Assembly: GCA_000503835.1 (NCBI GenBank)
Contig: CP006914.1
Span: forward strand, 157,218-221,217
DNA: 64,000 nt
Direction of reading: 5' to 3'
Origin: a candidate division WWE3 bacterium RAAC2_WWE3_1
Lineage (GTDB): Bacteria; Patescibacteriota; WWE3; UBA101185; UBA10185
The translations under genes were made by a program, and so were the position numbers. Positions 1 to 64,000 of the stretch are shown one piece after another; the first letter of the stretch is position 1, and the number at the start of each line of letters is the position of its first letter. The notes beneath the pieces are model-generated. The model did no database searches. It was not told the DNA's origin and saw only the letters and a list, made by a program, of their open reading frames with translations.

Positions 1-2631
1 CCTAACTGTGGTAGAGAAATTCAGAGACAGAGCTCTACCGAAATAGCGCAAACAATTATAAAAATTATTTCCGAGCTTAAGGATTTTAAATCAGAAAAGG
101 GTGTGAGATTTTTTCTTTTTTCTCCGATTGTGAAAGACAGAAAAGGAGAATATTCGGCCCTGTTTGATAATTTGAAAAAACAGGGAATAGTAAGAGCGCG
201 GGTTGACGGCGACATCATGAGTCTGAAAGAACGTTTCGATTTAATAAAAACAAACAAACATACAATCGACGGACTAATTTCCAGGCATTCGGTGAATCAC
301 AAAAAGGTTGGGGACTCCGCAGACGCTAAAAATACTTTTTCAGAAATTTTCGCTTCGGTCGAAACCGCTTTGCGCTTAAGCAACGGAACCGTAATTCTGA
401 CTGTAATAAAAGATGCGTCATTCGATTTTCCGGAAAATCCAAAGGACACAGAAGATCATTTATTATCCGAAAACTTTGCGTGCCCGGTTTGTAATATTTC
501 TTTACCAGAGATCGAGCCCAGAACTTTTTCCTTCAACTCACCGCACGGAGCGTGTCAGGCGTGTGACGGTCTCGGTATGCAGTTAAGGGTAAATGAGGAC
601 GCGGTTGTTAATCCCAGGTTGTCTATTTCCGAGGGCGGTATTTTACCATGGCAGAGATTATTTGAGCACCAGACCTGGACGCAGAACGTAGTTAAAAAAG
701 TTGCTCAGGTATACGACTTTTCTCTCGACACACCTATCAAAGACCTTTCGAAAGACGCGATGAAAATAATTATGTACGGTGTCGGAGACAAGAGATTTAA
801 AGTTACTTACCGCGGACAATCAGGTCATGAGCATACATATGAAGCCGGCTTTGAAGGTGTGATACCCAATCTAATAAGACGTCATAAAGAAACCGATTCC
901 GACTACATTAGAAATGAGATCGAAAAATTTATGATAGACGAAGAGTGTCCGGTTTGTAACGGCTCGAGACTTAAGAAAGAATCTTTATCGGTAGTTATTG
1001 ATTCGAAAAGCATTACGGAAATTACCGGCATGTCTATAAAAGCCGGCATAGAGTGGGTGAGAAAACTGGATGCTGTTTTAACCGAAAGAGAGCATAAAAT
1101 TTCCGACGCGATACTTAAGGAAATTAATTACAGACTGCACTTTTTGAGAGACGTTGGTTTGGATTATTTAACACTCGCCCGGTCTTCATCTCAGTTGTCA
1201 GGGGGAGAGGCGCAGCGAATCCGTTTGGCTTCGCAGATAGGCTCGGGATTATCAGGAGTTTTATACGTTCTGGACGAACCTTCAATCGGTCTGCACCAAA
1301 AAGACCAGGGAAAACTTATCCGCACACTCCATCAGCTTAGAGATCTCGGTAATACGGTATTAGTTGTTGAGCACGACGCCGAAACAATGATGGAAAGCGA
1401 TTACATTTTTGATTTCGGTCCCGGCGCAGGCTCTGAAGGCGGAAAGGTTGTAGCGGAAGGCACACCTACAGAAATAATAAAAAACTCAAATTCTCTGACG
1501 GGAAAATACCTATCAGGAAAAATAATAGTGGGCAAGAACGATAGTAAGGGAAAGATGAAAGGCGAAATGTTTATGGATTTAGATCCCCTTCCGAAAGTAA
1601 CGAAGTCCGTCGAGGACAAGAAATTAGTTTTAAAAGGGTCGACCGGCAGAAATTTGAAAAACGTGGATCTTTCCATTCCATTAGGAAAATTTGTGTGCAT
1701 AACAGGTGTTTCAGGTTCAGGAAAATCTACCTTAATCATGGATACTTTGTACCAGGGTTTGAGGCAAAACTTTGGAATGAAGATAGATCAAAAACCTGAA
1801 CCGTTTAGGTCTCTCGAGGGAGTAGAGAATTTAACGAACATAATTGCCATTGACCAAAGTCCTATAGGAAGAACTCCAAAATCTAATCCCGCAACTTATA
1901 CAAAAGTGTTCGACCATATCAGGGATCTTTTTTCACAGACTCAGGAAGCCAGAGTTAGAGGATACGGACCGGGGCGTTTCAGCTTCAACGTTAAAGGCGG
2001 AAGATGTGAGGCTTGCGGCGGCGAAGGCCAGATAAAGATAGAGATGCAATTTATGCCCGACGTTTATGTTAATTGCGAAGTGTGCCAGGGAAAAAGATAC
2101 AACAGAGAAGCTTTGGAAATTAATTACAAGGGTAAAAATATCGCAGACGTCTTAGATATGACCGTCGAAGAAGCCCTGACTTTTTTTGAAAACATTCCGC
2201 AGATTAGAAGAAGGGTTGAAACTTTGTTCGATGTCGGGTTGGGGTATATAAAACTGGGACAGCCTGCGCCGACTCTATCCGGGGGAGAAGCCCAAAGAGT
2301 TAAGTTGTCTTTAGAACTTTCTAAAAGAGCAACGGGAAGTACCTTCTATATTCTCGACGAACCTACCACAGGGCTTCACTTTGCTGACCTGGAGAATCTT
2401 ATAACTATATTCAAACGTCTTACCTCTCGGGGAAACACTGTTGTTGTAATCGAGCACAATCTGGACGTCATAGACAACTGTGACTACGTTGTCGATCTTG
2501 GCCCCGACGGTGGTGACGCGGGGGGAAAAGTAATCTTTTCCGGCCCGTTGAATGAACTTAAAGCACACAAAACTTCTTACACGGCCCTAGCGTTGAGAGA
2601 ATCGTATAAAGGTCGGGTGCAAAAGTCTTAG
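1..2631 (+). CDS. uvrA: Excinuclease ABC subunit A (UvrA), 5'-truncated by window edge
   Basis: Frame 1 is open from nt 1 (PNCGREIQRQ... zinc-finger CxxC). Two ABC ATPase modules are present: Walker A GVSGSGKST, signature LSGGEAQR twice, and the Cys-rich CEACGGEGQ / CEVCQGKRY zinc modules. Stops at 2631. Confidence 0.95.
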   Translation, partial: PNCGREIQRQSSTEIAQTIIKIISELKDFKSEKGVRFFLFSPIVKDRKGEYSALFDNLKKQGIVRARVDGDIMSLKERFDLIKTNKHTIDGLISRHSVNHKKVGDSADAKNTFSEIFASVETALRLSNGTVILTVIKDASFDFPENPKDTEDHLLSENFACPVCNISLPEIEPRTFSFNSPHGACQACDGLGMQLRVNEDAVVNPRLSISEGGILPWQRLFEHQTWTQNVVKKVAQVYDFSLDTPIKDLSKDAMKIIMYGVGDKRFKVTYRGQSGHEHTYEAGFEGVIPNLIRRHKETDSDYIRNEIEKFMIDEECPVCNGSRLKKESLSVVIDSKSITEITGMSIKAGIEWVRKLDAVLTEREHKISDAILKEINYRLHFLRDVGLDYLTLARSSSQLSGGEAQRIRLASQIGSGLSGVLYVLDEPSIGLHQKDQGKLIRTLHQLRDLGNTVLVVEHDAETMMESDYIFDFGPGAGSEGGKVVAEGTPTEIIKNSNSLTGKYLSGKIIVGKNDSKGKMKGEMFMDLDPLPKVTKSVEDKKLVLKGSTGRNLKNVDLSIPLGKFVCITGVSGSGKSTLIMDTLYQGLRQNFGMKIDQKPEPFRSLEGVENLTNIIAIDQSPIGRTPKSNPATYTKVFDHIRDLFSQTQEARVRGYGPGRFSFNVKGGRCEACGGEGQIKIEMQFMPDVYVNCEVCQGKRYNREALEINYKGKNIADVLDMTVEEALTFFENIPQIRRRVETLFDVGLGYIKLGQPAPTLSGGEAQRVKLSLELSKRATGSTFYILDEPTTGLHFADLENLITIFKRLTSRGNTVVVIEHNLDVIDNCDYVVDLGPDGGDAGGKVIFSGPLNELKAHKTSYTALALRESYKGRVQKS

Positions 2632-4349
2632 AGTATTTTTACAGAGTAACTTTTATTACGGAAATCCTTGATTGTGACGTTCTTTTCTCCGTTTTTCAAA
2701 AATATTGCTTTTTTCTGACCCGGCGCCAGAGTTTTACCCTGCACATCGTAAATGAAATATCCGCTCGTATTGTCGAGGACATACCTTTGGTAACCTTGCA
2801 AAAGTTTTAACGGATTAAAATTAATAGTTTTGGCAGCACTTAATACCGGATTGAATGCCTCATCTGAATTAGAGAATCCGGAAAAATCGACATCTACCAA
2901 TTTTTCATTATCAGAGAAACTGTATGCTCCCGCCGGGTAGGGATATTCCGAGCTTTTACCTTTTATAACGAATGCAAAATGATTGGTGTCTAATTTTGTA
3001 AAATAATCAGTACCCGACGTTGTCCCCCATGTAGGATCTATCTGAACCCATCCGTAGAAGGGGTCGTAAAATTCCGCCCATGCATGCAAAGTGTCCCCGC
3101 CTTTCAAGCTGATCGAAATAGGTTTTTCGACATTATCGTTAGTGAAAGCGTAACCGTTGATTTCCCGGGCAGGTATCCCCATTGCTCTTGCAGCTGCCAC
3201 AAAAAGATCTGTGAATTCCATACATGTAAATGAACCGCGCTGTGTTAATGCCGCGACCGCACCCTTTCTTGTTACCAGACTTTGGTTCGCCGCGGCCTGA
3301 TCATAGGTTAAATTTGAGGTTATGTAATCGTAGACGCGCTTGGCGTTTTGGGAAACATTCAGTTCAGGGTCAAAAAGCGAGGACGCAAAATTCTTGATCT
3401 CATCGTTATCGGTTTCCCAATACTTTTGTTTTTTCGTATACTCGCGGATTAGATCTTTAGGAAGGTCTGCTAACTTCCCCCCGAACTCAGGATTTATCTG
3501 CCTGCCTAAAATTTTTGCAGAACCCGTAAGTGTAATTTCCAAACGTTTTTTCGGCCCGACCCAAAATAGTGCCAAAGCGTTACCGTCTTTGTCCAGCCTT
3601 ATCTTTCTCGGTTTCGGGTCGATGGACGCGTATCTTACCTGCTGAATATTTTGAATATCCGGTGGAAGGGCGACCTCGTACACCGTTCCCAAGATTCTGT
3701 TATTTTCCAGCTGGTATTTAATGCGAAAATTAAGAGATTGGTATTTCCCGAACGCTGCTGTTACCCCCTTAGCAGAAAAACTTTCTTTAGCAAAATAGTA
3801 TGTATTCTTTCCGTTCTCAAATTTTTCCGTCACGGGTGCAGGTGAAACAAATATCTTCGGTCCCATAGAGGCGGGAATAGAGAGGACGATGTTGTAAACG
3901 GTCGTTGTTTCAGGAGTATCGATGCCCTGAATGTAAATGTTCCAGACATCTCCCATTCTTGAGGCGACCCCCTTTGTTTTGTACGTCATGGACACAACAT
4001 TTTGTTTGCCTTCGCCTATAGAATAGGTAGAGAAGGGAACAGTAATAACGGTTTCGTTTTTTCCGGGCATTTCTTTACGAGCCTCCGTTTTTTTTCCGTT
4101 GGTTTGTGCAACTATGTCGTAAATATCGAGGTACTTAGTTTTAAAGGAGTAAGTGGTTGGTACCACATCGTTCTTCAAACTGGTTATTGTAGTGTTTTGA
4201 GATACTAAAGTTTCACCGGAATCCTGAACATCGTACCTGATATCGTAGTTGATTATGAAATTTTCCTCGGTTTGCGCTCCTGTTACCGGAGATACTATTA
4301 TGGCTATTGCAACGACCAACCAGTATTTTGCCAAACCCTTTGCGGACAT
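2628..4349 (-). CDS. Secreted/anchored transglutaminase-like cysteine protease domain protein
   Basis: N-terminal signal/TM (WLVVAIAIIVSPVTGAQ). C-terminal transglutaminase-core Cys-His-Asp arrangement (GSFTCMEF ... LHAWAEF ... QIDPTW). Confidence 0.7.
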   Translation of the reverse strand: MSAKGLAKYWLVVAIAIIVSPVTGAQTEENFIINYDIRYDVQDSGETLVSQNTTITSLKNDVVPTTYSFKTKYLDIYDIVAQTNGKKTEARKEMPGKNETVITVPFSTYSIGEGKQNVVSMTYKTKGVASRMGDVWNIYIQGIDTPETTTVYNIVLSIPASMGPKIFVSPAPVTEKFENGKNTYYFAKESFSAKGVTAAFGKYQSLNFRIKYQLENNRILGTVYEVALPPDIQNIQQVRYASIDPKPRKIRLDKDGNALALFWVGPKKRLEITLTGSAKILGRQINPEFGGKLADLPKDLIREYTKKQKYWETDNDEIKNFASSLFDPELNVSQNAKRVYDYITSNLTYDQAAANQSLVTRKGAVAALTQRGSFTCMEFTDLFVAAARAMGIPAREINGYAFTNDNVEKPISISLKGGDTLHAWAEFYDPFYGWVQIDPTWGTTSGTDYFTKLDTNHFAFVIKGKSSEYPYPAGAYSFSDNEKLVDVDFSGFSNSDEAFNPVLSAAKTINFNPLKLLQGYQRYVLDNTSGYFIYDVQGKTLAPGQKKAIFLKNGEKNVTIKDFRNKSYSVKIL

Positions 4350-5727
4350 GGGTAAATGCTACAATAACTTCGTGGTTTCCTCAAATCTAAATGAAAAACT
4401 GAAGCGTATGCCTACGACGCCGGGCGTCTATATATATGAAGATGCCGAAGGAAAGATTATATACGTCGGTAAGGCTAAGAATCTAAGATCAAGGGTATCT
4501 TCCTATTTCCGCCTGACCCTGGACAGGTCATCCAAGACCTTCGCTTTGGTGGAAAAGATAAATAATATGCGTTTTATCGAGGTGGAAAGTGAACTGGAAG
4601 CACTGATACTTGAGGCAGAGCTCATAAAAAAACACATGCCGCAATTCAATATCAGTTTAAAGGACGACAAATCTTATCTGTACGTCGGCATAAAATCGGA
4701 AAAGATAAATGTTGACGGTAAACTTACAAATGTTCAGAAGATTGAAACTTTCAGAAAACCGGATACTCAAAAATACCGGTATTATTACGGTCCTTTTCCT
4801 GACGGAAGATCGGTAAGACAGTTGGTGAGAACCCTGCGCAAAATATTTCCGTTCAGGGACTGCAGTATTGCTAAATACGAAAAATATAAAAAATTGAAAG
4901 CGCCCTGCTTGTATGGTCATCTAAACCTGTGTCCCGCACCATGCGTTAACGGTTCCGGTGTCCTGGCTTTGTACCGCAGCAACATAAAGACCGTAAACAG
5001 CATATTGTCCGGAAAAACATCAAAACTTCTCAACACTCTTGAAAAACAAATGAAGGATTACTCTTCGGCTGAGAACTTTGAGAAAGCCGCCTCACTAAGG
5101 GATACGCTCCGAAAATTCCAATATGTTCGACAAAGCTTTCGTCTTCCCGGTGAATATATAGAGAATCCGTATCTGCTGGATGATATAGCAAAAACAGCTC
5201 TGGAAGATCTGGTCAGTACTGTGCCCGTGCTTAAGGAATTACCGACAAGAATAGAATGTTATGACATTTCAAACATCTCGGGTAGGGAGGCCGTGGGCTC
5301 TATGGTCGTCGCGCTCAACGGACGGATCGATAAACGGGAGTATAAGCGTTTTAAGATAAAAGCAAAAAGTACGCCGGACGACTTTTTCATGCTTTACGAA
5401 GTTTTATACAGAAGACTTTCACACGAGATTGATCCGAAGAAAAAAAGCTGGGGCCTTCCGTCGCTGATTGTTTTGGACGGGGGGAAAGGTCAGTTGTCTT
5501 CGGGGATGGAAGTTCTGACCAAGTTAAATTTAGATATACCGATGATAGGGCTCGCCAAGAGGGAAGAGACGGTTGTATATTACAATAACGGTTTTCACGA
5601 GACTTTGCCCGACACAGGCAGTCCCGGAATGCGGCTCCTGATAAATCTAAGAGATGAGAGTCACAGGTTTGCCCGGAAATATCACCACATACTTCGGAGC
5701 AGGAAAATCTTTGGTGCGGTGAAATAA
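4348..5727 (+). CDS. uvrC: Excinuclease ABC subunit C-like (GIY-YIG plus UvrC endonuclease domain, no C-terminal HhH)
   Basis: GIY-YIG motif PGVYIYEDAEGKIIYVGKAKNLRSRVSSYF. UvrC C-terminal RNaseH-like domain LDGGKGQLSSG...IGLAKREE. The ORF-track start at 4249 overlaps the upstream gene, so the ATG at 4348 is preferred; 4408 is also possible. Confidence 0.85.
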   Translation: MGKCYNNFVVSSNLNEKLKRMPTTPGVYIYEDAEGKIIYVGKAKNLRSRVSSYFRLTLDRSSKTFALVEKINNMRFIEVESELEALILEAELIKKHMPQFNISLKDDKSYLYVGIKSEKINVDGKLTNVQKIETFRKPDTQKYRYYYGPFPDGRSVRQLVRTLRKIFPFRDCSIAKYEKYKKLKAPCLYGHLNLCPAPCVNGSGVLALYRSNIKTVNSILSGKTSKLLNTLEKQMKDYSSAENFEKAASLRDTLRKFQYVRQSFRLPGEYIENPYLLDDIAKTALEDLVSTVPVLKELPTRIECYDISNISGREAVGSMVVALNGRIDKREYKRFKIKAKSTPDDFFMLYEVLYRRLSHEIDPKKKSWGLPSLIVLDGGKGQLSSGMEVLTKLNLDIPMIGLAKREETVVYYNNGFHETLPDTGSPGMRLLINLRDESHRFARKYHHILRSRKIFGAVK

Positions 5728-5746
5728 AAACGCTATAATTTAAGGC

Positions 5747-6157
5747 ATGAGGGGTATTCTAAGGACTTTAACTTTTGTGCTGATTTCGTTACTTTCGGCA
5801 AATTACGTTCTTTCTTCCCTGTTCTACGGCAGTGACAAAAAGACCTTTTTTATGGTGGCTCTGGCGCTTACGCTCTTGTTCTACCTCGGTAAACCCCTTT
5901 TAGCTACGTTTGGTTTGCCGACAAAAGGCGTAGGATTTTTGTTTATTGCGACGATACTATCTACACTGACCATCTATGTTCTCACGATTTTTTTACCTGA
6001 TTTCACCATAATGGAGACGACCCTGTCGGATTTGATTATTTTCGGCATTATGCTACCATCGAAAAGCCTGACAGCCTTTTGGTCTGTCTTATTTTCTGCC
6101 TTTATCATCTCTATGGTATATACTTTCTTCGAATGGCTGTGCTTGTCTAAAAAATAA
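5747..6157 (+). CDS. Hypothetical polytopic membrane protein
   Basis: 136 aa, about 4 hydrophobic helices, no recognisable motif. Confidence 0.45.
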   Translation: MRGILRTLTFVLISLLSANYVLSSLFYGSDKKTFFMVALALTLLFYLGKPLLATFGLPTKGVGFLFIATILSTLTIYVLTIFLPDFTIMETTLSDLIIFGIMLPSKSLTAFWSVLFSAFIISMVYTFFEWLCLSKK

Positions 6158-6158
6158 T

Positions 6159-6377
6159 ATGATAGCTTTATTTAAAACAATGCAAATTATAATTTCGGTA
6201 GTTCTGGTTTTGTTGATTCTTATCCAGACAAAGAACGCCGGGCTTTCGTCAGGCCTGAAAAACTCGTTTACAGCCTACAGGTCGCTGAGAGGCGTCGAAA
6301 AAGCAGTTTTCGTCTTAACCGCAGTACTGGGTGTTCTTCTTGTAGCAAATTCGTTTTTGCTAATTAAATTATCCTGA
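6159..6377 (+). CDS. secG: Preprotein translocase subunit SecG-like
   Basis: 72 aa, two TM helices, with ILIQTKNAGLSSGL resembling the SecG Gly-rich loop. It sits directly upstream of the dcw genes. Confidence 0.55.
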   Translation: MIALFKTMQIIISVVLVLLILIQTKNAGLSSGLKNSFTAYRSLRGVEKAVFVLTAVLGVLLVANSFLLIKLS

Positions 6378-6378
6378 T

Positions 6379-7704
6379 ATGAGTACCGTAATAATTGAAG
6401 GCGGTTCTCCGTTGCTCGGTACTGTTCAGGTTTCTGGTACCAGAAATTCCGCGCTTAAGTTGATGGCCGCCGCCATGTTCTCGAACGACGATGTTATCCT
6501 TCAAAATGTTCCCAAAATCGATGTTGTAGAAGACGACATAAAAATGATTAGGATTCTTGGGGGTAGAGCTGATTGGGCAGGGGCAGGCCGGGTTATTCTT
6601 AACGGTTCCGATATAACTTCCTACGAGGTGCCTTTGGAAACGGGTTCAAAGTACAGAACGTCTCTGCTTATGGCGCCCCCTCTACTTTTCCGATTCGGAA
6701 AAGCTTCCATACCGAAATATAAGACACGCCTTAGTGTTCCTAGACCGGTGAACAGAATACTGGAAGTGTGGAAGAGTCTTGGTATAACCATTGAAGAAGA
6801 TGAGGATTACTATTTTATATCCTCCGCTAATGCCTCCTCCGGCCATGTTAATTTTAAGATACCGAGCCACATGTCAACCGATGTTTTAATAATGACGGCA
6901 GCCTTTCTCCCCGGCGAAACCGAAATAAACAATGCTTCGGAAGAAAGTGAAATAGATGATCTTATAGATCTTATGAATGCGATGGGCGGGAACGTCGTAC
7001 GTTCGGAGCCGCGCCTAATAAAAGTGAACGGAGTAAATATATTTAAAGGCGCGTCCGTGGAAGTACAGCCGGATAAAACCGAAGCGGTCGTGTTTTCAAT
7101 AGCGGCTTTGATTACCAAAGGAAACGTTGTAATTAAGAATATAAACAGAAATATTATGGTTCCGCTGGTAAATTTTTTAACGAAAATCGGAGCCAGGTAT
7201 GAGTTCGAGCAAAATTCTATAAAGATTTGGCGGCACGATGAGGAACTTCAGGCTATGAACCTTACTATTGCGCCGACCCCGGGTTTTGTACCCGACTGGC
7301 AATCTGCCGCGACACTCCTTTTAACCCAATGCAACGGGACATCATATATTCACGATACTGTGTACACTGACCGGTTCGGGTACACTAAGGATCTGAACAG
7401 AATGGGTGCTAAGATAGAATTATTAAGGCCTTCCGAGGCCGGCATCTCTTATGTTATTAGTGACGACACCTATGATGTTGACAGATTGGGGGAGCCGTAT
7501 ACGGTAGCCAAAACGAACGGTCCTGTAAAATTAAAAGGTGAAAAGATGAATATTACGGATTTTAGATATGGTACCGTGCATGTTCTGGCCGCGCTGGCCG
7601 CCGAGGGTCGAAGTGAGATTGAGGGGAGCGACATTCTTGATTGTTACATAGAAAATTTTATGCTGAAACTTAAAAATTTAGGAGCGAAGATATGGGATCA
7701 ATAG
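6379..7704 (+). CDS. murA: UDP-N-acetylglucosamine 1-carboxyvinyltransferase
   Basis: EPSP-synthase-fold N-terminus GGSPLLGTVQVSGTRNSALKLMAAA typical of MurA. 441 aa. Confidence 0.88.
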   Translation: MSTVIIEGGSPLLGTVQVSGTRNSALKLMAAAMFSNDDVILQNVPKIDVVEDDIKMIRILGGRADWAGAGRVILNGSDITSYEVPLETGSKYRTSLLMAPPLLFRFGKASIPKYKTRLSVPRPVNRILEVWKSLGITIEEDEDYYFISSANASSGHVNFKIPSHMSTDVLIMTAAFLPGETEINNASEESEIDDLIDLMNAMGGNVVRSEPRLIKVNGVNIFKGASVEVQPDKTEAVVFSIAALITKGNVVIKNINRNIMVPLVNFLTKIGARYEFEQNSIKIWRHDEELQAMNLTIAPTPGFVPDWQSAATLLLTQCNGTSYIHDTVYTDRFGYTKDLNRMGAKIELLRPSEAGISYVISDDTYDVDRLGEPYTVAKTNGPVKLKGEKMNITDFRYGTVHVLAALAAEGRSEIEGSDILDCYIENFMLKLKNLGAKIWDQ

Positions 7705-8795
7705 GAATAATGGTGGATCTTTTATTTTTATTTGCTGCGGGATTACTTTCTTTTGTACTGTATCCCGTTTGGATAAATTTTGTTTATAAATTTCAGATGG
7801 GGGAAGAAGTACGTGAAGATGCGCCTAAGACACATTTACTGAAGATCGGTACCCCGACAATGGGTGGTCTGGTCCTGGTGTCGGTGGTTGCCGTTTTGAC
7901 TTTGCTGTTCAACCGCTCCCGAACCCAAACTCTGCTCCCTATATTTGTTGCTCTGATGGCCGGATTGCTGGGACTTTTTGAAGATTTTACCAAGGTATAC
8001 AGAAAATCCGGACTGCCGGGATTTTTTGAGTACCACTTCCGCGGAGTTTTTAAAAGAAAAAACGTACATCCGAAAGGAATTTTGGGTTTTATTTTAAAGC
8101 CGTGGCTGTATTTCAAGGAATTTTGGCGCATTGTGGGAAGTACTGATGCGAGCGGTATGCAGACGTACAAAAAATTTATAATCCAGGGTCTGATCGGAGG
8201 TTTTGTAGCTTACTGGGTGTATTTCAAACTGGGGTGGGACTATCTCTGGTTTCCATTGATAGGAGATGTACATATAGGTTTCTTTTATCCGATTGTTGTA
8301 TTTTTACTGTTTATAGTTATATTGAACGCCGTAGCTTTTACCGACGGCCTTGACGGTTTGGCCGGAGGGCTTTCGTTATTCGCATTCATATCCTTTTGGG
8401 CTGTGTCACGGGTGCTCGGGTACAATTCGATTGCGATATTTTGTGCCACTTTTGCAGGTGCCTTACTTCCCTTTTTGTATTTTAATGTTTATCCCGCGAG
8501 GATATTTATGGGAAATGTGGGGTCGCACGTTCTGGGCGGTACACTGGCGTTGCTGGCGGTTTTCCTGCATCGTGAGGTAGCCTTCCTTTTAATCGGCGCC
8601 GTATTTTTATTCGATGGGATAAGCAGTCCTCTCCAGCAGCTTTCGGTGAAGCTTACAAAAAAGAGGCTGTTCCGTTTTGCTCCCGTTCACCACCATTTCG
8701 AACTACTCGGCTGGCCCGAGACAAAAGTTACCCTGAGATTCTGGCTATTCGGCGCATTTTTCGCTTTCGCCGGAATTTTCATTGCCCTGATGTAA
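7692..8795 (+). CDS. mraY: Phospho-N-acetylmuramoyl-pentapeptide transferase
   Basis: NAVAFTDGLDGLAGG and HHHFELLGW motifs, polytopic membrane protein. Confidence 0.92.
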   Translation: MGSIGIMVDLLFLFAAGLLSFVLYPVWINFVYKFQMGEEVREDAPKTHLLKIGTPTMGGLVLVSVVAVLTLLFNRSRTQTLLPIFVALMAGLLGLFEDFTKVYRKSGLPGFFEYHFRGVFKRKNVHPKGILGFILKPWLYFKEFWRIVGSTDASGMQTYKKFIIQGLIGGFVAYWVYFKLGWDYLWFPLIGDVHIGFFYPIVVFLLFIVILNAVAFTDGLDGLAGGLSLFAFISFWAVSRVLGYNSIAIFCATFAGALLPFLYFNVYPARIFMGNVGSHVLGGTLALLAVFLHREVAFLLIGAVFLFDGISSPLQQLSVKLTKKRLFRFAPVHHHFELLGWPETKVTLRFWLFGAFFAFAGIFIALM

Positions 8796-8800
8796 GAATT

Positions 8801-9967
8801 ATGAAACCAAAAACTGTCCCTACAATGAGTAAAAAAGACAGATCCTTCGTGTTCCTGATACTGGGTTTTCTTCTCTTTGGAATAATTATTATTGCTGATT
8901 CCACAATTATTCACTCCGACAGTTTGTACAACGATCCATATAGATTTGTATTTCTTCAGGTTGGGTGGGTTCTCATGGGTTTGTTGGGGTTCTTTTTTTT
9001 CTATAAGCACGATTACAAAAAAATAGATAAAATTGCAGGGCTGATGTTCGGTGTGACCGTTATTTTTCTGTTGCTGTTGGCTTTCGTTGCGGTTCTTCCG
9101 TGCTCATCCGATATATTTTTCGCGCCCTGTATAAACGGTGCAAACCGGTGGTTTTACCTTAACGCCCCGCCCCTGCCGAAGTTGCCTTTACTTGGTGTTG
9201 TGGGATTTCAGCCGGGTGAGCTGGCCAAGCTCACATTAATAATGTATCTGGGAATAATGCTCCCAAAAAAAATACAGGAAAACAGAAACGTATTTAGTGT
9301 GTACGCGGTAGTAACGGGCCTCTTATTTTTACTCGTGATAGCACAGCCTAATATGTCTACAGCTGTCATGGTCGCGGCTATAGGAACTGTTGTATATTTT
9401 TCTTCCGGTGCTGCCGTCAAACCCCTGCTGGTTGTTGCCCCCGCAGCGCTCCTGTTGGGTGTTCTACTAATACTCAGTTCGCCGTACCGAAGAGAAAGGT
9501 GGCTTACCCAATTAAGAGGCTCCGGCAGTAACGACCGGGACGAGGGATATCACATAAAGCAGGTTCAGATCGCGCTTGGCTCGGGCGGCCTTTTCGGAGT
9601 GGGGTTCGGACAATCCCGCCAAAAGTATTATTACCTTCCCGAGGTTGCTTCAGACTCGATATTCGCGATAATAGGAGAGGAGTTCGGGTTTTTAGGTACT
9701 GCCTTGGTGATAGCGGCCTTTTCTTATTTAATTTATAGGGGATTCGAGATAGCCAAAAATGCAAAAACACTGAGAGGACGGTTGCTGGCGTCGGGTGTTA
9801 CTTCCTGGATAGGTCTCCAGTTTTTTGTGAACATCGGTGCCATGACACAACTTTTACCTTTGACCGGCGTCCCGATACCTTTGATATCTTATGGCGGGTC
9901 AAGCATGGTCTTCAGTTTGATGGGACTTGGCATCTTGGCTAATATTGGTAAGGAGACTTTAAAATGA
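8801..9967 (+). CDS. ftsW: SEDS-family peptidoglycan glycosyltransferase FtsW/RodA
   Basis: 10-TM profile and C-terminal PLISYGGSSMVFSLMGLGIL motif. Confidence 0.9.
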   Translation: MKPKTVPTMSKKDRSFVFLILGFLLFGIIIIADSTIIHSDSLYNDPYRFVFLQVGWVLMGLLGFFFFYKHDYKKIDKIAGLMFGVTVIFLLLLAFVAVLPCSSDIFFAPCINGANRWFYLNAPPLPKLPLLGVVGFQPGELAKLTLIMYLGIMLPKKIQENRNVFSVYAVVTGLLFLLVIAQPNMSTAVMVAAIGTVVYFSSGAAVKPLLVVAPAALLLGVLLILSSPYRRERWLTQLRGSGSNDRDEGYHIKQVQIALGSGGLFGVGFGQSRQKYYYLPEVASDSIFAIIGEEFGFLGTALVIAAFSYLIYRGFEIAKNAKTLRGRLLASGVTSWIGLQFFVNIGAMTQLLPLTGVPIPLISYGGSSMVFSLMGLGILANIGKETLK

Positions 9968-11079
9968 AAATCGTTATTACGGGAGGACATCATAGCTCGG
10001 CATTACCGGTTATCGACCAGTTCAGGTCGAAATATTCCGGTACGGAAATTTACTGGTTTGGGCACCGTCGTTCTTTGGCTAGCGATAAAAATGACACGCT
10101 GGAGTTTAAAGAAATTACAGCGCTGGGCATTCCTTTTTATAATCTGCAGGCAGGGAAAGTTTATAAAACATTTAATATAGTGCGTCTGCTCAAAGTTCCG
10201 TTCGGATTTATACAGGCTTTCAGGTGGTTGTTAAAAATAAAACCCGACGTTATTCTTTCGTTCGGTGGTTACCTGGCGGTTCCTACAGTAATTTCAGGAT
10301 GGTTTCTGGGTATCCCTTCCATTACTCACGAACAGACGGTTGTAGCGGGATACGCCAACATGCTTCTTTCCAAATTCGTAAAAAAAATATGTATCGGTTG
10401 GAAAGATTCGGAAAAGTTCTTTCCTATCGGAAAAATAATATATTCAGGTGTCCCCCTTAGAAAAGCAATATTTGAAATAGGATCCGATTCGTTCAGTTCT
10501 GCCAACAATCTCCCGACTATATATATAACAGCAGGTAAGACCGGTTCTCATACGATAAACGAAATCGTCAAGGAGGCGCTTCCGGAGCTCTTGTCCGTTT
10601 GTAATGTCATTCACCAGACCGGCGACCATTCCAAATATCATGATTATGAACAGTTGGAGTCGATATATAAAGAAGTCGATAGACTCGCGAACGGCAAATA
10701 CTATTTAAGAAAGTTCTTGCTGGACGAAGAGATCGGGGAAGCTTTCAACAGAGCGAGCTTGGTCGTATCCCGGGCAGGAGCGCACACCGTCACCGAGCTT
10801 TTGGCGCTGGAAAAGCCATGCGTTCTTATCCCAATACCTTGGGTGAGTCACGACGAACAAAAAGAAAATGCTCTAATACTTGAGAAATACGGACTCGCTG
10901 AGATTTTAGAGGAAAAAGATCTGAACGAAGATACCTTTTTTTCCCTGATACAAAAAGTGCTGGGCCACCTCCAGAACTATAAACTTGAGGACAGAGAGGC
11001 CGCGAAACTGGTGAATCTAAATGCCGCAGAAATAATTGCCGATGAAACATTTAAACTTACACAAAGAAACAACAAGTAG
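9964..11079 (+). CDS. murG: UDP-GlcNAc:lipid I N-acetylglucosaminyltransferase
   Basis: N-terminal ITGGHHSSALPV and C-terminal GAHTVTELLALEKPCVLIP...HDEQKENA (GT28 fold). Confidence 0.9.
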   Translation: MKIVITGGHHSSALPVIDQFRSKYSGTEIYWFGHRRSLASDKNDTLEFKEITALGIPFYNLQAGKVYKTFNIVRLLKVPFGFIQAFRWLLKIKPDVILSFGGYLAVPTVISGWFLGIPSITHEQTVVAGYANMLLSKFVKKICIGWKDSEKFFPIGKIIYSGVPLRKAIFEIGSDSFSSANNLPTIYITAGKTGSHTINEIVKEALPELLSVCNVIHQTGDHSKYHDYEQLESIYKEVDRLANGKYYLRKFLLDEEIGEAFNRASLVVSRAGAHTVTELLALEKPCVLIPIPWVSHDEQKENALILEKYGLAEILEEKDLNEDTFFSLIQKVLGHLQNYKLEDREAAKLVNLNAAEIIADETFKLTQRNNK

Positions 11080-11893
11080 ACATACACGTCCGGTACAGAC
11101 CAGCGGAAATCAAATTCTACTTAATAAAATAAGGAATCGGCGCAGAGGGATAAGGAACCCGCGTGTAATTGCGAGAAAGTATAGAATTTTCTTTAAAATT
11201 GGGGTCGTTTTGCTGGTCTTGGGATCTTTAGGTTACCTTTCCTACAAATATATCTATCTCAGCCCGAAGTTTTCTGTTAAGACCGTTTCCGTGGTGGGCG
11301 GGGGAAAGTTTGTTAATCTTCAGGACTTTAGAACTATTTCGGAACAGAAAACATTAGGACAAAGTATTTTTTCGGTCGATCCAAAGGAGCTGGAGAAGTC
11401 GCTTAAATCCAATTTCCTGGGTGCGAAAAATGTGGAAATGTCTTTGGACTATCCGGATAATCTGGTAATCAAGGTAGAGGAAAGATTACCTGTTGCTGTA
11501 GTAACCTCGGGAAAAAAGGACGCTGTACACTATTTGATAGATAACGAGGGGTATATTTTGGGCGAGGTGTCGGAAGAATTTATGAACCTTCCGAAGATAA
11601 TTTATGAAGGTGATATGAAAGTGGGTTCGTTCCTGGACGATAGAGTTGTTCCTGTAAGCATTGAAATACTTTCGGAAATAGAGAAAGCCGGTCTGAATGT
11701 GAGCAGTATCAGCTTTCGTGAGAGGTACTCAAAGCTGTACCTGGGCGCTACCGAGGTATATCTGAGCAACATGAAGGGCGTCGGGGAGTCTGTCCGAAAA
11801 CTCGAAAGACTGTATAAAAACCTGCTTCTTGAGGGAAAATCGGTAATAAAAATTGATTTACGATATGATAAAGTAATAGTATTATATGAGTAG
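11036..11893 (+). CDS. ftsQ: Cell division protein FtsQ/DivIB (POTRA)
   Basis: Basic cytoplasmic tail, single TM (IGVVLLVLGSLGYL), then a POTRA-like domain. Position between murG and ftsA supports the call. The true start may be slightly downstream. Confidence 0.7.
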   Translation: MPMKHLNLHKETTSRHTRPVQTSGNQILLNKIRNRRRGIRNPRVIARKYRIFFKIGVVLLVLGSLGYLSYKYIYLSPKFSVKTVSVVGGGKFVNLQDFRTISEQKTLGQSIFSVDPKELEKSLKSNFLGAKNVEMSLDYPDNLVIKVEERLPVAVVTSGKKDAVHYLIDNEGYILGEVSEEFMNLPKIIYEGDMKVGSFLDDRVVPVSIEILSEIEKAGLNVSSISFRERYSKLYLGATEVYLSNMKGVGESVRKLERLYKNLLLEGKSVIKIDLRYDKVIVLYE

Positions 11894-11907
11894 CTTTTAA
11901 CCACATT

Positions 11908-13164
11908 ATGCCCAAAGAAAAGATAATAACAGGAATAGACGTAGGTTCAACCAAAGTAGGTACGACTATAGCTTCGGTGTCCGAATCAAGAATTTCGGTA
12001 ATAGGTGTTTCCGGGGAAGTTCCATCTAAAGGCGTAAATAAAGGAAATGTGGTAGATATCGACAGCGCCGTCGAGGCGATAGCAGCCAGCATTGAAAAGG
12101 CGGAACGCATGGCCGGAGTTTCTGTTTCCAGCGCTTTTGTCACCATAAACGGCAGTCACGTTGAGACATTGAATTCTCACGGAGTTGTGGCAGTTTCCCC
12201 CAATCAGACGGATGAGATAAGCAAAGAAGATGTTTCCCGCGTCATAGAGGCCGCTCAGGCAGTGTCACTTCCTTCTACGCGCCAGGTTATTCACGTAATT
12301 CCCCGCGATTTTTCAATCGATTCCCAGGAAGGCATTAAAGACCCTGTCGGTATGTCGGGGGTACGTTTAGAAGTGGAAACCAACATAATACACGGTGCTT
12401 CAATTGCTTTGAGGAATATCGCGAGATGCGTAAATCAGGTGGGGGTGAACGTGGATGAGATGGTCTACGCCGGGCTTGCATCCGCCGAAGCTGTCCTGAC
12501 CGATACCGAAAAAGAACTCGGAACTTTACTGGTCGATATAGGCGGAGGGACTACATCAATGATTGCTTTCCTGGATGGCAGTCCGGTTCATTCCGCAGTT
12601 TTGCCGATCGGAGGAAAATTGATAACCAGCGATTTGGCGATAGGGCTAAGGTCGCGCCTGGAGGATGCGGAAAGAATAAAAATAAGGCTGAGCAATGAAG
12701 CTGTTCTCGCAAAAAATACCGATACCGTGAGGAAGGACGAGGACTTTGATGTTTCAGAGTTCGGGCTGGAAATAGACAGGTTGCCCCGCCAGATGCTTTA
12801 TAAAATATTAGACGCGCGCCTTGAAGAAATTTTCCGTCTCATTGCGCTGGAAGTAACAAAAGTTAATTTAAACGGCAAACTTCCTGCAGGAGTTGTTGTC
12901 ACGGGCGGCGGAGCTCTTACTGCCAATGTTGAGAGAAGCGCAAAAGTGAATTTGAAAATGCCCGTACGTCTGGGAATTCCCAGAGGGGTTACCGGATTAA
13001 TTGATGAAATTCAGGGTCCCTCATCTGCCGCGGGTGTCGGCGCTGTGCTTTACGGTGTAAAGCTTTTCAGAGGCAGTCAGCTGTTGTCATTTGATGACAG
13101 ACGGGGTAATATGAATAAAAGCTTTTCGAAGTTTGTTGACAAATTAAAATCTTTCCTGCCCTAA
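11908..13164 (+). CDS. ftsA: Cell division protein FtsA
   Basis: Actin-fold phosphate-1 motif ITGIDVGSTKVG, DIGGGTT, and GVVVTGGGAL. Confidence 0.9.
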   Translation: MPKEKIITGIDVGSTKVGTTIASVSESRISVIGVSGEVPSKGVNKGNVVDIDSAVEAIAASIEKAERMAGVSVSSAFVTINGSHVETLNSHGVVAVSPNQTDEISKEDVSRVIEAAQAVSLPSTRQVIHVIPRDFSIDSQEGIKDPVGMSGVRLEVETNIIHGASIALRNIARCVNQVGVNVDEMVYAGLASAEAVLTDTEKELGTLLVDIGGGTTSMIAFLDGSPVHSAVLPIGGKLITSDLAIGLRSRLEDAERIKIRLSNEAVLAKNTDTVRKDEDFDVSEFGLEIDRLPRQMLYKILDARLEEIFRLIALEVTKVNLNGKLPAGVVVTGGGALTANVERSAKVNLKMPVRLGIPRGVTGLIDEIQGPSSAAGVGAVLYGVKLFRGSQLLSFDDRRGNMNKSFSKFVDKLKSFLP

Positions 13165-13204
13165 AAAATTTAAATACCAAAAATAAATTTGGTATAGTGT
13201 TGCA

Positions 13205-14392
13205 ATGCAAGTTAAACCTGAGATAGAACGCTTTGCAAAAATTCGCGTTGTCGGAGTCGGAGGTGCCGGCGGTAATGTAATAAACTCCATGATCGATTCA
13301 AATCAGATCAGAGGTGTAGAATTTATCGCAATAAACACCGACGCTCAGGATCTCTCCATAAATAAAGCAGTAATAAAAATACCCATCGGTCAGGAACTTA
13401 CCCAGGGATTGGGTGCGGGTTCAAATCCCGAAATAGGCAAAAAAGCGGCTGAGGAATCCATAGATGTGATAAAAAGCAATCTCGAAGGAGCAAACATGGT
13501 GTTCATTACAGCCGGTCTTGGCGGTGGAACGGGCACGGGAGCCTCTCCTACAGTTGCAAGAATCGCCAAAGAGTCGGGCGCCCTTACTATTGGTGTAGTT
13601 ACTAAACCGTTCAATTTTGAGGGAATACAGAGAATGAGGGCCGCTGACAGAGGAATGATGGAGCTCAGAAAAGAAGTTGACGCATTAATCACCATACCCA
13701 ATCAAAAATTATTAGAAGTGGCCGACGAAGACATGTCTATTATCGAGGCATTCAGGTTGTCGGACAGTGTCCTGAACCAGGGTGTCCAGGGAATCTCGGA
13801 TCTCATCGTTATGCCGGGGTTAATCAATGTGGATTTCGCAGACGTAAAAACAATTATGAAGGACGCCGGAACTGCATTGATGGGAATAGGTATCGGCACG
13901 GGAGAGAACAGAGCGGAGGTAGCGGCTAAAGCTGCGGTATCGTCACCTTTGCTGGAACAATCGGTCGAGGGGGCTAAAGGCATACTATTTAACATCTCGG
14001 GCGGCCCTGACCTTACAATGAGAGAAGTGGATAGGGCGGCAAATATTATCAGAGGGATAGCCAGTGAGGAAGCAGATATAATATTCGGAACATCTATCGA
14101 CGATGAACTGACTGGACAGTTAAAGATAACGGTCATCGCAACAGGATTTGAAGTTCCGGAGGAAGATGATTCGATGGCCGGGTACGTCGAGAAACACTAT
14201 GGCCAGATCGCGAAAAAAGATAAACCCGAAATACCCTTTCAACAAAATGTTCATCGCGAACCAAAGACGGAAACTCCGCCTGAGGAGAAGAAACAGCCGA
14301 AACTTCCCTCCGAGATGTGGAAGCCCGAAGATGCTGAAGACGAAGACTACGGCACGGGTTTCGATATCCCTACTTTTTTGAGGCAGAAATAA
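13205..14392 (+). CDS. ftsZ: Cell division GTPase FtsZ
   Basis: Tubulin signature GVGGAGGNVIN, GGGTGTGASP, and NVDFADV (T7 loop). Confidence 0.95.
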   Translation: MQVKPEIERFAKIRVVGVGGAGGNVINSMIDSNQIRGVEFIAINTDAQDLSINKAVIKIPIGQELTQGLGAGSNPEIGKKAAEESIDVIKSNLEGANMVFITAGLGGGTGTGASPTVARIAKESGALTIGVVTKPFNFEGIQRMRAADRGMMELRKEVDALITIPNQKLLEVADEDMSIIEAFRLSDSVLNQGVQGISDLIVMPGLINVDFADVKTIMKDAGTALMGIGIGTGENRAEVAAKAAVSSPLLEQSVEGAKGILFNISGGPDLTMREVDRAANIIRGIASEEADIIFGTSIDDELTGQLKITVIATGFEVPEEDDSMAGYVEKHYGQIAKKDKPEIPFQQNVHREPKTETPPEEKKQPKLPSEMWKPEDAEDEDYGTGFDIPTFLRQK

Positions 14393-14594
14393 CGCGGCTA
14401 CAACAAACTGAAAGGTTGTCACTGCGTCAGACCGCCGTATTATTAAGATATTACAACGCACGTTTCCTTGTATCCGGACCGATTTTTTGATTTGATTTAA
14501 CTACGTTGTATTTATTTGAATAGGCTTCTCGTGTTTCGGCAATTTTTGGTCAAGGCAGTGAGAGATTGCCGGCTCGTGAGATAAAAATAAACTT

Positions 14595-17108
14595 ATGAGT
14601 AGTTTTCTCTATCGTGAGGATGAGTCGGTTTTTTCCAAGAACACGTCTATAGATTTTTCAGATAACGCAAGAAAGATTCTGGAGAAGAGATATCTTCGAA
14701 GGGATGACGCCGGTAATGTTTCGGAAACCCCCGAGCGGATGTTCGAGCGTATCGCAGACGTTATGGCTGCTCCGGATAGACCTTATACTGACTCTGAAAG
14801 GTCACGCACGGAATTTTATAATTTACTATCTTCGAAAAAATTCTTTCCGAATTCTCCAACTTTTACAGGAGCAGGAACTCCCCTTGGCCAGCTGGCCGCC
14901 TGTTTTGTATTACCTATATCGGACGATCTCGGTAAAGAAAAGGACGGAATTTTTTCCACACTTCGTGTTGCGTCCTTGATACAGCAGAGCGGGGGAGGAA
15001 ACGGATTTTCTTTTTCACGCTTAAGACCCAAGGGTTCAAGGGTCGCTGCAAGTAACGGAATTGCCACAGGACCGGTAGGTTTTTTAAAAGTATACGACGC
15101 GGCATTTGGTGAAATTGCTCAGGGTGGTGTCAGACGCGGTGCGAACATGGGAGTTTTGCGCATCGACCATCCGGATATAAGAGAATTCATTGAATGTAAA
15201 TCGAAAGAAGGAAGCGTCGCAAATTTCAATTTGTCTGTCGCAATCACAGATAAATTCATGGAGGCCGTAAAGAACGATACTGCCTACGATCTGATAGACC
15301 CCCACACATTAAAAGTTACTGAATCGCCGAAAGCTCGGGAAATATTCGACATGATCGTGGATTTTGCGCACAGAAACGGTGAACCCGGAGTTCTGTTCAT
15401 CGATACCGCAAACAAAGAAAATCCGGTGCCGCATCTGTATCAGCTGGAAGCCACAAACCCGTGCGGAGAACAGTGGTTGGGACCCTACGAGAACTGTTGT
15501 CTGGGTTCGATAAATCTGGCCGAGCATTTATCTATCGACGGAAAGCTGGATTGGGAAGAATTAAGAAAAAGTGTGGTTTCAGCAACGCGTTTTTTAGACA
15601 ATGTCGTAGAAGCCAACAGATATATTCCTGCGGTCCCTGAAATAAAGGAAGCGGCGATGGATGTCAGAAGGATCGGGTTAGGTTTTATGGCTTTAGCGGA
15701 CGCCATGTATTCCATGGGAATAAGGTATGGAAGTGAGGAAGGCCAGGAATTTGCAGCCCAGGTGTCGGAATTTATCAGATACTTTTCTATGAAAACATCG
15801 ATAGAACTGGCCAGAGAGAGGGGCCCTTTCAGAAAGATACACGGTAGTATCTACGACCCGGAAAATCTAAAATGGACACCGCCTAAGCCGATTAAAGAAT
15901 ACAAAAGGAATTTCGGCAGACCGTGGCTGGACTGGCAGTCTGTTGTAGAGGGCATAAAGACTTATGGCATCAGGAACGGTGCTCAGGCAACTATTGCCCC
16001 CACAGGAACGATTTCAACGGTCGCAGGTGTGGAGGGCTACGGATGCGAACCGGTCTTTGCCCTCGCATATTACAGAAATGTTTATCAGGCAGCCGGTAGT
16101 GAGGGAAAAATGACACTTGCGTATGTGAGCCCATTTTTCAAGAAGGCTCTAGACAGTCTGAATTTGTCGGAAGAAACCGGAAAATCCATAATCGAAAAAG
16201 TAATCGAGACCGGGACCTGCAAGAACATACTCGAACTGCCCGAAAACGTAAGAAATACATTTGTTGTTTCCGCTGAAGTTACGCCTGAAGAACACATTAT
16301 GACGCAGGCAGCTATTCAGGCTTTTGTTGACAACTCTATATCCAAGACCTGCAATTTTCCGGAAGGAGCGACCGAGGAGGATGTGGCCAAGGTTTACATG
16401 ATGGGATGGGAAACAGGATGCAAGGGTTTGACCGTGTACGTTACGGGAAGCAGACAGGAAGTTGTATTGGAAACAAAATCTACAAAAGACCAAAAGGAAG
16501 GCAAGGAGGTGGCCGAACCCGTTAATAAGGAGATACTTTTGACGGAAAAGGAAAGATCATCCGATGAAGTAACTATAAGACGCGGGTATAAATTGAGCGG
16601 GTCCACATATAAGATGATAACTCCCCAGGGCAAGGCGTTTATAACAATAAACAAAAACACCGATGGCAGACCGCTGGAGGTGTTCCTAAATGTGGGAAAG
16701 GCCGGGAGCGATGTGGCGGCTCTGGCCGAAGGTCTGGGAAGGCTGTTGTCCGGCTGGCTCCGGATGCCTCAGTACAGCCTTGAGGTAGTAAGGGAGATAA
16801 TCGTTCAACTGGCGGGAATCGGCGGCTCAAAGTCCATAGGTTTCGGCAAAAACAGGGTAAGTTCTTTACCGGACGCCGTGGCCAAGGTATTGGCCGAAGA
16901 ATTCGGCTTTACTGTAAAAGAAAACGGATTAAAAAACTCCGAGGAGAATCCGGAGTCAACGGAAGTAACGGAGACGAGGGGAGAGGAAAAACCCGCACTC
17001 CCCCACTCTTTTTCCAACACCGACATGTGTCCCGAATGCGGGAATTACACTCTTGTGCTGGAGGAGGGGTGCGCGAAGTGCTACCAGTGCGGATTTAGCA
17101 GGTGTTAG
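14595..17108 (+). CDS. nrdJ: Ribonucleoside-diphosphate/triphosphate reductase, class II (adenosylcobalamin-dependent)
   Basis: 837 aa with an RNR 10-strand barrel region and active-site region NPCGEQ. C-terminal Cys4 zinc ribbon CPECGN...CAKCYQC. Confidence 0.88.
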
Positions 17109-17123
17109 TGGTATCATCTTCTT

Positions 17124-17663
17124 ATGAAAGTTTATACAAAAGAAGGCGATTCCGGAACCTCTGCTTTGTTTGGTTCAACAAAACGCATGCCTAAATCAAG
17201 TACCGTGTTTGAGATCCTGGGTCTTGCCGACGAAGTAAATGCTACGCTGGGGTGTGCTTTGGCGTTTCTCAAAAGACCTTCTGAAACAGCACTTTTGACG
17301 TCGATTCAGGAAGATATATTTCTCATAGGTGCCTATATTGCCGGGCTGAAGTTCTCCTCCGCGGATAAGGCTGTATGGACGAAAAGAGTAACTGATCTGG
17401 AGGACAGAATAGATGCATACTCGGCAAAACTACCCATCCTGAAGGTTTTTATACTTCCGGGGGGCTCTGAGGCTTCTTCCCACATACATCTGGCGCGGGT
17501 GAAAGTAAGGGCATTAGAAAGAGATTTGGTGTCCTATAGCAGAAAAAAGTCGCTAAAATTCCTTTTGCCCTATATAAACCGACTTTCTGACCTATTGTTC
17601 GTTTTGGCACGTTATGTGAATATGGAACTTGGTAAGAAAGAAGAAATTTGGAAGAAAAAATAA
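17124..17663 (+). CDS. ATP:cob(I)alamin adenosyltransferase, PduO/MMAB type
   Basis: N-terminal KVYTKEGDSGTSALFGSTKRMPK...ILGLADEVNATLG matches the PduO-type signature (xIYTxxGDxGxT..G.R..K ... G..DE.N). Confidence 0.8.
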   Translation: MKVYTKEGDSGTSALFGSTKRMPKSSTVFEILGLADEVNATLGCALAFLKRPSETALLTSIQEDIFLIGAYIAGLKFSSADKAVWTKRVTDLEDRIDAYSAKLPILKVFILPGGSEASSHIHLARVKVRALERDLVSYSRKKSLKFLLPYINRLSDLLFVLARYVNMELGKKEEIWKKK

Positions 17664-17800
17664 TGAATAAGACCTACATATTTTTACTTATCATGCTAGT
17701 ACTTGTAATGACGGCTTTGGTCGGACTTTTAGTTTATAGGGCGCACGAAAACGATATATTTTTTTCGGGACAAGAATCTTTAGAAGTGATCAAAATCTGA
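17663..17800 (+). CDS. Possible 45-aa hydrophobic leader/mini-membrane peptide upstream of ileS
   Basis: ATG at 17663 overlaps the stop of the upstream gene. Encodes MNKTYIFLLIMLVLVMTALVGLLVYRAHEN..., below the ORF-track size cutoff. Confidence 0.2.
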   Translation: MNKTYIFLLIMLVLVMTALVGLLVYRAHENDIFFSGQESLEVIKI

Positions 17801-17817
17801 TAAAATTCTTTTGCTTT

Positions 17818-20691
17818 ATGGATAAAAAAGAGAACCCAAGTCAAAACATATCAATACCCCGGATGGAAGAAGATATCCTCCAGTACTGGCTGCAGAATAA
17901 GATTTTCGAAAAATCGGTAGAAAAGAATCCCAAAGAAAATCTATATGTGTTTTACGACGGACCTCCTTTCATCTCCGGTCTTCCGCATTATGGCCATCTC
18001 CTTGGTTCTATAGCCAAAGACATTGTACCCAGATACTGGACGATGAAAGGCAAAAGAGTAGAAAGGGTATGGGGTTGGGACGCTCACGGGTTGACTGTAG
18101 AAAATAAAGTACAGAAAAAGTTCGGGATTAAGAACAGACGTGACATCGAAAAATTCGGTTTGGAAAGATTTACGCAGGAATGTTATAACTACACACGCGA
18201 AACTTCGGCAGAGTGGGAGTGGTACGTAAATAAAATAGGAAGATGGGTTGATATCAAAAACGCATACCGAACGACAGATAAAAGTTATATGGAGACCGTA
18301 ATGTGGACCTTCAAGCAACTTTATGATGGAGGTTTGGTTTACGAAGGTATCCGCACATCTTTATACTGCACTAAATGCGGGACTCCGGTTTCGAATTTTG
18401 AAATAGCAATGGACAACTCGTACAAAGATGTCGAGGATCCCGCCATTACGGTTAAGTTTAAAATTATTACCGAAGGTCAGTTTAAGGACGCGTTCGCCCT
18501 GGCATGGACTACAACTCCCTGGACTATTCCCTCAAACCGCGCTTTGGTCGTAGATAAAGATGCGGATTACACACTTGTAGAAAGCAGCGGTACCCGCTAC
18601 ATTACTGCGGAAGCGCGCAATGACGGCGTTTTTTCAGACCGGGAATTTAAAGTAGTTAAAAAGATAAAAGGAAGTGAATTGATAGGTTTAAAATATGAAC
18701 CTCCGTTCAGATTTTATTCATCAAAAGAGGGTGAGTTCGAAATATATCATTATGACGGAATGGTGAGTATGGAAGAAGGTACCGGTATTGTTCACAGCGC
18801 GCCCGGTTTCGGAGAGATCGATTCGGAGATGGGGAAACACTTCGGTCTCACACTCATGCTGACAATAGACGATGAAGGTAAGTTTTTACCCGGAACTGAA
18901 AAAGAAAATCCTTACACGGGAGTTTTTTATAAGGACGCCGACGAGCCGCTAATACAAGACATGCTCACTGCCGGTCTTTTGTTTAAGAATGAAAAAATAG
19001 TCCACAGATTTCCTTACCACGACAGATGCGACACGCTTTTGATACAAAGAGCCCAACAGAGCTGGTTTATCGATGTGAGTTCATTAAAACCCAGAATGGC
19101 CGAGCTTAATGAGAAAATAAATTGGGTTCCTGAGCATCTGAAACACGGCAGATTCGGACAAAATATTCAGCAGCAGCCCGATTGGTGCATTTCCAGAAAC
19201 AGATATTGGGCGACACCCATGCCGGTCTGGGAAGCCGCAGACGGGGATAGAATTGTTGTTTCCTCGGTAAAAGAAATAGAAGAGCTGTCGGGTCAAAAAG
19301 TAGAAGACTTGCACCGTCCCTATATCGACAAGATAGTAATTAAAAAGAACGGCAAGGAATACAAACGCCGGCTGGAGGTTCTTGATTCCTGGCTCGAAGC
19401 CGGGTCAATGCCTTGGGCGCAAATACATTACCCCTTTGAGAACAAAGAAAAATTCGAGACCAACTATCCGGGTGACTATATCGTTGAGTACATCGCCCAG
19501 GTCAGAGCGTGGTTCAACGTAATGCACATACTTGCTACGGCGGTGTTCGACTCCAATTCTTTTAAAAATGTTATATCTACAGGCGTAATGGCCGGATCCG
19601 ACGGAAGAAAAATGAGCAAGACGTTTAACAATTACGCAGACCCCCGTCAGGTACTTCAGGATTATGGAGGAGACGCGCTCAGACTCTACTTAATGGGATC
19701 ACCTCTTATGGTTGGGGATAACGCGAACTTCGAAGAGTCGGAGTTAAGGACAAAACTTCGTAATGTTCTGAACCCTCTCTGGAATTCTTTGAAATACTTT
19801 CAGATGTACGCAGAGGTTTTTAAGTGGAACAAGTCGGAAATTACGAGGCCGGAGCATATTTTAGATATCTGGATAACTGCAAGACTGCACGAAGTAATCA
19901 GGACGGTCTCTACAGGTATTGAAGAGTATCGTGTTCCTGTTGCAGTAAGAGCTGTGGAAGAATTTATTGACGACCTTTCCAGATGGTACGTGAGAAGGTC
20001 GCGCGATAGGATATCCGCCGGAGATAAAAGTGCATTAAGTACTTTATATAAGGTTCTGCTTGGGTTTTCTAAGGCATCCGCTCCCGTTATTCCTTTTATG
20101 TCCGAAAATATTTATCAGATGCTTCGGGTATTTTCGGCAGGAGACACCGAAGAATCGGTTCACCTCGAAAATTTTCCCGGATACGACAGCGATTTTATAT
20201 TGTCAAACCAACGTTTACTGGAGGATATGAAAAGGGTCAGGGAGCTGGTTTCATACGGACTTTCGATAAGAAGCGATAGGAAAATTTCAGTACGCCAGCC
20301 GTTGGCCTCCGCCGTAGTTTCCGGAATAGAAACGCTGCCGCATGAACTTTCCGCACTTGTGCAGGACGAGCTTAACGTTAAGGATATTCAGTACGTTACA
20401 GAAGTGCCGGCGTCTTACGCTCCGGTGTCCTTCAACAATATTAATATAGGACTGGATATAAATATTACGGATGAGTTGAAATACGAAGGCTTGTCCAGAG
20501 ATTTTATAAGAAAAATACAGGAGATGAGAAAAGAAGCCGGGTTAAAGGTAGGCGAAGTCATTGAAATTACTTATCCTTCCGATTCGGACACACTGAAAGT
20601 TATCGAATTATACGGTGCCGAGATATCCAAAAAGATTCAAGCTTCAAATCTTATAGCCGGAGCGGATTTTACGGTCCGAAAAGTTAGCTAA
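17818..20691 (+). CDS. ileS: Isoleucyl-tRNA synthetase (type 2, archaeal/eukaryotic-like)
   Basis: Class I HIGH-type motif PPFISGLPHYGHLL, KMSKT at RKMSKTF, editing (CP1) domain. 957 aa. Confidence 0.9.
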   Translation: MDKKENPSQNISIPRMEEDILQYWLQNKIFEKSVEKNPKENLYVFYDGPPFISGLPHYGHLLGSIAKDIVPRYWTMKGKRVERVWGWDAHGLTVENKVQKKFGIKNRRDIEKFGLERFTQECYNYTRETSAEWEWYVNKIGRWVDIKNAYRTTDKSYMETVMWTFKQLYDGGLVYEGIRTSLYCTKCGTPVSNFEIAMDNSYKDVEDPAITVKFKIITEGQFKDAFALAWTTTPWTIPSNRALVVDKDADYTLVESSGTRYITAEARNDGVFSDREFKVVKKIKGSELIGLKYEPPFRFYSSKEGEFEIYHYDGMVSMEEGTGIVHSAPGFGEIDSEMGKHFGLTLMLTIDDEGKFLPGTEKENPYTGVFYKDADEPLIQDMLTAGLLFKNEKIVHRFPYHDRCDTLLIQRAQQSWFIDVSSLKPRMAELNEKINWVPEHLKHGRFGQNIQQQPDWCISRNRYWATPMPVWEAADGDRIVVSSVKEIEELSGQKVEDLHRPYIDKIVIKKNGKEYKRRLEVLDSWLEAGSMPWAQIHYPFENKEKFETNYPGDYIVEYIAQVRAWFNVMHILATAVFDSNSFKNVISTGVMAGSDGRKMSKTFNNYADPRQVLQDYGGDALRLYLMGSPLMVGDNANFEESELRTKLRNVLNPLWNSLKYFQMYAEVFKWNKSEITRPEHILDIWITARLHEVIRTVSTGIEEYRVPVAVRAVEEFIDDLSRWYVRRSRDRISAGDKSALSTLYKVLLGFSKASAPVIPFMSENIYQMLRVFSAGDTEESVHLENFPGYDSDFILSNQRLLEDMKRVRELVSYGLSIRSDRKISVRQPLASAVVSGIETLPHELSALVQDELNVKDIQYVTEVPASYAPVSFNNINIGLDINITDELKYEGLSRDFIRKIQEMRKEAGLKVGEVIEITYPSDSDTLKVIELYGAEISKKIQASNLIAGADFTVRKVS

Positions 20692-20710
20692 TTGTGTTAT
20701 AGTTATAGTT

Positions 20711-22045
20711 ATGCAAGACGTTTACCTGTCACTTAATAACAATATCCTCAGGCTCACATATATCGGTAAGGAAGGCTTAAAAACTTATTCCGCGCAGTTA
20801 GCCGAAGACATCGTTTCGGATACTAAAATATTGGACATTCAGCGCTATGCCGATGAAGTTACAAAGGGTATCGCTCAGTTAACAAAGATCTCTCTGGCGA
20901 AATTAGAACTTACCGTAATCACCGAACCGGAAGACACGATCCTGAGATTTATAATGGTTAACAAGCGCGACGGCGACAAAAACGAGCAGTTACTGAATGA
21001 TATGAAGTCCAAGATTACGGAAGCTTCTTTAGAGGATCTCTACTTCTCGTACCAGAAAATCGCTCCGTTCTTGTATCAGTTCATCGGTGTGAAAAAGCAG
21101 TATATGGACAACTTATTGGAACTGACGACCGCACTGGGTGTTTCTCTCAAAAATGTTGTTCCGTGGCTCATCTTAATGCCGAAATATGTGGGAACTAATG
21201 ACCCGGCGGTGTTTATATGCCGTGTGGACGGAAGTCACGCTATGGCTTTGTCCGAACTTAACGGAATATTTTACAGCGGGGTGAGTAATAAAGAGGTTAC
21301 AGCGGATCAGCTTGAAAGTTTCGTAGCCGATCTGTCGCTCTATAAGAAAAAGACGCCGGTCAAAAAAGTTTACACGCTGAACTACCGGGATTTTGACGTC
21401 AAAGGATTTGAAGTTTCCGAGATAGGACTTCCTCCGATAAACAACGAGTTCGATGATGAGTTCAAAGTCAATATGCTGGTGAACTATATGATGGATACCG
21501 AACCCGATATTACTTTTTGTCAGATGAACCTACTTAATCTAATGCCTTTGCCGTCGGTGGTAAAAAGTAACAAAAGTTTGGTCTACGCGGGTGCCGCCTC
21601 CATACTTGTTATTGCAGGAATCCTTTCCTTCTTTCTCTTTTTTAATAAGAGCGGAAAGAATGATAATTCCCAGGTTGCGTCAGCCGTTGACCAGAACGTG
21701 CTGAGCGAACAGACTTCTCAGAATGAACCTCAGCCCGTACAACCGGTTCCACTCAATAAAGCCGACCTTAAAATAATGGTACTGAACGGTTCCGGTATAA
21801 ACGGTTTAGCTGCAAGGACGAAGACCCTGCTGGAGGAAAAGGGCTACAAGATTGTGGATATAGATACTGCCAACGAAGCCCGGGAGGACACCCTGCTGAG
21901 GTTTAAAAAGGATAAACTTGCCTATAAAGAACTTATACAAGGAGATACCAAGGAGGCGTTCCCGCAGGTTGTAGTAGAGGACACTCTGGCGGACACCGAA
22001 GGGTACGACGTGCTCATAGTGGCCGGATCCACTGCCGAACTGTAG
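20711..22045 (+). CDS. Membrane protein with C-terminal LytR_C-type domain
   Basis: Central TM (VYAGAASILVIAGILSFFLFF). C-terminal DLKIMVLNGSGINGLAARTKTLLEEKGYKIVDIDTA...VLIVAGST resembles the LytR/CpsA/Psr C-terminal domain. The N-terminal 260 aa is unassigned. Confidence 0.55.
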   Translation: MQDVYLSLNNNILRLTYIGKEGLKTYSAQLAEDIVSDTKILDIQRYADEVTKGIAQLTKISLAKLELTVITEPEDTILRFIMVNKRDGDKNEQLLNDMKSKITEASLEDLYFSYQKIAPFLYQFIGVKKQYMDNLLELTTALGVSLKNVVPWLILMPKYVGTNDPAVFICRVDGSHAMALSELNGIFYSGVSNKEVTADQLESFVADLSLYKKKTPVKKVYTLNYRDFDVKGFEVSEIGLPPINNEFDDEFKVNMLVNYMMDTEPDITFCQMNLLNLMPLPSVVKSNKSLVYAGAASILVIAGILSFFLFFNKSGKNDNSQVASAVDQNVLSEQTSQNEPQPVQPVPLNKADLKIMVLNGSGINGLAARTKTLLEEKGYKIVDIDTANEAREDTLLRFKKDKLAYKELIQGDTKEAFPQVVVEDTLADTEGYDVLIVAGSTAEL

Positions 22046-22118
22046 GAAGCCGGCAGCGGAGGTTATGGCGGTTTGAAGGGAATTCTTGCCCAAACTTCAA
22101 AATTAGTGTAAGATTCCA

Positions 22119-22589
22119 ATGTTTTCTATGGATAAATACGCGATAATTAAAATAGGCTCTGCACAATATAAGGTACACGAGGGGGAAACCCTTACCGTGG
22201 ACAATCAAAACGGCGAAGTTAACGCCGAAGTGCTTCTTTTTTCGGACGGAAAAGAGACAGTTTTGGGTGCCCCGACAGTAAAAGGCGCTTACGTTAAACT
22301 TAAGATTACGGGTGCCAAAAGAGGCGACAAACTTCGTGTTTCCAGGTTCAAGTCTAAGTCAAGATACAGAAAGGTGAGGGGTTACAGAGACACCCTTTCC
22401 GAGCTATTGGTCGAGAAGATCGGTATCGGTGTAAAGCCCGCTGACGAAGAGAAAAAGACGGCCGAAGCTTCTAAAAAGATCGAAGTTAAGGCTGAGAAAC
22501 AGGGAAAGGCAGAAAAAAAGCCTGTTGTTAAAAAAGTTGCAAAAACGGCTGTTAAGGCTAAAAAGCCGGTCAAAAAGGAGATTAAATAA
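22119..22589 (+). CDS. rplU: 50S ribosomal protein L21 with Lys/Ala-rich C-terminal extension
   Basis: N-terminus YAIIKIGSAQYKVHEGETLTVD is L21-like. A K/A-rich tail follows. Confidence 0.88.
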   Translation: MFSMDKYAIIKIGSAQYKVHEGETLTVDNQNGEVNAEVLLFSDGKETVLGAPTVKGAYVKLKITGAKRGDKLRVSRFKSKSRYRKVRGYRDTLSELLVEKIGIGVKPADEEKKTAEASKKIEVKAEKQGKAEKKPVVKKVAKTAVKAKKPVKKEIK

Positions 22590-22592
22590 CAT

Positions 22593-22853
22593 ATGGCACA
22601 TAAAAAAGCCGGTGGATCAAAAGCGAGACAGGGCGGAAATGTATCGGGCAAAAGGCTTGGTGTCAAGGTATTCGGTGGATCTTCGGTAAAGGCCGGAGGA
22701 ATAATCATCAGACAGCGCGGAAGGACATTTGCTCCGGGTAAAAATACCGACATGGCAAAAGACTTTTCAATATTCAGCAAAGTAAACGGAATAGTAAAAT
22801 TTTCGTGGCTGACAAAAAAGAAAAAGAAGATCGAAGTTGTGAAATCTGAATAA
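22593..22853 (+). CDS. rpmA: 50S ribosomal protein L27
   Basis: MAHKKAGGSKARQGGNVSGKRLGVKVFGG is the L27 signature. Confidence 0.92.
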   Translation: MAHKKAGGSKARQGGNVSGKRLGVKVFGGSSVKAGGIIIRQRGRTFAPGKNTDMAKDFSIFSKVNGIVKFSWLTKKKKKIEVVKSE

Positions 22854-22858
22854 ATTTT

Positions 22859-23425
22859 TTATTTCGTTGCATTTTTCCCGCCGTTGAGTAATCTGATATT
22901 ATCGAGCGGATAAAACACCGCCAGCGCTCTTCCGATAATCGTCTCTTTTTGAATAGGCCCCCAGTATCTTGAATCCGTACTTTCGGCTCTGTTATCTCCC
23001 ATTACTATGTAATAATCCGTTCCGATTTTGTGCTCCTGACCCTCCGGTAAAAAATCTCCTGCTTTTGTAACAACATTATTTGACAGATAGGGTTCTTCAA
23101 GTTTACTGCCGTTTACGAAAACAAATCCGTTCTGTATTTTAATTATTTCTCCCGGGAGACCGATAACACGCTTTATAAGCAGATCAGACTTAGTTTTCGG
23201 GTGCCAGAAAATTATAACCTCTCCGCGTTTAATCGGATCGAATTTGATGGATAATTTTTCCGCGATAATTTGTTCCTTGTCAACCAGATAAGGATGCATA
23301 GAGCTTCCGGATACCTCCAGGAATTGTCCTACAAGTATGTAGACCAATAGAAAAACGGTTGTCCCTATCAGAAAAAGTTCTATTAAATCGACTACCGCAC
23401 TTTTGATACTGAATTTACGCGCCAT
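22859..23425 (-). CDS. lepB: Signal peptidase I
   Basis: N-terminal TM, Ser box GSSMHPYL, Lys box region, and VMGDNRAESTDSRYWGP. Confidence 0.88.
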   Translation of the reverse strand: MARKFSIKSAVVDLIELFLIGTTVFLLVYILVGQFLEVSGSSMHPYLVDKEQIIAEKLSIKFDPIKRGEVIIFWHPKTKSDLLIKRVIGLPGEIIKIQNGFVFVNGSKLEEPYLSNNVVTKAGDFLPEGQEHKIGTDYYIVMGDNRAESTDSRYWGPIQKETIIGRALAVFYPLDNIRLLNGGKNATK

Positions 23426-23504
23426 ATGGAAATTTTATAACAGTATGTAATAAATAACTAGGACGGAGATGAAAAATGCTGTAAAATAGGCCGGATAATG
23501 TAGC

Positions 23505-23577
23505 GGGTCCGTGGCTCAGTGGTTAGAGCGCTCGGTTCACATCCGAGAGGTCCCTGGTTCGATCCCAGGCGGGCCCA
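23505..23577 (+). tRNA. tRNA-Val (anticodon CAC)
   Basis: Hand-folded cloverleaf. Acceptor GGGTCCG/CGGGCCC, D-stem GCTC/GAGC, anticodon stem CTCGG/CCGAG with loop TTCACAT, T-arm CCTGG-TTCGATC-CCAGG, discriminator A. A genomically encoded CCA lies at 23578-23580. Confidence 0.85.
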
Positions 23578-23683
23578 CCATTTTTAGCAACGTTAACCCT
23601 CGCCGTCTTTATATGCTAATATCCCCCATACACAGTTAGTATATTTAGTATTGACTCTCACTAATTTTTAGCAAAGAATTATT

Positions 23684-25246
23684 ATGGGACAAAATATGGA
23701 TAATAGATCATACTCGGATTTTAATAACTCAGACAACGACCCTGGCGGCCTGCCAAATGATTCTGCTTTTCCTATCTCAATGCCCGATATAGATAATATG
23801 GAATTTTTCAGGACTCCCTCTACTAACGGCAGGAAGTCCAAAGCCTGGCATGAGAAAGAGATTCCCATTAGAATAAATTCTTTTAATAAACCGGAAGGAA
23901 TAGAGATAAATATTGAGTCGACACTAATAAAAGAACACAGGCTTGTAAAATACCCTGACGATATCTGGCAGGACTATCCGGAGGAAAACAAAGCTAAGTT
24001 AATAGATAATATAGCCTACATTTTTACAGCTCACTTGCCGATGCTGCTAAAGGGCAACATTAGGCTGGAATACAACACCGGGTATCCGCAGTGCTTTTCA
24101 TGGTCACAGCATTCTTTTATGAGGCATCTGCCCCTGTATTGGTATTACTACAGAAAAAGGGGCATAGGGGTGGTGCCGATGCTTAAAACACTCTTGAATT
24201 CAAGAGCGTATTTTTGTGACACCACGGACTCTCCTCCCGAGTTTCCTATAAGCACCGATGAGAATGTTATTCTTCCTTTTACTTTCGGTAAAGACAGTTT
24301 TTTAACTTATCAGGTTTGTCGTGAATTGAAACTTAATCCCATTTTGGTGTTTTTTAACGACCCTACATTTTGGGGTTTTGAGGGTTACCACAAAAAGATT
24401 TTGTTCGACGATTTTTTGAAAATTAATAAACACGAACATTATTTCCTGGAAAATCCCCTGGAAGGTTTAAGAGATAATGGGGACGGCTGGTTTGGGTGGG
24501 AATTGAGTCTCACCTCTTGGGCGTTAATGTGTTTACCTCTTGCGTACAAATATCAGGCAGGTTACATACTTTTCAGCAATGAAAAAAGCGTCAACGCATT
24601 TTATTATGACGACTCCGGTTTCAAAGTTGTCCCCGAGTATGAGCAGGCTTATCAGGCAACAGAAGAAATGTCCTTGCTCACGCAGGCTATGTCCGAAGGC
24701 GAGCTTTACACATCTACCTTTTTACAGGGATTAAACGATTTGGGAATAGTCGCAATTCTGAACGAAAATTACGCGAAAGAGACTTTTCCCTATCTTATGT
24801 CCTGTTGGGACGGTAGTGAAGAAAAGAGATGGTGTGGTACGTGCACCAAATGCGCAAGACTGTACCTTTATCTTTCGGCAATGGGCGTAAATCCATTGGA
24901 AGAGGCCGGTTTCGAGGACGATATGTTCAGTGAGGACAAGATAGATCTGTACAATGCCTTCGGAGAGAAGGCCTCAGGTCTGGGCTGGGATTCTTTCGGT
25001 TTGAACAAAGACGAGCAGGAACTGTCTTTTTACATCTGCGCAAAATCGGGTAATCAGGCACCGCTCGTGCAAATATTCAGGCAGTCAGAAGCGTATCTGA
25101 GAGTAGAACAGAACCTACCGGCGCTTGTAGATGAATATCTTGGTCTTCATGAGGAACATTCATCGCCGTTGATATGGAGAACACAAATAAATGAAATATT
25201 CGACAAAGCGCTGAAGAAGGTAAGAGAAAGAGTACTTAGTTTATAA
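23684..25246 (+). CDS. QueC-like PP-loop ATPase with zinc ribbon and ~200-aa N-terminal extension (function unknown)
   Basis: PP-loop-like FTFGKDS (cf. SGGxDS). C-terminal SCWDGSEEKRWCGTCTKCARL = C-x9-C-x2-C-x2-C, the QueC-type zinc motif (SCY...CGxCxxCxLR). 520 aa, far longer than QueC (~220 aa). Confidence 0.55.
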   Translation: MGQNMDNRSYSDFNNSDNDPGGLPNDSAFPISMPDIDNMEFFRTPSTNGRKSKAWHEKEIPIRINSFNKPEGIEINIESTLIKEHRLVKYPDDIWQDYPEENKAKLIDNIAYIFTAHLPMLLKGNIRLEYNTGYPQCFSWSQHSFMRHLPLYWYYYRKRGIGVVPMLKTLLNSRAYFCDTTDSPPEFPISTDENVILPFTFGKDSFLTYQVCRELKLNPILVFFNDPTFWGFEGYHKKILFDDFLKINKHEHYFLENPLEGLRDNGDGWFGWELSLTSWALMCLPLAYKYQAGYILFSNEKSVNAFYYDDSGFKVVPEYEQAYQATEEMSLLTQAMSEGELYTSTFLQGLNDLGIVAILNENYAKETFPYLMSCWDGSEEKRWCGTCTKCARLYLYLSAMGVNPLEEAGFEDDMFSEDKIDLYNAFGEKASGLGWDSFGLNKDEQELSFYICAKSGNQAPLVQIFRQSEAYLRVEQNLPALVDEYLGLHEEHSSPLIWRTQINEIFDKALKKVRERVLSL

Positions 25247-26471
25247 ACTCATCGTACAAAAGGTCCCAAAGCTCCGTGTAACCCCCATCGTAGCCTAATG
25301 CCCATATCCCCACGCCCATCAGGCTGTTGTTCTTAATGAGCTCATACTTAACAGCGAGCGACCTTTGGTTCTCGTAAAAAACCTGTCTCTGCTGTCCTGT
25401 TTCTTCGCTGATGTAACTAAAATAGGGCACCTGTCCCAGAGCATCCCACATGACTTTGGGCTTGATATTAATGAGCAAGTTCATGATAGTTTCATAAGAT
25501 TGGGATTGAGAAAAACCGATATTTTCGTTGCCGTCGATCCTCTCAGCGTATTTTTCAGGATTGCTCACGACCCAGTTATAGCCATAATACGGAACACCGA
25601 GCAACAGTTTATTCGGGGGCACTATAGCCAGATAGTCCCTTAGCATTGTCTCTATATCGTATTCGGAGTGAACATCTTTACCTCCGATGGGAGCAACGGG
25701 ACCCGCCGTGTCGGATGTCGGTCTGTGAAAGTCGTAGCCCATGATAAAAATGCCGTCACTATTTTTTGCCAGATTTTCAAGGTCTGAACTCACGCGTTCT
25801 TTGACAGGCGAATCGGCAAAAGCGGACACGACCACACCCGAGTTGCCGTATTTTTTGTCGAGTTTTTCATTTGTGTACTTGGTAAATTCAGAAAATTTTA
25901 CGGCCATTTCTTTTCCTGTATATTCAGCGTATTCAAAATTCAAATTGACGTCGGTAATACCTTTTTCATCAAGCTCGGTGTAAACATTTGTCAAAAAGGT
26001 GTCCCAGCATTCCCGGCAATTTAGAAAAGCATCGTTGTTTTCATCGCTGTGAGCTACCAATGTGAGAGCGAAATTCACCCCGAATTTTTTGCTGGCCTGA
26101 ATAAGCTGCGGAATCTTTTCGTTTTCCTTCCAATTCCGATATCCGGGTTCGGCAATCCATATTCCGTCTGCATCCTCAACGGTTTTTACAAAATTACCTT
26201 CGCCGTTTATGTAAATACCGAAATAGGCGATATCGGTCAACCTGTCCAACTCGATAAATTCCATATTTTCCAGATTCCAGTAGGGCAGATATCCGTAAAT
26301 ACGATAAGCCGGCTTTTTCCGTTCTTTAAATAGTGAAAGTATGTCGAATGAGCTTGAGTACGGTGTCAGAGGGTGATTTTTGTAATCCAATTTACTTATA
26401 TACAGGCTAAAACCGCCCAGTATCGTAACGACAAGGAATAGTACCAGAATTATTTTTATCTCGGATCTCAC
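25236..26471 (-). CDS. Membrane-anchored glycoside hydrolase family 18-like protein
   Basis: N-terminal TM. YGYLPYWN, DVNLNFEYAEY (cf. DxxDxDxE catalytic motif) and C-terminal GVGIWALGYDG are characteristic of GH18. Confidence 0.6.
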   Translation of the reverse strand: MRSEIKIILVLFLVVTILGGFSLYISKLDYKNHPLTPYSSSFDILSLFKERKKPAYRIYGYLPYWNLENMEFIELDRLTDIAYFGIYINGEGNFVKTVEDADGIWIAEPGYRNWKENEKIPQLIQASKKFGVNFALTLVAHSDENNDAFLNCRECWDTFLTNVYTELDEKGITDVNLNFEYAEYTGKEMAVKFSEFTKYTNEKLDKKYGNSGVVVSAFADSPVKERVSSDLENLAKNSDGIFIMGYDFHRPTSDTAGPVAPIGGKDVHSEYDIETMLRDYLAIVPPNKLLLGVPYYGYNWVVSNPEKYAERIDGNENIGFSQSQSYETIMNLLINIKPKVMWDALGQVPYFSYISEETGQQRQVFYENQRSLAVKYELIKNNSLMGVGIWALGYDGGYTELWDLLYDEFIN

Positions 26472-26551
26472 CTGATAATTTTAAGCGTAAATCTTCAATA
26501 AATACAGCCGTTGTTTTCGGTCTAATTACCCATAAATGATAGAATTGGTTT

Positions 26552-27772
26552 GTGGCTATTCTAAATATTCGTAGGTACAAATTTTGGATCATCCTGCTGT
26601 TCTTATTTTCAAGTACGGTGTTAGTTTCGGCACTTGTTTTTTTAAGAGATTACATAGAGTACCGTGCAGAAAAAAAGGCAATAGAAGCGGAACAAAGACA
26701 GGTATACGTTGATCGTTTAGGGACGGCGGGGTCTTCGGGCGACTGCGCCGAGGTACAGGAAGTCGAGTATTACACGTACTCAGGTGACGATTCTCTTTGG
26801 AAAGAAAACAATAAGTTCGGTATATATATTTATGCGGAAGTAGACGAATTTTTTGACCGAGCCGAAGAACTTGTCAATTCCGGTAAGGGCGATTGGGGTT
26901 ATGTACTAATCCCTTACAACGTAAAGGACAAAAGTTTCGAAAAATGGAATAACGTTTTTAAAAAACTTAACGACAAACACTTGATCCCGGTCTTTCAACT
27001 ACACGATATAGATCCGGATGACTACAAAGACCAGACCGAGGAGGCCGCCGCATTTCTGAACAGATTCGTCTGGCCCCTAAGATACAGGTACATTAGCGTT
27101 TACAACGAACCTAATGACCGTAAGTTTTGGTACGATAGGGTAGATCCCGAGGAATATGCGAAAATACTGGATTATACAATTGATGTTTTTAAAGAAGAAA
27201 ACCCGGATTTTTTTATGATGAACGGTGCCTTTAACGTAACAGCTCCGTCCGATGATAATCACATGGATTCTTTAGAGTACATGCGGCGCATGGAAGTTTC
27301 GGAGCCCGGTATTTTTAAAAAACTCGATGGTTGGGCTTCGCATTCGTATCCTCAACCTAACTTTTCGGGTGACCCGTACAACGAAGGAAGGTGGAGTATA
27401 AAAGCGTACGAAACTGAACTAAGTTATCTTAAGAAGGTACTTAAGATCGGCAAGGACCTGCCCGTCTTTATTACCGAGACAGGCTGGGCCCACGCGGAAG
27501 GCACGGATTACAACAGTAATTACCTGCCAGTCGCCACAATTTCGGAATATTTTGAAAAAGCATACGAAGATGTGTGGCTTAAGGATGGGCGCGTCAGGGC
27601 AGTGATGCCGTTCACGATAAGATATGATCCTCCTTTTGACCATTTTTCATGGCTTAACGCCGACAATGTTCCTTACGAACATTTTGATGTGATTAGGGAT
27701 ATGAAAAAGGTAGAGGGAAAACCTCCCGCACTTGTCGTAAATAAAATTAAGGTCGGGGGTTGCGGACAATGA
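26552..27772 (+). CDS. Membrane-anchored clan GH-A (GH5/GH39-like) glycoside hydrolase
   Basis: N-terminal TM. Acid/base-like YNEPN and nucleophile-like VFITETGW motifs spaced as in (beta/alpha)8 clan A hydrolases. Confidence 0.5.
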   Translation: MAILNIRRYKFWIILLFLFSSTVLVSALVFLRDYIEYRAEKKAIEAEQRQVYVDRLGTAGSSGDCAEVQEVEYYTYSGDDSLWKENNKFGIYIYAEVDEFFDRAEELVNSGKGDWGYVLIPYNVKDKSFEKWNNVFKKLNDKHLIPVFQLHDIDPDDYKDQTEEAAAFLNRFVWPLRYRYISVYNEPNDRKFWYDRVDPEEYAKILDYTIDVFKEENPDFFMMNGAFNVTAPSDDNHMDSLEYMRRMEVSEPGIFKKLDGWASHSYPQPNFSGDPYNEGRWSIKAYETELSYLKKVLKIGKDLPVFITETGWAHAEGTDYNSNYLPVATISEYFEKAYEDVWLKDGRVRAVMPFTIRYDPPFDHFSWLNADNVPYEHFDVIRDMKKVEGKPPALVVNKIKVGGCGQ

Positions 27773-29046
27773 GTCTTTCGGTAACGCACAAAAAGATAGC
27801 TGCCAACACAATCTACCAATTGATAGGAAAAGTTATAAGTCTATCCATAACGGTTTTAGCTACGGTCATTGTCACGAGAACTTACGGAAGAGAAATTTAC
27901 GGTCAGTTCAGTTTGATGCAGGCTTGGCCCGCGCTATTCTTTGTAATAGTAGATTTCGGGATTAATGCTATAGCTACCAGGGAAATTTCTAAGGATTGGA
28001 GTAAGGCAGGGAAGTATTTCGGGAACATATTGCTTATAAGGGTGATATTTTCTATTGTGCTAATGGCAGTTCTATTTGCGGCATCGAGACTTTTTCCTTA
28101 CTCGCAGGCCCTTAAGACAGGAATTACTCTGAGCTTGCTGCTTATACTTACCCAGGCTCTTTTTACGTCGACCAACATTATATTTCAGGCGAAATTAAGG
28201 TACGATCTCTCGACGATAGGTTATCTGGCCGGTTACGCTCTTATACTTGTGCTTATCTATTTTCTGTCACAGGCAAAAGTAGATGTGATGTGGATCAGTT
28301 TCAGTTATGTTGTCGGAGGATTTGTTACATTTGTCGTAAATTATTTTTTCGTCCGGTCTTTAGGTGTGAGACCGGAGTTCGTTATAGACAGGCATGTTTG
28401 GGCGTATTTGCTGACGAGTTCTCTTCCGCTTGGTTTGATGTTTGTTTTCAGCCAGATAAATTTTAAAGCTGACTCTTTGCTGCTCTCGGTACTGCCTGTC
28501 CCGTCTTTTTTAAATGCATCAAACAACGAGGCTGTAGGTTTATACGCACTTCCGTACAAGATATTTGAAGTTGCACTGGTAATGCCCACTTTTTTTATGA
28601 ATTCCGTATATCCGGTGATGGTAGTTAATATGTCCGAAGGCAAAGAAAAATTGAAAAAGACTTTAATACAGTCATTGAAATTTTTGGTTGCGGCCGCCTT
28701 AGTGTTCTCCGTGTTAGGCTATATATTCTCTCCCCTGGCAGTTAGCATTTTGGGCGGATCTGAGTTTGAGGCTTCAATACCGGTATTGAGAATACTATTA
28801 TCGGGGCTTGTCCTTTATAGTGTCACCCAGCCTTTGGCCTGGGTTATTGTAACGATGGGGTATCAGAAATATCTTCCCGGAATTTATCTGGTCAGTGGTG
28901 TCTTTAACGTGACAATGAATTATATTTTTATACCTGCTTATTCGTTTTATATGTCGGCTGTGATAACCCATCTCTCCGAGCTTTTGATTCTTATCCTTTT
29001 AATAATTACTGTCCGGAAAATATGGCGTAAGACCTATGCTGCTTAA
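27760..29046 (+). CDS. Polysaccharide/oligosaccharide flippase (Wzx/MOP superfamily)
   Basis: 428 aa, about 12-14 TM helices. The N-terminus (ANTIYQLIGKVISLSITVLATVIVTRTYG) is typical of Wzx-type transporters. Confidence 0.7.
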   Translation: MRTMSLSVTHKKIAANTIYQLIGKVISLSITVLATVIVTRTYGREIYGQFSLMQAWPALFFVIVDFGINAIATREISKDWSKAGKYFGNILLIRVIFSIVLMAVLFAASRLFPYSQALKTGITLSLLLILTQALFTSTNIIFQAKLRYDLSTIGYLAGYALILVLIYFLSQAKVDVMWISFSYVVGGFVTFVVNYFFVRSLGVRPEFVIDRHVWAYLLTSSLPLGLMFVFSQINFKADSLLLSVLPVPSFLNASNNEAVGLYALPYKIFEVALVMPTFFMNSVYPVMVVNMSEGKEKLKKTLIQSLKFLVAAALVFSVLGYIFSPLAVSILGGSEFEASIPVLRILLSGLVLYSVTQPLAWVIVTMGYQKYLPGIYLVSGVFNVTMNYIFIPAYSFYMSAVITHLSELLILILLIITVRKIWRKTYAA

Positions 29047-30202
29047 ATACTTATTCTATATGCTGCTTGGTTCTCTGTCGCTGGGGCAGTTCGCAAGGGT
29101 CGGAGATTACTATCTTTTCGATTTGGCCGCAGCAGCCTTTTCCTTTTACGGCACAGTATTCTTTCTGATTAAAAGAAACTTAAAGATCCCCCGCTACTCG
29201 ATTCTTTTTATTATTTTCTCCTTGTGGGCAGGGGCGTCTCTACTGTTGAATTTTTATCGCTACGACAATGAGGAAGGGATAACTGCGGCATTTTATCTGA
29301 TAAGATACGCGGTATATCTTTTGTCGGCTTTGGTTACTTATAACATGCTGAGTTCCGGAATTATTGACCGCGGACAGTTGGAGAAGTATCTGACTTTTTC
29401 GGCTATTTTTTTAAGTGCGGCGGGACTGGTTCAATTATGGTTACTACCGGATTTCACTATGCTGGACCCTGCACTGGGATGGGATCCTCACAAAAATAGG
29501 GTAGCATCGACATTTTTTGACCCCAACTTTCTTGGAGCTTATTTAGTAACGGTACTGACCTTGATCTTAGGAAGTATTTCCGAAGGAAAAAAAGACAAAT
29601 GCAGATTAGTTTCGGCAGGTGTATTGCTGATTTTCATATTCCTTACATTTTCGAGAAGTGCCTGGGCTATGCTGGCCGTCGTGATCTTTATATTCGGTTT
29701 ATTCAAACAGCGTAGACTGCTTCTTTTAGGCTTGTTATTGGCATTTTTGGCTTATTTTCTTGTACCCCGAGTGCAGACCAGGTTAGTAGGCATTACCGAT
29801 CCTGCAGACTCGGCAAGGTTTAGACTGGTTTCGTGGAAAAACGCTATACAGATTTCGCGGGATAATATGCTGACGGGTGTGGGGTTCAACGCCTATAGAT
29901 ATGCTCAAAAAGATTACAATTTTCTTACCGCGGATAATATTTCCTCACGCTCGGGCGCCGGCGCTGACTCAAGTCTCCTGTTTGTTCTGGCTACGACAGG
30001 AATATTCGGTGCTTTGACGTTCGTCTCCGCCCTCGCGTTTCCCTTTCTTGATAGTGTAGTTTTTAAAAGAAAGTACGGTCTTGTGATAGCGAGCCTACTA
30101 CCGGCGTTGATGCTGGAGTCCCTTTTTTTAAATTCGTTATTCTATCCTCAAATTATGTTCGTGTTCTACGCCGTTATTTTTAGCTCGTCTCCTGATATTT
30201 AA
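29036..30202 (+). CDS. O-antigen ligase/polymerase-like (Wzy_C/WaaL family) membrane protein
   Basis: Polytopic, with the FTFSRSAWAMLAVVIFIF motif region characteristic of O-antigen ligase domains. Confidence 0.65.
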   Translation: MLLKYLFYMLLGSLSLGQFARVGDYYLFDLAAAAFSFYGTVFFLIKRNLKIPRYSILFIIFSLWAGASLLLNFYRYDNEEGITAAFYLIRYAVYLLSALVTYNMLSSGIIDRGQLEKYLTFSAIFLSAAGLVQLWLLPDFTMLDPALGWDPHKNRVASTFFDPNFLGAYLVTVLTLILGSISEGKKDKCRLVSAGVLLIFIFLTFSRSAWAMLAVVIFIFGLFKQRRLLLLGLLLAFLAYFLVPRVQTRLVGITDPADSARFRLVSWKNAIQISRDNMLTGVGFNAYRYAQKDYNFLTADNISSRSGAGADSSLLFVLATTGIFGALTFVSALAFPFLDSVVFKRKYGLVIASLLPALMLESLFLNSLFYPQIMFVFYAVIFSSSPDI

Positions 30203-30911
30203 CGTGTATGATCTCTTCGTTCCTGTTTCCGGCCTCATCGGTGGCCTCGATCTTTATTTCCACGTCTCCCGGTTTAACCCCCAAAACGTACTCGAAGGAC
30301 AGATCCGGTTTTTGAATCACCATTCTGTCGTTTATCTTTAATGTGGCTTTTTCGTTCACCGTTCCTGTGATTGTGATTCTTTTGTCCAGATTTTTAACGG
30401 TAGAATCGTCTTTGGGGGAATTTACCTCGATTTTGGGTGCTTCTGTGTCGAGTACGATTGAGAAGGTTTCACCCGCGTCGCTTTCTTCATTTTTTGTGTT
30501 CACGGCTTTCGCGAAGATGGTATTCCTTCCTTTTATAAGTTCTATGGAAATAAAATTAAATATCCCGTCGGCCCCTGTGGTGGTCTGGGCAACTTCGGGA
30601 CCGTTCACGAAAAGCTTAATAATTTCGCCTTCGTTAGCATATCCGGCCAGGTTTATTTTTGTTTCTTTAGTAGCAGTGGGCACATTTGTAAGTGTTGGGG
30701 GCCTTATTCTTACTTTCACGGCTTCCTCAGTATCATTTCTGTTTTTTGACAGTAGTCCGAACGCCGAACCGAAAGTCGGGGCAAACACAAACAATGCCAG
30801 AATAACGAATACGACTAATCCTATAATTCCCAACATCGTACGTATAAGCTTTTTCGAAAGTTCTTCTTCGCCCATACCGTATTGTTTACTTCTGTACCTT
30901 CTTGTTGCCAT
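30180..30911 (-). CDS. Membrane-anchored protein with Ig-like (Big-type) beta-sandwich domains
   Basis: N-terminal TM (MLGIIGLVVFVILALFVFAP) followed by repeated beta-rich segments (ITITGTVNEKATLKIN..., VEIKIEATDEAGN). Confidence 0.45.
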   Translation of the reverse strand: MATRRYRSKQYGMGEEELSKKLIRTMLGIIGLVVFVILALFVFAPTFGSAFGLLSKNRNDTEEAVKVRIRPPTLTNVPTATKETKINLAGYANEGEIIKLFVNGPEVAQTTTGADGIFNFISIELIKGRNTIFAKAVNTKNEESDAGETFSIVLDTEAPKIEVNSPKDDSTVKNLDKRITITGTVNEKATLKINDRMVIQKPDLSFEYVLGVKPGDVEIKIEATDEAGNRNEEIIHVKYQETS

Positions 30912-30916
30912 TTTTG

Positions 30917-31807
30917 TTAAATTATCTCCTCTGTTATAAAGGTTTTAAGCTCGTCCCTCAGGTCGTCCCTCTGCATAGCGAATTTGAGAGTCGTTTTTAA
31001 GTATCTAAGGGGGTCGCCGGTCGTAAGCCATTCTCCTTCAATCGGCTGTGCAATAACGGTTTTTCCTGCCTCCGCTAATCCGTTGAGGATATCGATGAGC
31101 CAAAGTTCATCGTCCTTACCTGTGGAGGTGTTAAGTGCCGCCTCTATTACATCATAGGAGAAAACAAAGCGCCCGAACTGAACTTTATTCGATGGTGCCT
31201 GTTCCTTTGGAAGTTTTTCAAATCCTTTTTCCATGGTGTATTTGTAAGGGGCGTTTTCTTTGTATTTAATGGTTGCGTATCTGTCCACCTCCGACCACGG
31301 CACTTCCTGAACAGCGAGTACTGCCGAAGGACGTTGTTCGTGGTAAACATCTATGAGTTGTTTGGTAACCGGTACGTCGGAGAGGGTTAAGTCGTCGCCG
31401 AACATGTAAACAAAAGCTTCGTCGTTATCTATTAATTCTTTGACCGTAATTAACGGGGAGCCGTTACCGTACGGCAAGTGATTTTTCTGGCGGACATAGA
31501 CGAAGTTGGCCATTTGAGGAATTGACTGGACAATCTCCAGATATTTAAGCTTGCCGTCTTTTTCCAGGGAGTTCTCAAGATCAGACCTGTTATCAAAATA
31601 ATCTTCCATGATATGGTTCCCGGCTCTGGTGACCAGAATTATTTCTTCTATACCGGAATTAACTGCCTCTTCGACAAGGTAGTGAACAATGGGTTTATCT
31701 ATGATGGGTAGCATTTCTTTGGGTTGGTTTTTTGTTGCGGGAAGAAATCTTGTACCGTGCCCGGCCGCTGCAATTACGGCCTTAGTTACTTTGGAATATT
31801 GTTTCAT
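30917..31807 (-). CDS. galU: UTP--glucose-1-phosphate uridylyltransferase
   Basis: N-terminus KAVIAAAGHGTRFLPATKNQPKEMLPIIDKP is the GalU/sugar nucleotidyltransferase signature. 296 aa. Confidence 0.88.
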   Translation of the reverse strand: MKQYSKVTKAVIAAAGHGTRFLPATKNQPKEMLPIIDKPIVHYLVEEAVNSGIEEIILVTRAGNHIMEDYFDNRSDLENSLEKDGKLKYLEIVQSIPQMANFVYVRQKNHLPYGNGSPLITVKELIDNDEAFVYMFGDDLTLSDVPVTKQLIDVYHEQRPSAVLAVQEVPWSEVDRYATIKYKENAPYKYTMEKGFEKLPKEQAPSNKVQFGRFVFSYDVIEAALNTSTGKDDELWLIDILNGLAEAGKTVIAQPIEGEWLTTGDPLRYLKTTLKFAMQRDDLRDELKTFITEEII

Positions 31808-31885
31808 GGTTACTCAATTTTAGCATAAAAAAAGAGCAGACATTGTCCTACCGGGTGGTGGGTGTCTGCTCTCAACGGCTCGCGT

Positions 31886-32107
31886 TTACTTGCGTGGTTT
31901 ACGAGCCATGGTTGGGATGTTGGTTTTTTGTTCTTTTTTAGTCTGGCTCAAGAAACCAACGATTGCAATCAAAAAGGCTGCCCCCAGAATCACGACTGCT
32001 ACCAAACCGGCAGCGCTACCACCGGGGGAACTCATGAGCTGGTAGGCCTTTTCAATAACGAAAAAAGCGAACGTACCCATGAGCACAACAGTGAGAAAAC
32101 GAAACAT
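31886..32107 (-). CDS. Small membrane protein with basic C-terminal tail
   Basis: Start moved to MFRF (cat at 32105-32107 on +), which has an AGGAGG Shine-Dalgarno 8 nt upstream (cctcct at 32116-32121 on +). Two TM helices and a KKEQKTNIPTMARKPRK tail. Confidence 0.5.
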   Translation of the reverse strand: MFRFLTVVLMGTFAFFVIEKAYQLMSSPGGSAAGLVAVVILGAAFLIAIVGFLSQTKKEQKTNIPTMARKPRK

Positions 32108-32189
32108 TTTGATACCTCCTAAATTTGGATTAGAGGCTAATTGTACCCTATAGTACATATTTTGTCCAGTCTTAGGGATGTTTAAATGG

Positions 32190-32262
32190 AGCCGATAACA
32201 GGAGTCGAACCTGTGACCTTTCCCTTACGAAGGGACTGCTCTACCAACTGAGCTATACCGGC
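32190..32262 (-). tRNA. tRNA-Thr (anticodon CGU)
   Basis: Reverse-complement folds as GCCGGTA-TA-GCTC-AGTTGGTA-GAGC-A-GTCCC-TTCGTAA-GGGAA-AGGTC-ACAGG-TTCGACT-CCTGT-TATCGGC-T. Very close to canonical bacterial tRNA-Thr; one G·A mismatch at position 27-43. CCA is encoded at 32187-32189. Confidence 0.85.
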
Positions 32263-32370
32263 AATGCGTTAATAATACCATTACAGACGGCTCAAGCCTT
32301 AAAAATTATACTACTGGTAAGAAGGTTTAACGTAAAAATGATCGGATGACTCCCTGTTTTAGCCCGTTAA

Positions 32371-32408
32371 TTGACTTGCGTCAGGTCGGATACTACAATA
32401 CCTAGTAA
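32371..32408 (+). promoter_or_regulatory. Sigma70-like promoter (TTGACT-17-TACAAT) overlapped by inverted repeat TACTA-N7-TAGTA; near-leaderless start of blaI-like gene
   Basis: TTGACT at 32371-32376, a 17-nt spacer, and TACAAT at 32394-32399. Inverted repeat TACTA at 32391-32395 / TAGTA at 32403-32407. The ATG at 32410 has no Shine-Dalgarno. Confidence 0.5.
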
Positions 32409-32409
32409 C

Positions 32410-32808
32410 ATGAGCAATAAAAGGGTTACAGGCAAAGTATTGGGTAATCTGGAATCCGAGGTAATGGAAATTATCTGGAGTCTAAAAGGCGAGGCTTCGG
32501 TCAAATGTGTGGCCGAAATTTTAAGCAAAAAACGCAAAATCGCATATACAACCGTGATGACCGTCATGGCGAGACTAGCGAGTAAAGGTGTTCTGGTACG
32601 ACACATGAACGGGCCGAGCTATCTGTATAAACCCAAAGTTACAAAAGACCGATTTATAGCAAAAGCGGCCCACAGTATTTTTTCTTCGGCCGTTTCCAAC
32701 CTGGGTGATGAAGTGTTAGCTCATTTTATAAAAGAAATCCAAAAGATTAGTCCGAAGAAACGACAGGAGCTTTTGAAGATGCTGAACGAAGACCGAAAGG
32801 GTATTTGA
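32410..32808 (+). CDS. BlaI/MecI/CopY-family winged-helix transcriptional repressor
   Basis: EVMEIIWSLKGEASVKCVAEIL...IAYTTVMTVMARLASKGVL matches the penicillinase-repressor family N-terminal domain. No CopY-type C-terminal Cys motif. Confidence 0.8.
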   Translation: MSNKRVTGKVLGNLESEVMEIIWSLKGEASVKCVAEILSKKRKIAYTTVMTVMARLASKGVLVRHMNGPSYLYKPKVTKDRFIAKAAHSIFSSAVSNLGDEVLAHFIKEIQKISPKKRQELLKMLNEDRKGI

Positions 32809-32823
32809 CGCTTTTCTCGAATT

Positions 32824-33834
32824 ATGAAAAGAATTAATTTAAGTTTTTATGTATTACTTTTATCTTCGTTAAGTGTCGGTCTGGTTCTGACCGCCGTTTT
32901 ATATAAAGTTTCACCTTTCTTTACTTCAAGAACCCTTTTCCTTTGTCAAAAATTCGTTTCGGGCATGATGACGGAAATTCCCCGTCCGGTGTCTAACTTA
33001 CTCATTCTGGCTGTAGGGATAGTTGTAGGGACAGGGCTTTTATCTTTCCTAGTGCAACTTATCAAAACCCATATTTTCTTAAAAAAACTACTCGTAAAAA
33101 AGATTCCGGTATCCCGGGTGTTAGCAGGAGTCCTGGAAAAATTAAAACTTACAAAGAAAGTAGTTCTGGTTAAGGACGACAACCTGTTTTCTTTTTGTTG
33201 CGGTATCTTTTCCCCCTTTATAGTTGTGAGCACCGGTCTTGTGAGATCCCTGACAGTCAAAGAATTAGAGGCAGTTCTGTTACATGAACAATCTCATCTG
33301 ATAAGCAGGGATCCTGGTAAGGTCCTTCTGGGAAAAACATTTTCCTCTATGTTCTTCTTTCTGCCTATTTTTAGGGAGCTTCATAAAGATACGGAGGCAG
33401 TCAATGAACTGTTAGCGGATCAATGGGCGATCAGACACCAGGAAAATTCAACTTTTTTGCGCAGTGCCCTTAAAAAAATATTAGCGGCACCCGAAGTAAA
33501 TTTGGCAGCTGTTTCCAACGCATCCGGTCCGGACTATTTCGAGATAAGAATCCACCGTCTAGTGGACCCCGGCACAAAACACAAACTCAGGCCTTCACCG
33601 GTAAGCTTAGTGACGACCTTTTTGTTTATTTTGGTGGGGTGGTTCTCATTGCAAACTCCGGTCAATGCTTTTCATTCGGATACTATGAACAACAACGCTT
33701 ATCATTCGGATACTATTTTTTTATGTTCACACGATTGGGCCTGTTCCGAGGAGTGCAGGATTAACATTGAACAGCCCGTGAAATATATACCCGCCGACAT
33801 GCTCGTGCCCGAAAAGAAATGCGGAAACGATTAG
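32824..33834 (+). CDS. BlaR1/MecR1-like M56 zinc metalloprotease signal transducer lacking the penicillin-binding sensor domain, with Cys-rich C-terminal tail
   Basis: About 4 TM helices and an HExxH (LLHEQSHLISRD) zincin motif positioned as in the M56 family. Only 336 aa. C-terminus CSHDWACSEECRIN...KKCGND. Confidence 0.72.
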   Translation: MKRINLSFYVLLLSSLSVGLVLTAVLYKVSPFFTSRTLFLCQKFVSGMMTEIPRPVSNLLILAVGIVVGTGLLSFLVQLIKTHIFLKKLLVKKIPVSRVLAGVLEKLKLTKKVVLVKDDNLFSFCCGIFSPFIVVSTGLVRSLTVKELEAVLLHEQSHLISRDPGKVLLGKTFSSMFFFLPIFRELHKDTEAVNELLADQWAIRHQENSTFLRSALKKILAAPEVNLAAVSNASGPDYFEIRIHRLVDPGTKHKLRPSPVSLVTTFLFILVGWFSLQTPVNAFHSDTMNNNAYHSDTIFLCSHDWACSEECRINIEQPVKYIPADMLVPEKKCGND

Positions 33835-33938
33835 AATGTGTGCCGTTTTTCTATCCGGTTTCCTCTTATTTTCTTATTGACAAAACTCAGGTAGTTCTAC
33901 TACACTGAGTAGTAGTTCATTTAGAAAGGAGGTATCTT

Positions 33939-34202
33939 ATGACGGAAACTCAGAAATCAGAAACAAATACAACTCCCATTCAGGAAAGCACAGTAATCGT
34001 ACGTGTCCCCAAACCAAATCTACAGGTTGTGGTGCTGGGACTCATAGCTCTTATCACTCTTTTTCAAACTTTTCAACTGATGCGTATTAGTGCTAAAGCC
34101 AGTACGGTATCGGTAAAATCCGCTCCCGCCACTACCACTAATAGCGGAACCGGCACGGGAACCGATTCGGATGTACCGGAGTCAATGGTTGGAGGCTGCT
34201 AA
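33939..34202 (+). CDS. Small membrane protein (87 aa) ending in GGC
   Basis: Strong Shine-Dalgarno AAGGAGG at 33926-33932, one TM helix, Thr/Gly-rich tail. Confidence 0.45.
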   Translation: MTETQKSETNTTPIQESTVIVRVPKPNLQVVVLGLIALITLFQTFQLMRISAKASTVSVKSAPATTTNSGTGTGTDSDVPESMVGGC

Positions 34203-34226
34203 GTCGTTACACAGGATTGAAATACT

Positions 34227-35459
34227 ATGAACTGGAAAAGTGTTTTATCAGATGTTGGTTCCGGGGTGAGGAGTAAGAAAGAAGACTTAAATATCACGTG
34301 GCCAAAGATAATTTTGAGCATCGGATTTTTGGCCGCTGTTATCGGAGCCCTTGTTTCAACCGAAACCCTTGCAACCATCAATAAAAATATTGCCAAAGCG
34401 GAAGAAGAAGCCCGTCCTGCCGAGGTGGCGATAGTTAAGATAATTACCCCCGATTGCCGTTATTGTTTTAATGTCGACTTGGCAGTGAATGATTTTAAAA
34501 AGCAAAATGTTAAAGTAGTGGAAGAAAAAACTTTAATTTACGGTTCCCCGGAGGCCGAAGCCTCGATCAGGCAGTTTTCAATTCAAAGAATTCCTACTTA
34601 TATTGTTTCAGGAGAAATAACCAAAAGTAATATTGAGAGTTTTGTTAAAAGTACCGGAGAAGTTAGAGGAGCCGCCGAAGACACATCGACAAGCAATGCT
34701 TTTGTTTTTACCAAGGTCACACCTGTTTATATCGATACCGAAAGTAACCAGGAAATGGGCAAGGTAACGGCAACTATATTGAGCGACCCGTCGTGTACTC
34801 AGTGTTTGGACCCTAAATTGACGATAGAGGGTTTTAAAAAGTCCGGAATAAAAATAGTCGACGAAAAAGAGATAGTTTGGAACTCTTCCGAGGGTAGGAA
34901 AATTATTGATCAGTTCAAAATTACTAAATTACCCACCTTTATTCTTTCCCCTGAGATAGATATCTACGATAACGTTAGGTCAAACTGGGCTAATATCGGA
35001 ACAATAGAGCAGGATAAAACTTATGTGGCGAGAAATTTGTTCTTTCCATACAGAGACATAGAGAAGGGCGGAATATTGGGATTGGTCGATTTGGTGTATC
35101 TTGTCGATTCAAGCTGCGGCGATTGTTACAAGGTCGACACCGTCCAGAAACCCATTCTTGAACAGGGATATGGCGTTCGTTTTCGTTCTGAAAGGACAGT
35201 TGACGTTTTATCCGAAGAGGGACAACGTTTGACGAATAGATACAAAATTACTAAACTTCCCACAATACTGTTATCACCCGATGTAGCTCAGTACACAAAT
35301 CTGCAAAAAATCTGGAACGGTGTCGGAACGATTGAACAGGACGGTTGGTATGTATTCAGGGAGATGCAGCAATTGGGCGGAGCTGTTTACAAAGATTTGG
35401 CAACCAATCAGACGGTCGGAAAGACGCCTGCAGTATCCGGCACGGGGGGAGCACAATAA
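34227..35459 (+). CDS. Membrane-anchored protein with three tandem thioredoxin-fold (DsbA/Trx-like) repeats, each with a CxxC motif
   Basis: N-terminal TM, then three ~110-aa repeats carrying CRYC, CTQC and CGDC. Each is followed by a conserved ...KITKLPT(F/I)(I/L)LSP(E/D)... and ...GTIEQD..YV segment. Confidence 0.7.
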   Translation: MNWKSVLSDVGSGVRSKKEDLNITWPKIILSIGFLAAVIGALVSTETLATINKNIAKAEEEARPAEVAIVKIITPDCRYCFNVDLAVNDFKKQNVKVVEEKTLIYGSPEAEASIRQFSIQRIPTYIVSGEITKSNIESFVKSTGEVRGAAEDTSTSNAFVFTKVTPVYIDTESNQEMGKVTATILSDPSCTQCLDPKLTIEGFKKSGIKIVDEKEIVWNSSEGRKIIDQFKITKLPTFILSPEIDIYDNVRSNWANIGTIEQDKTYVARNLFFPYRDIEKGGILGLVDLVYLVDSSCGDCYKVDTVQKPILEQGYGVRFRSERTVDVLSEEGQRLTNRYKITKLPTILLSPDVAQYTNLQKIWNGVGTIEQDGWYVFREMQQLGGAVYKDLATNQTVGKTPAVSGTGGAQ

Positions 35460-35464
35460 TAATT

Positions 35465-36745
35465 ATGAACTCATTATTAGCACCATTAAAAATTATTTTC
35501 AGAGAGTCTTTTTACAGGCACGTAGCTTTCTTCACGATCCTGGCATTCGGTTACCTTTCCTATTGGCTATTTTACAAGAGCACAACTTTCGAAACCTACC
35601 TGTTAAATATGAAGACCGGGGATTTTGGAGAGTTCAGTGTTGCATACGGCGTTACTTACATATCTACAACAATTTTGACAATTATTTTATCCGGGATAAG
35701 CGTGGCTACAGTTTTTTGGCTTTACCGTCATTCCAAGTTGAGTCAGATCAGGAATATCGGCGCAAATCTTGGGGGGCTAATCGCAGCCTTTTTCGGTACA
35801 GGCTGTCCCGTATGCGGAGCGTTCTTATTGTCAGCGATCGGTGTAACAGGAGGACTGGCCGTATTTCCCTTACAAGGACTGGAACTTAAATTTTTAAGTT
35901 TGGGTCTTATCGCAGGGTCATTATTTTACGGTGTTAAGAAGGTACACGAAATGATTCACTGCGACGATTGTAATGATATCTCACACGACCGCAAAAGCCG
36001 CACAAGTGAAAAAAAAGGCCGCAGGTTTTTTATTTTGCCGCTAAGAGACACTCTTATATACACTCTGGCAGGACTTTTCCTTGTCAACCAATTTTTAATT
36101 GCGCAGGTTTCTGCGGCTATGGGTATGGTTGCTAATAAGGGATTAGTAGCCCAGCTTTTGGGCATACAAACCAGGTCTACCTACACCATAATTGCTCCCA
36201 AAATAAATCCCGACAAAAAGACCACTTCGCTTGCCGAATGGCCGACAATCACTGAAGTTCCGGCCAATCCGAATAGTGGAAACGCACTCGCCGATGCCAA
36301 GGTAGTAATGATTGCGACCGGTCAGCCTTTTTATGCCCCAGAAAATGTCTCGTTTGATGACCCGATTAATGCCCAAAAGAAATGGGGGGCATTTGAAAAA
36401 TCCATAAAACTGTCAACGGAACAGGAAGCAAGATACCAAAGACTTATCGGTACTATGATGACCTGCAGCTACTGTTGCGGCGGCCCTAAAAATGTAACTA
36501 TGAATAAAAACTGCGGATGTGCTCACGCAAAAGCCGTGAGAGGATTTTACCGCTACATGATCCAGAATTACGGCGACAAATACTCTGATGAACAATTGGT
36601 AGGCGAGTCACATCGATGGTACGCCTTGTGGTACCCGAAAGGAATGCTTGAAGATTATTTGCTGGCTACCGGTAACGAAAGTGCATTACCTCACACGTCA
36701 CACGGAGGTGCAGGTTCAGACGGAAGGCACGGAATCGCGAAATGA
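35465..36745 (+). CDS. Cys-rich polytopic membrane protein (TM CPVC, loop CDDC, C-terminal CSYCCGG/CGC cluster)
   Basis: Start reassigned to ATG at 35465 (MNSLLAPL...), immediately after the stop of the upstream gene. About 4 TM helices; GTGCPVCGAFLLSAIGVTGG lies in a TM segment. The alternative overlapping frames at 35320/35345 are rejected. Confidence 0.6.
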   Translation: MNSLLAPLKIIFRESFYRHVAFFTILAFGYLSYWLFYKSTTFETYLLNMKTGDFGEFSVAYGVTYISTTILTIILSGISVATVFWLYRHSKLSQIRNIGANLGGLIAAFFGTGCPVCGAFLLSAIGVTGGLAVFPLQGLELKFLSLGLIAGSLFYGVKKVHEMIHCDDCNDISHDRKSRTSEKKGRRFFILPLRDTLIYTLAGLFLVNQFLIAQVSAAMGMVANKGLVAQLLGIQTRSTYTIIAPKINPDKKTTSLAEWPTITEVPANPNSGNALADAKVVMIATGQPFYAPENVSFDDPINAQKKWGAFEKSIKLSTEQEARYQRLIGTMMTCSYCCGGPKNVTMNKNCGCAHAKAVRGFYRYMIQNYGDKYSDEQLVGESHRWYALWYPKGMLEDYLLATGNESALPHTSHGGAGSDGRHGIAK

Positions 36746-37089
36746 TCAATTTCATCGATTACCTCGATTTTTTCATATTTATAGGCGGAACTGTAATACT
36801 CGTAGGTATACTTTATTTTTTCTTCCGTGATTCCTTAAAGGATATTTTTATTTCGGAGGATGACATAGCGGAGCCTGAAATTTCAAAACGTTCGCCCGTT
36901 GTGGAAATATTATTTTCCGAAGACCGTAAAAATAATCCGTCATCGGCTTTGATTAAAAAGATAGGGGCGGTTTTTATAGCTATTATTATCGGCGGTTTTG
37001 TGCTGAACCAGTTCCTGATGTGGAAAATGACCTCTTCCGCTATTTCGGAAAGGCCTTTCGATATAAATATTAGTATTTCTAAAAAATGA
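36742..37089 (+). CDS. Small membrane protein
   Basis: 115 aa, two hydrophobic helices, translationally coupled to the upstream gene (4-nt overlap). Confidence 0.4.
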   Translation: MINFIDYLDFFIFIGGTVILVGILYFFFRDSLKDIFISEDDIAEPEISKRSPVVEILFSEDRKNNPSSALIKKIGAVFIAIIIGGFVLNQFLMWKMTSSAISERPFDINISISKK

Positions 37090-37096
37090 GAAAAAT

Positions 37097-37648
37097 ATGA
37101 CAACAGAAACCAAGGTTTTAATAAGTGTCGCGATAGTTACAGTCGCTCTCCTCGGAGGGGGTGTGTGGTTTATGAGTAATCAGACTGCCGGAGAACAGGC
37201 TAAACTAAGTCGACCGTTAATGGGCGAAACCACCCCGGATCAGGGAGCCGCGCACATACCGGAAGGTACAACGGCGGAATACAGCACGAATCCTCCGACA
37301 ACCGGTCCGCACTACGGAAAGTCCCAGTCCGCTGGTATTTACGATATGCCGATACCGGATGGAAACCTTTTACATAGCATGGAACATGGGGCGGTCATAA
37401 TTTGGTATAAAGCAGCCAATGGGTCAGAGGACGGAGGCTTATCCGGTCAGGATATTGAGCGGCTAAAACAGATTTTCAGCTCGGTTGCCGTTAATAAGAA
37501 AATCATGGTGCCGAGGGAAAACCTTGATGTTCCGGTAGCTCTAACCTCCTGGGGTAGATTACTTAAGCTTCAGACAATCGATGAAATCCAAATCAAAGCT
37601 TTTATGGAGACGAATGAAGACAGGGGTCTTGAAAAAGCGCCGCTCTAG
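37097..37648 (+). CDS. Membrane-anchored DUF3105-like protein
   Basis: N-terminal TM. PTTGPHY and HSMEHGAVIIWY match the conserved Gly-Pro-His and His-x-x-E-H-G segments of DUF3105. Confidence 0.6.
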   Translation: MTTETKVLISVAIVTVALLGGGVWFMSNQTAGEQAKLSRPLMGETTPDQGAAHIPEGTTAEYSTNPPTTGPHYGKSQSAGIYDMPIPDGNLLHSMEHGAVIIWYKAANGSEDGGLSGQDIERLKQIFSSVAVNKKIMVPRENLDVPVALTSWGRLLKLQTIDEIQIKAFMETNEDRGLEKAPL

Positions 37649-37790
37649 AATTTGGACCTTCTTTAATTCCGTTTCCATGAAAGAGCTGCAGCACTTTTAT
37701 GTGGGCAGTAAAGCTCCACAACATAAGGAATTTAGAAGTTTCAAACTTGTACTACACATTGTAGTATCTTTTGTGCTATAGTTAACTGAA

Positions 37791-38246
37791 ATGGGTGAAT
37801 TAATTGTAAGTAAAGACATTTTGAAGAAGGCGTCATTAAAAGGAGCCATTTCTTTTACCGTTCTCTTGTCGGTGTACTTCCTGATTCTAACGCTAGTTTC
37901 GGGATGGAACTTTGCCTGGGTGCAGTTTACGCAGTTTTGGTATTACATCCTGACTCTCGCTTTAGGATTTGGTATACAATTTACCCTTTACAGCTACCTT
38001 AGAGATGTTGTGAAACAAGCTTCTACAGGACAAGTTTTGGCTACAACAGGGGCAACGTCGACGGCAGCCATGATATCCTGCTGTGCTCACTACTTAACCA
38101 ACATCCTGCCCGTTTTGGGGGTAACAGGAATTATTACTTTTATTGGCCAGTACCAGGTTCAATTTTTCTGGGCCGGATTATTTTTTAATCTTCTTGGGAT
38201 ACTTTACATCGGAAATAAAGTTTTGAAAGTTTCGGGACGAATATGA
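37791..38246 (+). CDS. Polytopic membrane protein with MerT-like vicinal-Cys helix (MISCCAHYLTNILPVLG)
   Basis: 151 aa with about 4 TM helices. The CC motif sits within a helix followed by Pro/Gly, as in MerT TM1. Confidence 0.5.
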   Translation: MGELIVSKDILKKASLKGAISFTVLLSVYFLILTLVSGWNFAWVQFTQFWYYILTLALGFGIQFTLYSYLRDVVKQASTGQVLATTGATSTAAMISCCAHYLTNILPVLGVTGIITFIGQYQVQFFWAGLFFNLLGILYIGNKVLKVSGRI

Positions 38247-38722
38247 AGAAAACTACAGTTATTTTTATCGTTATATTAATAGTTATTTTGGTTATCGTGC
38301 TTAAAAATAGTCTTACCGTAAATATAGGCCCTAAAGATATAGGTACGCCTGCCGGCACAAACGGTTCTTTCCAAAACACAAATAGCAACAACGGCTTGGA
38401 AACAAAAGAAAGTAACGACGGTCCGGTATCCGTCACCGTTACGCCTCTTGATGTAGGGGATAACGCATCCCTATGGAGTTTTGACATCGCGCTAAACACT
38501 CATTCTGAGGAGATTGGAGAAGATCTGACTGTTGTGTCCGTGCTTATAGATGACGGAGGAAAGACATACAGACCTATATCGTGGGAAGGTTCAGCTCCGG
38601 GAGGCCACCATCGTAGCGGTGTTCTAAAATTTAGTGCTATATCACCCAGACCTAATACTCTGGAGTTAAAAATAAACAATGTCGGCGGAATTTCCGAAAG
38701 GAGCTTTAAGTGGGAGCTTTAA
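38243..38722 (+). CDS. Membrane-anchored beta-rich protein with His-rich patch (APGGHHRSG)
   Basis: N-terminal TM, then a predicted beta-sandwich-like extracytoplasmic domain. No family assigned. Confidence 0.45.
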   Translation: MKKTTVIFIVILIVILVIVLKNSLTVNIGPKDIGTPAGTNGSFQNTNSNNGLETKESNDGPVSVTVTPLDVGDNASLWSFDIALNTHSEEIGEDLTVVSVLIDDGGKTYRPISWEGSAPGGHHRSGVLKFSAISPRPNTLELKINNVGGISERSFKWEL

Positions 38723-38729
38723 AAAGTTT

Positions 38730-39323
38730 ATGAGTGAAAAGAAAGTCATTGTAATAGTTTCCGTAATCACGATAGCTTTGCTCATAGTGCCTACCTTTCT
38801 AATTGGCGGCAATAAAGGTGACAACTCTTCTAAAACTTCGACGGAGGCCGCATCTCTTAACGAGTTAGTTGGAAGATCTGCGGCTGATTTTACCCTGGAA
38901 AGTTATAATGGCGACAAAACAACTCTGAGTAGTCTTAAAGGTAAAAACGTAATCCTCTTTTTTAATGAAGGTCTCATGTGCTATCCGGCTTGTTGGGATC
39001 AGATTGCCGCTTTCGGGAAGGACACCGAATTTGCAGATAAAAATACGGTGGTATTAACTATTGTGACCGATTCAAAAAAAGATTGGGAAGGTGCAGTTGA
39101 AAAAATGCCGGAGCTTACCGGGGCAATTGTCTTACTCGATACTAACCGAAAGGTATCCGTTTCGTATAAAATGCTATCGCTTCCTTCCTCGATGCATAGA
39201 GGCCAGACTCCGGGGCATACTTATGTAGTTATTGATGCCGAGGGTATTGTTCGCTATGTTAAAGATGATGTTCAAATGGCTGTCAGAAATCAGGAGTTAC
39301 TGGCGGAGATAGGAAAACTATAA
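38730..39323 (+). CDS. Membrane-anchored thioredoxin-fold protein, Sco1/SenC- or redoxin-like (CxxxC)
   Basis: Start moved to ATG at 38730, after the upstream stop. TM anchor. GKNVILFFNEGLMCYPACW has C-x3-C in the Sco1-type position, with a conserved His about 85 aa downstream (SSMHRGQTPGH). Confidence 0.65.
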   Translation: MSEKKVIVIVSVITIALLIVPTFLIGGNKGDNSSKTSTEAASLNELVGRSAADFTLESYNGDKTTLSSLKGKNVILFFNEGLMCYPACWDQIAAFGKDTEFADKNTVVLTIVTDSKKDWEGAVEKMPELTGAIVLLDTNRKVSVSYKMLSLPSSMHRGQTPGHTYVVIDAEGIVRYVKDDVQMAVRNQELLAEIGKL

Positions 39324-39326
39324 TCT

Positions 39327-40193
39327 ATGGAACTTTTAATTAGTGCATCATTTATAGCATCGTTCTTTGCGGGAATCGCAGCACTTTTTGCCCCCTGCTG
39401 TATCACTGTTCTCCTGCCGACTTATTTCGCTTCCATTTTTAAGCAGAAATCTACCGTGTTTTTGATGACCTTTGTTTATTTTCTCGGTATCCTGTCGATC
39501 TTTCTTCCTATCGGTCTCGGAGTTTCATTTCTCACCCAGCTTTTCAGCCAATACCATGACACCATTTTCCTCATCGGCGGAATATTTTTGATATTTCTGG
39601 GGATGACTTTACTTCTCGGACAACAAATGTCTTTACCTTTCAGCGTCCACCCGAAATTAAAAGGGCAGGATTTTGTGTCGGTTTATGTCTTAGGTGTATT
39701 TTCAGCCGTCGCAACCACCTGCTGCGCCCCCGTACTAGCAGGAGTCCTGACTTTGTCGGCGCTTCCCGGATCGGTGTTCTTAGGCGGAGTTTATACTCTT
39801 GCTTATGTACTGGGCATGGTCCTGCCTCTTTTCATTATCGCCTTTACTTTAGACAAGGTCGATTTTACTCAGAAGTTCGTTGCCTTTAGAAAGAGAATCT
39901 CTTACTCTGTGCTCGGTCAAAAGGTAAGTCTGACTTTTGCTAATCTATTCTCCGGGCTAATGTTCCTGGTTCTGGGCATTGTTATAATTTACCTTGCCAA
40001 GACAAGCCAGCTGACATCCCACTCCTCATACCAGGTTTCGTTGAATATATACCTGACAAAATTTATTAACGGGATAGGACGGTTTACGCAGGTTATTCCC
40101 GAGGCAGGATGGGCTGCCATTTTCATCCTTGTCACACTGTTCGTTACTTTTACTGCCATCAGACAATTTATAAATTTAAAGAAAAGGAAGTGA
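39327..40193 (+). CDS. CcdA/DsbD_2-like transmembrane protein with two MerT-like vicinal-Cys helices
   Basis: 8 predicted TM helices. FAPCCITVLLP and ATTCCAPVLAGVL lie in separate helices. Confidence 0.6.
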   Translation: MELLISASFIASFFAGIAALFAPCCITVLLPTYFASIFKQKSTVFLMTFVYFLGILSIFLPIGLGVSFLTQLFSQYHDTIFLIGGIFLIFLGMTLLLGQQMSLPFSVHPKLKGQDFVSVYVLGVFSAVATTCCAPVLAGVLTLSALPGSVFLGGVYTLAYVLGMVLPLFIIAFTLDKVDFTQKFVAFRKRISYSVLGQKVSLTFANLFSGLMFLVLGIVIIYLAKTSQLTSHSSYQVSLNIYLTKFINGIGRFTQVIPEAGWAAIFILVTLFVTFTAIRQFINLKKRK

Positions 40194-40199
40194 TTTTGA

Positions 40200-40865
40200 A
40201 TGAATAAAAACGGACTTATTGCAACTTTGGGCACCGGGCTGATTTTGGGTTTAGTTATACTTATAAGCAATTTTAATATTCGGATAGATGTAAATAGTAA
40301 CGATGGCCGGGAGCCTATCGGCAGACAGATGACACCGCAGGCACAGGATGACTCTATGGCGGGTCATCACGGAGGTGGCACACCGGCCGACGCCACTCTT
40401 TTTAACGACTTGGTCGGTAAAACGGCGCCTGACTTTACGTTGGAAAGCTACGATGGAAAAAAGATAACTCTTAGTGAGCTGAAGGGTCAGAACGTCATTC
40501 TTTTCTTTAATGAGGGCCTCATGTGCTACCCGGCCTGCTGGAACCAGATTTCTGCTTTCGGCAAGGATACTGCATTGCAAAGTAAGGCTGTGGTACTAAA
40601 CATCACGGTCGACCCCAAAAATAACTGGAAACAGGCCGTAAATAAAATGCCTGAACTTGCCGGTGCCACGGTACTTTTTGACAGCAGTAGGGAAGTCTCT
40701 AAGAAATACGGAGTTTTAACTCTGCCGTCATCAATGCACAAAGGTCAATTTCCGGGGCACAGCTATGTAATAATAGACAAAGAAGGAACAGTTAAATTTA
40801 TCAGGGACGATGTTTCTATGGCGGTAAGAAATGATGAGCTATCTGCGGAACTGGACAAGTTGTAA
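40200..40865 (+). CDS. Sco1/SenC- or redoxin-like thioredoxin-fold protein, paralog of 38730-39323, with His/Met-rich N-terminal segment
   Basis: About 60% identical to the upstream paralog over the folded domain, with the same LMCYPACW and SSMHKGQFPGH motifs. N-terminal segment DSMAGHHGGG. Confidence 0.65.
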   Translation: MNKNGLIATLGTGLILGLVILISNFNIRIDVNSNDGREPIGRQMTPQAQDDSMAGHHGGGTPADATLFNDLVGKTAPDFTLESYDGKKITLSELKGQNVILFFNEGLMCYPACWNQISAFGKDTALQSKAVVLNITVDPKNNWKQAVNKMPELAGATVLFDSSREVSKKYGVLTLPSSMHKGQFPGHSYVIIDKEGTVKFIRDDVSMAVRNDELSAELDKL

Positions 40866-40884
40866 TTTATAAGGAGGTGAAACT

Positions 40885-41094
40885 ATGGGTATTTTTAATA
40901 ACGTACAAAGTATCTTTAAAAAGACCGGTAGTGCAGTAAACTACGTTAAAGACCCGATCTGCGGTATGAAGGTTAATCTGGATAAGGCAGAATTCAAAAG
41001 TACATATGAAGGCAAAGAATATGGTTTCTGTTCTGCAAGCTGTAAGGTTGAGTTTGACAGTAATCCCGACCAGTATGCGCTTGCAGGCCGTTAA
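40885..41094 (+). CDS. YHS/TRASH-domain metal-binding protein
   Basis: DPICGMKV...GKEYGFCSASCKVEFDSNPDQY fits the YHS domain pattern. Shine-Dalgarno AGGAGG at 40872-40877. Confidence 0.8.
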   Translation: MGIFNNVQSIFKKTGSAVNYVKDPICGMKVNLDKAEFKSTYEGKEYGFCSASCKVEFDSNPDQYALAGR

Positions 41095-41137
41095 ATATTT
41101 TCGACCGTACGGATTTTGTTAATTCCATATTTGTTTA

Positions 41138-41166
41138 TTGACAGTAGTTGTGCAGACTGATATATT
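41138..41166 (+). promoter_or_regulatory. Sigma70-like promoter TTGACA-17-TATATT upstream of arsR-like gene
   Basis: TTGACA at 41138-41143, a 17-nt spacer, and TATATT at 41161-41166. Short direct repeat TATTTC-GA-TATTTC downstream (41174-41187). Confidence 0.5.
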
Positions 41167-41195
41167 ATTGAAGTATTTCGATATTTCAATAAACT

Positions 41196-41468
41196 ATGTC
41201 AAAGAATACCTTAAAAGTTTTTAAAGCATTGGCAAACAGAACCAGGATAAAAATACTCAAAAAGCTGGTAGATGACGAGGAACTGTCCTGTCAGGAACTG
41301 ATGAAACATTTTCCATTATCACAGCCCACTCTTTCACACCACTTCGGCAAATTAATAGAAGGCGGAATTTTACGTGTAAAGAAGGACGGTGTCAGCCACT
41401 ATTATAGTGTCAATAAAACCTATCTTGCAGGCCTCGGCGTGGATATCGAAAAGATAACAAAGTTGTAA
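41196..41468 (+). CDS. ArsR/SmtB-family metalloregulatory transcriptional repressor
   Basis: LANRTRIKILKKL...ELSCQEL...LSQPTLSHHFGKLIEGGIL matches the ArsR HTH signature. Confidence 0.85.
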   Translation: MSKNTLKVFKALANRTRIKILKKLVDDEELSCQELMKHFPLSQPTLSHHFGKLIEGGILRVKKDGVSHYYSVNKTYLAGLGVDIEKITKL

Positions 41469-41488
41469 TTTAAATTGGAGGTAAAAAT

Positions 41489-42109
41489 ATGGAAAGTAAT
41501 AATGAATTTGGAAATTTAAGCGCGAACGACAGGCTAGAAAGAACAGTTGCGGCGTTGCAGCAGAGCGGATTTACGGTGGAGACAGTAGAGACAGGTAGTG
41601 AAGCGAAAGAAAAAGTTTTGAGTATTCTTCCCGAAAAAGCAGAGGTTTTTACCATGGCATCTCAAACACTGGAACAAGTAGGTTTATCGGATGCTATCAA
41701 CACTTCAGGCAAATATGATTCTGTCCGAAATAAGCTCAACGCGATGGACAGGAATACGGAAGGTCGGGAGATGGCCAGGCTGGGAGCTGCCCCGGACTGG
41801 GTAGTTTCTTCGGTGCACGCAGTTACGGAAGACGGTCACCTATTAATTGCTTCTAATACAGGTAGCCAACTTTCAGCAGAAGCTTACTCCGGCGGTAAAG
41901 TGATTTTTGTGGCAGGTACCCAAAAAATTGTTAAGGATAACGCCGAAGGTTTAAGGAGAATCTACGAATATGTTCTCCCGCTGGAAGATGTACGGGCTCA
42001 AAAAGCTTATGGCATGCATAGCAACGTATCAAAGATTTTGATTATAAATAAGGAAATAGTGCCGGAAAGAATAATTGTTATTTTGGTTAAGGAGAAGCTG
42101 GGGTTTTAA
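41489..42109 (+). CDS. LUD-domain (LutC/YkgG-like) protein
   Basis: About 200 aa with a VTEDGHLLIASNTGSQL segment resembling the LUD/DUF162 core. Shine-Dalgarno GGAGG at 41477-41481. Confidence 0.5.
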   Translation: MESNNEFGNLSANDRLERTVAALQQSGFTVETVETGSEAKEKVLSILPEKAEVFTMASQTLEQVGLSDAINTSGKYDSVRNKLNAMDRNTEGREMARLGAAPDWVVSSVHAVTEDGHLLIASNTGSQLSAEAYSGGKVIFVAGTQKIVKDNAEGLRRIYEYVLPLEDVRAQKAYGMHSNVSKILIINKEIVPERIIVILVKEKLGF

Positions 42110-42215
42110 CGGAACGCATTGTTTTTGTTTGCGATGTTTTTCGCTCCGCCATTCTCATCCCTTACACCCTATAAATTTGCCCACCAACCCTACGGGCTGT
42201 TGGTCAAATTTCTGG

Positions 42216-42287
42216 AGCGGGTGACGGGATTCGAACCCGCGACCTTTTCCTTGGGAAGGAAACGCCATACCACTAGGCCACACCCGC
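42216..42287 (-). tRNA. tRNA-Gly (anticodon CCC)
   Basis: Reverse-complement GCGGGTG-TG-GCCT-AGTGGTA-TGGC-G-TTTCC-TTCCCAA-GGAAA-AGGTC-GCGGG-TTCGAAT-CCCGT-CACCCGC-T, close to E. coli tRNA-Gly(CCC). CCA encoded at 42213-42215. Confidence 0.85.
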
Positions 42288-42315
42288 GTGTCAAAGAGAT
42301 TATAGCAACAGAGTG

Positions 42316-42347
42316 CGATAAAAAACACCCTCAGCTATAAGGGTGTT
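42316..42347 (-). terminator. Rho-independent terminator for the LysM gene (minus strand)
   Basis: AACACCCT (42324-42331) / AGGGTGTT (42340-42347) 8-bp stem. The A-run 42318-42325 on + gives a U-tract after the stem on the minus strand. Confidence 0.55.
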
Positions 42348-42370
42348 CTTAAATTCAGGAAGGTAAAAAA

Positions 42371-42871
42371 TTAGGGAAGAACCAAAACCTGCCCCGGAAT
42401 AATCAAAGCCTGTTGTCCGTTAAGCAAAAAACCTATATCCGATTCGTTCGCGTCCAGTATTTTCGTCCACTGAGTACCGTCGCCGTAAGCACCCTCAGCA
42501 ATTTCCCATAAAGTATCTCCCGATTTAACGGTGTAGGTCGCCCCCCGTATATCGCCTTCCCGGTAATCTGTGGCAACCCACTCGGCTTTAATAAGGCCCT
42601 CGGCACCGCTCTTGGAAATAGTCCCTGCGACCGTGGGAGGTAAATTTTTGTCTGACGCTCCGCTCCCGTTCAGATCACCTTCAGTTTCTTCGCCTTCTGT
42701 ATCTACACCTTCGTTTTGAAAAACAATCTCTTCCTGAGTCTTACTTATCTCTTGAGAGCTTTTGCTGAAATAATTATAAGCTGCGAAAACCAATGCCACG
42801 ATAAACAAACCCCCTATAATCAATGCTAATCCGTCTCTTTCGCCGGTATTTTCCTTCGTGTTTGCTGACAT
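42371..42871 (-). CDS. Membrane-anchored LysM-domain protein
   Basis: N-terminal TM. C-terminal YTVKSGDTLWEIAEGAYGDGTQWTKILDAN is the LysM consensus. Confidence 0.75.
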   Translation of the reverse strand: MSANTKENTGERDGLALIIGGLFIVALVFAAYNYFSKSSQEISKTQEEIVFQNEGVDTEGEETEGDLNGSGASDKNLPPTVAGTISKSGAEGLIKAEWVATDYREGDIRGATYTVKSGDTLWEIAEGAYGDGTQWTKILDANESDIGFLLNGQQALIIPGQVLVLP

Positions 42872-42918
42872 TTATGAACCTCCTTCATACGGGGGCAGAA
42901 AATATATCTATACAATGG

Positions 42919-42992
42919 CGGGATCGACGGGACTCGAACCCGCGGCCTCCGCAGTGACAGTGCGGCGCTCTAACCGACTGAGCTACGACCCC
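42919..42992 (-). tRNA. tRNA-Asp (anticodon GUC)
   Basis: Reverse-complement GGGGTCG-TA-GCTC-AGTCGGTTA-GAGC-G-CCGCA-CTGTCAC-TGCGG-AGGCC-GCGGG-TTCGAGT-CCCGT-CGATCCC-G. The T-arm is identical to E. coli tRNA-Asp. CCA encoded at 42916-42918. Confidence 0.85.
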
Positions 42993-43127
42993 ATAATGCT
43001 GGTGTTATACTAGCAATTTGTTGTTATATGGTCAATAAAATGCCTTTTTAAAGGACGGTTTGTGTTTTTGTTAAAATGCCGACTTAGTGCTAGAATTGTC
43101 GAAAATCTTATGTCGAGGAGGGATACT

Positions 43128-43388
43128 ATGCCTAAAGTTACACTGAAGGAATTTGTTCGTCAGATGCGTGCGCAGAGCATACGGCAGATTAGCGTAGAAA
43201 GCTGTTCGGACACGCCCGGCGGTATTCACACACCCTCACGGGTCGAGGAGTATTCAATCGAGGACGATTCAATCAAAAATCTATCCTCGGAAATGATGGA
43301 AGAGATTTATGAGGGTATGCGGTTTCGCCGCTCTCAGGTTAGTCTTGTCCGTCAGGTCGGTGGCACCCTCGAAGTAAAGGTGGGATAA
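43128..43388 (+). CDS. Small hypothetical cytoplasmic protein
   Basis: ATG at 43128 is preceded by GAGGAGGG. The longer ORF-track start lacks a ribosome-binding site. Confidence 0.4.
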   Translation: MPKVTLKEFVRQMRAQSIRQISVESCSDTPGGIHTPSRVEEYSIEDDSIKNLSSEMMEEIYEGMRFRRSQVSLVRQVGGTLEVKVG

Positions 43389-43494
43389 TCTGAATCCGAT
43401 TCTCCCCGCTTAAGCGGCTCTCTGTTGTTTTTTATAGAACAATAACGGGAGCCGCTTTTTTACCTCCTTCACGGAACTTTGCTATTATTTACAT

Positions 43495-45252
43495 ATGAAC
43501 GCCAACCGCATTTCCAATAAAGAAGTCGTTTCAATGATGAAGGAAGTGTTGGCGGCAATGGATGTTAAGAATTTCAACGTTTTCAGAGTGAGAGCTTATC
43601 AAAACGCCATCGCAATCCTCGATAATCTGACGGTCTCAATTTACGACTTATGGGAAAACGGCAGGTTGAAGGAAATTCCGGGGGTAGGTGTAAGCATCTA
43701 CGCCCATTTAAATGAACTATTTTCAACAGGAAAAGTTAAAGAATTCGAGGCAATCAAAAAAGATCTTCCCGAGGGAATGTTTGCTCTTATCGGCATCCGC
43801 GGAATCGGTGCAAGAAAAGCATTTAAACTTGCTACCGCTTTCAAAATAAAAACGCGTGAGAGGGCGGTTGAAAGAATTAAAGAACACGCAGAAAAAGGCG
43901 AGGTACGAGAGCTTGAGGGTTTCGGCGAAAAATCAGAAAAGGACATACTCGAATCTATCGGTCAGTTCAAGATGACCAAGAACGAGAAACAGCGCGTACT
44001 CTACTCAAAAGCCGAAGAAACCGTGGGAAGAATTTACGATTATATGAAGGAACTGGACACCACCGGTCACATTGAGGCGGCAGGCTCTTTCCGCAGGAAG
44101 AACGCCACAATCGGGGATCTGGATATTCCCGTTGCTACCGTCGATCCCGACAAAACGATAAAGCACTTTTTACAGTTTCCTGAAATAGCGGAGACTTTGG
44201 TAAAAGGCGACAAAAAATGCAGTGTCGTCCTTAAAAATGATTTGCAGGTAGACCTAAGAGTTTCTACTCCCGAGGCGTACGGTGCTATGTTGCAGTACTT
44301 CACAGGTTCCAAACAGCACAACATCCTCCTACGCAACTTTGCCCTTTCCAAAAATATGTCTTTGTCCGAATACGGGATAAAAAAGGGAAGTGACACCCAT
44401 GAGTTTCCCGATGAACCATCCTTTTATAAATTTTTAGGACTGCCTTATATCGAACCCGAGCTTAGGAACGGTTCCAACGAGATCGAGGCTGCGATAGAAG
44501 ATAAACTTCCCGAACTTATCACACTAAAAGACATTAAAGGAGAAGTACACACACATACGACTGATTCGGACGGAGTGAGTACTTTGGAAGAGATGGTTGA
44601 GGCAGCTATCGCATTAGGTTATGAGTATCTGGGAATTTCCGATCACGCTCCCAGTGTTACATCGCGCGGATACAAAGAAGTATCGGACATTATAAAAAAG
44701 AAGCGGGCGGCGATAAATAAAATAAACGAAAAACAGAATTTTATTAAAATCTTTTTCGGGTACGAAGTTAATATTCTGGCCGACGCAACGTTGGGACTGC
44801 CCGACGATGTGTTATCGGAATTGGACTATGTTGTTGCATCTATCCACACTTCTTTTAACCAGGATCGGGAGCAGGTAACCGACAGACTTCTAGCGGCAAT
44901 AGAAAATCCGTACGTGAATATTATTGGTCACCCCTCGGGAAGGTTGCTAAACCAACGAGATCCGGTAGATCCTGCCTGGGACAAAGTGTTTTTAGCCGCC
45001 CGTGACAACAATAAAATACTCGAAATAAATTCACAGCCCGACCGTTTAGATCTTACCGACGACCTGGTAAAGGAGGCAATAAGCTGGAAGGTAAAGATGG
45101 TTATAAGCAGCGATGCCCACGCAACAGACCAGTTTTCGTACATGAGATATGGGATATTTAACGCCCGCCGGGGCTGGGCCGAAAAGAAAAATATTATGAA
45201 TACGCTCGGTTTTACTGACTTTATACGGGAAGCAGGAATACGTTTGAAGTGA
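43495..45252 (+). CDS. polX: DNA polymerase X family protein with C-terminal PHP phosphoesterase domain
   Basis: Helix-hairpin-helix motifs (IPGVGVSIYAHL, IRGIGARKAFKL), Pol beta-type nucleotidyltransferase GSFRRKNATIGDLDI, and PHP His motif VHTHTTDSDG. Confidence 0.88.
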   Translation: MNANRISNKEVVSMMKEVLAAMDVKNFNVFRVRAYQNAIAILDNLTVSIYDLWENGRLKEIPGVGVSIYAHLNELFSTGKVKEFEAIKKDLPEGMFALIGIRGIGARKAFKLATAFKIKTRERAVERIKEHAEKGEVRELEGFGEKSEKDILESIGQFKMTKNEKQRVLYSKAEETVGRIYDYMKELDTTGHIEAAGSFRRKNATIGDLDIPVATVDPDKTIKHFLQFPEIAETLVKGDKKCSVVLKNDLQVDLRVSTPEAYGAMLQYFTGSKQHNILLRNFALSKNMSLSEYGIKKGSDTHEFPDEPSFYKFLGLPYIEPELRNGSNEIEAAIEDKLPELITLKDIKGEVHTHTTDSDGVSTLEEMVEAAIALGYEYLGISDHAPSVTSRGYKEVSDIIKKKRAAINKINEKQNFIKIFFGYEVNILADATLGLPDDVLSELDYVVASIHTSFNQDREQVTDRLLAAIENPYVNIIGHPSGRLLNQRDPVDPAWDKVFLAARDNNKILEINSQPDRLDLTDDLVKEAISWKVKMVISSDAHATDQFSYMRYGIFNARRGWAEKKNIMNTLGFTDFIREAGIRLK

Positions 45253-45311
45253 ATTCCTTGGAAAAAGATATATAATAGCTTTAGTAATTTTGTTACCTAA
45301 GGAGGTGCACC

Positions 45312-45854
45312 ATGGAGATACTATTAGTTATCGTTGCGTTAGCCGCAATATTTTTAATCTCGATCTATAACTCTCTTGTAACATTGAAAGTTAAGATTAA
45401 GGAAGCCTGGAGCCAGATAGACGTACAGCTTAAAAGAAGGATCGACCTTATACCTAATTTGGTAGAGTCGGTTAAAGGTTACGCCGCTCACGAAAAAGAA
45501 GTGTTCGAAAATGTTACCAAAGCCCGCGCGGCCTTGATGACAGCAGGAGACGCGAAGGCTGCCGGAGAAGCTGATATGCAGTTAACTTCAGCTTTGAAAA
45601 GCCTTTTTGCCGTTGCTGAAGCCTATCCGGAACTAAAAGCCCAGGAAGGTTTTATAAACTTGCAGAAGGAACTTTCCGATACAGAAGATAAGGTCGCTTA
45701 CTCCAGACAATTCTTTAACAGTGTCGTAAGACAATACAACGAGAAGATTGTTGCCTTCCCTTCAAACCTGATCGCCGGAATGTTCGGATTCAAGCAAGAA
45801 GCGTTCTTTGAAGCAGAAGCGCAGGACAGAGAACCGGTTAAAGTTCAGTTCTAA
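45312..45854 (+). CDS. lemA: LemA-family protein
   Basis: N-terminal TM plus the conserved LemA core ([34 protein letters not shown]). Shine-Dalgarno GGAGG at 45301-45305. Confidence 0.85.
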
Positions 45855-46321
45855 TGGACAAGCACTCGTTAAAGATAAAGATTGCCGTTCTGGCTTATTT
45901 CGAAAAAGACGGCAAGGTTCTTTTACAGAAACGAAAGAACACCGGCTGGCGGGATGGTTGGTATGGGTTAGTAGCAGGGCATGTCGATGAAGGCGAACCT
46001 TACAAATTTGCACTGTGCCGCGAAATTAAAGAGGAAGCCGGGGTTGATGTTCTGGAAGCCGATTTGGAGTTCGGGCACTTTTTATCAATTCCGTCCAAGA
46101 TCTCTGACTGCGACCGGCAGTTTTTCTACTTCATAGTTAAAAAGTGGAAAGGCACGCCGACAAATACAGAACCCGAAAAATGTGACGGGATCGAGTGGTT
46201 CGATAAGAATTCATTACCGGAAAATTTGATACCTGTAGTGAAATACGGAATGGACAAAATGCTTACCGGAGAAAAATACAGCGAGTTTGGTTGGGAAGAA
46301 GGATACACAGAACGATCATGA
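45854..46321 (+). CDS. Nudix hydrolase
   Basis: Nudix box GHVDEGEPYKFALCREIKEEAGV (Gx5Ex7REuxEExGu). Confidence 0.85.
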   Translation: MDKHSLKIKIAVLAYFEKDGKVLLQKRKNTGWRDGWYGLVAGHVDEGEPYKFALCREIKEEAGVDVLEADLEFGHFLSIPSKISDCDRQFFYFIVKKWKGTPTNTEPEKCDGIEWFDKNSLPENLIPVVKYGMDKMLTGEKYSEFGWEEGYTERS

Positions 46322-47217
46322 ACATGTATCAGCATATAAATCAAAATAAGAGGGACACAGTCATTATTGTTGCCCTGTTTATTACCGTAGTTACGGCCAT
46401 AGGATGGTTTGTGGGCGAATATTTTTATGAAGGGTCCGGCGTGACATTTTTAGGCGGCGCTCTTATTTTCTCGGGAATTTCCGGACTTATTTCTTATTAC
46501 AATTCAGACAAAATAGTTTTGGGGATTTCCGGTGCCAAAGAAGTTATGTTTGAAGACAGTCCGGATCTTCACAAACTGGTAGAAAACATGAGTATAGCTT
46601 CAGGTATTCCCAAGCCAAGAATTTATATCATTCAGGACTCGTCTATGAACGCATTTGCAACCGGACGCGATCCCGAACATTCCGTCATTTGTTTTACAAC
46701 CGGAATTGTTCAGCGGCTTGAAAAAAGAGAACTCGAGGGGGTAATCGCACACGAAATGTCCCACATCGGAAATTATGATATACGACTTATGTCTATCGTG
46801 AGTATTTTAGTCGGAACCGTCATGCTTTTGTCTGATTGGTTCACAAGAGGGGTATTTTACGGAGGTTCGAGGAAAAGAAGTTCCGACTCGAACTCGGGCG
46901 GCAGTCTATTTTTCGTGATAGGTATGGTTTTACTTATATTAAGTCCGATAATTGCCACCTTGATAAAACTTGCTATTAGCAGGAACAGGGAATTTTTAGC
47001 TGACGCCACAGCTGTTTCTATCACCCGACATCCGAAAGGGCTGGCGGATGCTCTTATGAAGCTGGGCGCCGATCAGGAAGTTTTAGAAGCAGCGAACGGT
47101 GCTACAGCCCATCTTTACATCGTAAGTCCGGTGAAAACTTTGGGAAAAGCAGTGGAAGGTCTTTTTTCCACGCACCCGCCTATCGAAGAACGCATAAACC
47201 GTCTCCTGCAGATGTAA
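46318..47217 (+). CDS. htpX: HtpX-like M48 membrane zinc metalloprotease
   Basis: TM helices and HEMSH (HExxH). The start at 46318 forms an ATGA overlap with the Nudix stop. Confidence 0.85.
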   Translation: MNMYQHINQNKRDTVIIVALFITVVTAIGWFVGEYFYEGSGVTFLGGALIFSGISGLISYYNSDKIVLGISGAKEVMFEDSPDLHKLVENMSIASGIPKPRIYIIQDSSMNAFATGRDPEHSVICFTTGIVQRLEKRELEGVIAHEMSHIGNYDIRLMSIVSILVGTVMLLSDWFTRGVFYGGSRKRSSDSNSGGSLFFVIGMVLLILSPIIATLIKLAISRNREFLADATAVSITRHPKGLADALMKLGADQEVLEAANGATAHLYIVSPVKTLGKAVEGLFSTHPPIEERINRLLQM

Positions 47218-47266
47218 ACGCCCAAAAACCTTTTAATATCCACGAAAATGCTTTAATATAAACAAT

Positions 47267-47566
47267 ATGGACAGCAGGAAAATAACAATCGAAGAGGTCA
47301 AAAAAATCGCTCAAATGTCTAAACTTAATATTGAAGGCGATGAAGAAAAGTTTTCACAACTGTTATCACAAACCCTGGATTACATAAAAATATTAGACGA
47401 ACTTGATACTTCCGAAGTTAGTGAGACATTCCAAGTTACGGGTTTAACAAATGTTTATCAGGACGGTTCACAAAAAGTAACACTTTCGCGCGAAGACGCA
47501 CTAAAAAATGTAAAGGAAACGGCACGAAATCTCGTGGTTACCAAAGGAGTTTTCGATCGTGAGTAA
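47267..47566 (+). CDS. gatC: Asp/Glu-tRNA amidotransferase subunit C
   Basis: About 99 aa. ITIEEVKKIAQMSKLNI...LDYI..L.E.DTS matches the GatC pattern. Immediately upstream of gatA with a 8-nt overlap. Confidence 0.85.
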   Translation: MDSRKITIEEVKKIAQMSKLNIEGDEEKFSQLLSQTLDYIKILDELDTSEVSETFQVTGLTNVYQDGSQKVTLSREDALKNVKETARNLVVTKGVFDRE

Positions 47567-48998
47567 ACTTAATGAACTTACAGTTTTAGAAGCGCTCGAA
47601 GGTTTGAAAAAGAAAGAATTTACTTCCGTAGAATTGGTAAAGGCCTGTTTATCCCAAATTGAAAAATACGATTCTAAAATTAAGGCCTTTTTGAGAGTTA
47701 CCCCTGAGATTGCATTAAAAAGAGCCGAAGAAGCCGACAAAGAGATTTCTACCAAAGGTGTCGAGGCCTTTATAAACAAACCTTTGTTAGGTATTCCGTA
47801 TGCGGCGAAAGATAATTATTCAACAAAAGGTGTGGAAACTACCGCGTCCTCAAAAGTTTTGGAAGGTTATGTTCCTCCGTTTGACGCTACGGCCATTAAA
47901 AGGCTGGACGAGGCAGGAGCGATTTTGCTGGGAAAAACTAACTTGGATGCTTTTGCCCACGGATCTTCTACTGAAACTTCGGACTTCGGAACGACCTTTA
48001 ATCCGTGGGACCTGACTAAGGTTCCGGGCGGCTCCTCAGGGGGCTCAGCGGCCGCTGTAGCGTCTCACATGGTGTTATTTGCAACCGGAAGTGAGACAGG
48101 GGGAAGTACAAGAGGTCCCGCGTCCTGGTGCGGTGTTACGGGCGTAAAACCCTCTTACGGCAGGGTGAGCAGGTATGGAATTGTAGCCATGGCTTCTTCT
48201 ACCGATTCTCCTGGTCCGTTAACTAAAACAGCCGAAGATGCCGCGGTAGTTTTAAGAGTTATGGCGGGAAAAGATCCGCTTGACGCAACATCCTTACAAA
48301 CAGAAGTGCCCGATTATTTAGCCGAAGGGAAGTCTTTTAGCATGAAGGGAATAAAAATCGGAAGGCCGGTGTCCTACTTTGAAATGGAGCTTGAAGAGGG
48401 AACAAGGAAAAAAGTTGATGAGGCGGTTGAGGTTTTCAGAAGTTTGGGAGCCGAGATTATTGATGTCGACATGCTGAGTCCGAAATATTCTATTGCCGTT
48501 TACACAATTCTGCAAAGATCCGAAGTTTCTTCTAATTTGGCTAGACTCGACGGAATAAGATACGGAAACGACCGCAACTCTTTCGGATTTGAAGCTAAGA
48601 AAAGAATTATGCTGGGTGCTTACACTTTAAGCTCGGGATACTACGATGCTTACTACGCGAAAGCACAAAAAGTACGGACATTAATTAAGCAAAGTTTTGA
48701 TGCTGCGTTTGAAAAAGTCGATTTGCTGGTTGCTCCTTCCATGCCGTGTGTCGCTTTGAATGTAGGCGAAAGCTCTAACTCTCCGATGTTCGGAGAAATG
48801 ATGGATGTTTTGAACGAGCCAAGCTGTATTGCGGGAGTACCGGGAATTAGCGTGCCGTGCGGGTTATACAACGGTTTACCCGTCGGTGTCCAAATAATGA
48901 GCAAAATTAACGAAGAGTCGAAAATATTCGGGGCGCTATTTAATTATCAGGGGGCGACGGGCTTTCATCTGGAAAAACCGGCGTTAATCAAGGAATAA
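47559..48998 (+). CDS. gatA: Asp/Glu-tRNA amidotransferase subunit A (amidase signature)
   Basis: Amidase signature GGSSGGSAAAVAS and KTNLDAFA. Confidence 0.92.
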   Translation: MSKLNELTVLEALEGLKKKEFTSVELVKACLSQIEKYDSKIKAFLRVTPEIALKRAEEADKEISTKGVEAFINKPLLGIPYAAKDNYSTKGVETTASSKVLEGYVPPFDATAIKRLDEAGAILLGKTNLDAFAHGSSTETSDFGTTFNPWDLTKVPGGSSGGSAAAVASHMVLFATGSETGGSTRGPASWCGVTGVKPSYGRVSRYGIVAMASSTDSPGPLTKTAEDAAVVLRVMAGKDPLDATSLQTEVPDYLAEGKSFSMKGIKIGRPVSYFEMELEEGTRKKVDEAVEVFRSLGAEIIDVDMLSPKYSIAVYTILQRSEVSSNLARLDGIRYGNDRNSFGFEAKKRIMLGAYTLSSGYYDAYYAKAQKVRTLIKQSFDAAFEKVDLLVAPSMPCVALNVGESSNSPMFGEMMDVLNEPSCIAGVPGISVPCGLYNGLPVGVQIMSKINEESKIFGALFNYQGATGFHLEKPALIKE

Positions 48999-48999
48999 T

Positions 49000-49392
49000 A
49001 TGGGATTTTTTGATTTTATATTCGGTTCAGGAACAGGATCAGCCTACGGAAGCGTGAGCCAGGAAACCGTGAGAAAAATAACATCTGACTGGGAAAACGT
49101 AAGTGTGTTACTTAAACAAAAAGGTCCTTCGCAGTTAAAACAGGCATTAATCACAGCTGATAAATCTTTGGACGCTGTTTTAAAAGAAATAGTTCCCGGA
49201 GAGACAATGGGGGAACGTCTGAAAAACGCCGTTGAGAAATTTGACAGGCCTACTTACAACAGAATTTGGGAGGCCCATAAATTAAGAAATAGCTTGGTAC
49301 ACGAGGCAGGGTTCGAGCCGGCATATTTTATGATTACCGAAGCAGTCGCTAATTTAAAAGAGGCTTTATACAAATTGGGAGTTAATGTTTAA
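49000..49392 (+). CDS. Small HEPN-like (DUF4145-type) protein inserted between gatA and gatB
   Basis: 130 aa and helical. C-terminal KLRNSLVHEAG fits the HEPN Rx4-6H motif as found in the DUF4145 family. Tightly packed with 1-3 nt gaps to both neighbours. Confidence 0.45.
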   Translation: MGFFDFIFGSGTGSAYGSVSQETVRKITSDWENVSVLLKQKGPSQLKQALITADKSLDAVLKEIVPGETMGERLKNAVEKFDRPTYNRIWEAHKLRNSLVHEAGFEPAYFMITEAVANLKEALYKLGVNV

Positions 49393-49395
49393 AAA

Positions 49396-50718
49396 ATGAA
49401 CGAAGAATTATTAGGAAAATACAAACTTGTCGTGGGGATGGAAGTTCACATCCAACCTAAAACGGGACAGAAAATGTTTTGCGGATGTGACGCTAATATA
49501 TGGGGCGCCGAGCCTAATACCCGCACCTGTCCTACATGCCTGGGATTACCGGGCGCCTTACCCGTTCCTAATTTAGAAGGAGTTAAAAAGGCGCAACTAC
49601 TGGGTTTAGCCTTAAACTGCAACTTAAACACCGATTCGAGATTTGACAGAAAACACTATTTTTACCCCGACCTTCCGAAAGGTTACCAAATTAGTCAGTA
49701 CAAACAACCTTTGTGCGAAAACGGCTCGCTTCTTTTGGAAAGCGGCAATACAGCTGATATAGAAAGAGTTCATCTCGAAGAGGACGTTGCTAAGTCTTTT
49801 CACGAAGGCGGTAAAACACTGGTGGATTTTAATAAGTCCGGACTTCCTTTAATAGAAGTAGTGACGAGACCGTGTTTCCGCTCCATTGAAGACGCTGTCG
49901 ATTACTGTAAAAAACTGCAGGTAATTTGCAGGTACTTAGGAATAAGCGAAGCCGACATGGAAAAAGGACAGATGAGACTCGAAGCCAATATTTCACTTCG
50001 TACAGCCGAGATGGAAGCAAAAAACGAACTGTCCCCTTACAAAGTAGAAGTCAAGAATATAAACTCGTTCAAATACATGGAAAAAGCTGTTCGAGCAGAG
50101 ATTGTGAGACAGCGCGAAATTTTGGAAAAAGGCGAAATGCCGAAACAGGAAAACAGGGGATACGACGAATTCAAAAATATTACTGTCGCGCAACGAGATA
50201 AAGAAGAAGCTTCGGATTACAGATACTTTCCCGAACCCGATATTCCGCCGATGGTTTTTGATGAGAAATATATTACTGAGTTGAGGGCGGTTGAAGGCAG
50301 TTTGCCTCAGATACTACGAAAAGAAATGGAAGATAAGGGCGTCACAAAAGAGCAGAGCAGGATTTTGGTGGAAGTGATGGGGTTTCCGGCTGTGGAAAAA
50401 TTTGAAAAGCTTGTAGACGGGGGTTTGGGTGCTTCTAAAGCGGCTACAGTTTTGATTAATAGAAAAGATCTTTTTGAACTGGACGCCGGAGAAATTTTAG
50501 AAAAATTAAAGGGCGAGAGTGACAAAGTTTCAGATACGGGGGAAATAAAAAAGGTTGTCGAAGCAGTTTTGGAAAAGAACCCATCCGCTGTTTCGGATTT
50601 TAAAAACGGAAAAGAAAGCGCCGTACAGTTTTTGTTAGGCAACGTTATGAAGGAAATGAGGGGTAAGGCAGATCCGGTTATTGCATCGGATTTGATAAAA
50701 GAATTCCTTACAAGGTGA
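49396..50718 (+). CDS. gatB: Asp/Glu-tRNA amidotransferase subunit B
   Basis: N-terminus GMEVHIQ..T..KMFCGC......EPNT..CP.CLGLPGALPV is GatB-specific, including the Cys cluster. Confidence 0.92.
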   Translation: MNEELLGKYKLVVGMEVHIQPKTGQKMFCGCDANIWGAEPNTRTCPTCLGLPGALPVPNLEGVKKAQLLGLALNCNLNTDSRFDRKHYFYPDLPKGYQISQYKQPLCENGSLLLESGNTADIERVHLEEDVAKSFHEGGKTLVDFNKSGLPLIEVVTRPCFRSIEDAVDYCKKLQVICRYLGISEADMEKGQMRLEANISLRTAEMEAKNELSPYKVEVKNINSFKYMEKAVRAEIVRQREILEKGEMPKQENRGYDEFKNITVAQRDKEEASDYRYFPEPDIPPMVFDEKYITELRAVEGSLPQILRKEMEDKGVTKEQSRILVEVMGFPAVEKFEKLVDGGLGASKAATVLINRKDLFELDAGEILEKLKGESDKVSDTGEIKKVVEAVLEKNPSAVSDFKNGKESAVQFLLGNVMKEMRGKADPVIASDLIKEFLTR

Positions 50719-50788
50719 TAAACATTTCGGCGGTTACCCAAAAAAGAGGCCGCACTGTTGGAATAGTCCCAATAATGCGGCCACGCGA

Positions 50789-51037
50789 CTAGTTAACAAT
50801 CAAATCTCTTGCGATGGAAAACGCGAGTACAAAGGAAACGACCGAAACGCTGAAATCAAGAAGGTTTCTGCCGTTTTTGAGCCGTTCAGTTCCAATCGCA
50901 GCCAGAATCCCGATGATTACTAACGAAACGTACCGCAGCGTTATCTCATCGAAAATAACGCGTTTTACTAAAAGCAACGCTCCCCATGCCAACAGAATTA
51001 GCACCCCAAGAGCTTTTAGCCAGTGCTTCTCAATCAT
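50789..51037 (-). CDS. Small membrane protein (hypothetical)
   Basis: 82 aa with two hydrophobic helices, divergent from polA. No further support. Confidence 0.3.
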   Translation of the reverse strand: MIEKHWLKALGVLILLAWGALLLVKRVIFDEITLRYVSLVIIGILAAIGTERLKNGRNLLDFSVSVVSFVLAFSIARDLIVN

Positions 51038-51142
51038 TTTCTCCTCCTTTTGAATGCCAGCATCTTATCACACTATGGGTCCTGGGACAACATTGAAATA
51101 TCACTCAATTATAGTGTTTCTTCAAGTGGTATCATATACGGG

Positions 51143-52990
51143 ATGGAACTAAAATTTGACCCGGCAAACCCTACATACGACTACATCACAAAAACTGATC
51201 AGGCAAACGAGGCTCTCGAAATTTTGGAAAAAGTAAAAGTGGTCGGAGTAGACATTGAAAGCACGGGTCTTGATCCTTACACCTCAACTTTGCTGCTTGT
51301 ACAAATCGGTACCGAAGATAAAAGTTATATTTTCGACGCACGAGCTCTTGAACTAAAAAATTTCACACGTTTTAAAGAATTTCTGGAAAATCCAAAGATA
51401 CTTAAAATTTTCCACAACGGTAAGTTCGACTACAAACACATCAAAATTCACATTGGTGCTGCGCCCACAAATTTATACGACACAATGCTTGCAGAAGTCA
51501 TTTTAAACGCAGGGCTCGGGCGTGGTTACTATTCCTTAAAAGACCTTACCAAAAAATATACCGGGCTGGATTTGAAAAAGGATGTGCGGGAAACGTTTGA
51601 AGGCGTGACGAATAAAACAAAAATTAATGTTGAACAATTGAAATACTCCGCATTGGACACCTTGATATTATTTCCGGTTTTCAATGAGCAGCTTGTCAAA
51701 ATAAAAAGCGAAAATCTATTAAATGTCGCCAAACTTGAGTTTGCTGCAACCCGCGCTGTAGGCGAAATGGAGCTGAAAGGCATTTATATTGATGAGAAAA
51801 AGTGGCGGGACATTATGGTGCATCTATCTGAGAGAAGAAACGCTTTAGCTAAAGAATTTCAGGAGGCCATAAGGCCTTATTACTCCAACAACATGATTGA
51901 TCTTTTCGGAAATCACGCAGATACAATAAATATAAACAGCCAGCAGCAGTTGATGGACCTGTTCAATAACAAGTTGAATTTAAATCTGCCGTCCACGGGC
52001 GATGCGTTGCTTGCTTTGCATAATGAACCTATTGTTAAGCTACTAAGAAATTACAGAGGCTACGAAAAACTATTGTCGGCGTTCGGGGACTCGCTGTTAT
52101 CAAAAATAAATCCCGTTACAAAAAGACTTCACCCGGAATTCAACCAGCTCGGTACAGCAACAGGAAGGTTCTCCTGTAATAATCCTAATCTCCAGCAAAT
52201 TCCGAGAAACTCAGAAGAAGCTCCTTTTAGAACCTGTTTCAATCCTGAGCCCGGTTATAAATTAGTTACGGCGGATTACTCTTCATTTGAAATGAGAATT
52301 CTTGCAGAGCTTTCCGGAGACGCGAAAATGATTAAAGCGTTAAACGACGGTCTGGATATTCACTCTTACACCGCATCACTTATGTTTAACGTTCCTTACA
52401 GTGATGATTTTAAAAAGAAATATCCCAGCTATAGGCAAATCGCCAAACCTATAGGTTTCGGGTTGATGTACGGAATGGGATCAATGGGATTAGCGGCCAG
52501 AATAGAAAACGAAACCGGAACACCCGTATCCAGAGAACAGGGAGAAGATTATATGAACAGGTACTTCGCGAGCTATCCAAGCGTCAAGGACTATCTTAAT
52601 AAAACGGCAAGAAAAGCTGTGAAGGACGGTTTTAGTACAACGCCCCTCGGAAGAAAACGCTGGTACGATAAACCATTAAAAGACGATCCCGATTTCAGGA
52701 AAAAGGAATCGCGTATTGAGAGGGAAGCAAAAAACCACCCAATTCAGGGAACAAACGCTGATGCGGTCAAGTACGCTTTAATATTTTTAAACGACAGGAT
52801 GAAAAAAGAGGGAATAGACGGCGGTCTTACCCTCACCGTTCACGATGAAATAGTGTCGGAGATTAGAGACGACCAGGCGGAGTATTGGGCAAAAGTGCAG
52901 TCAGACGAGATGGTAAGAGCTGCCGCACTTTTTATAAAAAAAGTGAAGATTCAAAGCGACCCGTTTGTGGGTGATGTTTGGGAACATTAA
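51143..52990 (+). CDS. polA: DNA polymerase I, Klenow-like (3'-5' exonuclease plus polymerase domains; no 5' nuclease domain)
   Basis: Start moved to ATG at 51143 (MELKFDP...). DEDD exonuclease motif VVGVDIESTGL. Family A motif B RQIAKPIGFGLMYGMG and motif C LTVHDEIV. Confidence 0.88.
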   Translation: MELKFDPANPTYDYITKTDQANEALEILEKVKVVGVDIESTGLDPYTSTLLLVQIGTEDKSYIFDARALELKNFTRFKEFLENPKILKIFHNGKFDYKHIKIHIGAAPTNLYDTMLAEVILNAGLGRGYYSLKDLTKKYTGLDLKKDVRETFEGVTNKTKINVEQLKYSALDTLILFPVFNEQLVKIKSENLLNVAKLEFAATRAVGEMELKGIYIDEKKWRDIMVHLSERRNALAKEFQEAIRPYYSNNMIDLFGNHADTININSQQQLMDLFNNKLNLNLPSTGDALLALHNEPIVKLLRNYRGYEKLLSAFGDSLLSKINPVTKRLHPEFNQLGTATGRFSCNNPNLQQIPRNSEEAPFRTCFNPEPGYKLVTADYSSFEMRILAELSGDAKMIKALNDGLDIHSYTASLMFNVPYSDDFKKKYPSYRQIAKPIGFGLMYGMGSMGLAARIENETGTPVSREQGEDYMNRYFASYPSVKDYLNKTARKAVKDGFSTTPLGRKRWYDKPLKDDPDFRKKESRIEREAKNHPIQGTNADAVKYALIFLNDRMKKEGIDGGLTLTVHDEIVSEIRDDQAEYWAKVQSDEMVRAAALFIKKVKIQSDPFVGDVWEH

Positions 52991-52999
52991 ATTTTAGGA

Positions 53000-53047
53000 A
53001 TAAAAAAGGCGACCTTGTAAGCTTGTTAAGCTGTACGAAAGTCGCCT
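53000..53047. terminator. Hairpin terminator between convergent polA and 53058-53801 genes
   Basis: AGGCGAC (53007-53013) / GTCGCCT (53041-53047) stem with an inner AAGCTTGTTAAGCT sub-palindrome. The A-run 53001-53006 on + provides a U-tract for the minus-strand transcript. Confidence 0.5.
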
Positions 53048-53057
53048 AAGAAGTGTC

Positions 53058-53801
53058 TCAGAACCTCTTTGTTGCTTCGCGGTCATCCCAAGTTCCGCTC
53101 AGAAGCTCTTTTCCATCCCATACGTAGTACATGTCGATATCTTTGTTGCTTCCGGACGGGTTGTGAAAATAAACCCTAAATATGTTGTTAATAGGTATTT
53201 CCGCAATCGCTTCCTTGATGCACTCGTCTTCGCCGATGCACATGAGGACTGTGCCGGGAAACTCCAGAAAAGCACTCGCCGGAACGAAGTCCGTATTGTC
53301 AAAGGCGTACCCTTTTTTTAGCAACTCAACTTCTTTGGGCGAAAGAAATTCCATGGGATTGAATTCCAATCGCTTTGTTCCGAAAGTTGATTGAAGTCGC
53401 TTGGTAACGGTCTTCAAGGACTCCTCCCTTAACATAAACTCCTTTGGGAATTCAATCAGGTCGCCGGTCAGGTGGATACAAGAGCTATCGTTGTCTGCTC
53501 TAAAAATCACAATGATTTCCGAGTTGTCGAACTCGGGTTCCACCTCTCTGGAGTACAAGGACATATTTCCGTCCTTGAAGGTGCGAAGATTTGCTCTTTG
53601 GATGACAACGTTTCCGGTTTCTAACCACTCTACGTGTTGTTTGAGGGTAAGCTTAATCTGTAGTACTCCTGAATGCAGGCGGGAAGCCCCGATAAATATA
53701 ACGGGATTTGTCTTATCCCCCGTCTGCACAAGATTCCTTACTGCCATGCCCTTAACAACACCTCTTGACCATATTTCAAAAAGCTGCACGCTCTCTTCCA
53801 T
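53058..53801 (-). CDS. Hypothetical protein (247 aa), no recognisable domain
   Basis: Intact ORF standing alone on the minus strand between polA and clpC-like, with a plausible terminator downstream. Confidence 0.45.
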   Translation of the reverse strand: MEESVQLFEIWSRGVVKGMAVRNLVQTGDKTNPVIFIGASRLHSGVLQIKLTLKQHVEWLETGNVVIQRANLRTFKDGNMSLYSREVEPEFDNSEIIVIFRADNDSSCIHLTGDLIEFPKEFMLREESLKTVTKRLQSTFGTKRLEFNPMEFLSPKEVELLKKGYAFDNTDFVPASAFLEFPGTVLMCIGEDECIKEAIAEIPINNIFRVYFHNPSGSNKDIDMYYVWDGKELLSGTWDDREATKRF

Positions 53802-53953
53802 GTCGTCCCTCCTTTTGTCATTTCTGATATGATTTTATCGTATAGTAGTACGATATAGTCGGTAGCGGATATTCTAGCACACAAAACCAGGTGGTCAATC
53901 TAACACGTTCTATTCTGCCACGCAACTATCTAAAACCCTTGCACTCTTAAGCT

Positions 53954-56086
53954 ATGAGTGCTAATATCTCACTCATGGTACTCTGCCACCGATGCGGACA
54001 GCGTCCTGCAAAATATCCAATAAATCAGATAGTTGACGGCAAGCAAGTCTACATGGCTCTCTGTGAAGTATGTTACGAGGAAGTTGTGAAAGAAACGTCC
54101 CAATCCGCTTCAAAACTGGATAAATACGGCCGCGATCTTACCCAACTAGCCCGTGAAGGTAAACTTGACCCCGTTATCGGCCGAAAAAACGAAATCGAAC
54201 GCGTTATTCATATACTTTCAAGAAGAACAAAAAATAACCCTGTTTTAATAGGCGACCCCGGTGTCGGTAAAACAGCTATAGTTGAGGGTTTGGCCCAAAA
54301 AATCGTTAACGGACAGGTTCCTGAGCCTTTAAGAGGTAAACGTGTGTTTATGCTGGATTTGGCTTCAATAATCGCAGGAACTTCCCATAGAGGAATGTTC
54401 GAGGGACGCCTGAAAGACATAATAACCGAGGTCATTTCGGCGAGTGGTCAGATAATCCTTTTTGTAGACGAGCTTCATACCGTTATCGGAGCCGGTAGTG
54501 CAGAAGGATCGATGGATGCCGCAAATATACTCAAACCGGCCCTTTCAAGAGGTGAATTACAAATGGTAGGTGCTACTACAATAGATGAGTATAGAAAATA
54601 TGTTGAAAGGGACGCCGCACTTGAGCGCCGCTTCCAGCCTATTATGGTAAATGAACCGACATCAGAAGATACCGTCGAAATTCTCAGAGGATTGAGAGAG
54701 CGCTACGAATCCCATCACAACGTAAAAATAACGGACGACGCGATAGTTGCTGCCGTTAAAATGAGCGATCGCTATGTTTCTGACCGCTTTTTGCCCGATA
54801 AGGCGATTGACTTGATTGACGAGGCTTGTGCGATGGTCCGCCTGTCCCAGGTAAAAGAGCCTGAAAATTTAAGAACTGTGGAAGAAGAAATTTCAAAATT
54901 AAAAACTGACGCGAGAAAAAATAAGATCAGCGATGAGGAAAAAGAACAGATAAAGAAAAGAACAGAAGAATTGGAGAAAATAAAATCGGAACTTGTTGAA
55001 ATCTGGACAAAAACTAAATTGGAGGAAATTCCCGATGTTACTGAAGACGCCGTTATAAAAGTTGTTTCCCGTGCAACCGGTATACCGCTTGAGAAATTAA
55101 ATGTTGTTGAACGCGAAAGACTTTTAAATCTCGAAAAAACAATAAAAAACAGAGTTGTTGGTCAGGATAAGGCAGTTGGTGTTTTGTCCGAAGCTATCAG
55201 GAGAGCGAGGGCGGGTCTGAAAGACCCGAAAAGACCAATCGGCTCCTTTTTGTTCCTCGGTCCTACAGGTGTTGGTAAAACTGAATTGGCAAAGACTTTA
55301 GCCGAGGCTTTGTACGGTGATGAAGACATGATTGTCCGCCTGGATATGAGCGAGTATATGGAAAAGCATTCGGTGAGTAAATTGATAGGCGCGCCCCCGG
55401 GATATGTTGGATACGAACAAGGTGGTCAGCTTACCGACATTGTGAGAAGGAAACCCTTTTCCGTAATATTGCTGGATGAAATAGAGAAAGCTCACCCTGA
55501 TACATTTAATGCCTTATTGCAAATAATGGAGGATGGGCGTTTGACTGACAGCAAGGGCAGAACAGTAGACTTTAAAAACACTATCTTAATACTTACGTCC
55601 AATGTTGGTTCGGAGCTATTAAGACGAAAAGACATAGGCTTTATCGAAGACAAGAAGAAGTCCCACGACGAGGTAGCTATAGCCGCCGACAGAAGAATAT
55701 TCGGTATATTAAAAGATTCGTTTAAACCCGAATTCCTGAACAGAATTGATGAAATTGTAGTATTTACCAGCCTGGGAAAAGAGGATATTAGGGAAATAAC
55801 CCTGAGAATGCTTGATAAAACCAGGAAAATGCTGGCTGAACAACAGCTCACGCTTGAGGTTTCTGATGGGGCAGTAGACTATCTGGTAGAAAACGGATAC
55901 AGCGAGGAATACGGGGCAAGGCCTCTCAGAAGACTAATCCAGAACGAGGTAGAAAACGCCATATCAAGCAAAATAATAGCGGGTGAAACATCCGGGGGAG
56001 ACCTTGTAGAGATTGATATTTCATCGCAAGGCGGTTTGACGGTGGAGGTTAAAAAGCCGGCGAGGGTGTCCTCGAAAAAGAAATAA
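53954..56086 (+). CDS. clpC: ClpC/ClpA-type AAA+ ATPase chaperone with N-terminal Cys4 zinc ribbon in place of Clp_N repeats
   Basis: Two AAA+ modules (GDPGVGKTA; GPTGVGKTE), a UVR-like coiled-coil linker, and a ClpP-docking IGF loop ([10 protein letters not shown]). N-terminus CHRCGQ...CEVCYEE. Confidence 0.85.
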
Positions 56087-56125
56087 TTGAAATTGCGGGT
56101 TTAATTTGCTATCCTAGCACAGTCT

Positions 56126-56659
56126 ATGGCCGATAAAGATCAAGATACAACTAAACAGGACGACACAGCTCAGCAGGATGAGCCTGTAGATGAAAGCATT
56201 GTCGAAGCGTCTGCGCAGGAAGAGGAAGCAGCCGAGGCTCCTGCAGTAGAAACCGAGGAAGAAAAGCTTGTGGAAGTCATTGAGGAAAAGGCCGAGGAAG
56301 AGTCCAAAGCCGCTGAAGAAGAACTGAAGAAGGTTTCGGAAGAAGAACCTAAAATTCCCGAATTCAGAGTCGGCGACACCATCAGAGTTTTCTACAAAAT
56401 AATCGAGGGTGAAAAGATGAGGATTCAGCCCTTTGAAGGTATCGTAATTTCATTTAGGGGTTCAGGTGTTTCAAAAACCTTCACCGTGAGAAGAATAGGG
56501 GCAGATCAGGTCGGTGTCGAAAGAATATTACCTTTGTTTTCCCCCAACATAGAAAAAATAAAAGTTGTTAAACACGGAAACGTGAGAAGAGCCAAGCTGT
56601 TCTACTTAAGAAATAAAGTCGGTAGAGAAGCAATGAGAGTAAGAGAAGCGAAGAAATAA
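56126..56659 (+). CDS. rplS: 50S ribosomal protein L19 with ~75-aa acidic N-terminal extension
   Basis: C-terminal 100 aa [30 protein letters not shown]...RRAKLFYLR is canonical L19. The N-terminus is D/E/A-rich. Confidence 0.9.
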
Positions 56660-56670
56660 ATTCCCCCCCC

Positions 56671-56714
56671 CCAACTTTAATTTAAATAAAGATTAGTTTA
56701 AGTTGGTATTTTTT
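56671..56714 (+). terminator. Rho-independent terminator after rplS, preceded by a C10 homopolymer
   Basis: CCAACTT (56671-56677) / AAGTTGG (56700-56706) stem followed by TATTTTTT. Ten consecutive C at 56663-56672. Confidence 0.55.
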
Positions 56715-56777
56715 GAGCGTTCGTTCTATAAAAAAATCGGCGCTCTCAGTTTAAAACCTGATTACGCCGATGCGTTT

Positions 56778-57128
56778 TTAACACGACCCTTTTCTTATGG
56801 GGGTGGTCGCTAAAACTTCTTTGATGGCCTTAAGTATCTTGGGTTGGATCATCGGCCAGTAAAACCCCTGTTTCCTAACGATGGTTACAGCACACGGATC
56901 CAGCGCGATTATCTTAATGCCGTCAACCTTGTTGAGCTCTTTTATAAGGCGGGCTGCAACCGGTCCGGCGATGTCTTCGGGAATGTTTTCGTTGCCCGGA
57001 GACGGGATGGGAAAGAAAAGATTTCGTGAAGACGACATAGATAGAAGTCGCTTAGTACGGTAAGTTCTAAGCTCTGTCGTTGTCGAGAGCTTTTCTATAC
57101 GGATATCTGAGATGCCTATTACAGCCAT
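56778..57128 (-). CDS. Hypothetical protein (possible degenerate CoA-binding/maturation-protease-like fragment)
   Basis: 116-aa ORF. Weak resemblance in MAVIGISD and GNENIPEDIAGPVAARL to small Rossmann-like families, no convincing motif. Confidence 0.3.
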   Translation of the reverse strand: MAVIGISDIRIEKLSTTTELRTYRTKRLLSMSSSRNLFFPIPSPGNENIPEDIAGPVAARLIKELNKVDGIKIIALDPCAVTIVRKQGFYWPMIQPKILKAIKEVLATTPIRKGSC

Positions 57129-57302
57129 ATCTTTCTCCTTTTGTTTATTATTTTTCCCGGCTTAATTTTAGACGGGGCAGTATTTAGTACTGAGATTTTA
57201 ACACAGTAGTAAAGAAGTCTCTTTGTGACGCAAAAAGGGAGACTTGGTTTTTGGCCTTGTCTCCCCCTGATTCAGTGCTTGGTCATTTGGTTTAAATTGT
57301 GT

Positions 57303-57941
57303 TTAGTGCTCTACGAATTGTCCCAGGCCGGGATCCGTAAGGACCGTCACGCCATGAAAACCGCCCGCAGGGTCGTTATAAACTTCTTCGAAGATATCAA
57401 ATTCATTCCAGAGTGGCCCGCCCGCACCAACCCAGCCGATTTTTACAAAGTATGTGTAGTGCTGGGACACCCCACTGGCATCGATGTAATCTCCGTTGAC
57501 GTGGTTTGTTAACCATCCCCTACTGAGACCGGTGGAAGTACCGTTAGCCAGGCCTCGGTCAAGCTTGCCATCACCATCACAATCGACATTCGACAGCCAT
57601 TCGTCGGACCACTTCATTTGAAGCGCGTCATCGGCGTAATCGGCGGTACTGCCCCAGTATTTTCCGTCTGCTACCCGATCTGACGTGTCATATGTCCCGA
57701 CGAAAAGGTGCGCCTGGTAGTTATAACCGAACTCATCAAAACCCACAGTAAGCGGGTTCCCGGCCGAATCCACAATGGTGCCGTCCTGAATTTTGGCGCA
57801 CCCGGTGTTCGACCATGCGGTTTCCGCGCCGGTGACAGGATCAAACCCGACAGGTTTGTCCGCTAAAACAGGCGAAACCACCATCATGACCATCACAACA
57901 GCGAGTACTGCCGAAAGAATACCTTTGGCTTTCATTTTCAC
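57303..57941 (-). CDS. Secreted hypothetical protein
   Basis: Signal peptide MKMKAKGILSAVLAVVMVMMVVSPVLA. Gly/Asp/Trp-rich mature region. Locally GC-richer DNA. Confidence 0.5.
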   Translation of the reverse strand: MKMKAKGILSAVLAVVMVMMVVSPVLADKPVGFDPVTGAETAWSNTGCAKIQDGTIVDSAGNPLTVGFDEFGYNYQAHLFVGTYDTSDRVADGKYWGSTADYADDALQMKWSDEWLSNVDCDGDGKLDRGLANGTSTGLSRGWLTNHVNGDYIDASGVSQHYTYFVKIGWVGAGGPLWNEFDIFEEVYNDPAGGFHGVTVLTDPGLGQFVEH

Positions 57942-58110
57942 TCTCCTTTTAAGAGTTTGGTTGATTTATGCGACCAAGCAGGGGATACTATAACATTTAA
58001 ATGCCTATACTAGCAAGTCGGGCATCTATAAATCACCGGGAAAAGAAAAAGCTCCATAGGATTTTTAATTATTCCTACAGAGCTTATTTTGTTATAACGA
58101 AGTTGCAAAG

Positions 58111-58422
58111 CTATATGTCAAAGGCGGGCGACCCGTTTGATTTAAGGTACTCTACGAGCTCCCGCATTTTCCCTTTCGTTACTTCTCCGCTTTTGTTATA
58201 GGCGGTTCGCAGCAAATCTTCGTGCGCCGTTTTAATTAGTGGAAAGATACCGGAAGTATGCAGGAAATTGTTCCCTTCGGTCGCCTCAGTGCGCTTGCTA
58301 AATTTTGCAAGTTCGAGGGCGAAAAAGGTGAAACAGCCCCGTTCTTCCAGAGGAACCGCGTATCTTAGGATTGTAACTTTCTCTCTGTAGTCGGATCCGG
58401 AAAACACTTTGTTAACGCCCAT
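58111..58422 (-). CDS. Hypothetical small protein
   Basis: 103-aa ORF with no motif recognised. Confidence 0.3.
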   Translation of the reverse strand: MGVNKVFSGSDYREKVTILRYAVPLEERGCFTFFALELAKFSKRTEATEGNNFLHTSGIFPLIKTAHEDLLRTAYNKSGEVTKGKMRELVEYLKSNGSPAFDI

Positions 58423-58577
58423 CTCTCCTCCTTTATTTAGTACACTCAGTGCGGAAAGTATAACTTACTATAAGGTATTTAGCAATAAATGCGGTATTTC
58501 AACTGTAAATAAAAAAGGGTAACCCTGAGACCGAAAATTCGGTTTCAAGATTACCCTTGCGGAGCAATTAATTTTCC

Positions 58578-59372
58578 TCAGCGGTTGTAATATTTTTTTG
58601 CTCCCGCGTAGAGGATTAACGTAAACAGTATTCCCATTCCGATGCCGACGAATATCTCGAAGGTGTAAGTTCTCACAACAATAACTGAGAGCTTATCTCC
58701 AAAACCACTTGTCGGTACCGGAGGAGCCGTTCGGCTTGGCTGCGGAGGCCCCGGTGTCGCGGTGTTCGGCGGTAACGGAGTATTAGTTGGGGTCGGTGGA
58801 ACCTCTGTGGGTGGTATTTCCGTCGGAGGCACCTCGGTTTGCGTCGGTGTGGGAGGCACATCAGTTGGAGGTGTAGTTCCTGTGGGAGTTGAGGTCGGGG
58901 TGTCAGTAGATGTGCTCGTGGGTGTGTCCGTCGGTGTAGACGTTGCTGTGTTCGTAGGTGTCGGTGTATTTGTCGAAGTTGATGTTGGCGTGTTGGTCGA
59001 CGTTGAAGTGCTTGTTTTTGTAGGCGTAGGTTCCGGGGTTTCCAGCACGTCGTACGGGATTAAACCTTGGTAGTCATCACCGCACCAAAATTTGTTCTCG
59101 CCCGGAATAAAACTGCACCACGTACCTATCGGTGGGTTCGGCTTACCGGGGTCCATGCAATAAGCTTGGATAATGTAACCTCCGGCTCCGCTGATCTCAA
59201 ACCGTTGATATGTACCTGATATTCCGGAGACTGCGCCGGCACCGAGATCGGCAGTAATGCGCCAACCTTGTTCCGGTAGATCCATTCCGGCGCTTACCGT
59301 TGTGACCATTACCAGCGTGGCGAAACCTGCCAGCACCGCGAAGAAAGCCAGTATAACCATAAGCTTTTTCAT
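58578..59372 (-). CDS. Secreted, C-terminally membrane-anchored protein with long Thr/Pro-rich low-complexity linker
   Basis: Signal peptide, Cys-containing N-terminal domain, ~110-aa TPTSTSTNTPT.../PPTEVPPT repeat region, and a C-terminal TM helix plus basic tail (ILYAGAKKYYNR). Confidence 0.6.
   Translation of the reverse strand: MKKLMVILAFFAVLAGFATLVMVTTVSAGMDLPEQGWRITADLGAGAVSGISGTYQRFEISGAGGYIIQAYCMDPGKPNPPIGTWCSFIPGENKFWCGDDYQGLIPYDVLETPEPTPTKTSTSTSTNTPTSTSTNTPTPTNTATSTPTDTPTSTSTDTPTSTPTGTTPPTDVPPTPTQTEVPPTEIPPTEVPPTPTNTPLPPNTATPGPPQPSRTAPPVPTSGFGDKLSVIVVRTYTFEIFVGIGMGILFTLILYAGAKKYYNR
58706..59042. repeat. Low-complexity tandem repeat DNA encoding the Thr/Pro linker (minus strand)
   Basis: Degenerate short-period repeats (ggtgt/cggtg/gtcgg on the + strand), GC-rich relative to flanks. 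Confidence 0.6.
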
Positions 59373-59375
59373 TTC

Positions 59376-60221
59376 TTAACCTCCTTGTTTGAGGACTATT
59401 ATCAGGCGCTCCGCCGAATACCAGGGGTCGCGGAACAAATTTCGGCCGCTGGTAATAATGACGATGCTTCTGTCATCCGGGTAGATGCCTATAAGTTGGG
59501 ATAGTTCTGTTGGGTTCAGTGTTTTTACTAAACCGAGGTTCTCGTAGCTGACTATTCCCGCCCCGGCCACAACGAGCTCTATAGACACTTCCTTTTGAGA
59601 GATTACTACCGGCGTGTCTTCGAGTTCCCCGATAGCCGTGCTCATCCGGCTGTCGGAAAGGTCTGTCAGCACATCGCCGCATGTTCTTCCCCCCTCAAAG
59701 TGACGTCTCAGGTACTCACCTTCAAGCTCTGTCCAAACGTATTCCTTTGTGTACCTAAAACACCCTGAGTGGGGATTTATTGTTACATTCCCGGAGTCAT
59801 CTGCCCATACACCCGCTTTGCCGGCTCCCGGCTTATATACATCGGGGCCGTTCACGGGAATGACCGGAGCAAACGTCACAGGAAACGATCCGCCTGAAGT
59901 CGGGTAGAAAACTATTGAGATGGTATCCGCGCCGTCAAACCTTATTCCTTCGAAATCGTAGGGGTTCTCCGGTAAGGACGGTTCGGGTATTATTTTAGGT
60001 ATTGGGGTCGGCAAAGACAGCATAGGTTGGGGAGTAGTCCAAACCGGTTGAAACGGAGTGGGTGTTGCTGTGTCGCCCGGTGCCATTGCCGATACGGACT
60101 GTTCTCTTGACATGGGTGTCCCATAAAAAAATTCCGAAGCTATGGGAATAACCAACTTAACGTCAAGGAATACTAAAACGATAAAAATACACAGTAGCGG
60201 AAAAATCCTCGCATTCTTCAA
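59376..60221 (-). CDS. Secreted hypothetical protein with Pro-rich N-terminal region
   Basis: N-terminal signal/TM (IFPLLCIFIVLVFL), a Pro-rich segment, and a globular C-terminal domain with two Cys. 4-nt gap to the downstream gene, so likely co-transcribed. Confidence 0.5.
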   Translation of the reverse strand: MKNARIFPLLCIFIVLVFLDVKLVIPIASEFFYGTPMSREQSVSAMAPGDTATPTPFQPVWTTPQPMLSLPTPIPKIIPEPSLPENPYDFEGIRFDGADTISIVFYPTSGGSFPVTFAPVIPVNGPDVYKPGAGKAGVWADDSGNVTINPHSGCFRYTKEYVWTELEGEYLRRHFEGGRTCGDVLTDLSDSRMSTAIGELEDTPVVISQKEVSIELVVAGAGIVSYENLGLVKTLNPTELSQLIGIYPDDRSIVIITSGRNLFRDPWYSAERLIIVLKQGG

Positions 60222-60319
60222 GTTACCTCCTTTGTTGTCAAAGTTCTGATTCTGCCCTTATTGGGTCGGAATGGCGCTAATTTTACCACCAAGCTATAGG
60301 GTTGGGAAATTGGAATATA

Positions 60320-60362
60320 CAAAAAAATCCCGTTCATTTGCTTTTAAGGCGTAGAACGGGAT
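60320..60362 (-). terminator. Rho-independent terminator for small-membrane-peptide operon (minus strand)
   Basis: ATCCCGTTC (60327-60335) / GAACGGGAT (60354-60362) 9-bp stem. The A7 run on + (60321-60327) gives a U-tract on the minus strand. Confidence 0.5.
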
Positions 60363-60371
60363 ATGACGTTA

Positions 60372-60491
60372 CTAGGGAATCGGTTTTAATAGAATACCAA
60401 CGCCGAAGACCGTCATGACGGCGAACATCACGATGATGATGGCCACAAATACATACCTGCCGATTGCTTTGAGTGTGTTTTTGTATTTCAT
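60372..60491 (-). CDS. Unannotated 39-aa single-TM peptide (MKYKNTLKAIGRYVFVAIIIVMFAVMTVFGVGILLKPIP)
   Basis: Below the ORF-track size cutoff. GGAGGGGAGA Shine-Dalgarno immediately upstream (tctcccctcc on +, 60491-60500). A terminator follows. Confidence 0.35.
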   Translation of the reverse strand: MKYKNTLKAIGRYVFVAIIIVMFAVMTVFGVGILLKPIP

Positions 60492-60499
60492 CTCCCCTC

Positions 60500-60703
60500 C
60501 TAGAAGACGTAAGATATGACGGATGACCAAAATATCAGCGCCGCTATAACAGCTGCGAGATATACGAGCACAGTTTGTGACGACAGCCTATTCCGTTGTA
60601 CCTCCATTCGCAAAAGCATCAACCCCCGGAGAAGGAAATAAACGGTCATACAGAATCCCCAAATAACGTAAATTTGGGCAAAAAATCTTCCTGTTGTCTC
60701 CAT
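60500..60703 (-). CDS. Small membrane protein (67 aa)
   Basis: Two TM helices. GGAGG Shine-Dalgarno upstream (cctcc on + at 60711-60715). Forms a two-gene operon with the 39-aa peptide. Confidence 0.4.
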   Translation of the reverse strand: METTGRFFAQIYVIWGFCMTVYFLLRGLMLLRMEVQRNRLSSQTVLVYLAAVIAALIFWSSVISYVF

Positions 60704-60814
60704 CTTTACCCTCCTCCTTCACTCTTTCTTTCGATTTTCCCCATATTACGGCTCGTTTTAATAGTAGTCAAGGCAAATGGTGGCGGAACGACCGAAACTT
60801 GCTAAACTAAGAAG

Positions 60815-61675
60815 ATGGTCGACCTTACAATATCTCAAAATTTTCTTAAAGATCCGGAGCTGGTACGAAGGCTGGTAAGTAAAGTCGGAATATCGAAAGG
60901 GGACACCGTTCTTGATATTGGAGCAGGGGAGGGGATTATTTCCGAGGTGCTTCTGGAAACGGGAGCGAGTGTTATAGCCGTGGAGCCCGACGGAAGCCTT
61001 TTTTTAAAATTAAAGCAAAGATTTTCAGGCAGACCTGACATCCAACTAGTTGACAAAGACTTTCTAAATTACCCTCTGCCTTCAGGACCGTACAAGGTTT
61101 TCTCAAACATTCCTTTTAGTGTTACTTCGGCGATAGTTAATAAGTTGTTGTTCGTGGGCAATCCTCCCAGGGAATCCTTTCTGGTTATCCAGCAGGAGGC
61201 GGCTAACAGATTTATGGGTAAGGGTGAAGGATATCTGTTTTCGTTACTAACTAGACCTTTTTTTGACACGAGCGTTTTATATAAATTTAAAAGGGATGAT
61301 TTTATTCCCAAGCCTTCGGTCGATTCGGTGATGCTCGGGGTAAGGAAAAGGAGTCAGCCTCTAATAAAACACGATCTGCGTACTATGTATGAAGACTTCA
61401 TTTGTTATGTTGTAGGACAGCAAAAACCTACTTTAAAACTCAGACTTAAAAAAATTTTTACGGCCGTTCAGTATTATAGGATTTCGGAAGATTTAGGATT
61501 CTCTACAGAAGCTACGGTAAAAAATCTTACATTCACACAATGGCTCATGTTGTTCGAAAAGTATATAAGTTTAGTCGACGCATCAAAAAAGAGCGAAACC
61601 GTCGGATCTTACGAAAATTACAGGAAAAATATTCTGCGGACAGGGAAAATCAGTAAGACTAAAATACACAGGTAA
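60815..61675 (+). CDS. rRNA adenine N6-dimethyltransferase family protein (Erm/KsgA-like)
   Basis: SQNFLKD, SAM-binding VLDIGAGEGIIS, and NIPFSVTSAIVNKL (cf. N(I/L)PYxI(T/S)). 286 aa with a divergent C-terminal domain. Confidence 0.72.
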   Translation: MVDLTISQNFLKDPELVRRLVSKVGISKGDTVLDIGAGEGIISEVLLETGASVIAVEPDGSLFLKLKQRFSGRPDIQLVDKDFLNYPLPSGPYKVFSNIPFSVTSAIVNKLLFVGNPPRESFLVIQQEAANRFMGKGEGYLFSLLTRPFFDTSVLYKFKRDDFIPKPSVDSVMLGVRKRSQPLIKHDLRTMYEDFICYVVGQQKPTLKLRLKKIFTAVQYYRISEDLGFSTEATVKNLTFTQWLMLFEKYISLVDASKKSETVGSYENYRKNILRTGKISKTKIHR

Positions 61676-61680
61676 AAAGT

Positions 61681-63144
61681 TTATCTTTTACTTGGTTGTT
61701 CAATAACAAGAGCAACACTGATTTCTGTTGTGTCATCTTCTAAACGCAAACCTTCCGGTATTACCAGTTTAACGGGTGCTACAGTAGACTCCGTTTTATC
61801 GCTTATATCCAACGGTTCGGTGGTGATTTCCTTCGGAGCTTCGATTCCCTCAGGTACCCATAACCTCAGCTTATTTGGTTCGGCTTCTATCGATTTCAAA
61901 ACAAGCCTATTTTTTAGGACGCCGACCGTTTTTACAGATACGGGAATTTCTGCAAGATAATACTTTTGGGCAGTGAGAAGAATGATATTAGGCTCGAATG
62001 ATACGATAGAAAAATTGGACGGTATCGTAATAATTTCTTTACTCACCGTCAGCTTATTTACTCCGTTTTGCAGGGTGGTGTAGTCAAGATCGATTTTAAA
62101 GTCGTTGATTGAGACCTCTCTGAAGGCATCTTCTCCCCGGGCGCTGATTTTAACCTTCACCTCTTTTGGACTGTACTCCTGTATAAGCAGACTACCCGAT
62201 GTTTTTGAAGCATTAAGCGGAATTTTATAGGTCTTTTCAACGATGCCCGTCTGAAAAGCAGCGAAGAACCATATTATCCCCGCGATGAGCAAAGCACCCA
62301 AACGGATCATAAAATCCTGTCTGATGATCTTAGCTAGCCTATTTTCCTTAGTACTTTTGGAAAACTTTGATCTTGTATATTTTTCCAGTTCCTTTTCCAG
62401 TTCCGTAAATTCCTGCAAGGTTTTCAATTTACCATCCCTGGTGACGGAGATTTTTCCGTTTTCTTCGGACACAACAATGGTAAAGGCGTCGGTCACTTCT
62501 GTTATGCCGACCGCAGCGCTATGGCGCGTTCCGTGTTTTCCTATTTCTTTAAAGTTCGTGGAAAGGGGGAGATGGACCGCGAATTTTGCAACCTTGTTGT
62601 TATTAATTAAAACCGCCCCGTCATGACCGTAAGAGTGGGGCTCGAAGATGCTGGATAACAACTCTTCAGAGATTGCTCCGTCCAGCATAATGCCCCCGTC
62701 CGTAAATTGATCAAGGCCGACCTTACCTTGTATGACTATAAGCGCCCCGATCTTTGCCTGTGCCATCCTCACGCATGCCTGAATAATCTCTGATGTTGAC
62801 GGTGACCTTGAAGTTAGGGGCAGCACCTTAATTTGTCTCGACCCGATCAGACCTAAGAATTCAAAGTATTTTCTTATTTCACTCTGAAAAATTATGACAA
62901 AAATCAGTACGGCCACACCGACAAAATATTTCAGGGCCATAAGCGTAACATATAAATTGAAGCTCTTTGCGATAAGATAAAGTCCAACGGCAAAAGCCAG
63001 TCCCAGGAATGCCATTAGGGTTCTGGTGTTGCGAAGGAATAAAAAGAGGGTGTATATCAGAAGAGCAATTATAAGGATGTCCAGAAAATCGGTTAGATAT
63101 AAATTTTCTTTTAATCGGACAAGATTGTTTATCTGATTAAACAT
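61681..63144 (-). CDS. cdaA: Diadenylate cyclase CdaA fused to YbbR/CdaR-like C-terminal domains
   Basis: 3 N-terminal TM helices. DAC-domain motifs DGAVLINNNKV, HLPLS and GTRHSAAVGITEVTDAFTIVVSEENGKIS. An additional TM and ~200 aa of YbbR-like beta repeats follow. 487 aa. Confidence 0.8.
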   Translation of the reverse strand: MFNQINNLVRLKENLYLTDFLDILIIALLIYTLFLFLRNTRTLMAFLGLAFAVGLYLIAKSFNLYVTLMALKYFVGVAVLIFVIIFQSEIRKYFEFLGLIGSRQIKVLPLTSRSPSTSEIIQACVRMAQAKIGALIVIQGKVGLDQFTDGGIMLDGAISEELLSSIFEPHSYGHDGAVLINNNKVAKFAVHLPLSTNFKEIGKHGTRHSAAVGITEVTDAFTIVVSEENGKISVTRDGKLKTLQEFTELEKELEKYTRSKFSKSTKENRLAKIIRQDFMIRLGALLIAGIIWFFAAFQTGIVEKTYKIPLNASKTSGSLLIQEYSPKEVKVKISARGEDAFREVSINDFKIDLDYTTLQNGVNKLTVSKEIITIPSNFSIVSFEPNIILLTAQKYYLAEIPVSVKTVGVLKNRLVLKSIEAEPNKLRLWVPEGIEAPKEITTEPLDISDKTESTVAPVKLVIPEGLRLEDDTTEISVALVIEQPSKR

Positions 63145-63258
63145 CTGTCACCATTGTATGAGAAAAAAGCTGTATAGTACAACAGTTTGGACAAAGATTC
63201 CTGATTTGACAGCACGGTGTTTACTTGACGACAGCCCGCTGTCGTATAACATTTAATA

Positions 63259-63516
63259 ATGCCTGAAACATTCGAAGCCTCGGACGGTACTAAGGGGTGG
63301 TTACATGTTCCTACTGAAGAAGACTTGAAGAATGAGAAAATTAAGCAGGAAGAAGCTAACAAAAACATGGAAAATCAGATACGAAAGAGGTTGGAAGAAG
63401 TAAAAAGCAGCCAGCTCCCGACCCGGGATTTAATCACGGACTTAAGAGGATTATTTGAGGGTAAAGGTTCTGACAAAGATGAGACGGTACCGAACCAGGA
63501 TGAAGTTGCCGGGTGA
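63259..63516 (+). CDS. Hypothetical small charged protein
   Basis: 85 aa, highly charged/coiled-coil-like, no motif. Confidence 0.3.
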   Translation: MPETFEASDGTKGWLHVPTEEDLKNEKIKQEEANKNMENQIRKRLEEVKSSQLPTRDLITDLRGLFEGKGSDKDETVPNQDEVAG

Positions 63517-63693
63517 CGGTTTTCAGGATGGGAAGTATCTAAAACGATTTTAGTTTTTCTTGAACTTGGTGGGATAAAAGTTCTTACACCGAATATAATT
63601 ATAAGGAAAGGTACCCGGTAGTGTCACTTGCGTGGGATTAGATAAGGATATTAGGTGTATTGGTGACGACCTATACAGCCTCTGACATGCATT

Positions 63694-63993
63694 TTAGCTA
63701 AATAAGGCTTGTACTTCAGTCTCTGTAACGTTTCCAACAGCATAAAAAAACATTTTGTCTGTTGTTAAGTACCTACTAATGACGCTGTCAACCCCTGGTT
63801 TATCAATTAAAGCAATATCATTTAAGAAATCCGTGTAGCAATAATTGTTGTCTCTTACCAGTAATTCCCGGTAGAAATGAGTATCTGTCCAGAATTGTAC
63901 TGTTTGTGTTGAAATAATTCCTGTGTTGAGTATTTTGTTTTTTATGCTGTTCAAGGATTCTTGGGGAACTCCGTCTTTTTCCAATGTTTCCAA
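63694..63993 (-). CDS. Hypothetical protein (may continue past window end)
   Basis: 99-aa ORF on the minus strand reaching within 7 nt of the window end. The true start may lie beyond nt 64000. Confidence 0.3.
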   Translation of the reverse strand: METLEKDGVPQESLNSIKNKILNTGIISTQTVQFWTDTHFYRELLVRDNNYCYTDFLNDIALIDKPGVDSVISRYLTTDKMFFYAVGNVTETEVQALFS

Positions 63994-64000
63994 TGCAGCC

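Follow-up and report, generated by a model that had tools for sequence, protein, structure and literature searches.

A conserved small protein family with a predicted HEPN fold, encoded within the gatCAB operon of Patescibacteria

Introduction

The question raised by this locus is why a small protein with the marks of a HEPN ribonuclease should be encoded within the operon for GatCAB, the tRNA-dependent amidotransferase. The window, by which we mean the whole stretch of 64,000 nucleotides analysed (contig CP006914.1 of the candidate division WWE3 bacterium RAAC2_WWE3_1), includes gatC, gatA and gatB genes with a 130-aa ORF lying between gatA and gatB. A preliminary description took the product to be a helical, HEPN-like protein of DUF4145 type, and suggested a domesticated toxin, an RNA-binding accessory factor or a selfish insertion. 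To our knowledge the HEPN domains of bacteria are known almost only from conflict systems, namely toxin-antitoxin pairs, abortive infection, CRISPR effectors and anticodon nucleases. Patescibacteria generally lack both GlnRS and AsnRS, and depend on indirect tRNA aminoacylation. The structural and comparative evidence presented here is solid and the context is an unexpected one for a HEPN protein; the function is what we infer from the two.

The gatCAB operon and the ORF within it

The genes concerned, with the Pfam matches of the Gat subunits, are as follows.

47267..47566, + strand: gatC, first gene of the operon, with an 8-nt overlap with the start of gatA (PF02686 GatC, E 1.1e-9)
47559..48998, + strand: gatA, glutaminase subunit, of the amidase family (PF01425 Amidase, E 4.5e-126)
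48990..48994, + strand: AAGGA, Shine-Dalgarno-like sequence within the end of gatA, 5 nt 5' of the ATG of the HEPN ORF; putative role
49000..49392, + strand: HEPN ORF, with ATG start, for a 130-aa protein of predicted HEPN fold
49396..50718, + strand: gatB, kinase/transamidase subunit (PF02934 GatB_N, E 1.4e-100; PF02637 GatB_Yqey, E 1.3e-18)

The junctions can be read directly from the sequence. The gatA stop codon TAA (48996-48998) is followed by a single base, t, and then the ATG of the HEPN ORF at 49000, and the TAA of this ORF (49390-49392) is followed by the spacer aaa and the gatB ATG at 49396, so that the coordinates and the gaps of 1 and 3 nt first given for the ORF are exact. All four genes are on the same strand and the two gaps leave no room for a terminator. 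The HEPN ORF abuts or overlaps its neighbours and would therefore be carried on the same mRNA, and the co-transcription proposed earlier is the natural reading of the operon junctions. A scan for terminators and promoters, used here solely for the absence of an internal terminator, found no terminator-like site on the + strand within the operon, which is weak evidence as the total number of sites was not above that in shuffled controls. A T-box or similar RNA element in the operon was considered and rejected, there being no Rfam match at E<=1 in 43000-53500. The GC content is 0.40 for the HEPN ORF, 0.43 for the operon and 0.435 for the window, and the base composition of the ORF is native.

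GatB binds the tRNA acceptor end, and we considered whether the HEPN protein might offset loss of a GatB domain. This is unsupported, as GatB_N and GatB_Yqey are both present. Among carriers of the HEPN gene GatB ranges in length from 434 to 503 aa.

A genuine gene under constraint

A word-indexed search gave 209 close homologues of 126-136 aa, from candidate division WWE3 or the Patescibacteria group, and all are unnamed or annotated as 'hypothetical'. In an alignment of 57 close sequences, with 54-95% identity to the window protein, 18 columns are invariant. The dN/dS of the HEPN gene, for the window gene against three close relatives, is 0.037-0.057. For gatA and gatB the corresponding values are 0.034-0.039 and 0.055-0.062. 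With these data, and with thousands of distant homologues (below), the HEPN ORF is a real gene and not a chance reading frame. Across WWE3 the Spearman rho of identity is 0.65 for HEPN and gatA, 0.66 for HEPN and gatB, and 0.65 for gatA and gatB, and the HEPN gene has been inherited vertically alongside gatA and gatB, under purifying selection that is equally strong.

Family assignment

The window protein reached no model in Pfam (2025 copy), NCBIfam (2026), PADLOC or PHROGs, and for PADLOC and PHROGs there were 0 families matched at E<=10. Single-sequence scans gave noise matches only (Glyco_hydro_3_C, E 0.06; PqiB, E 0.08). Pfam scans of 65 and of 140 members of the family (E<=1) gave matches that were all sub-threshold and were concentrated on models of the HEPN clan. 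The most frequent was Swt1-like HEPN (PF18731), found for 4 of the 65 and 9 of the 140 members with a best E of 0.0086, which is below the gathering score. Others found among the 140 were RiboL-PSP (5), Cthe2314 (4), Ymh (3), pEK499_p136 (3), DZIP3 (2) and Apea (2). With regard to the earlier label of 'DUF4145-type', PF13643 has no match to the window protein and is not in the 25 most-matched families for 205 members (E<=1), and the label is not supported. The protein appears, by sequence, to belong to none of the described HEPN families.

Sequence searches of the PDB with the single protein and with a profile gave TRAIL, TsaB and ribosomal protein S20, which we treat as chance matches. An identity with S20 was rejected, as the match has E 0.13 or worse and covers helices 1-2 only; S20 also recurs as a weak Pfam match in 4 of the 140 members, and we read this as similarity in helical composition.

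Predicted fold and candidate active site

The AlphaFold2 model of the window protein, made with the family alignment as input, is a confident one, with pLDDT 85.8 and pTM 0.78. The predicted helices are 21-40, 43-64, 70-76 (a short one, in an insert), 83-101 and 109-125. The top Foldseek matches to the model have TM scores of 0.54-0.67, and HepT and HEPN toxins are among the nearest of the structures solved. The conserved elements within the ORF are given below.

49000..49026, + strand: N-terminus MGFFDFIFG, short, hydrophobic and conserved (M1 and F8 in 88%), with low model confidence
49159..49185, + strand: helix-2 acidic motif D54-K55-x2-D58-x3-K62, family consensus ADKLLDxxL[KR]
49198..49224, + strand: insert G67-ETMGERL-K75 between helices 2 and 3, strongly conserved and basic, with the short helix 70-76
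49267..49305, + strand: signature W90-E-A-H93-K94-L-R96-N97-S-L-V-H101-E102, with the Rx4H motif and polar N after R, at the end of helix 3

HEPN domains are defined as a four-helix bundle with an insert between helices 2 and 3 and an Rx4-6H motif ending helix 3, with a polar residue (N, D or H) after the conserved R, and often an acidic residue in helix 2 within an Ex3[KR] element (PMC3710099). All four of these features are found here. The model has the bundle and the insert; R96-x4-H101 is at the end of helix 83-101; the polar N97 is directly after R96; and in helix 43-64 D54 and D58 are invariant or at least 90% conserved, with D58-x3-K/R62 a Dx3[KR] variant of the Ex3[KR] element that has Asp in place of Glu. 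We conclude that the protein is predicted to have the HEPN four-helix fold. The conserved insert is a candidate substrate-binding element.

The segment KLRNSLVHE, residues 94-102 of the ORF (nt 49279-49305), was the basis for the original suggestion of a HEPN protein, and it does carry the Rx4-6H motif, as R96-N97-x3-H101 at the canonical position at the end of helix 3. No substitution is found at W90, H93, K94, R96, N97 or H101 in the 57 close or the 65 distant sequences aligned, and R, N and H are invariant in 140 family representatives. The motif W..HK.RN...H is present in about 268 of the 270 sequences retrieved, and Rx4H in every full-length one, the exceptions to the longer signature being one fragment and two single substitutions beside an intact RNx3H. 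The description as a helical, HEPN-like protein is thus well borne out by the model, the Foldseek matches and the family-wide invariance of R, N and H. In Legionella HepT the RX4H residues are dispensable for activity (PMC11586414), and the intact motif is therefore strong but not conclusive evidence for an active site.

This conservation bears on whether the protein might be a non-catalytic accessory subunit of GatCAB, with its HEPN domain an RNA-, nucleotide- or protein-binding module. The conserved R, N, H and K would then bind phosphate and not catalyse cleavage, and the protein might hold tRNA, organise a transamidosome with AspRS or GluRS, or tether GatCAB to the membrane. The tight junctions, with probable translational coupling to gatA and gatB, and the small, subunit-like size are in keeping with such a role, for which the N-terminal helix of many members (below) offers docking or anchoring; an active RNase made constitutively and without an inhibitor would be risky for the cell, and MtlR-type HEPN proteins work without catalysis (PMC3710099). 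However binding-only HEPN families typically lack Rx4-6H (PMC3710099), whereas here R, N and H, together with H93 and K94, are invariant, that of R, N and H extending over thousands of sequences. Furthermore at two loci a degenerate paralogue without the motif adjoins an intact HEPN gene, which shows that the motif decays when it is not needed. On balance we consider a purely binding role doubtful.

Size and spread of the family, and a membrane helix

An exhaustive profile search of 1.84 billion cluster representatives matched 2,328 clusters with E<=1e-3 as the cut-off and 858 with E<=1e-10, and these are without exception small proteins; profile searches of 90% clusters gave at least 3,486 and at least 6,287 proteins. 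Where the source name includes an organism it is in all cases WWE3 or Patescibacteria. By these data it appears to be a family of small proteins that is Patescibacteria-wide and specific to the Patescibacteria.

Several metagenome-assembled genomes titled 'Saccharibacteria' or 'Nomurabacteria' show WWE3-type synteny, and we have not relied on such titles.

Members outside WWE3 are typically 140-170 aa, through an added N-terminal segment that has basic residues, a hydrophobic helix of 17-25 residues and then more basic residues. Where these proteins have a hydrophobic or TM helix of 20-30 residues, the WWE3 proteins have the short conserved MxFFDFLFG. A TM-like N-terminal window, called as 19 residues with Kyte-Doolittle hydropathy >=1.6, is present in 70 of 150 distant representatives and in 0 of 120 WWE3-type proteins, and an N-terminal helix predicted at 9-37 is further evidence for a membrane helix. 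In the clear cases there are charges after the helix, and by the positive-inside rule the HEPN domain of these members would be membrane-tethered and face the cytoplasm.

Conserved position between gatA and gatB

Position was surveyed in two sets of loci. The first came from a scan of one genome per GTDB species, which gave 80 HEPN loci, and among 79 WWE3 species genomes gatA is directly upstream of the HEPN gene in 77 and gatB downstream in 78. Identity across these loci ranges from 41 to 95% for the HEPN protein and from 44 to 97% for gatA. The second set came from a search of metagenomes with a profile built from distant members outside WWE3, which gave 583 confirmed stretches, 80 of which were kept. 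Where there is enough flanking sequence, 65 of 71 have gatA upstream and 64 of 68 have gatB downstream, and four of the loci scored as having no gatA are short contigs ending in a cyclophilin gene, which elsewhere is found between gatA and the HEPN gene. The arrangement is thus not an oddity of this genome, as the same place is occupied in 77-78 of 79 WWE3 species and about 64 of 70 distant loci. It had also been considered that the ORF might be a canonical GatCAB accessory subunit of known function, and of this the wide conservation with GatCAB stands and the known function does not.

By direct look-up the WWE3 order is polX-LemA-HtpX-gatC-gatA-(small ORF)-X-(SDR)-gatB-polA, where X is the HEPN gene, and a distant lineage has ligA-gatC-gatA-PPIase-X-gatB-pilins. 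The flanks outside gatC to gatB vary between lineages (ligA, pilins, MscS). The junctions of the HEPN gene overlap or are <=30 nt in most loci, an approximate figure as the choice of start codon favours small gaps. In one relative aspS is within the operon, as gatC-gatA-aspS-HEPN-gatB, which fits a transamidosome theme. No fusion to a Gat subunit was found among about 420 retrieved proteins of 75-199 aa.

There are exceptions. In the survey by GTDB species one is the locus HtpX-HEPN-gatC-gatA and the other a contig labelled Methylophilaceae. Six members lie away from gatB or from both gat genes, the HtpX-HEPN-gatC-gatA locus among them, and the relocated arrangements include gatA-X-Lgt, TsaE-X, and X beside a convergent gene for a class I aaRS.

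Other genes are also found in the gatA-gatB interval. About 20 WWE3 loci have a gene for a two-TM protein of 57-70 aa upstream of the HEPN gene, and about 17 non-WWE3 loci have one for a TM-anchored cyclophilin in that place. An SDR gene, or one for a TM and Cys-rich protein of ~90 aa, may lie between the HEPN gene and gatB, and one locus has methyltransferase-like genes in the interval. In Mycobacterium tuberculosis pfkA is between gatA and gatB. Position alone is therefore no proof of shared function.

It is in this light that one must consider whether the HEPN gene is simply a passenger in the operon, encoding a lineage-specific and often membrane-tethered general endoribonuclease that has nothing to do with GatCAB specifically. 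Such an enzyme would act in mRNA decay or in rRNA or tRNA maturation, much as RNase Y or Las1 do, and its place would be kept by ancestral gene order and co-expression with translation genes. The unrelated genes in the same junctions (SDR, cyclophilin, small TM proteins and R-M-like genes), the conserved synteny of unrelated genes across WWE3 and the members that adjoin Lgt, TsaE or the aaRS can all be accommodated in this way, and a membrane anchor suits an RNase Y-like role in a degradosome better than one with an amidotransferase. However gatA-X-gatB persists where the outer flanks have all changed and gatA identity has fallen to about 45-50%, the HEPN gene is kept where other inserted genes are gained and lost, and linkage to gat genes is about 90-97% in two independently sampled sets. 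We regard a passenger with no specific tie to GatCAB as rather unlikely.

Toxin, antitoxin and mobility

Whatever its function, the HEPN gene is an old part of the operon, passed on vertically, and neither a recent nor a selfish arrival, given its fixed position, divergence that tracks that of gatA and gatB, and the lack of any relative among the phage records (50,697), the plasmids (72,556) or the IMG/VR contigs. The near-fixed position, the constraint equal to that on gatA and gatB, and these searches all count against the suggestion of a selfish insertion.

A HEPN protein with a complete RNase motif, and with HepT and HEPN toxins among its closest solved structures, nevertheless invites comparison with type VII HepT-like or Abi-like genes, and the locus might have been one where a toxin, abortive-infection or selfish HEPN gene had inserted, perhaps with an antitoxin not recognised as such. 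The lone homologue on a contig labelled Methylophilaceae could reflect transfer. HepT toxins are defined by RX4HXY, the Tyr being AMPylated by the MNT antitoxin MntA (PMC11586414). In the gat-linked family the motif continues as H101-E102-[A/S]103-G104, and the tyrosine is absent. There is no MNT or other small antitoxin-like partner beside the HEPN ORF in the window, and no recognisable MNT among the ORFs scanned between gatA and gatB at about 160 related loci. A toxin with a cognate antitoxin, as first envisaged, thus finds neither its partner nor its tyrosine here. With a place fixed in about 78 of 79 species genomes, a dN/dS of about 0.05, native base composition and no PADLOC or PHROGs match to set beside the phage, plasmid and IMG/VR results, we consider any toxin or selfish reading very improbable.

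Possible function

The reading that we put first, and hold tentatively, is that the protein is a housekeeping HEPN RNase or RNA-binding partner that is co-expressed with GatCAB and functionally tied to it, with a putative role on tRNA. In order of probability this is followed by the passenger general RNase, then the non-catalytic subunit and lastly the toxin or selfish gene.

By analogy with the superfamily (PMC3710099), the protein would dimerise and cut RNA endonucleolytically without need of a metal, leaving 2',3'-cyclic phosphate ends, with H101 as the general base and R96 and N97 stabilising the transition state. From its context it would serve a housekeeping role tied to indirect tRNA aminoacylation, and would not be a growth-arresting toxin. 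The likeliest role might be to bind or cleave the tRNAs of the transamidosome (tRNA-Gln, tRNA-Asn and their mischarged Glu and Asp forms) in quality control or turnover. A link to tRNA is suggested by the gatCAB context together with the frequency with which HEPN nucleases act on tRNA: PrrC and RloC do so (PMC3710099), as does a type VII HEPN toxin (PMC11586414), and Cas13 is reported to cut anticodons and acceptor stems.

Some observations count against an RNase tied to GatCAB. It is hard to see what a soluble amidotransferase would gain from a membrane tether, the order of unrelated genes in polX-LemA-HtpX-gatCAB-polA is also conserved across WWE3, and there are both the unrelated genes in the gatA-gatB interval and the few members apart from gat genes.

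A bolder proposal, to which we give a low probability, is that this is the first bacterial housekeeping HEPN ribonuclease and a fourth, Patescibacteria-specific and often membrane-tethered, component of transamidation. It would pick out the tRNAs on which GatCAB acts, such as Glu-tRNA-Gln or Asp-tRNA-Asn left mischarged where amidation has stalled, and either cut or sequester them. If this is so, the enzyme would couple glutamine and amide supply to the fidelity of translation, in organisms for which the indirect pathway is the sole route.

Significance

A HEPN protein with an intact motif is fixed in one of the best conserved translation operons throughout a very large radiation of bacteria, and its rate of evolution is as low as that of the adjacent subunits. 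If it is active it will be a domesticated or primordial housekeeping HEPN RNase and a new player in indirect tRNA aminoacylation, and if inactive, a new accessory subunit of GatCAB. In either case a family with over 6,000 sequence clusters, annotated until now as 'hypothetical protein', gains a predicted fold, a candidate active site and a functional context that can be tested, and the gene adds a defined signature gene for CPR genomes.

Comparison with known systems

HEPN superfamily (Anantharaman et al. 2013, PMC3710099; Pfam clan CL0291). The gat-linked family shares with the superfamily the predicted four-helix up-down bundle with an insert between helices 2 and 3, Rx4H ending helix 3, the N after R and the conserved acidic residue in helix 2. 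It differs in having its own signature, W-x-A-H-K-x-R-N-x3-H-E, and the conserved GxTMGERLK insert, and in being located in a core translation operon and not in a conflict system.

HepT of the HepT/MntA type VII systems (DUF86; PDB 5yep, 6m6w, 7bxo, 7ae2, 8xdj). Here the likeness is in size, about 130 aa, in the five-helix layout and in the R-x4-H at almost equal residue numbers. However the gat-linked family has RNx3HE[A/S]G where HepT has RX4HXY, with no Tyr two residues past the His, and whereas HepT has an adjacent MNT nucleotidyltransferase the gat-linked gene does not, and is single copy, vertically inherited and not mobile.

Swt1-like, RiboL-PSP and the Abi2 clade (PF18731, PF18735). 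These share the RN...H form of the motif and give the only recurring sequence similarity. The matches are far below gathering scores, and the gat-linked proteins have no fused PIN, L-PSP or other domain and are in a different operon context.

DUF4145 (PF13643). This is also a HEPN family, with Rx4-6H mostly conserved. DUF4145 proteins are tied to R-M systems, helicases and defence contexts (PMC3710099); the gat-linked family is not.

Eukaryotic Las1 and the KEN domain of Ire1 and RNase L. Beyond membership of the superfamily these have no sequence relation to the gat-linked family, which in contrast to them lacks a partner kinase or Grc3-like protein. RNase Y, raised above as a functional parallel, is a membrane-anchored bacterial RNase of KH/HD fold.

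GatCAB and transamidosome components (GatC, GatA, GatB, GatF, ND-AspRS, ND-GluRS). The HEPN protein is similar to no Gat subunit, and what it shares with GatA and GatB is the operon and, probably, translational coupling. We know of no fourth bacterial subunit of GatCAB and none was found in the literature searched. A full-text literature search gave no publication joining HEPN and GatCAB, and no relevant one joining HEPN, amidotransferase and Patescibacteria or CPR; gat genes do not feature in the 2013 census of HEPN proteins (PMC3710099). What is known in this case is the fold and the probable chemistry, and what is new is the HEPN family itself and its conserved housekeeping context.

Gene order around gatCAB

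In the window the gat genes lie in a block that runs from polX to polA, with the HEPN gene between gatA and gatB, and this polX...gatCA-HEPN-gatB...polA order is kept in nearly all WWE3 species genomes. gatA starts with a GTG codon at 47559 and shares 8 nt with the end of gatC.

43495-52990, block with the order polX (PHP)-LemA-Nudix-HtpX-gatC-gatA-HEPN-gatB-(82-aa membrane ORF)-polA
50789-51037, - strand, 82-aa membrane ORF between gatB and polA
23505-23580, tRNA-Val (CAC)
32187-32262, tRNA-Thr (CGT)
42213-42287, tRNA-Gly (CCC)
42916-42992, tRNA-Asp (GTC)

These four are the tRNA genes of the window, which has none for tRNA-Gln or tRNA-Asn. The gene for tRNA-Asp is encoded on the other strand from the gat operon, some 4.3 kb upstream of it.

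Family members elsewhere

In a minority of the HEPN family gatB is not adjacent, and the arrangements are TsaE-HEPN (L123, 1175-2310; L numbers are relatives' loci, with coordinates within each), gatA(C-terminus)-HEPN-Lgt-TrxB-DsbA (L084, 144-1381), HEPN-Lgt (L117, 58-1198) and HEPN convergent with a gene that resembles class I aminoacyl-tRNA synthetases (L147, 520-2303). A 199-aa homologue (L077, 3938-4537) is on contig CAXBPZ010000034.1, which is labelled Methylophilaceae and has a GC content of 34%, where it follows smc, a zipA-like gene and ligA. Its core has 67% identity to the WWE3 proteins, its N-terminus resembles a signal peptide and its C-terminal tail is unrelated. Its presence on this contig reflects either a rare transfer from Patescibacteria or a chimeric assembly.

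Genes at the gatA/HEPN junction

L010 3814-3999, L016 3807-3998 and L034 3805-3999, 57-70-aa ORF with two hydrophobic helices
L013 2190-3953, aspS (tRNA-synt_2, E 7e-118, with anticodon OB and GAD domains)
L101 3242-4000, L103 3231-3953 and L083 4297-4992, cyclophilin-type PPIase

The two-helix protein is conserved in about 20 WWE3 loci, is absent from the window and has no Pfam match. As the WWE3 HEPN proteins do not have the N-terminal TM helix of other lineages, it might be a separate membrane partner. The PPIase has a single TM helix and its N-terminus is basic; it is present in about 17 loci of non-WWE3 Patescibacteria. The aspartyl-tRNA synthetase of L013 is of bacterial type, giving the operon order gatC-gatA-aspS-HEPN-gatB.

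Genes on either side of gatB

L010 4403-5104, short-chain dehydrogenase (adh_short, E 2e-50)
L036 2123-2398, protein of about 90 aa
L093 870-2286, two genes, one with a 278-aa product resembling a DNA methyltransferase
L101 6454-7086 and L103 5979-6620, second HEPN-like paralogue of 210-213 aa, immediately 3' of gatB

The first three are at the HEPN/gatB junction. The dehydrogenase is also found there in about 15 other WWE3 loci, among them L011, L014, L016, L023, L025, L026, L030, L033, L043, L044, L046, L047, L049 and L051. The 90-aa protein, also in L039, L045, L052, L066 and L128, has a single TM helix, a tail rich in Cys (CxC...C...C) and no Pfam match. The L093 insert is a second case of foreign cargo in the HEPN-gatB interval. 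The paralogue downstream of gatB is degenerate, with the HK.RN...H motif gone and C-terminal TM helices present, and it could be an inactive partner for the intact HEPN copy.
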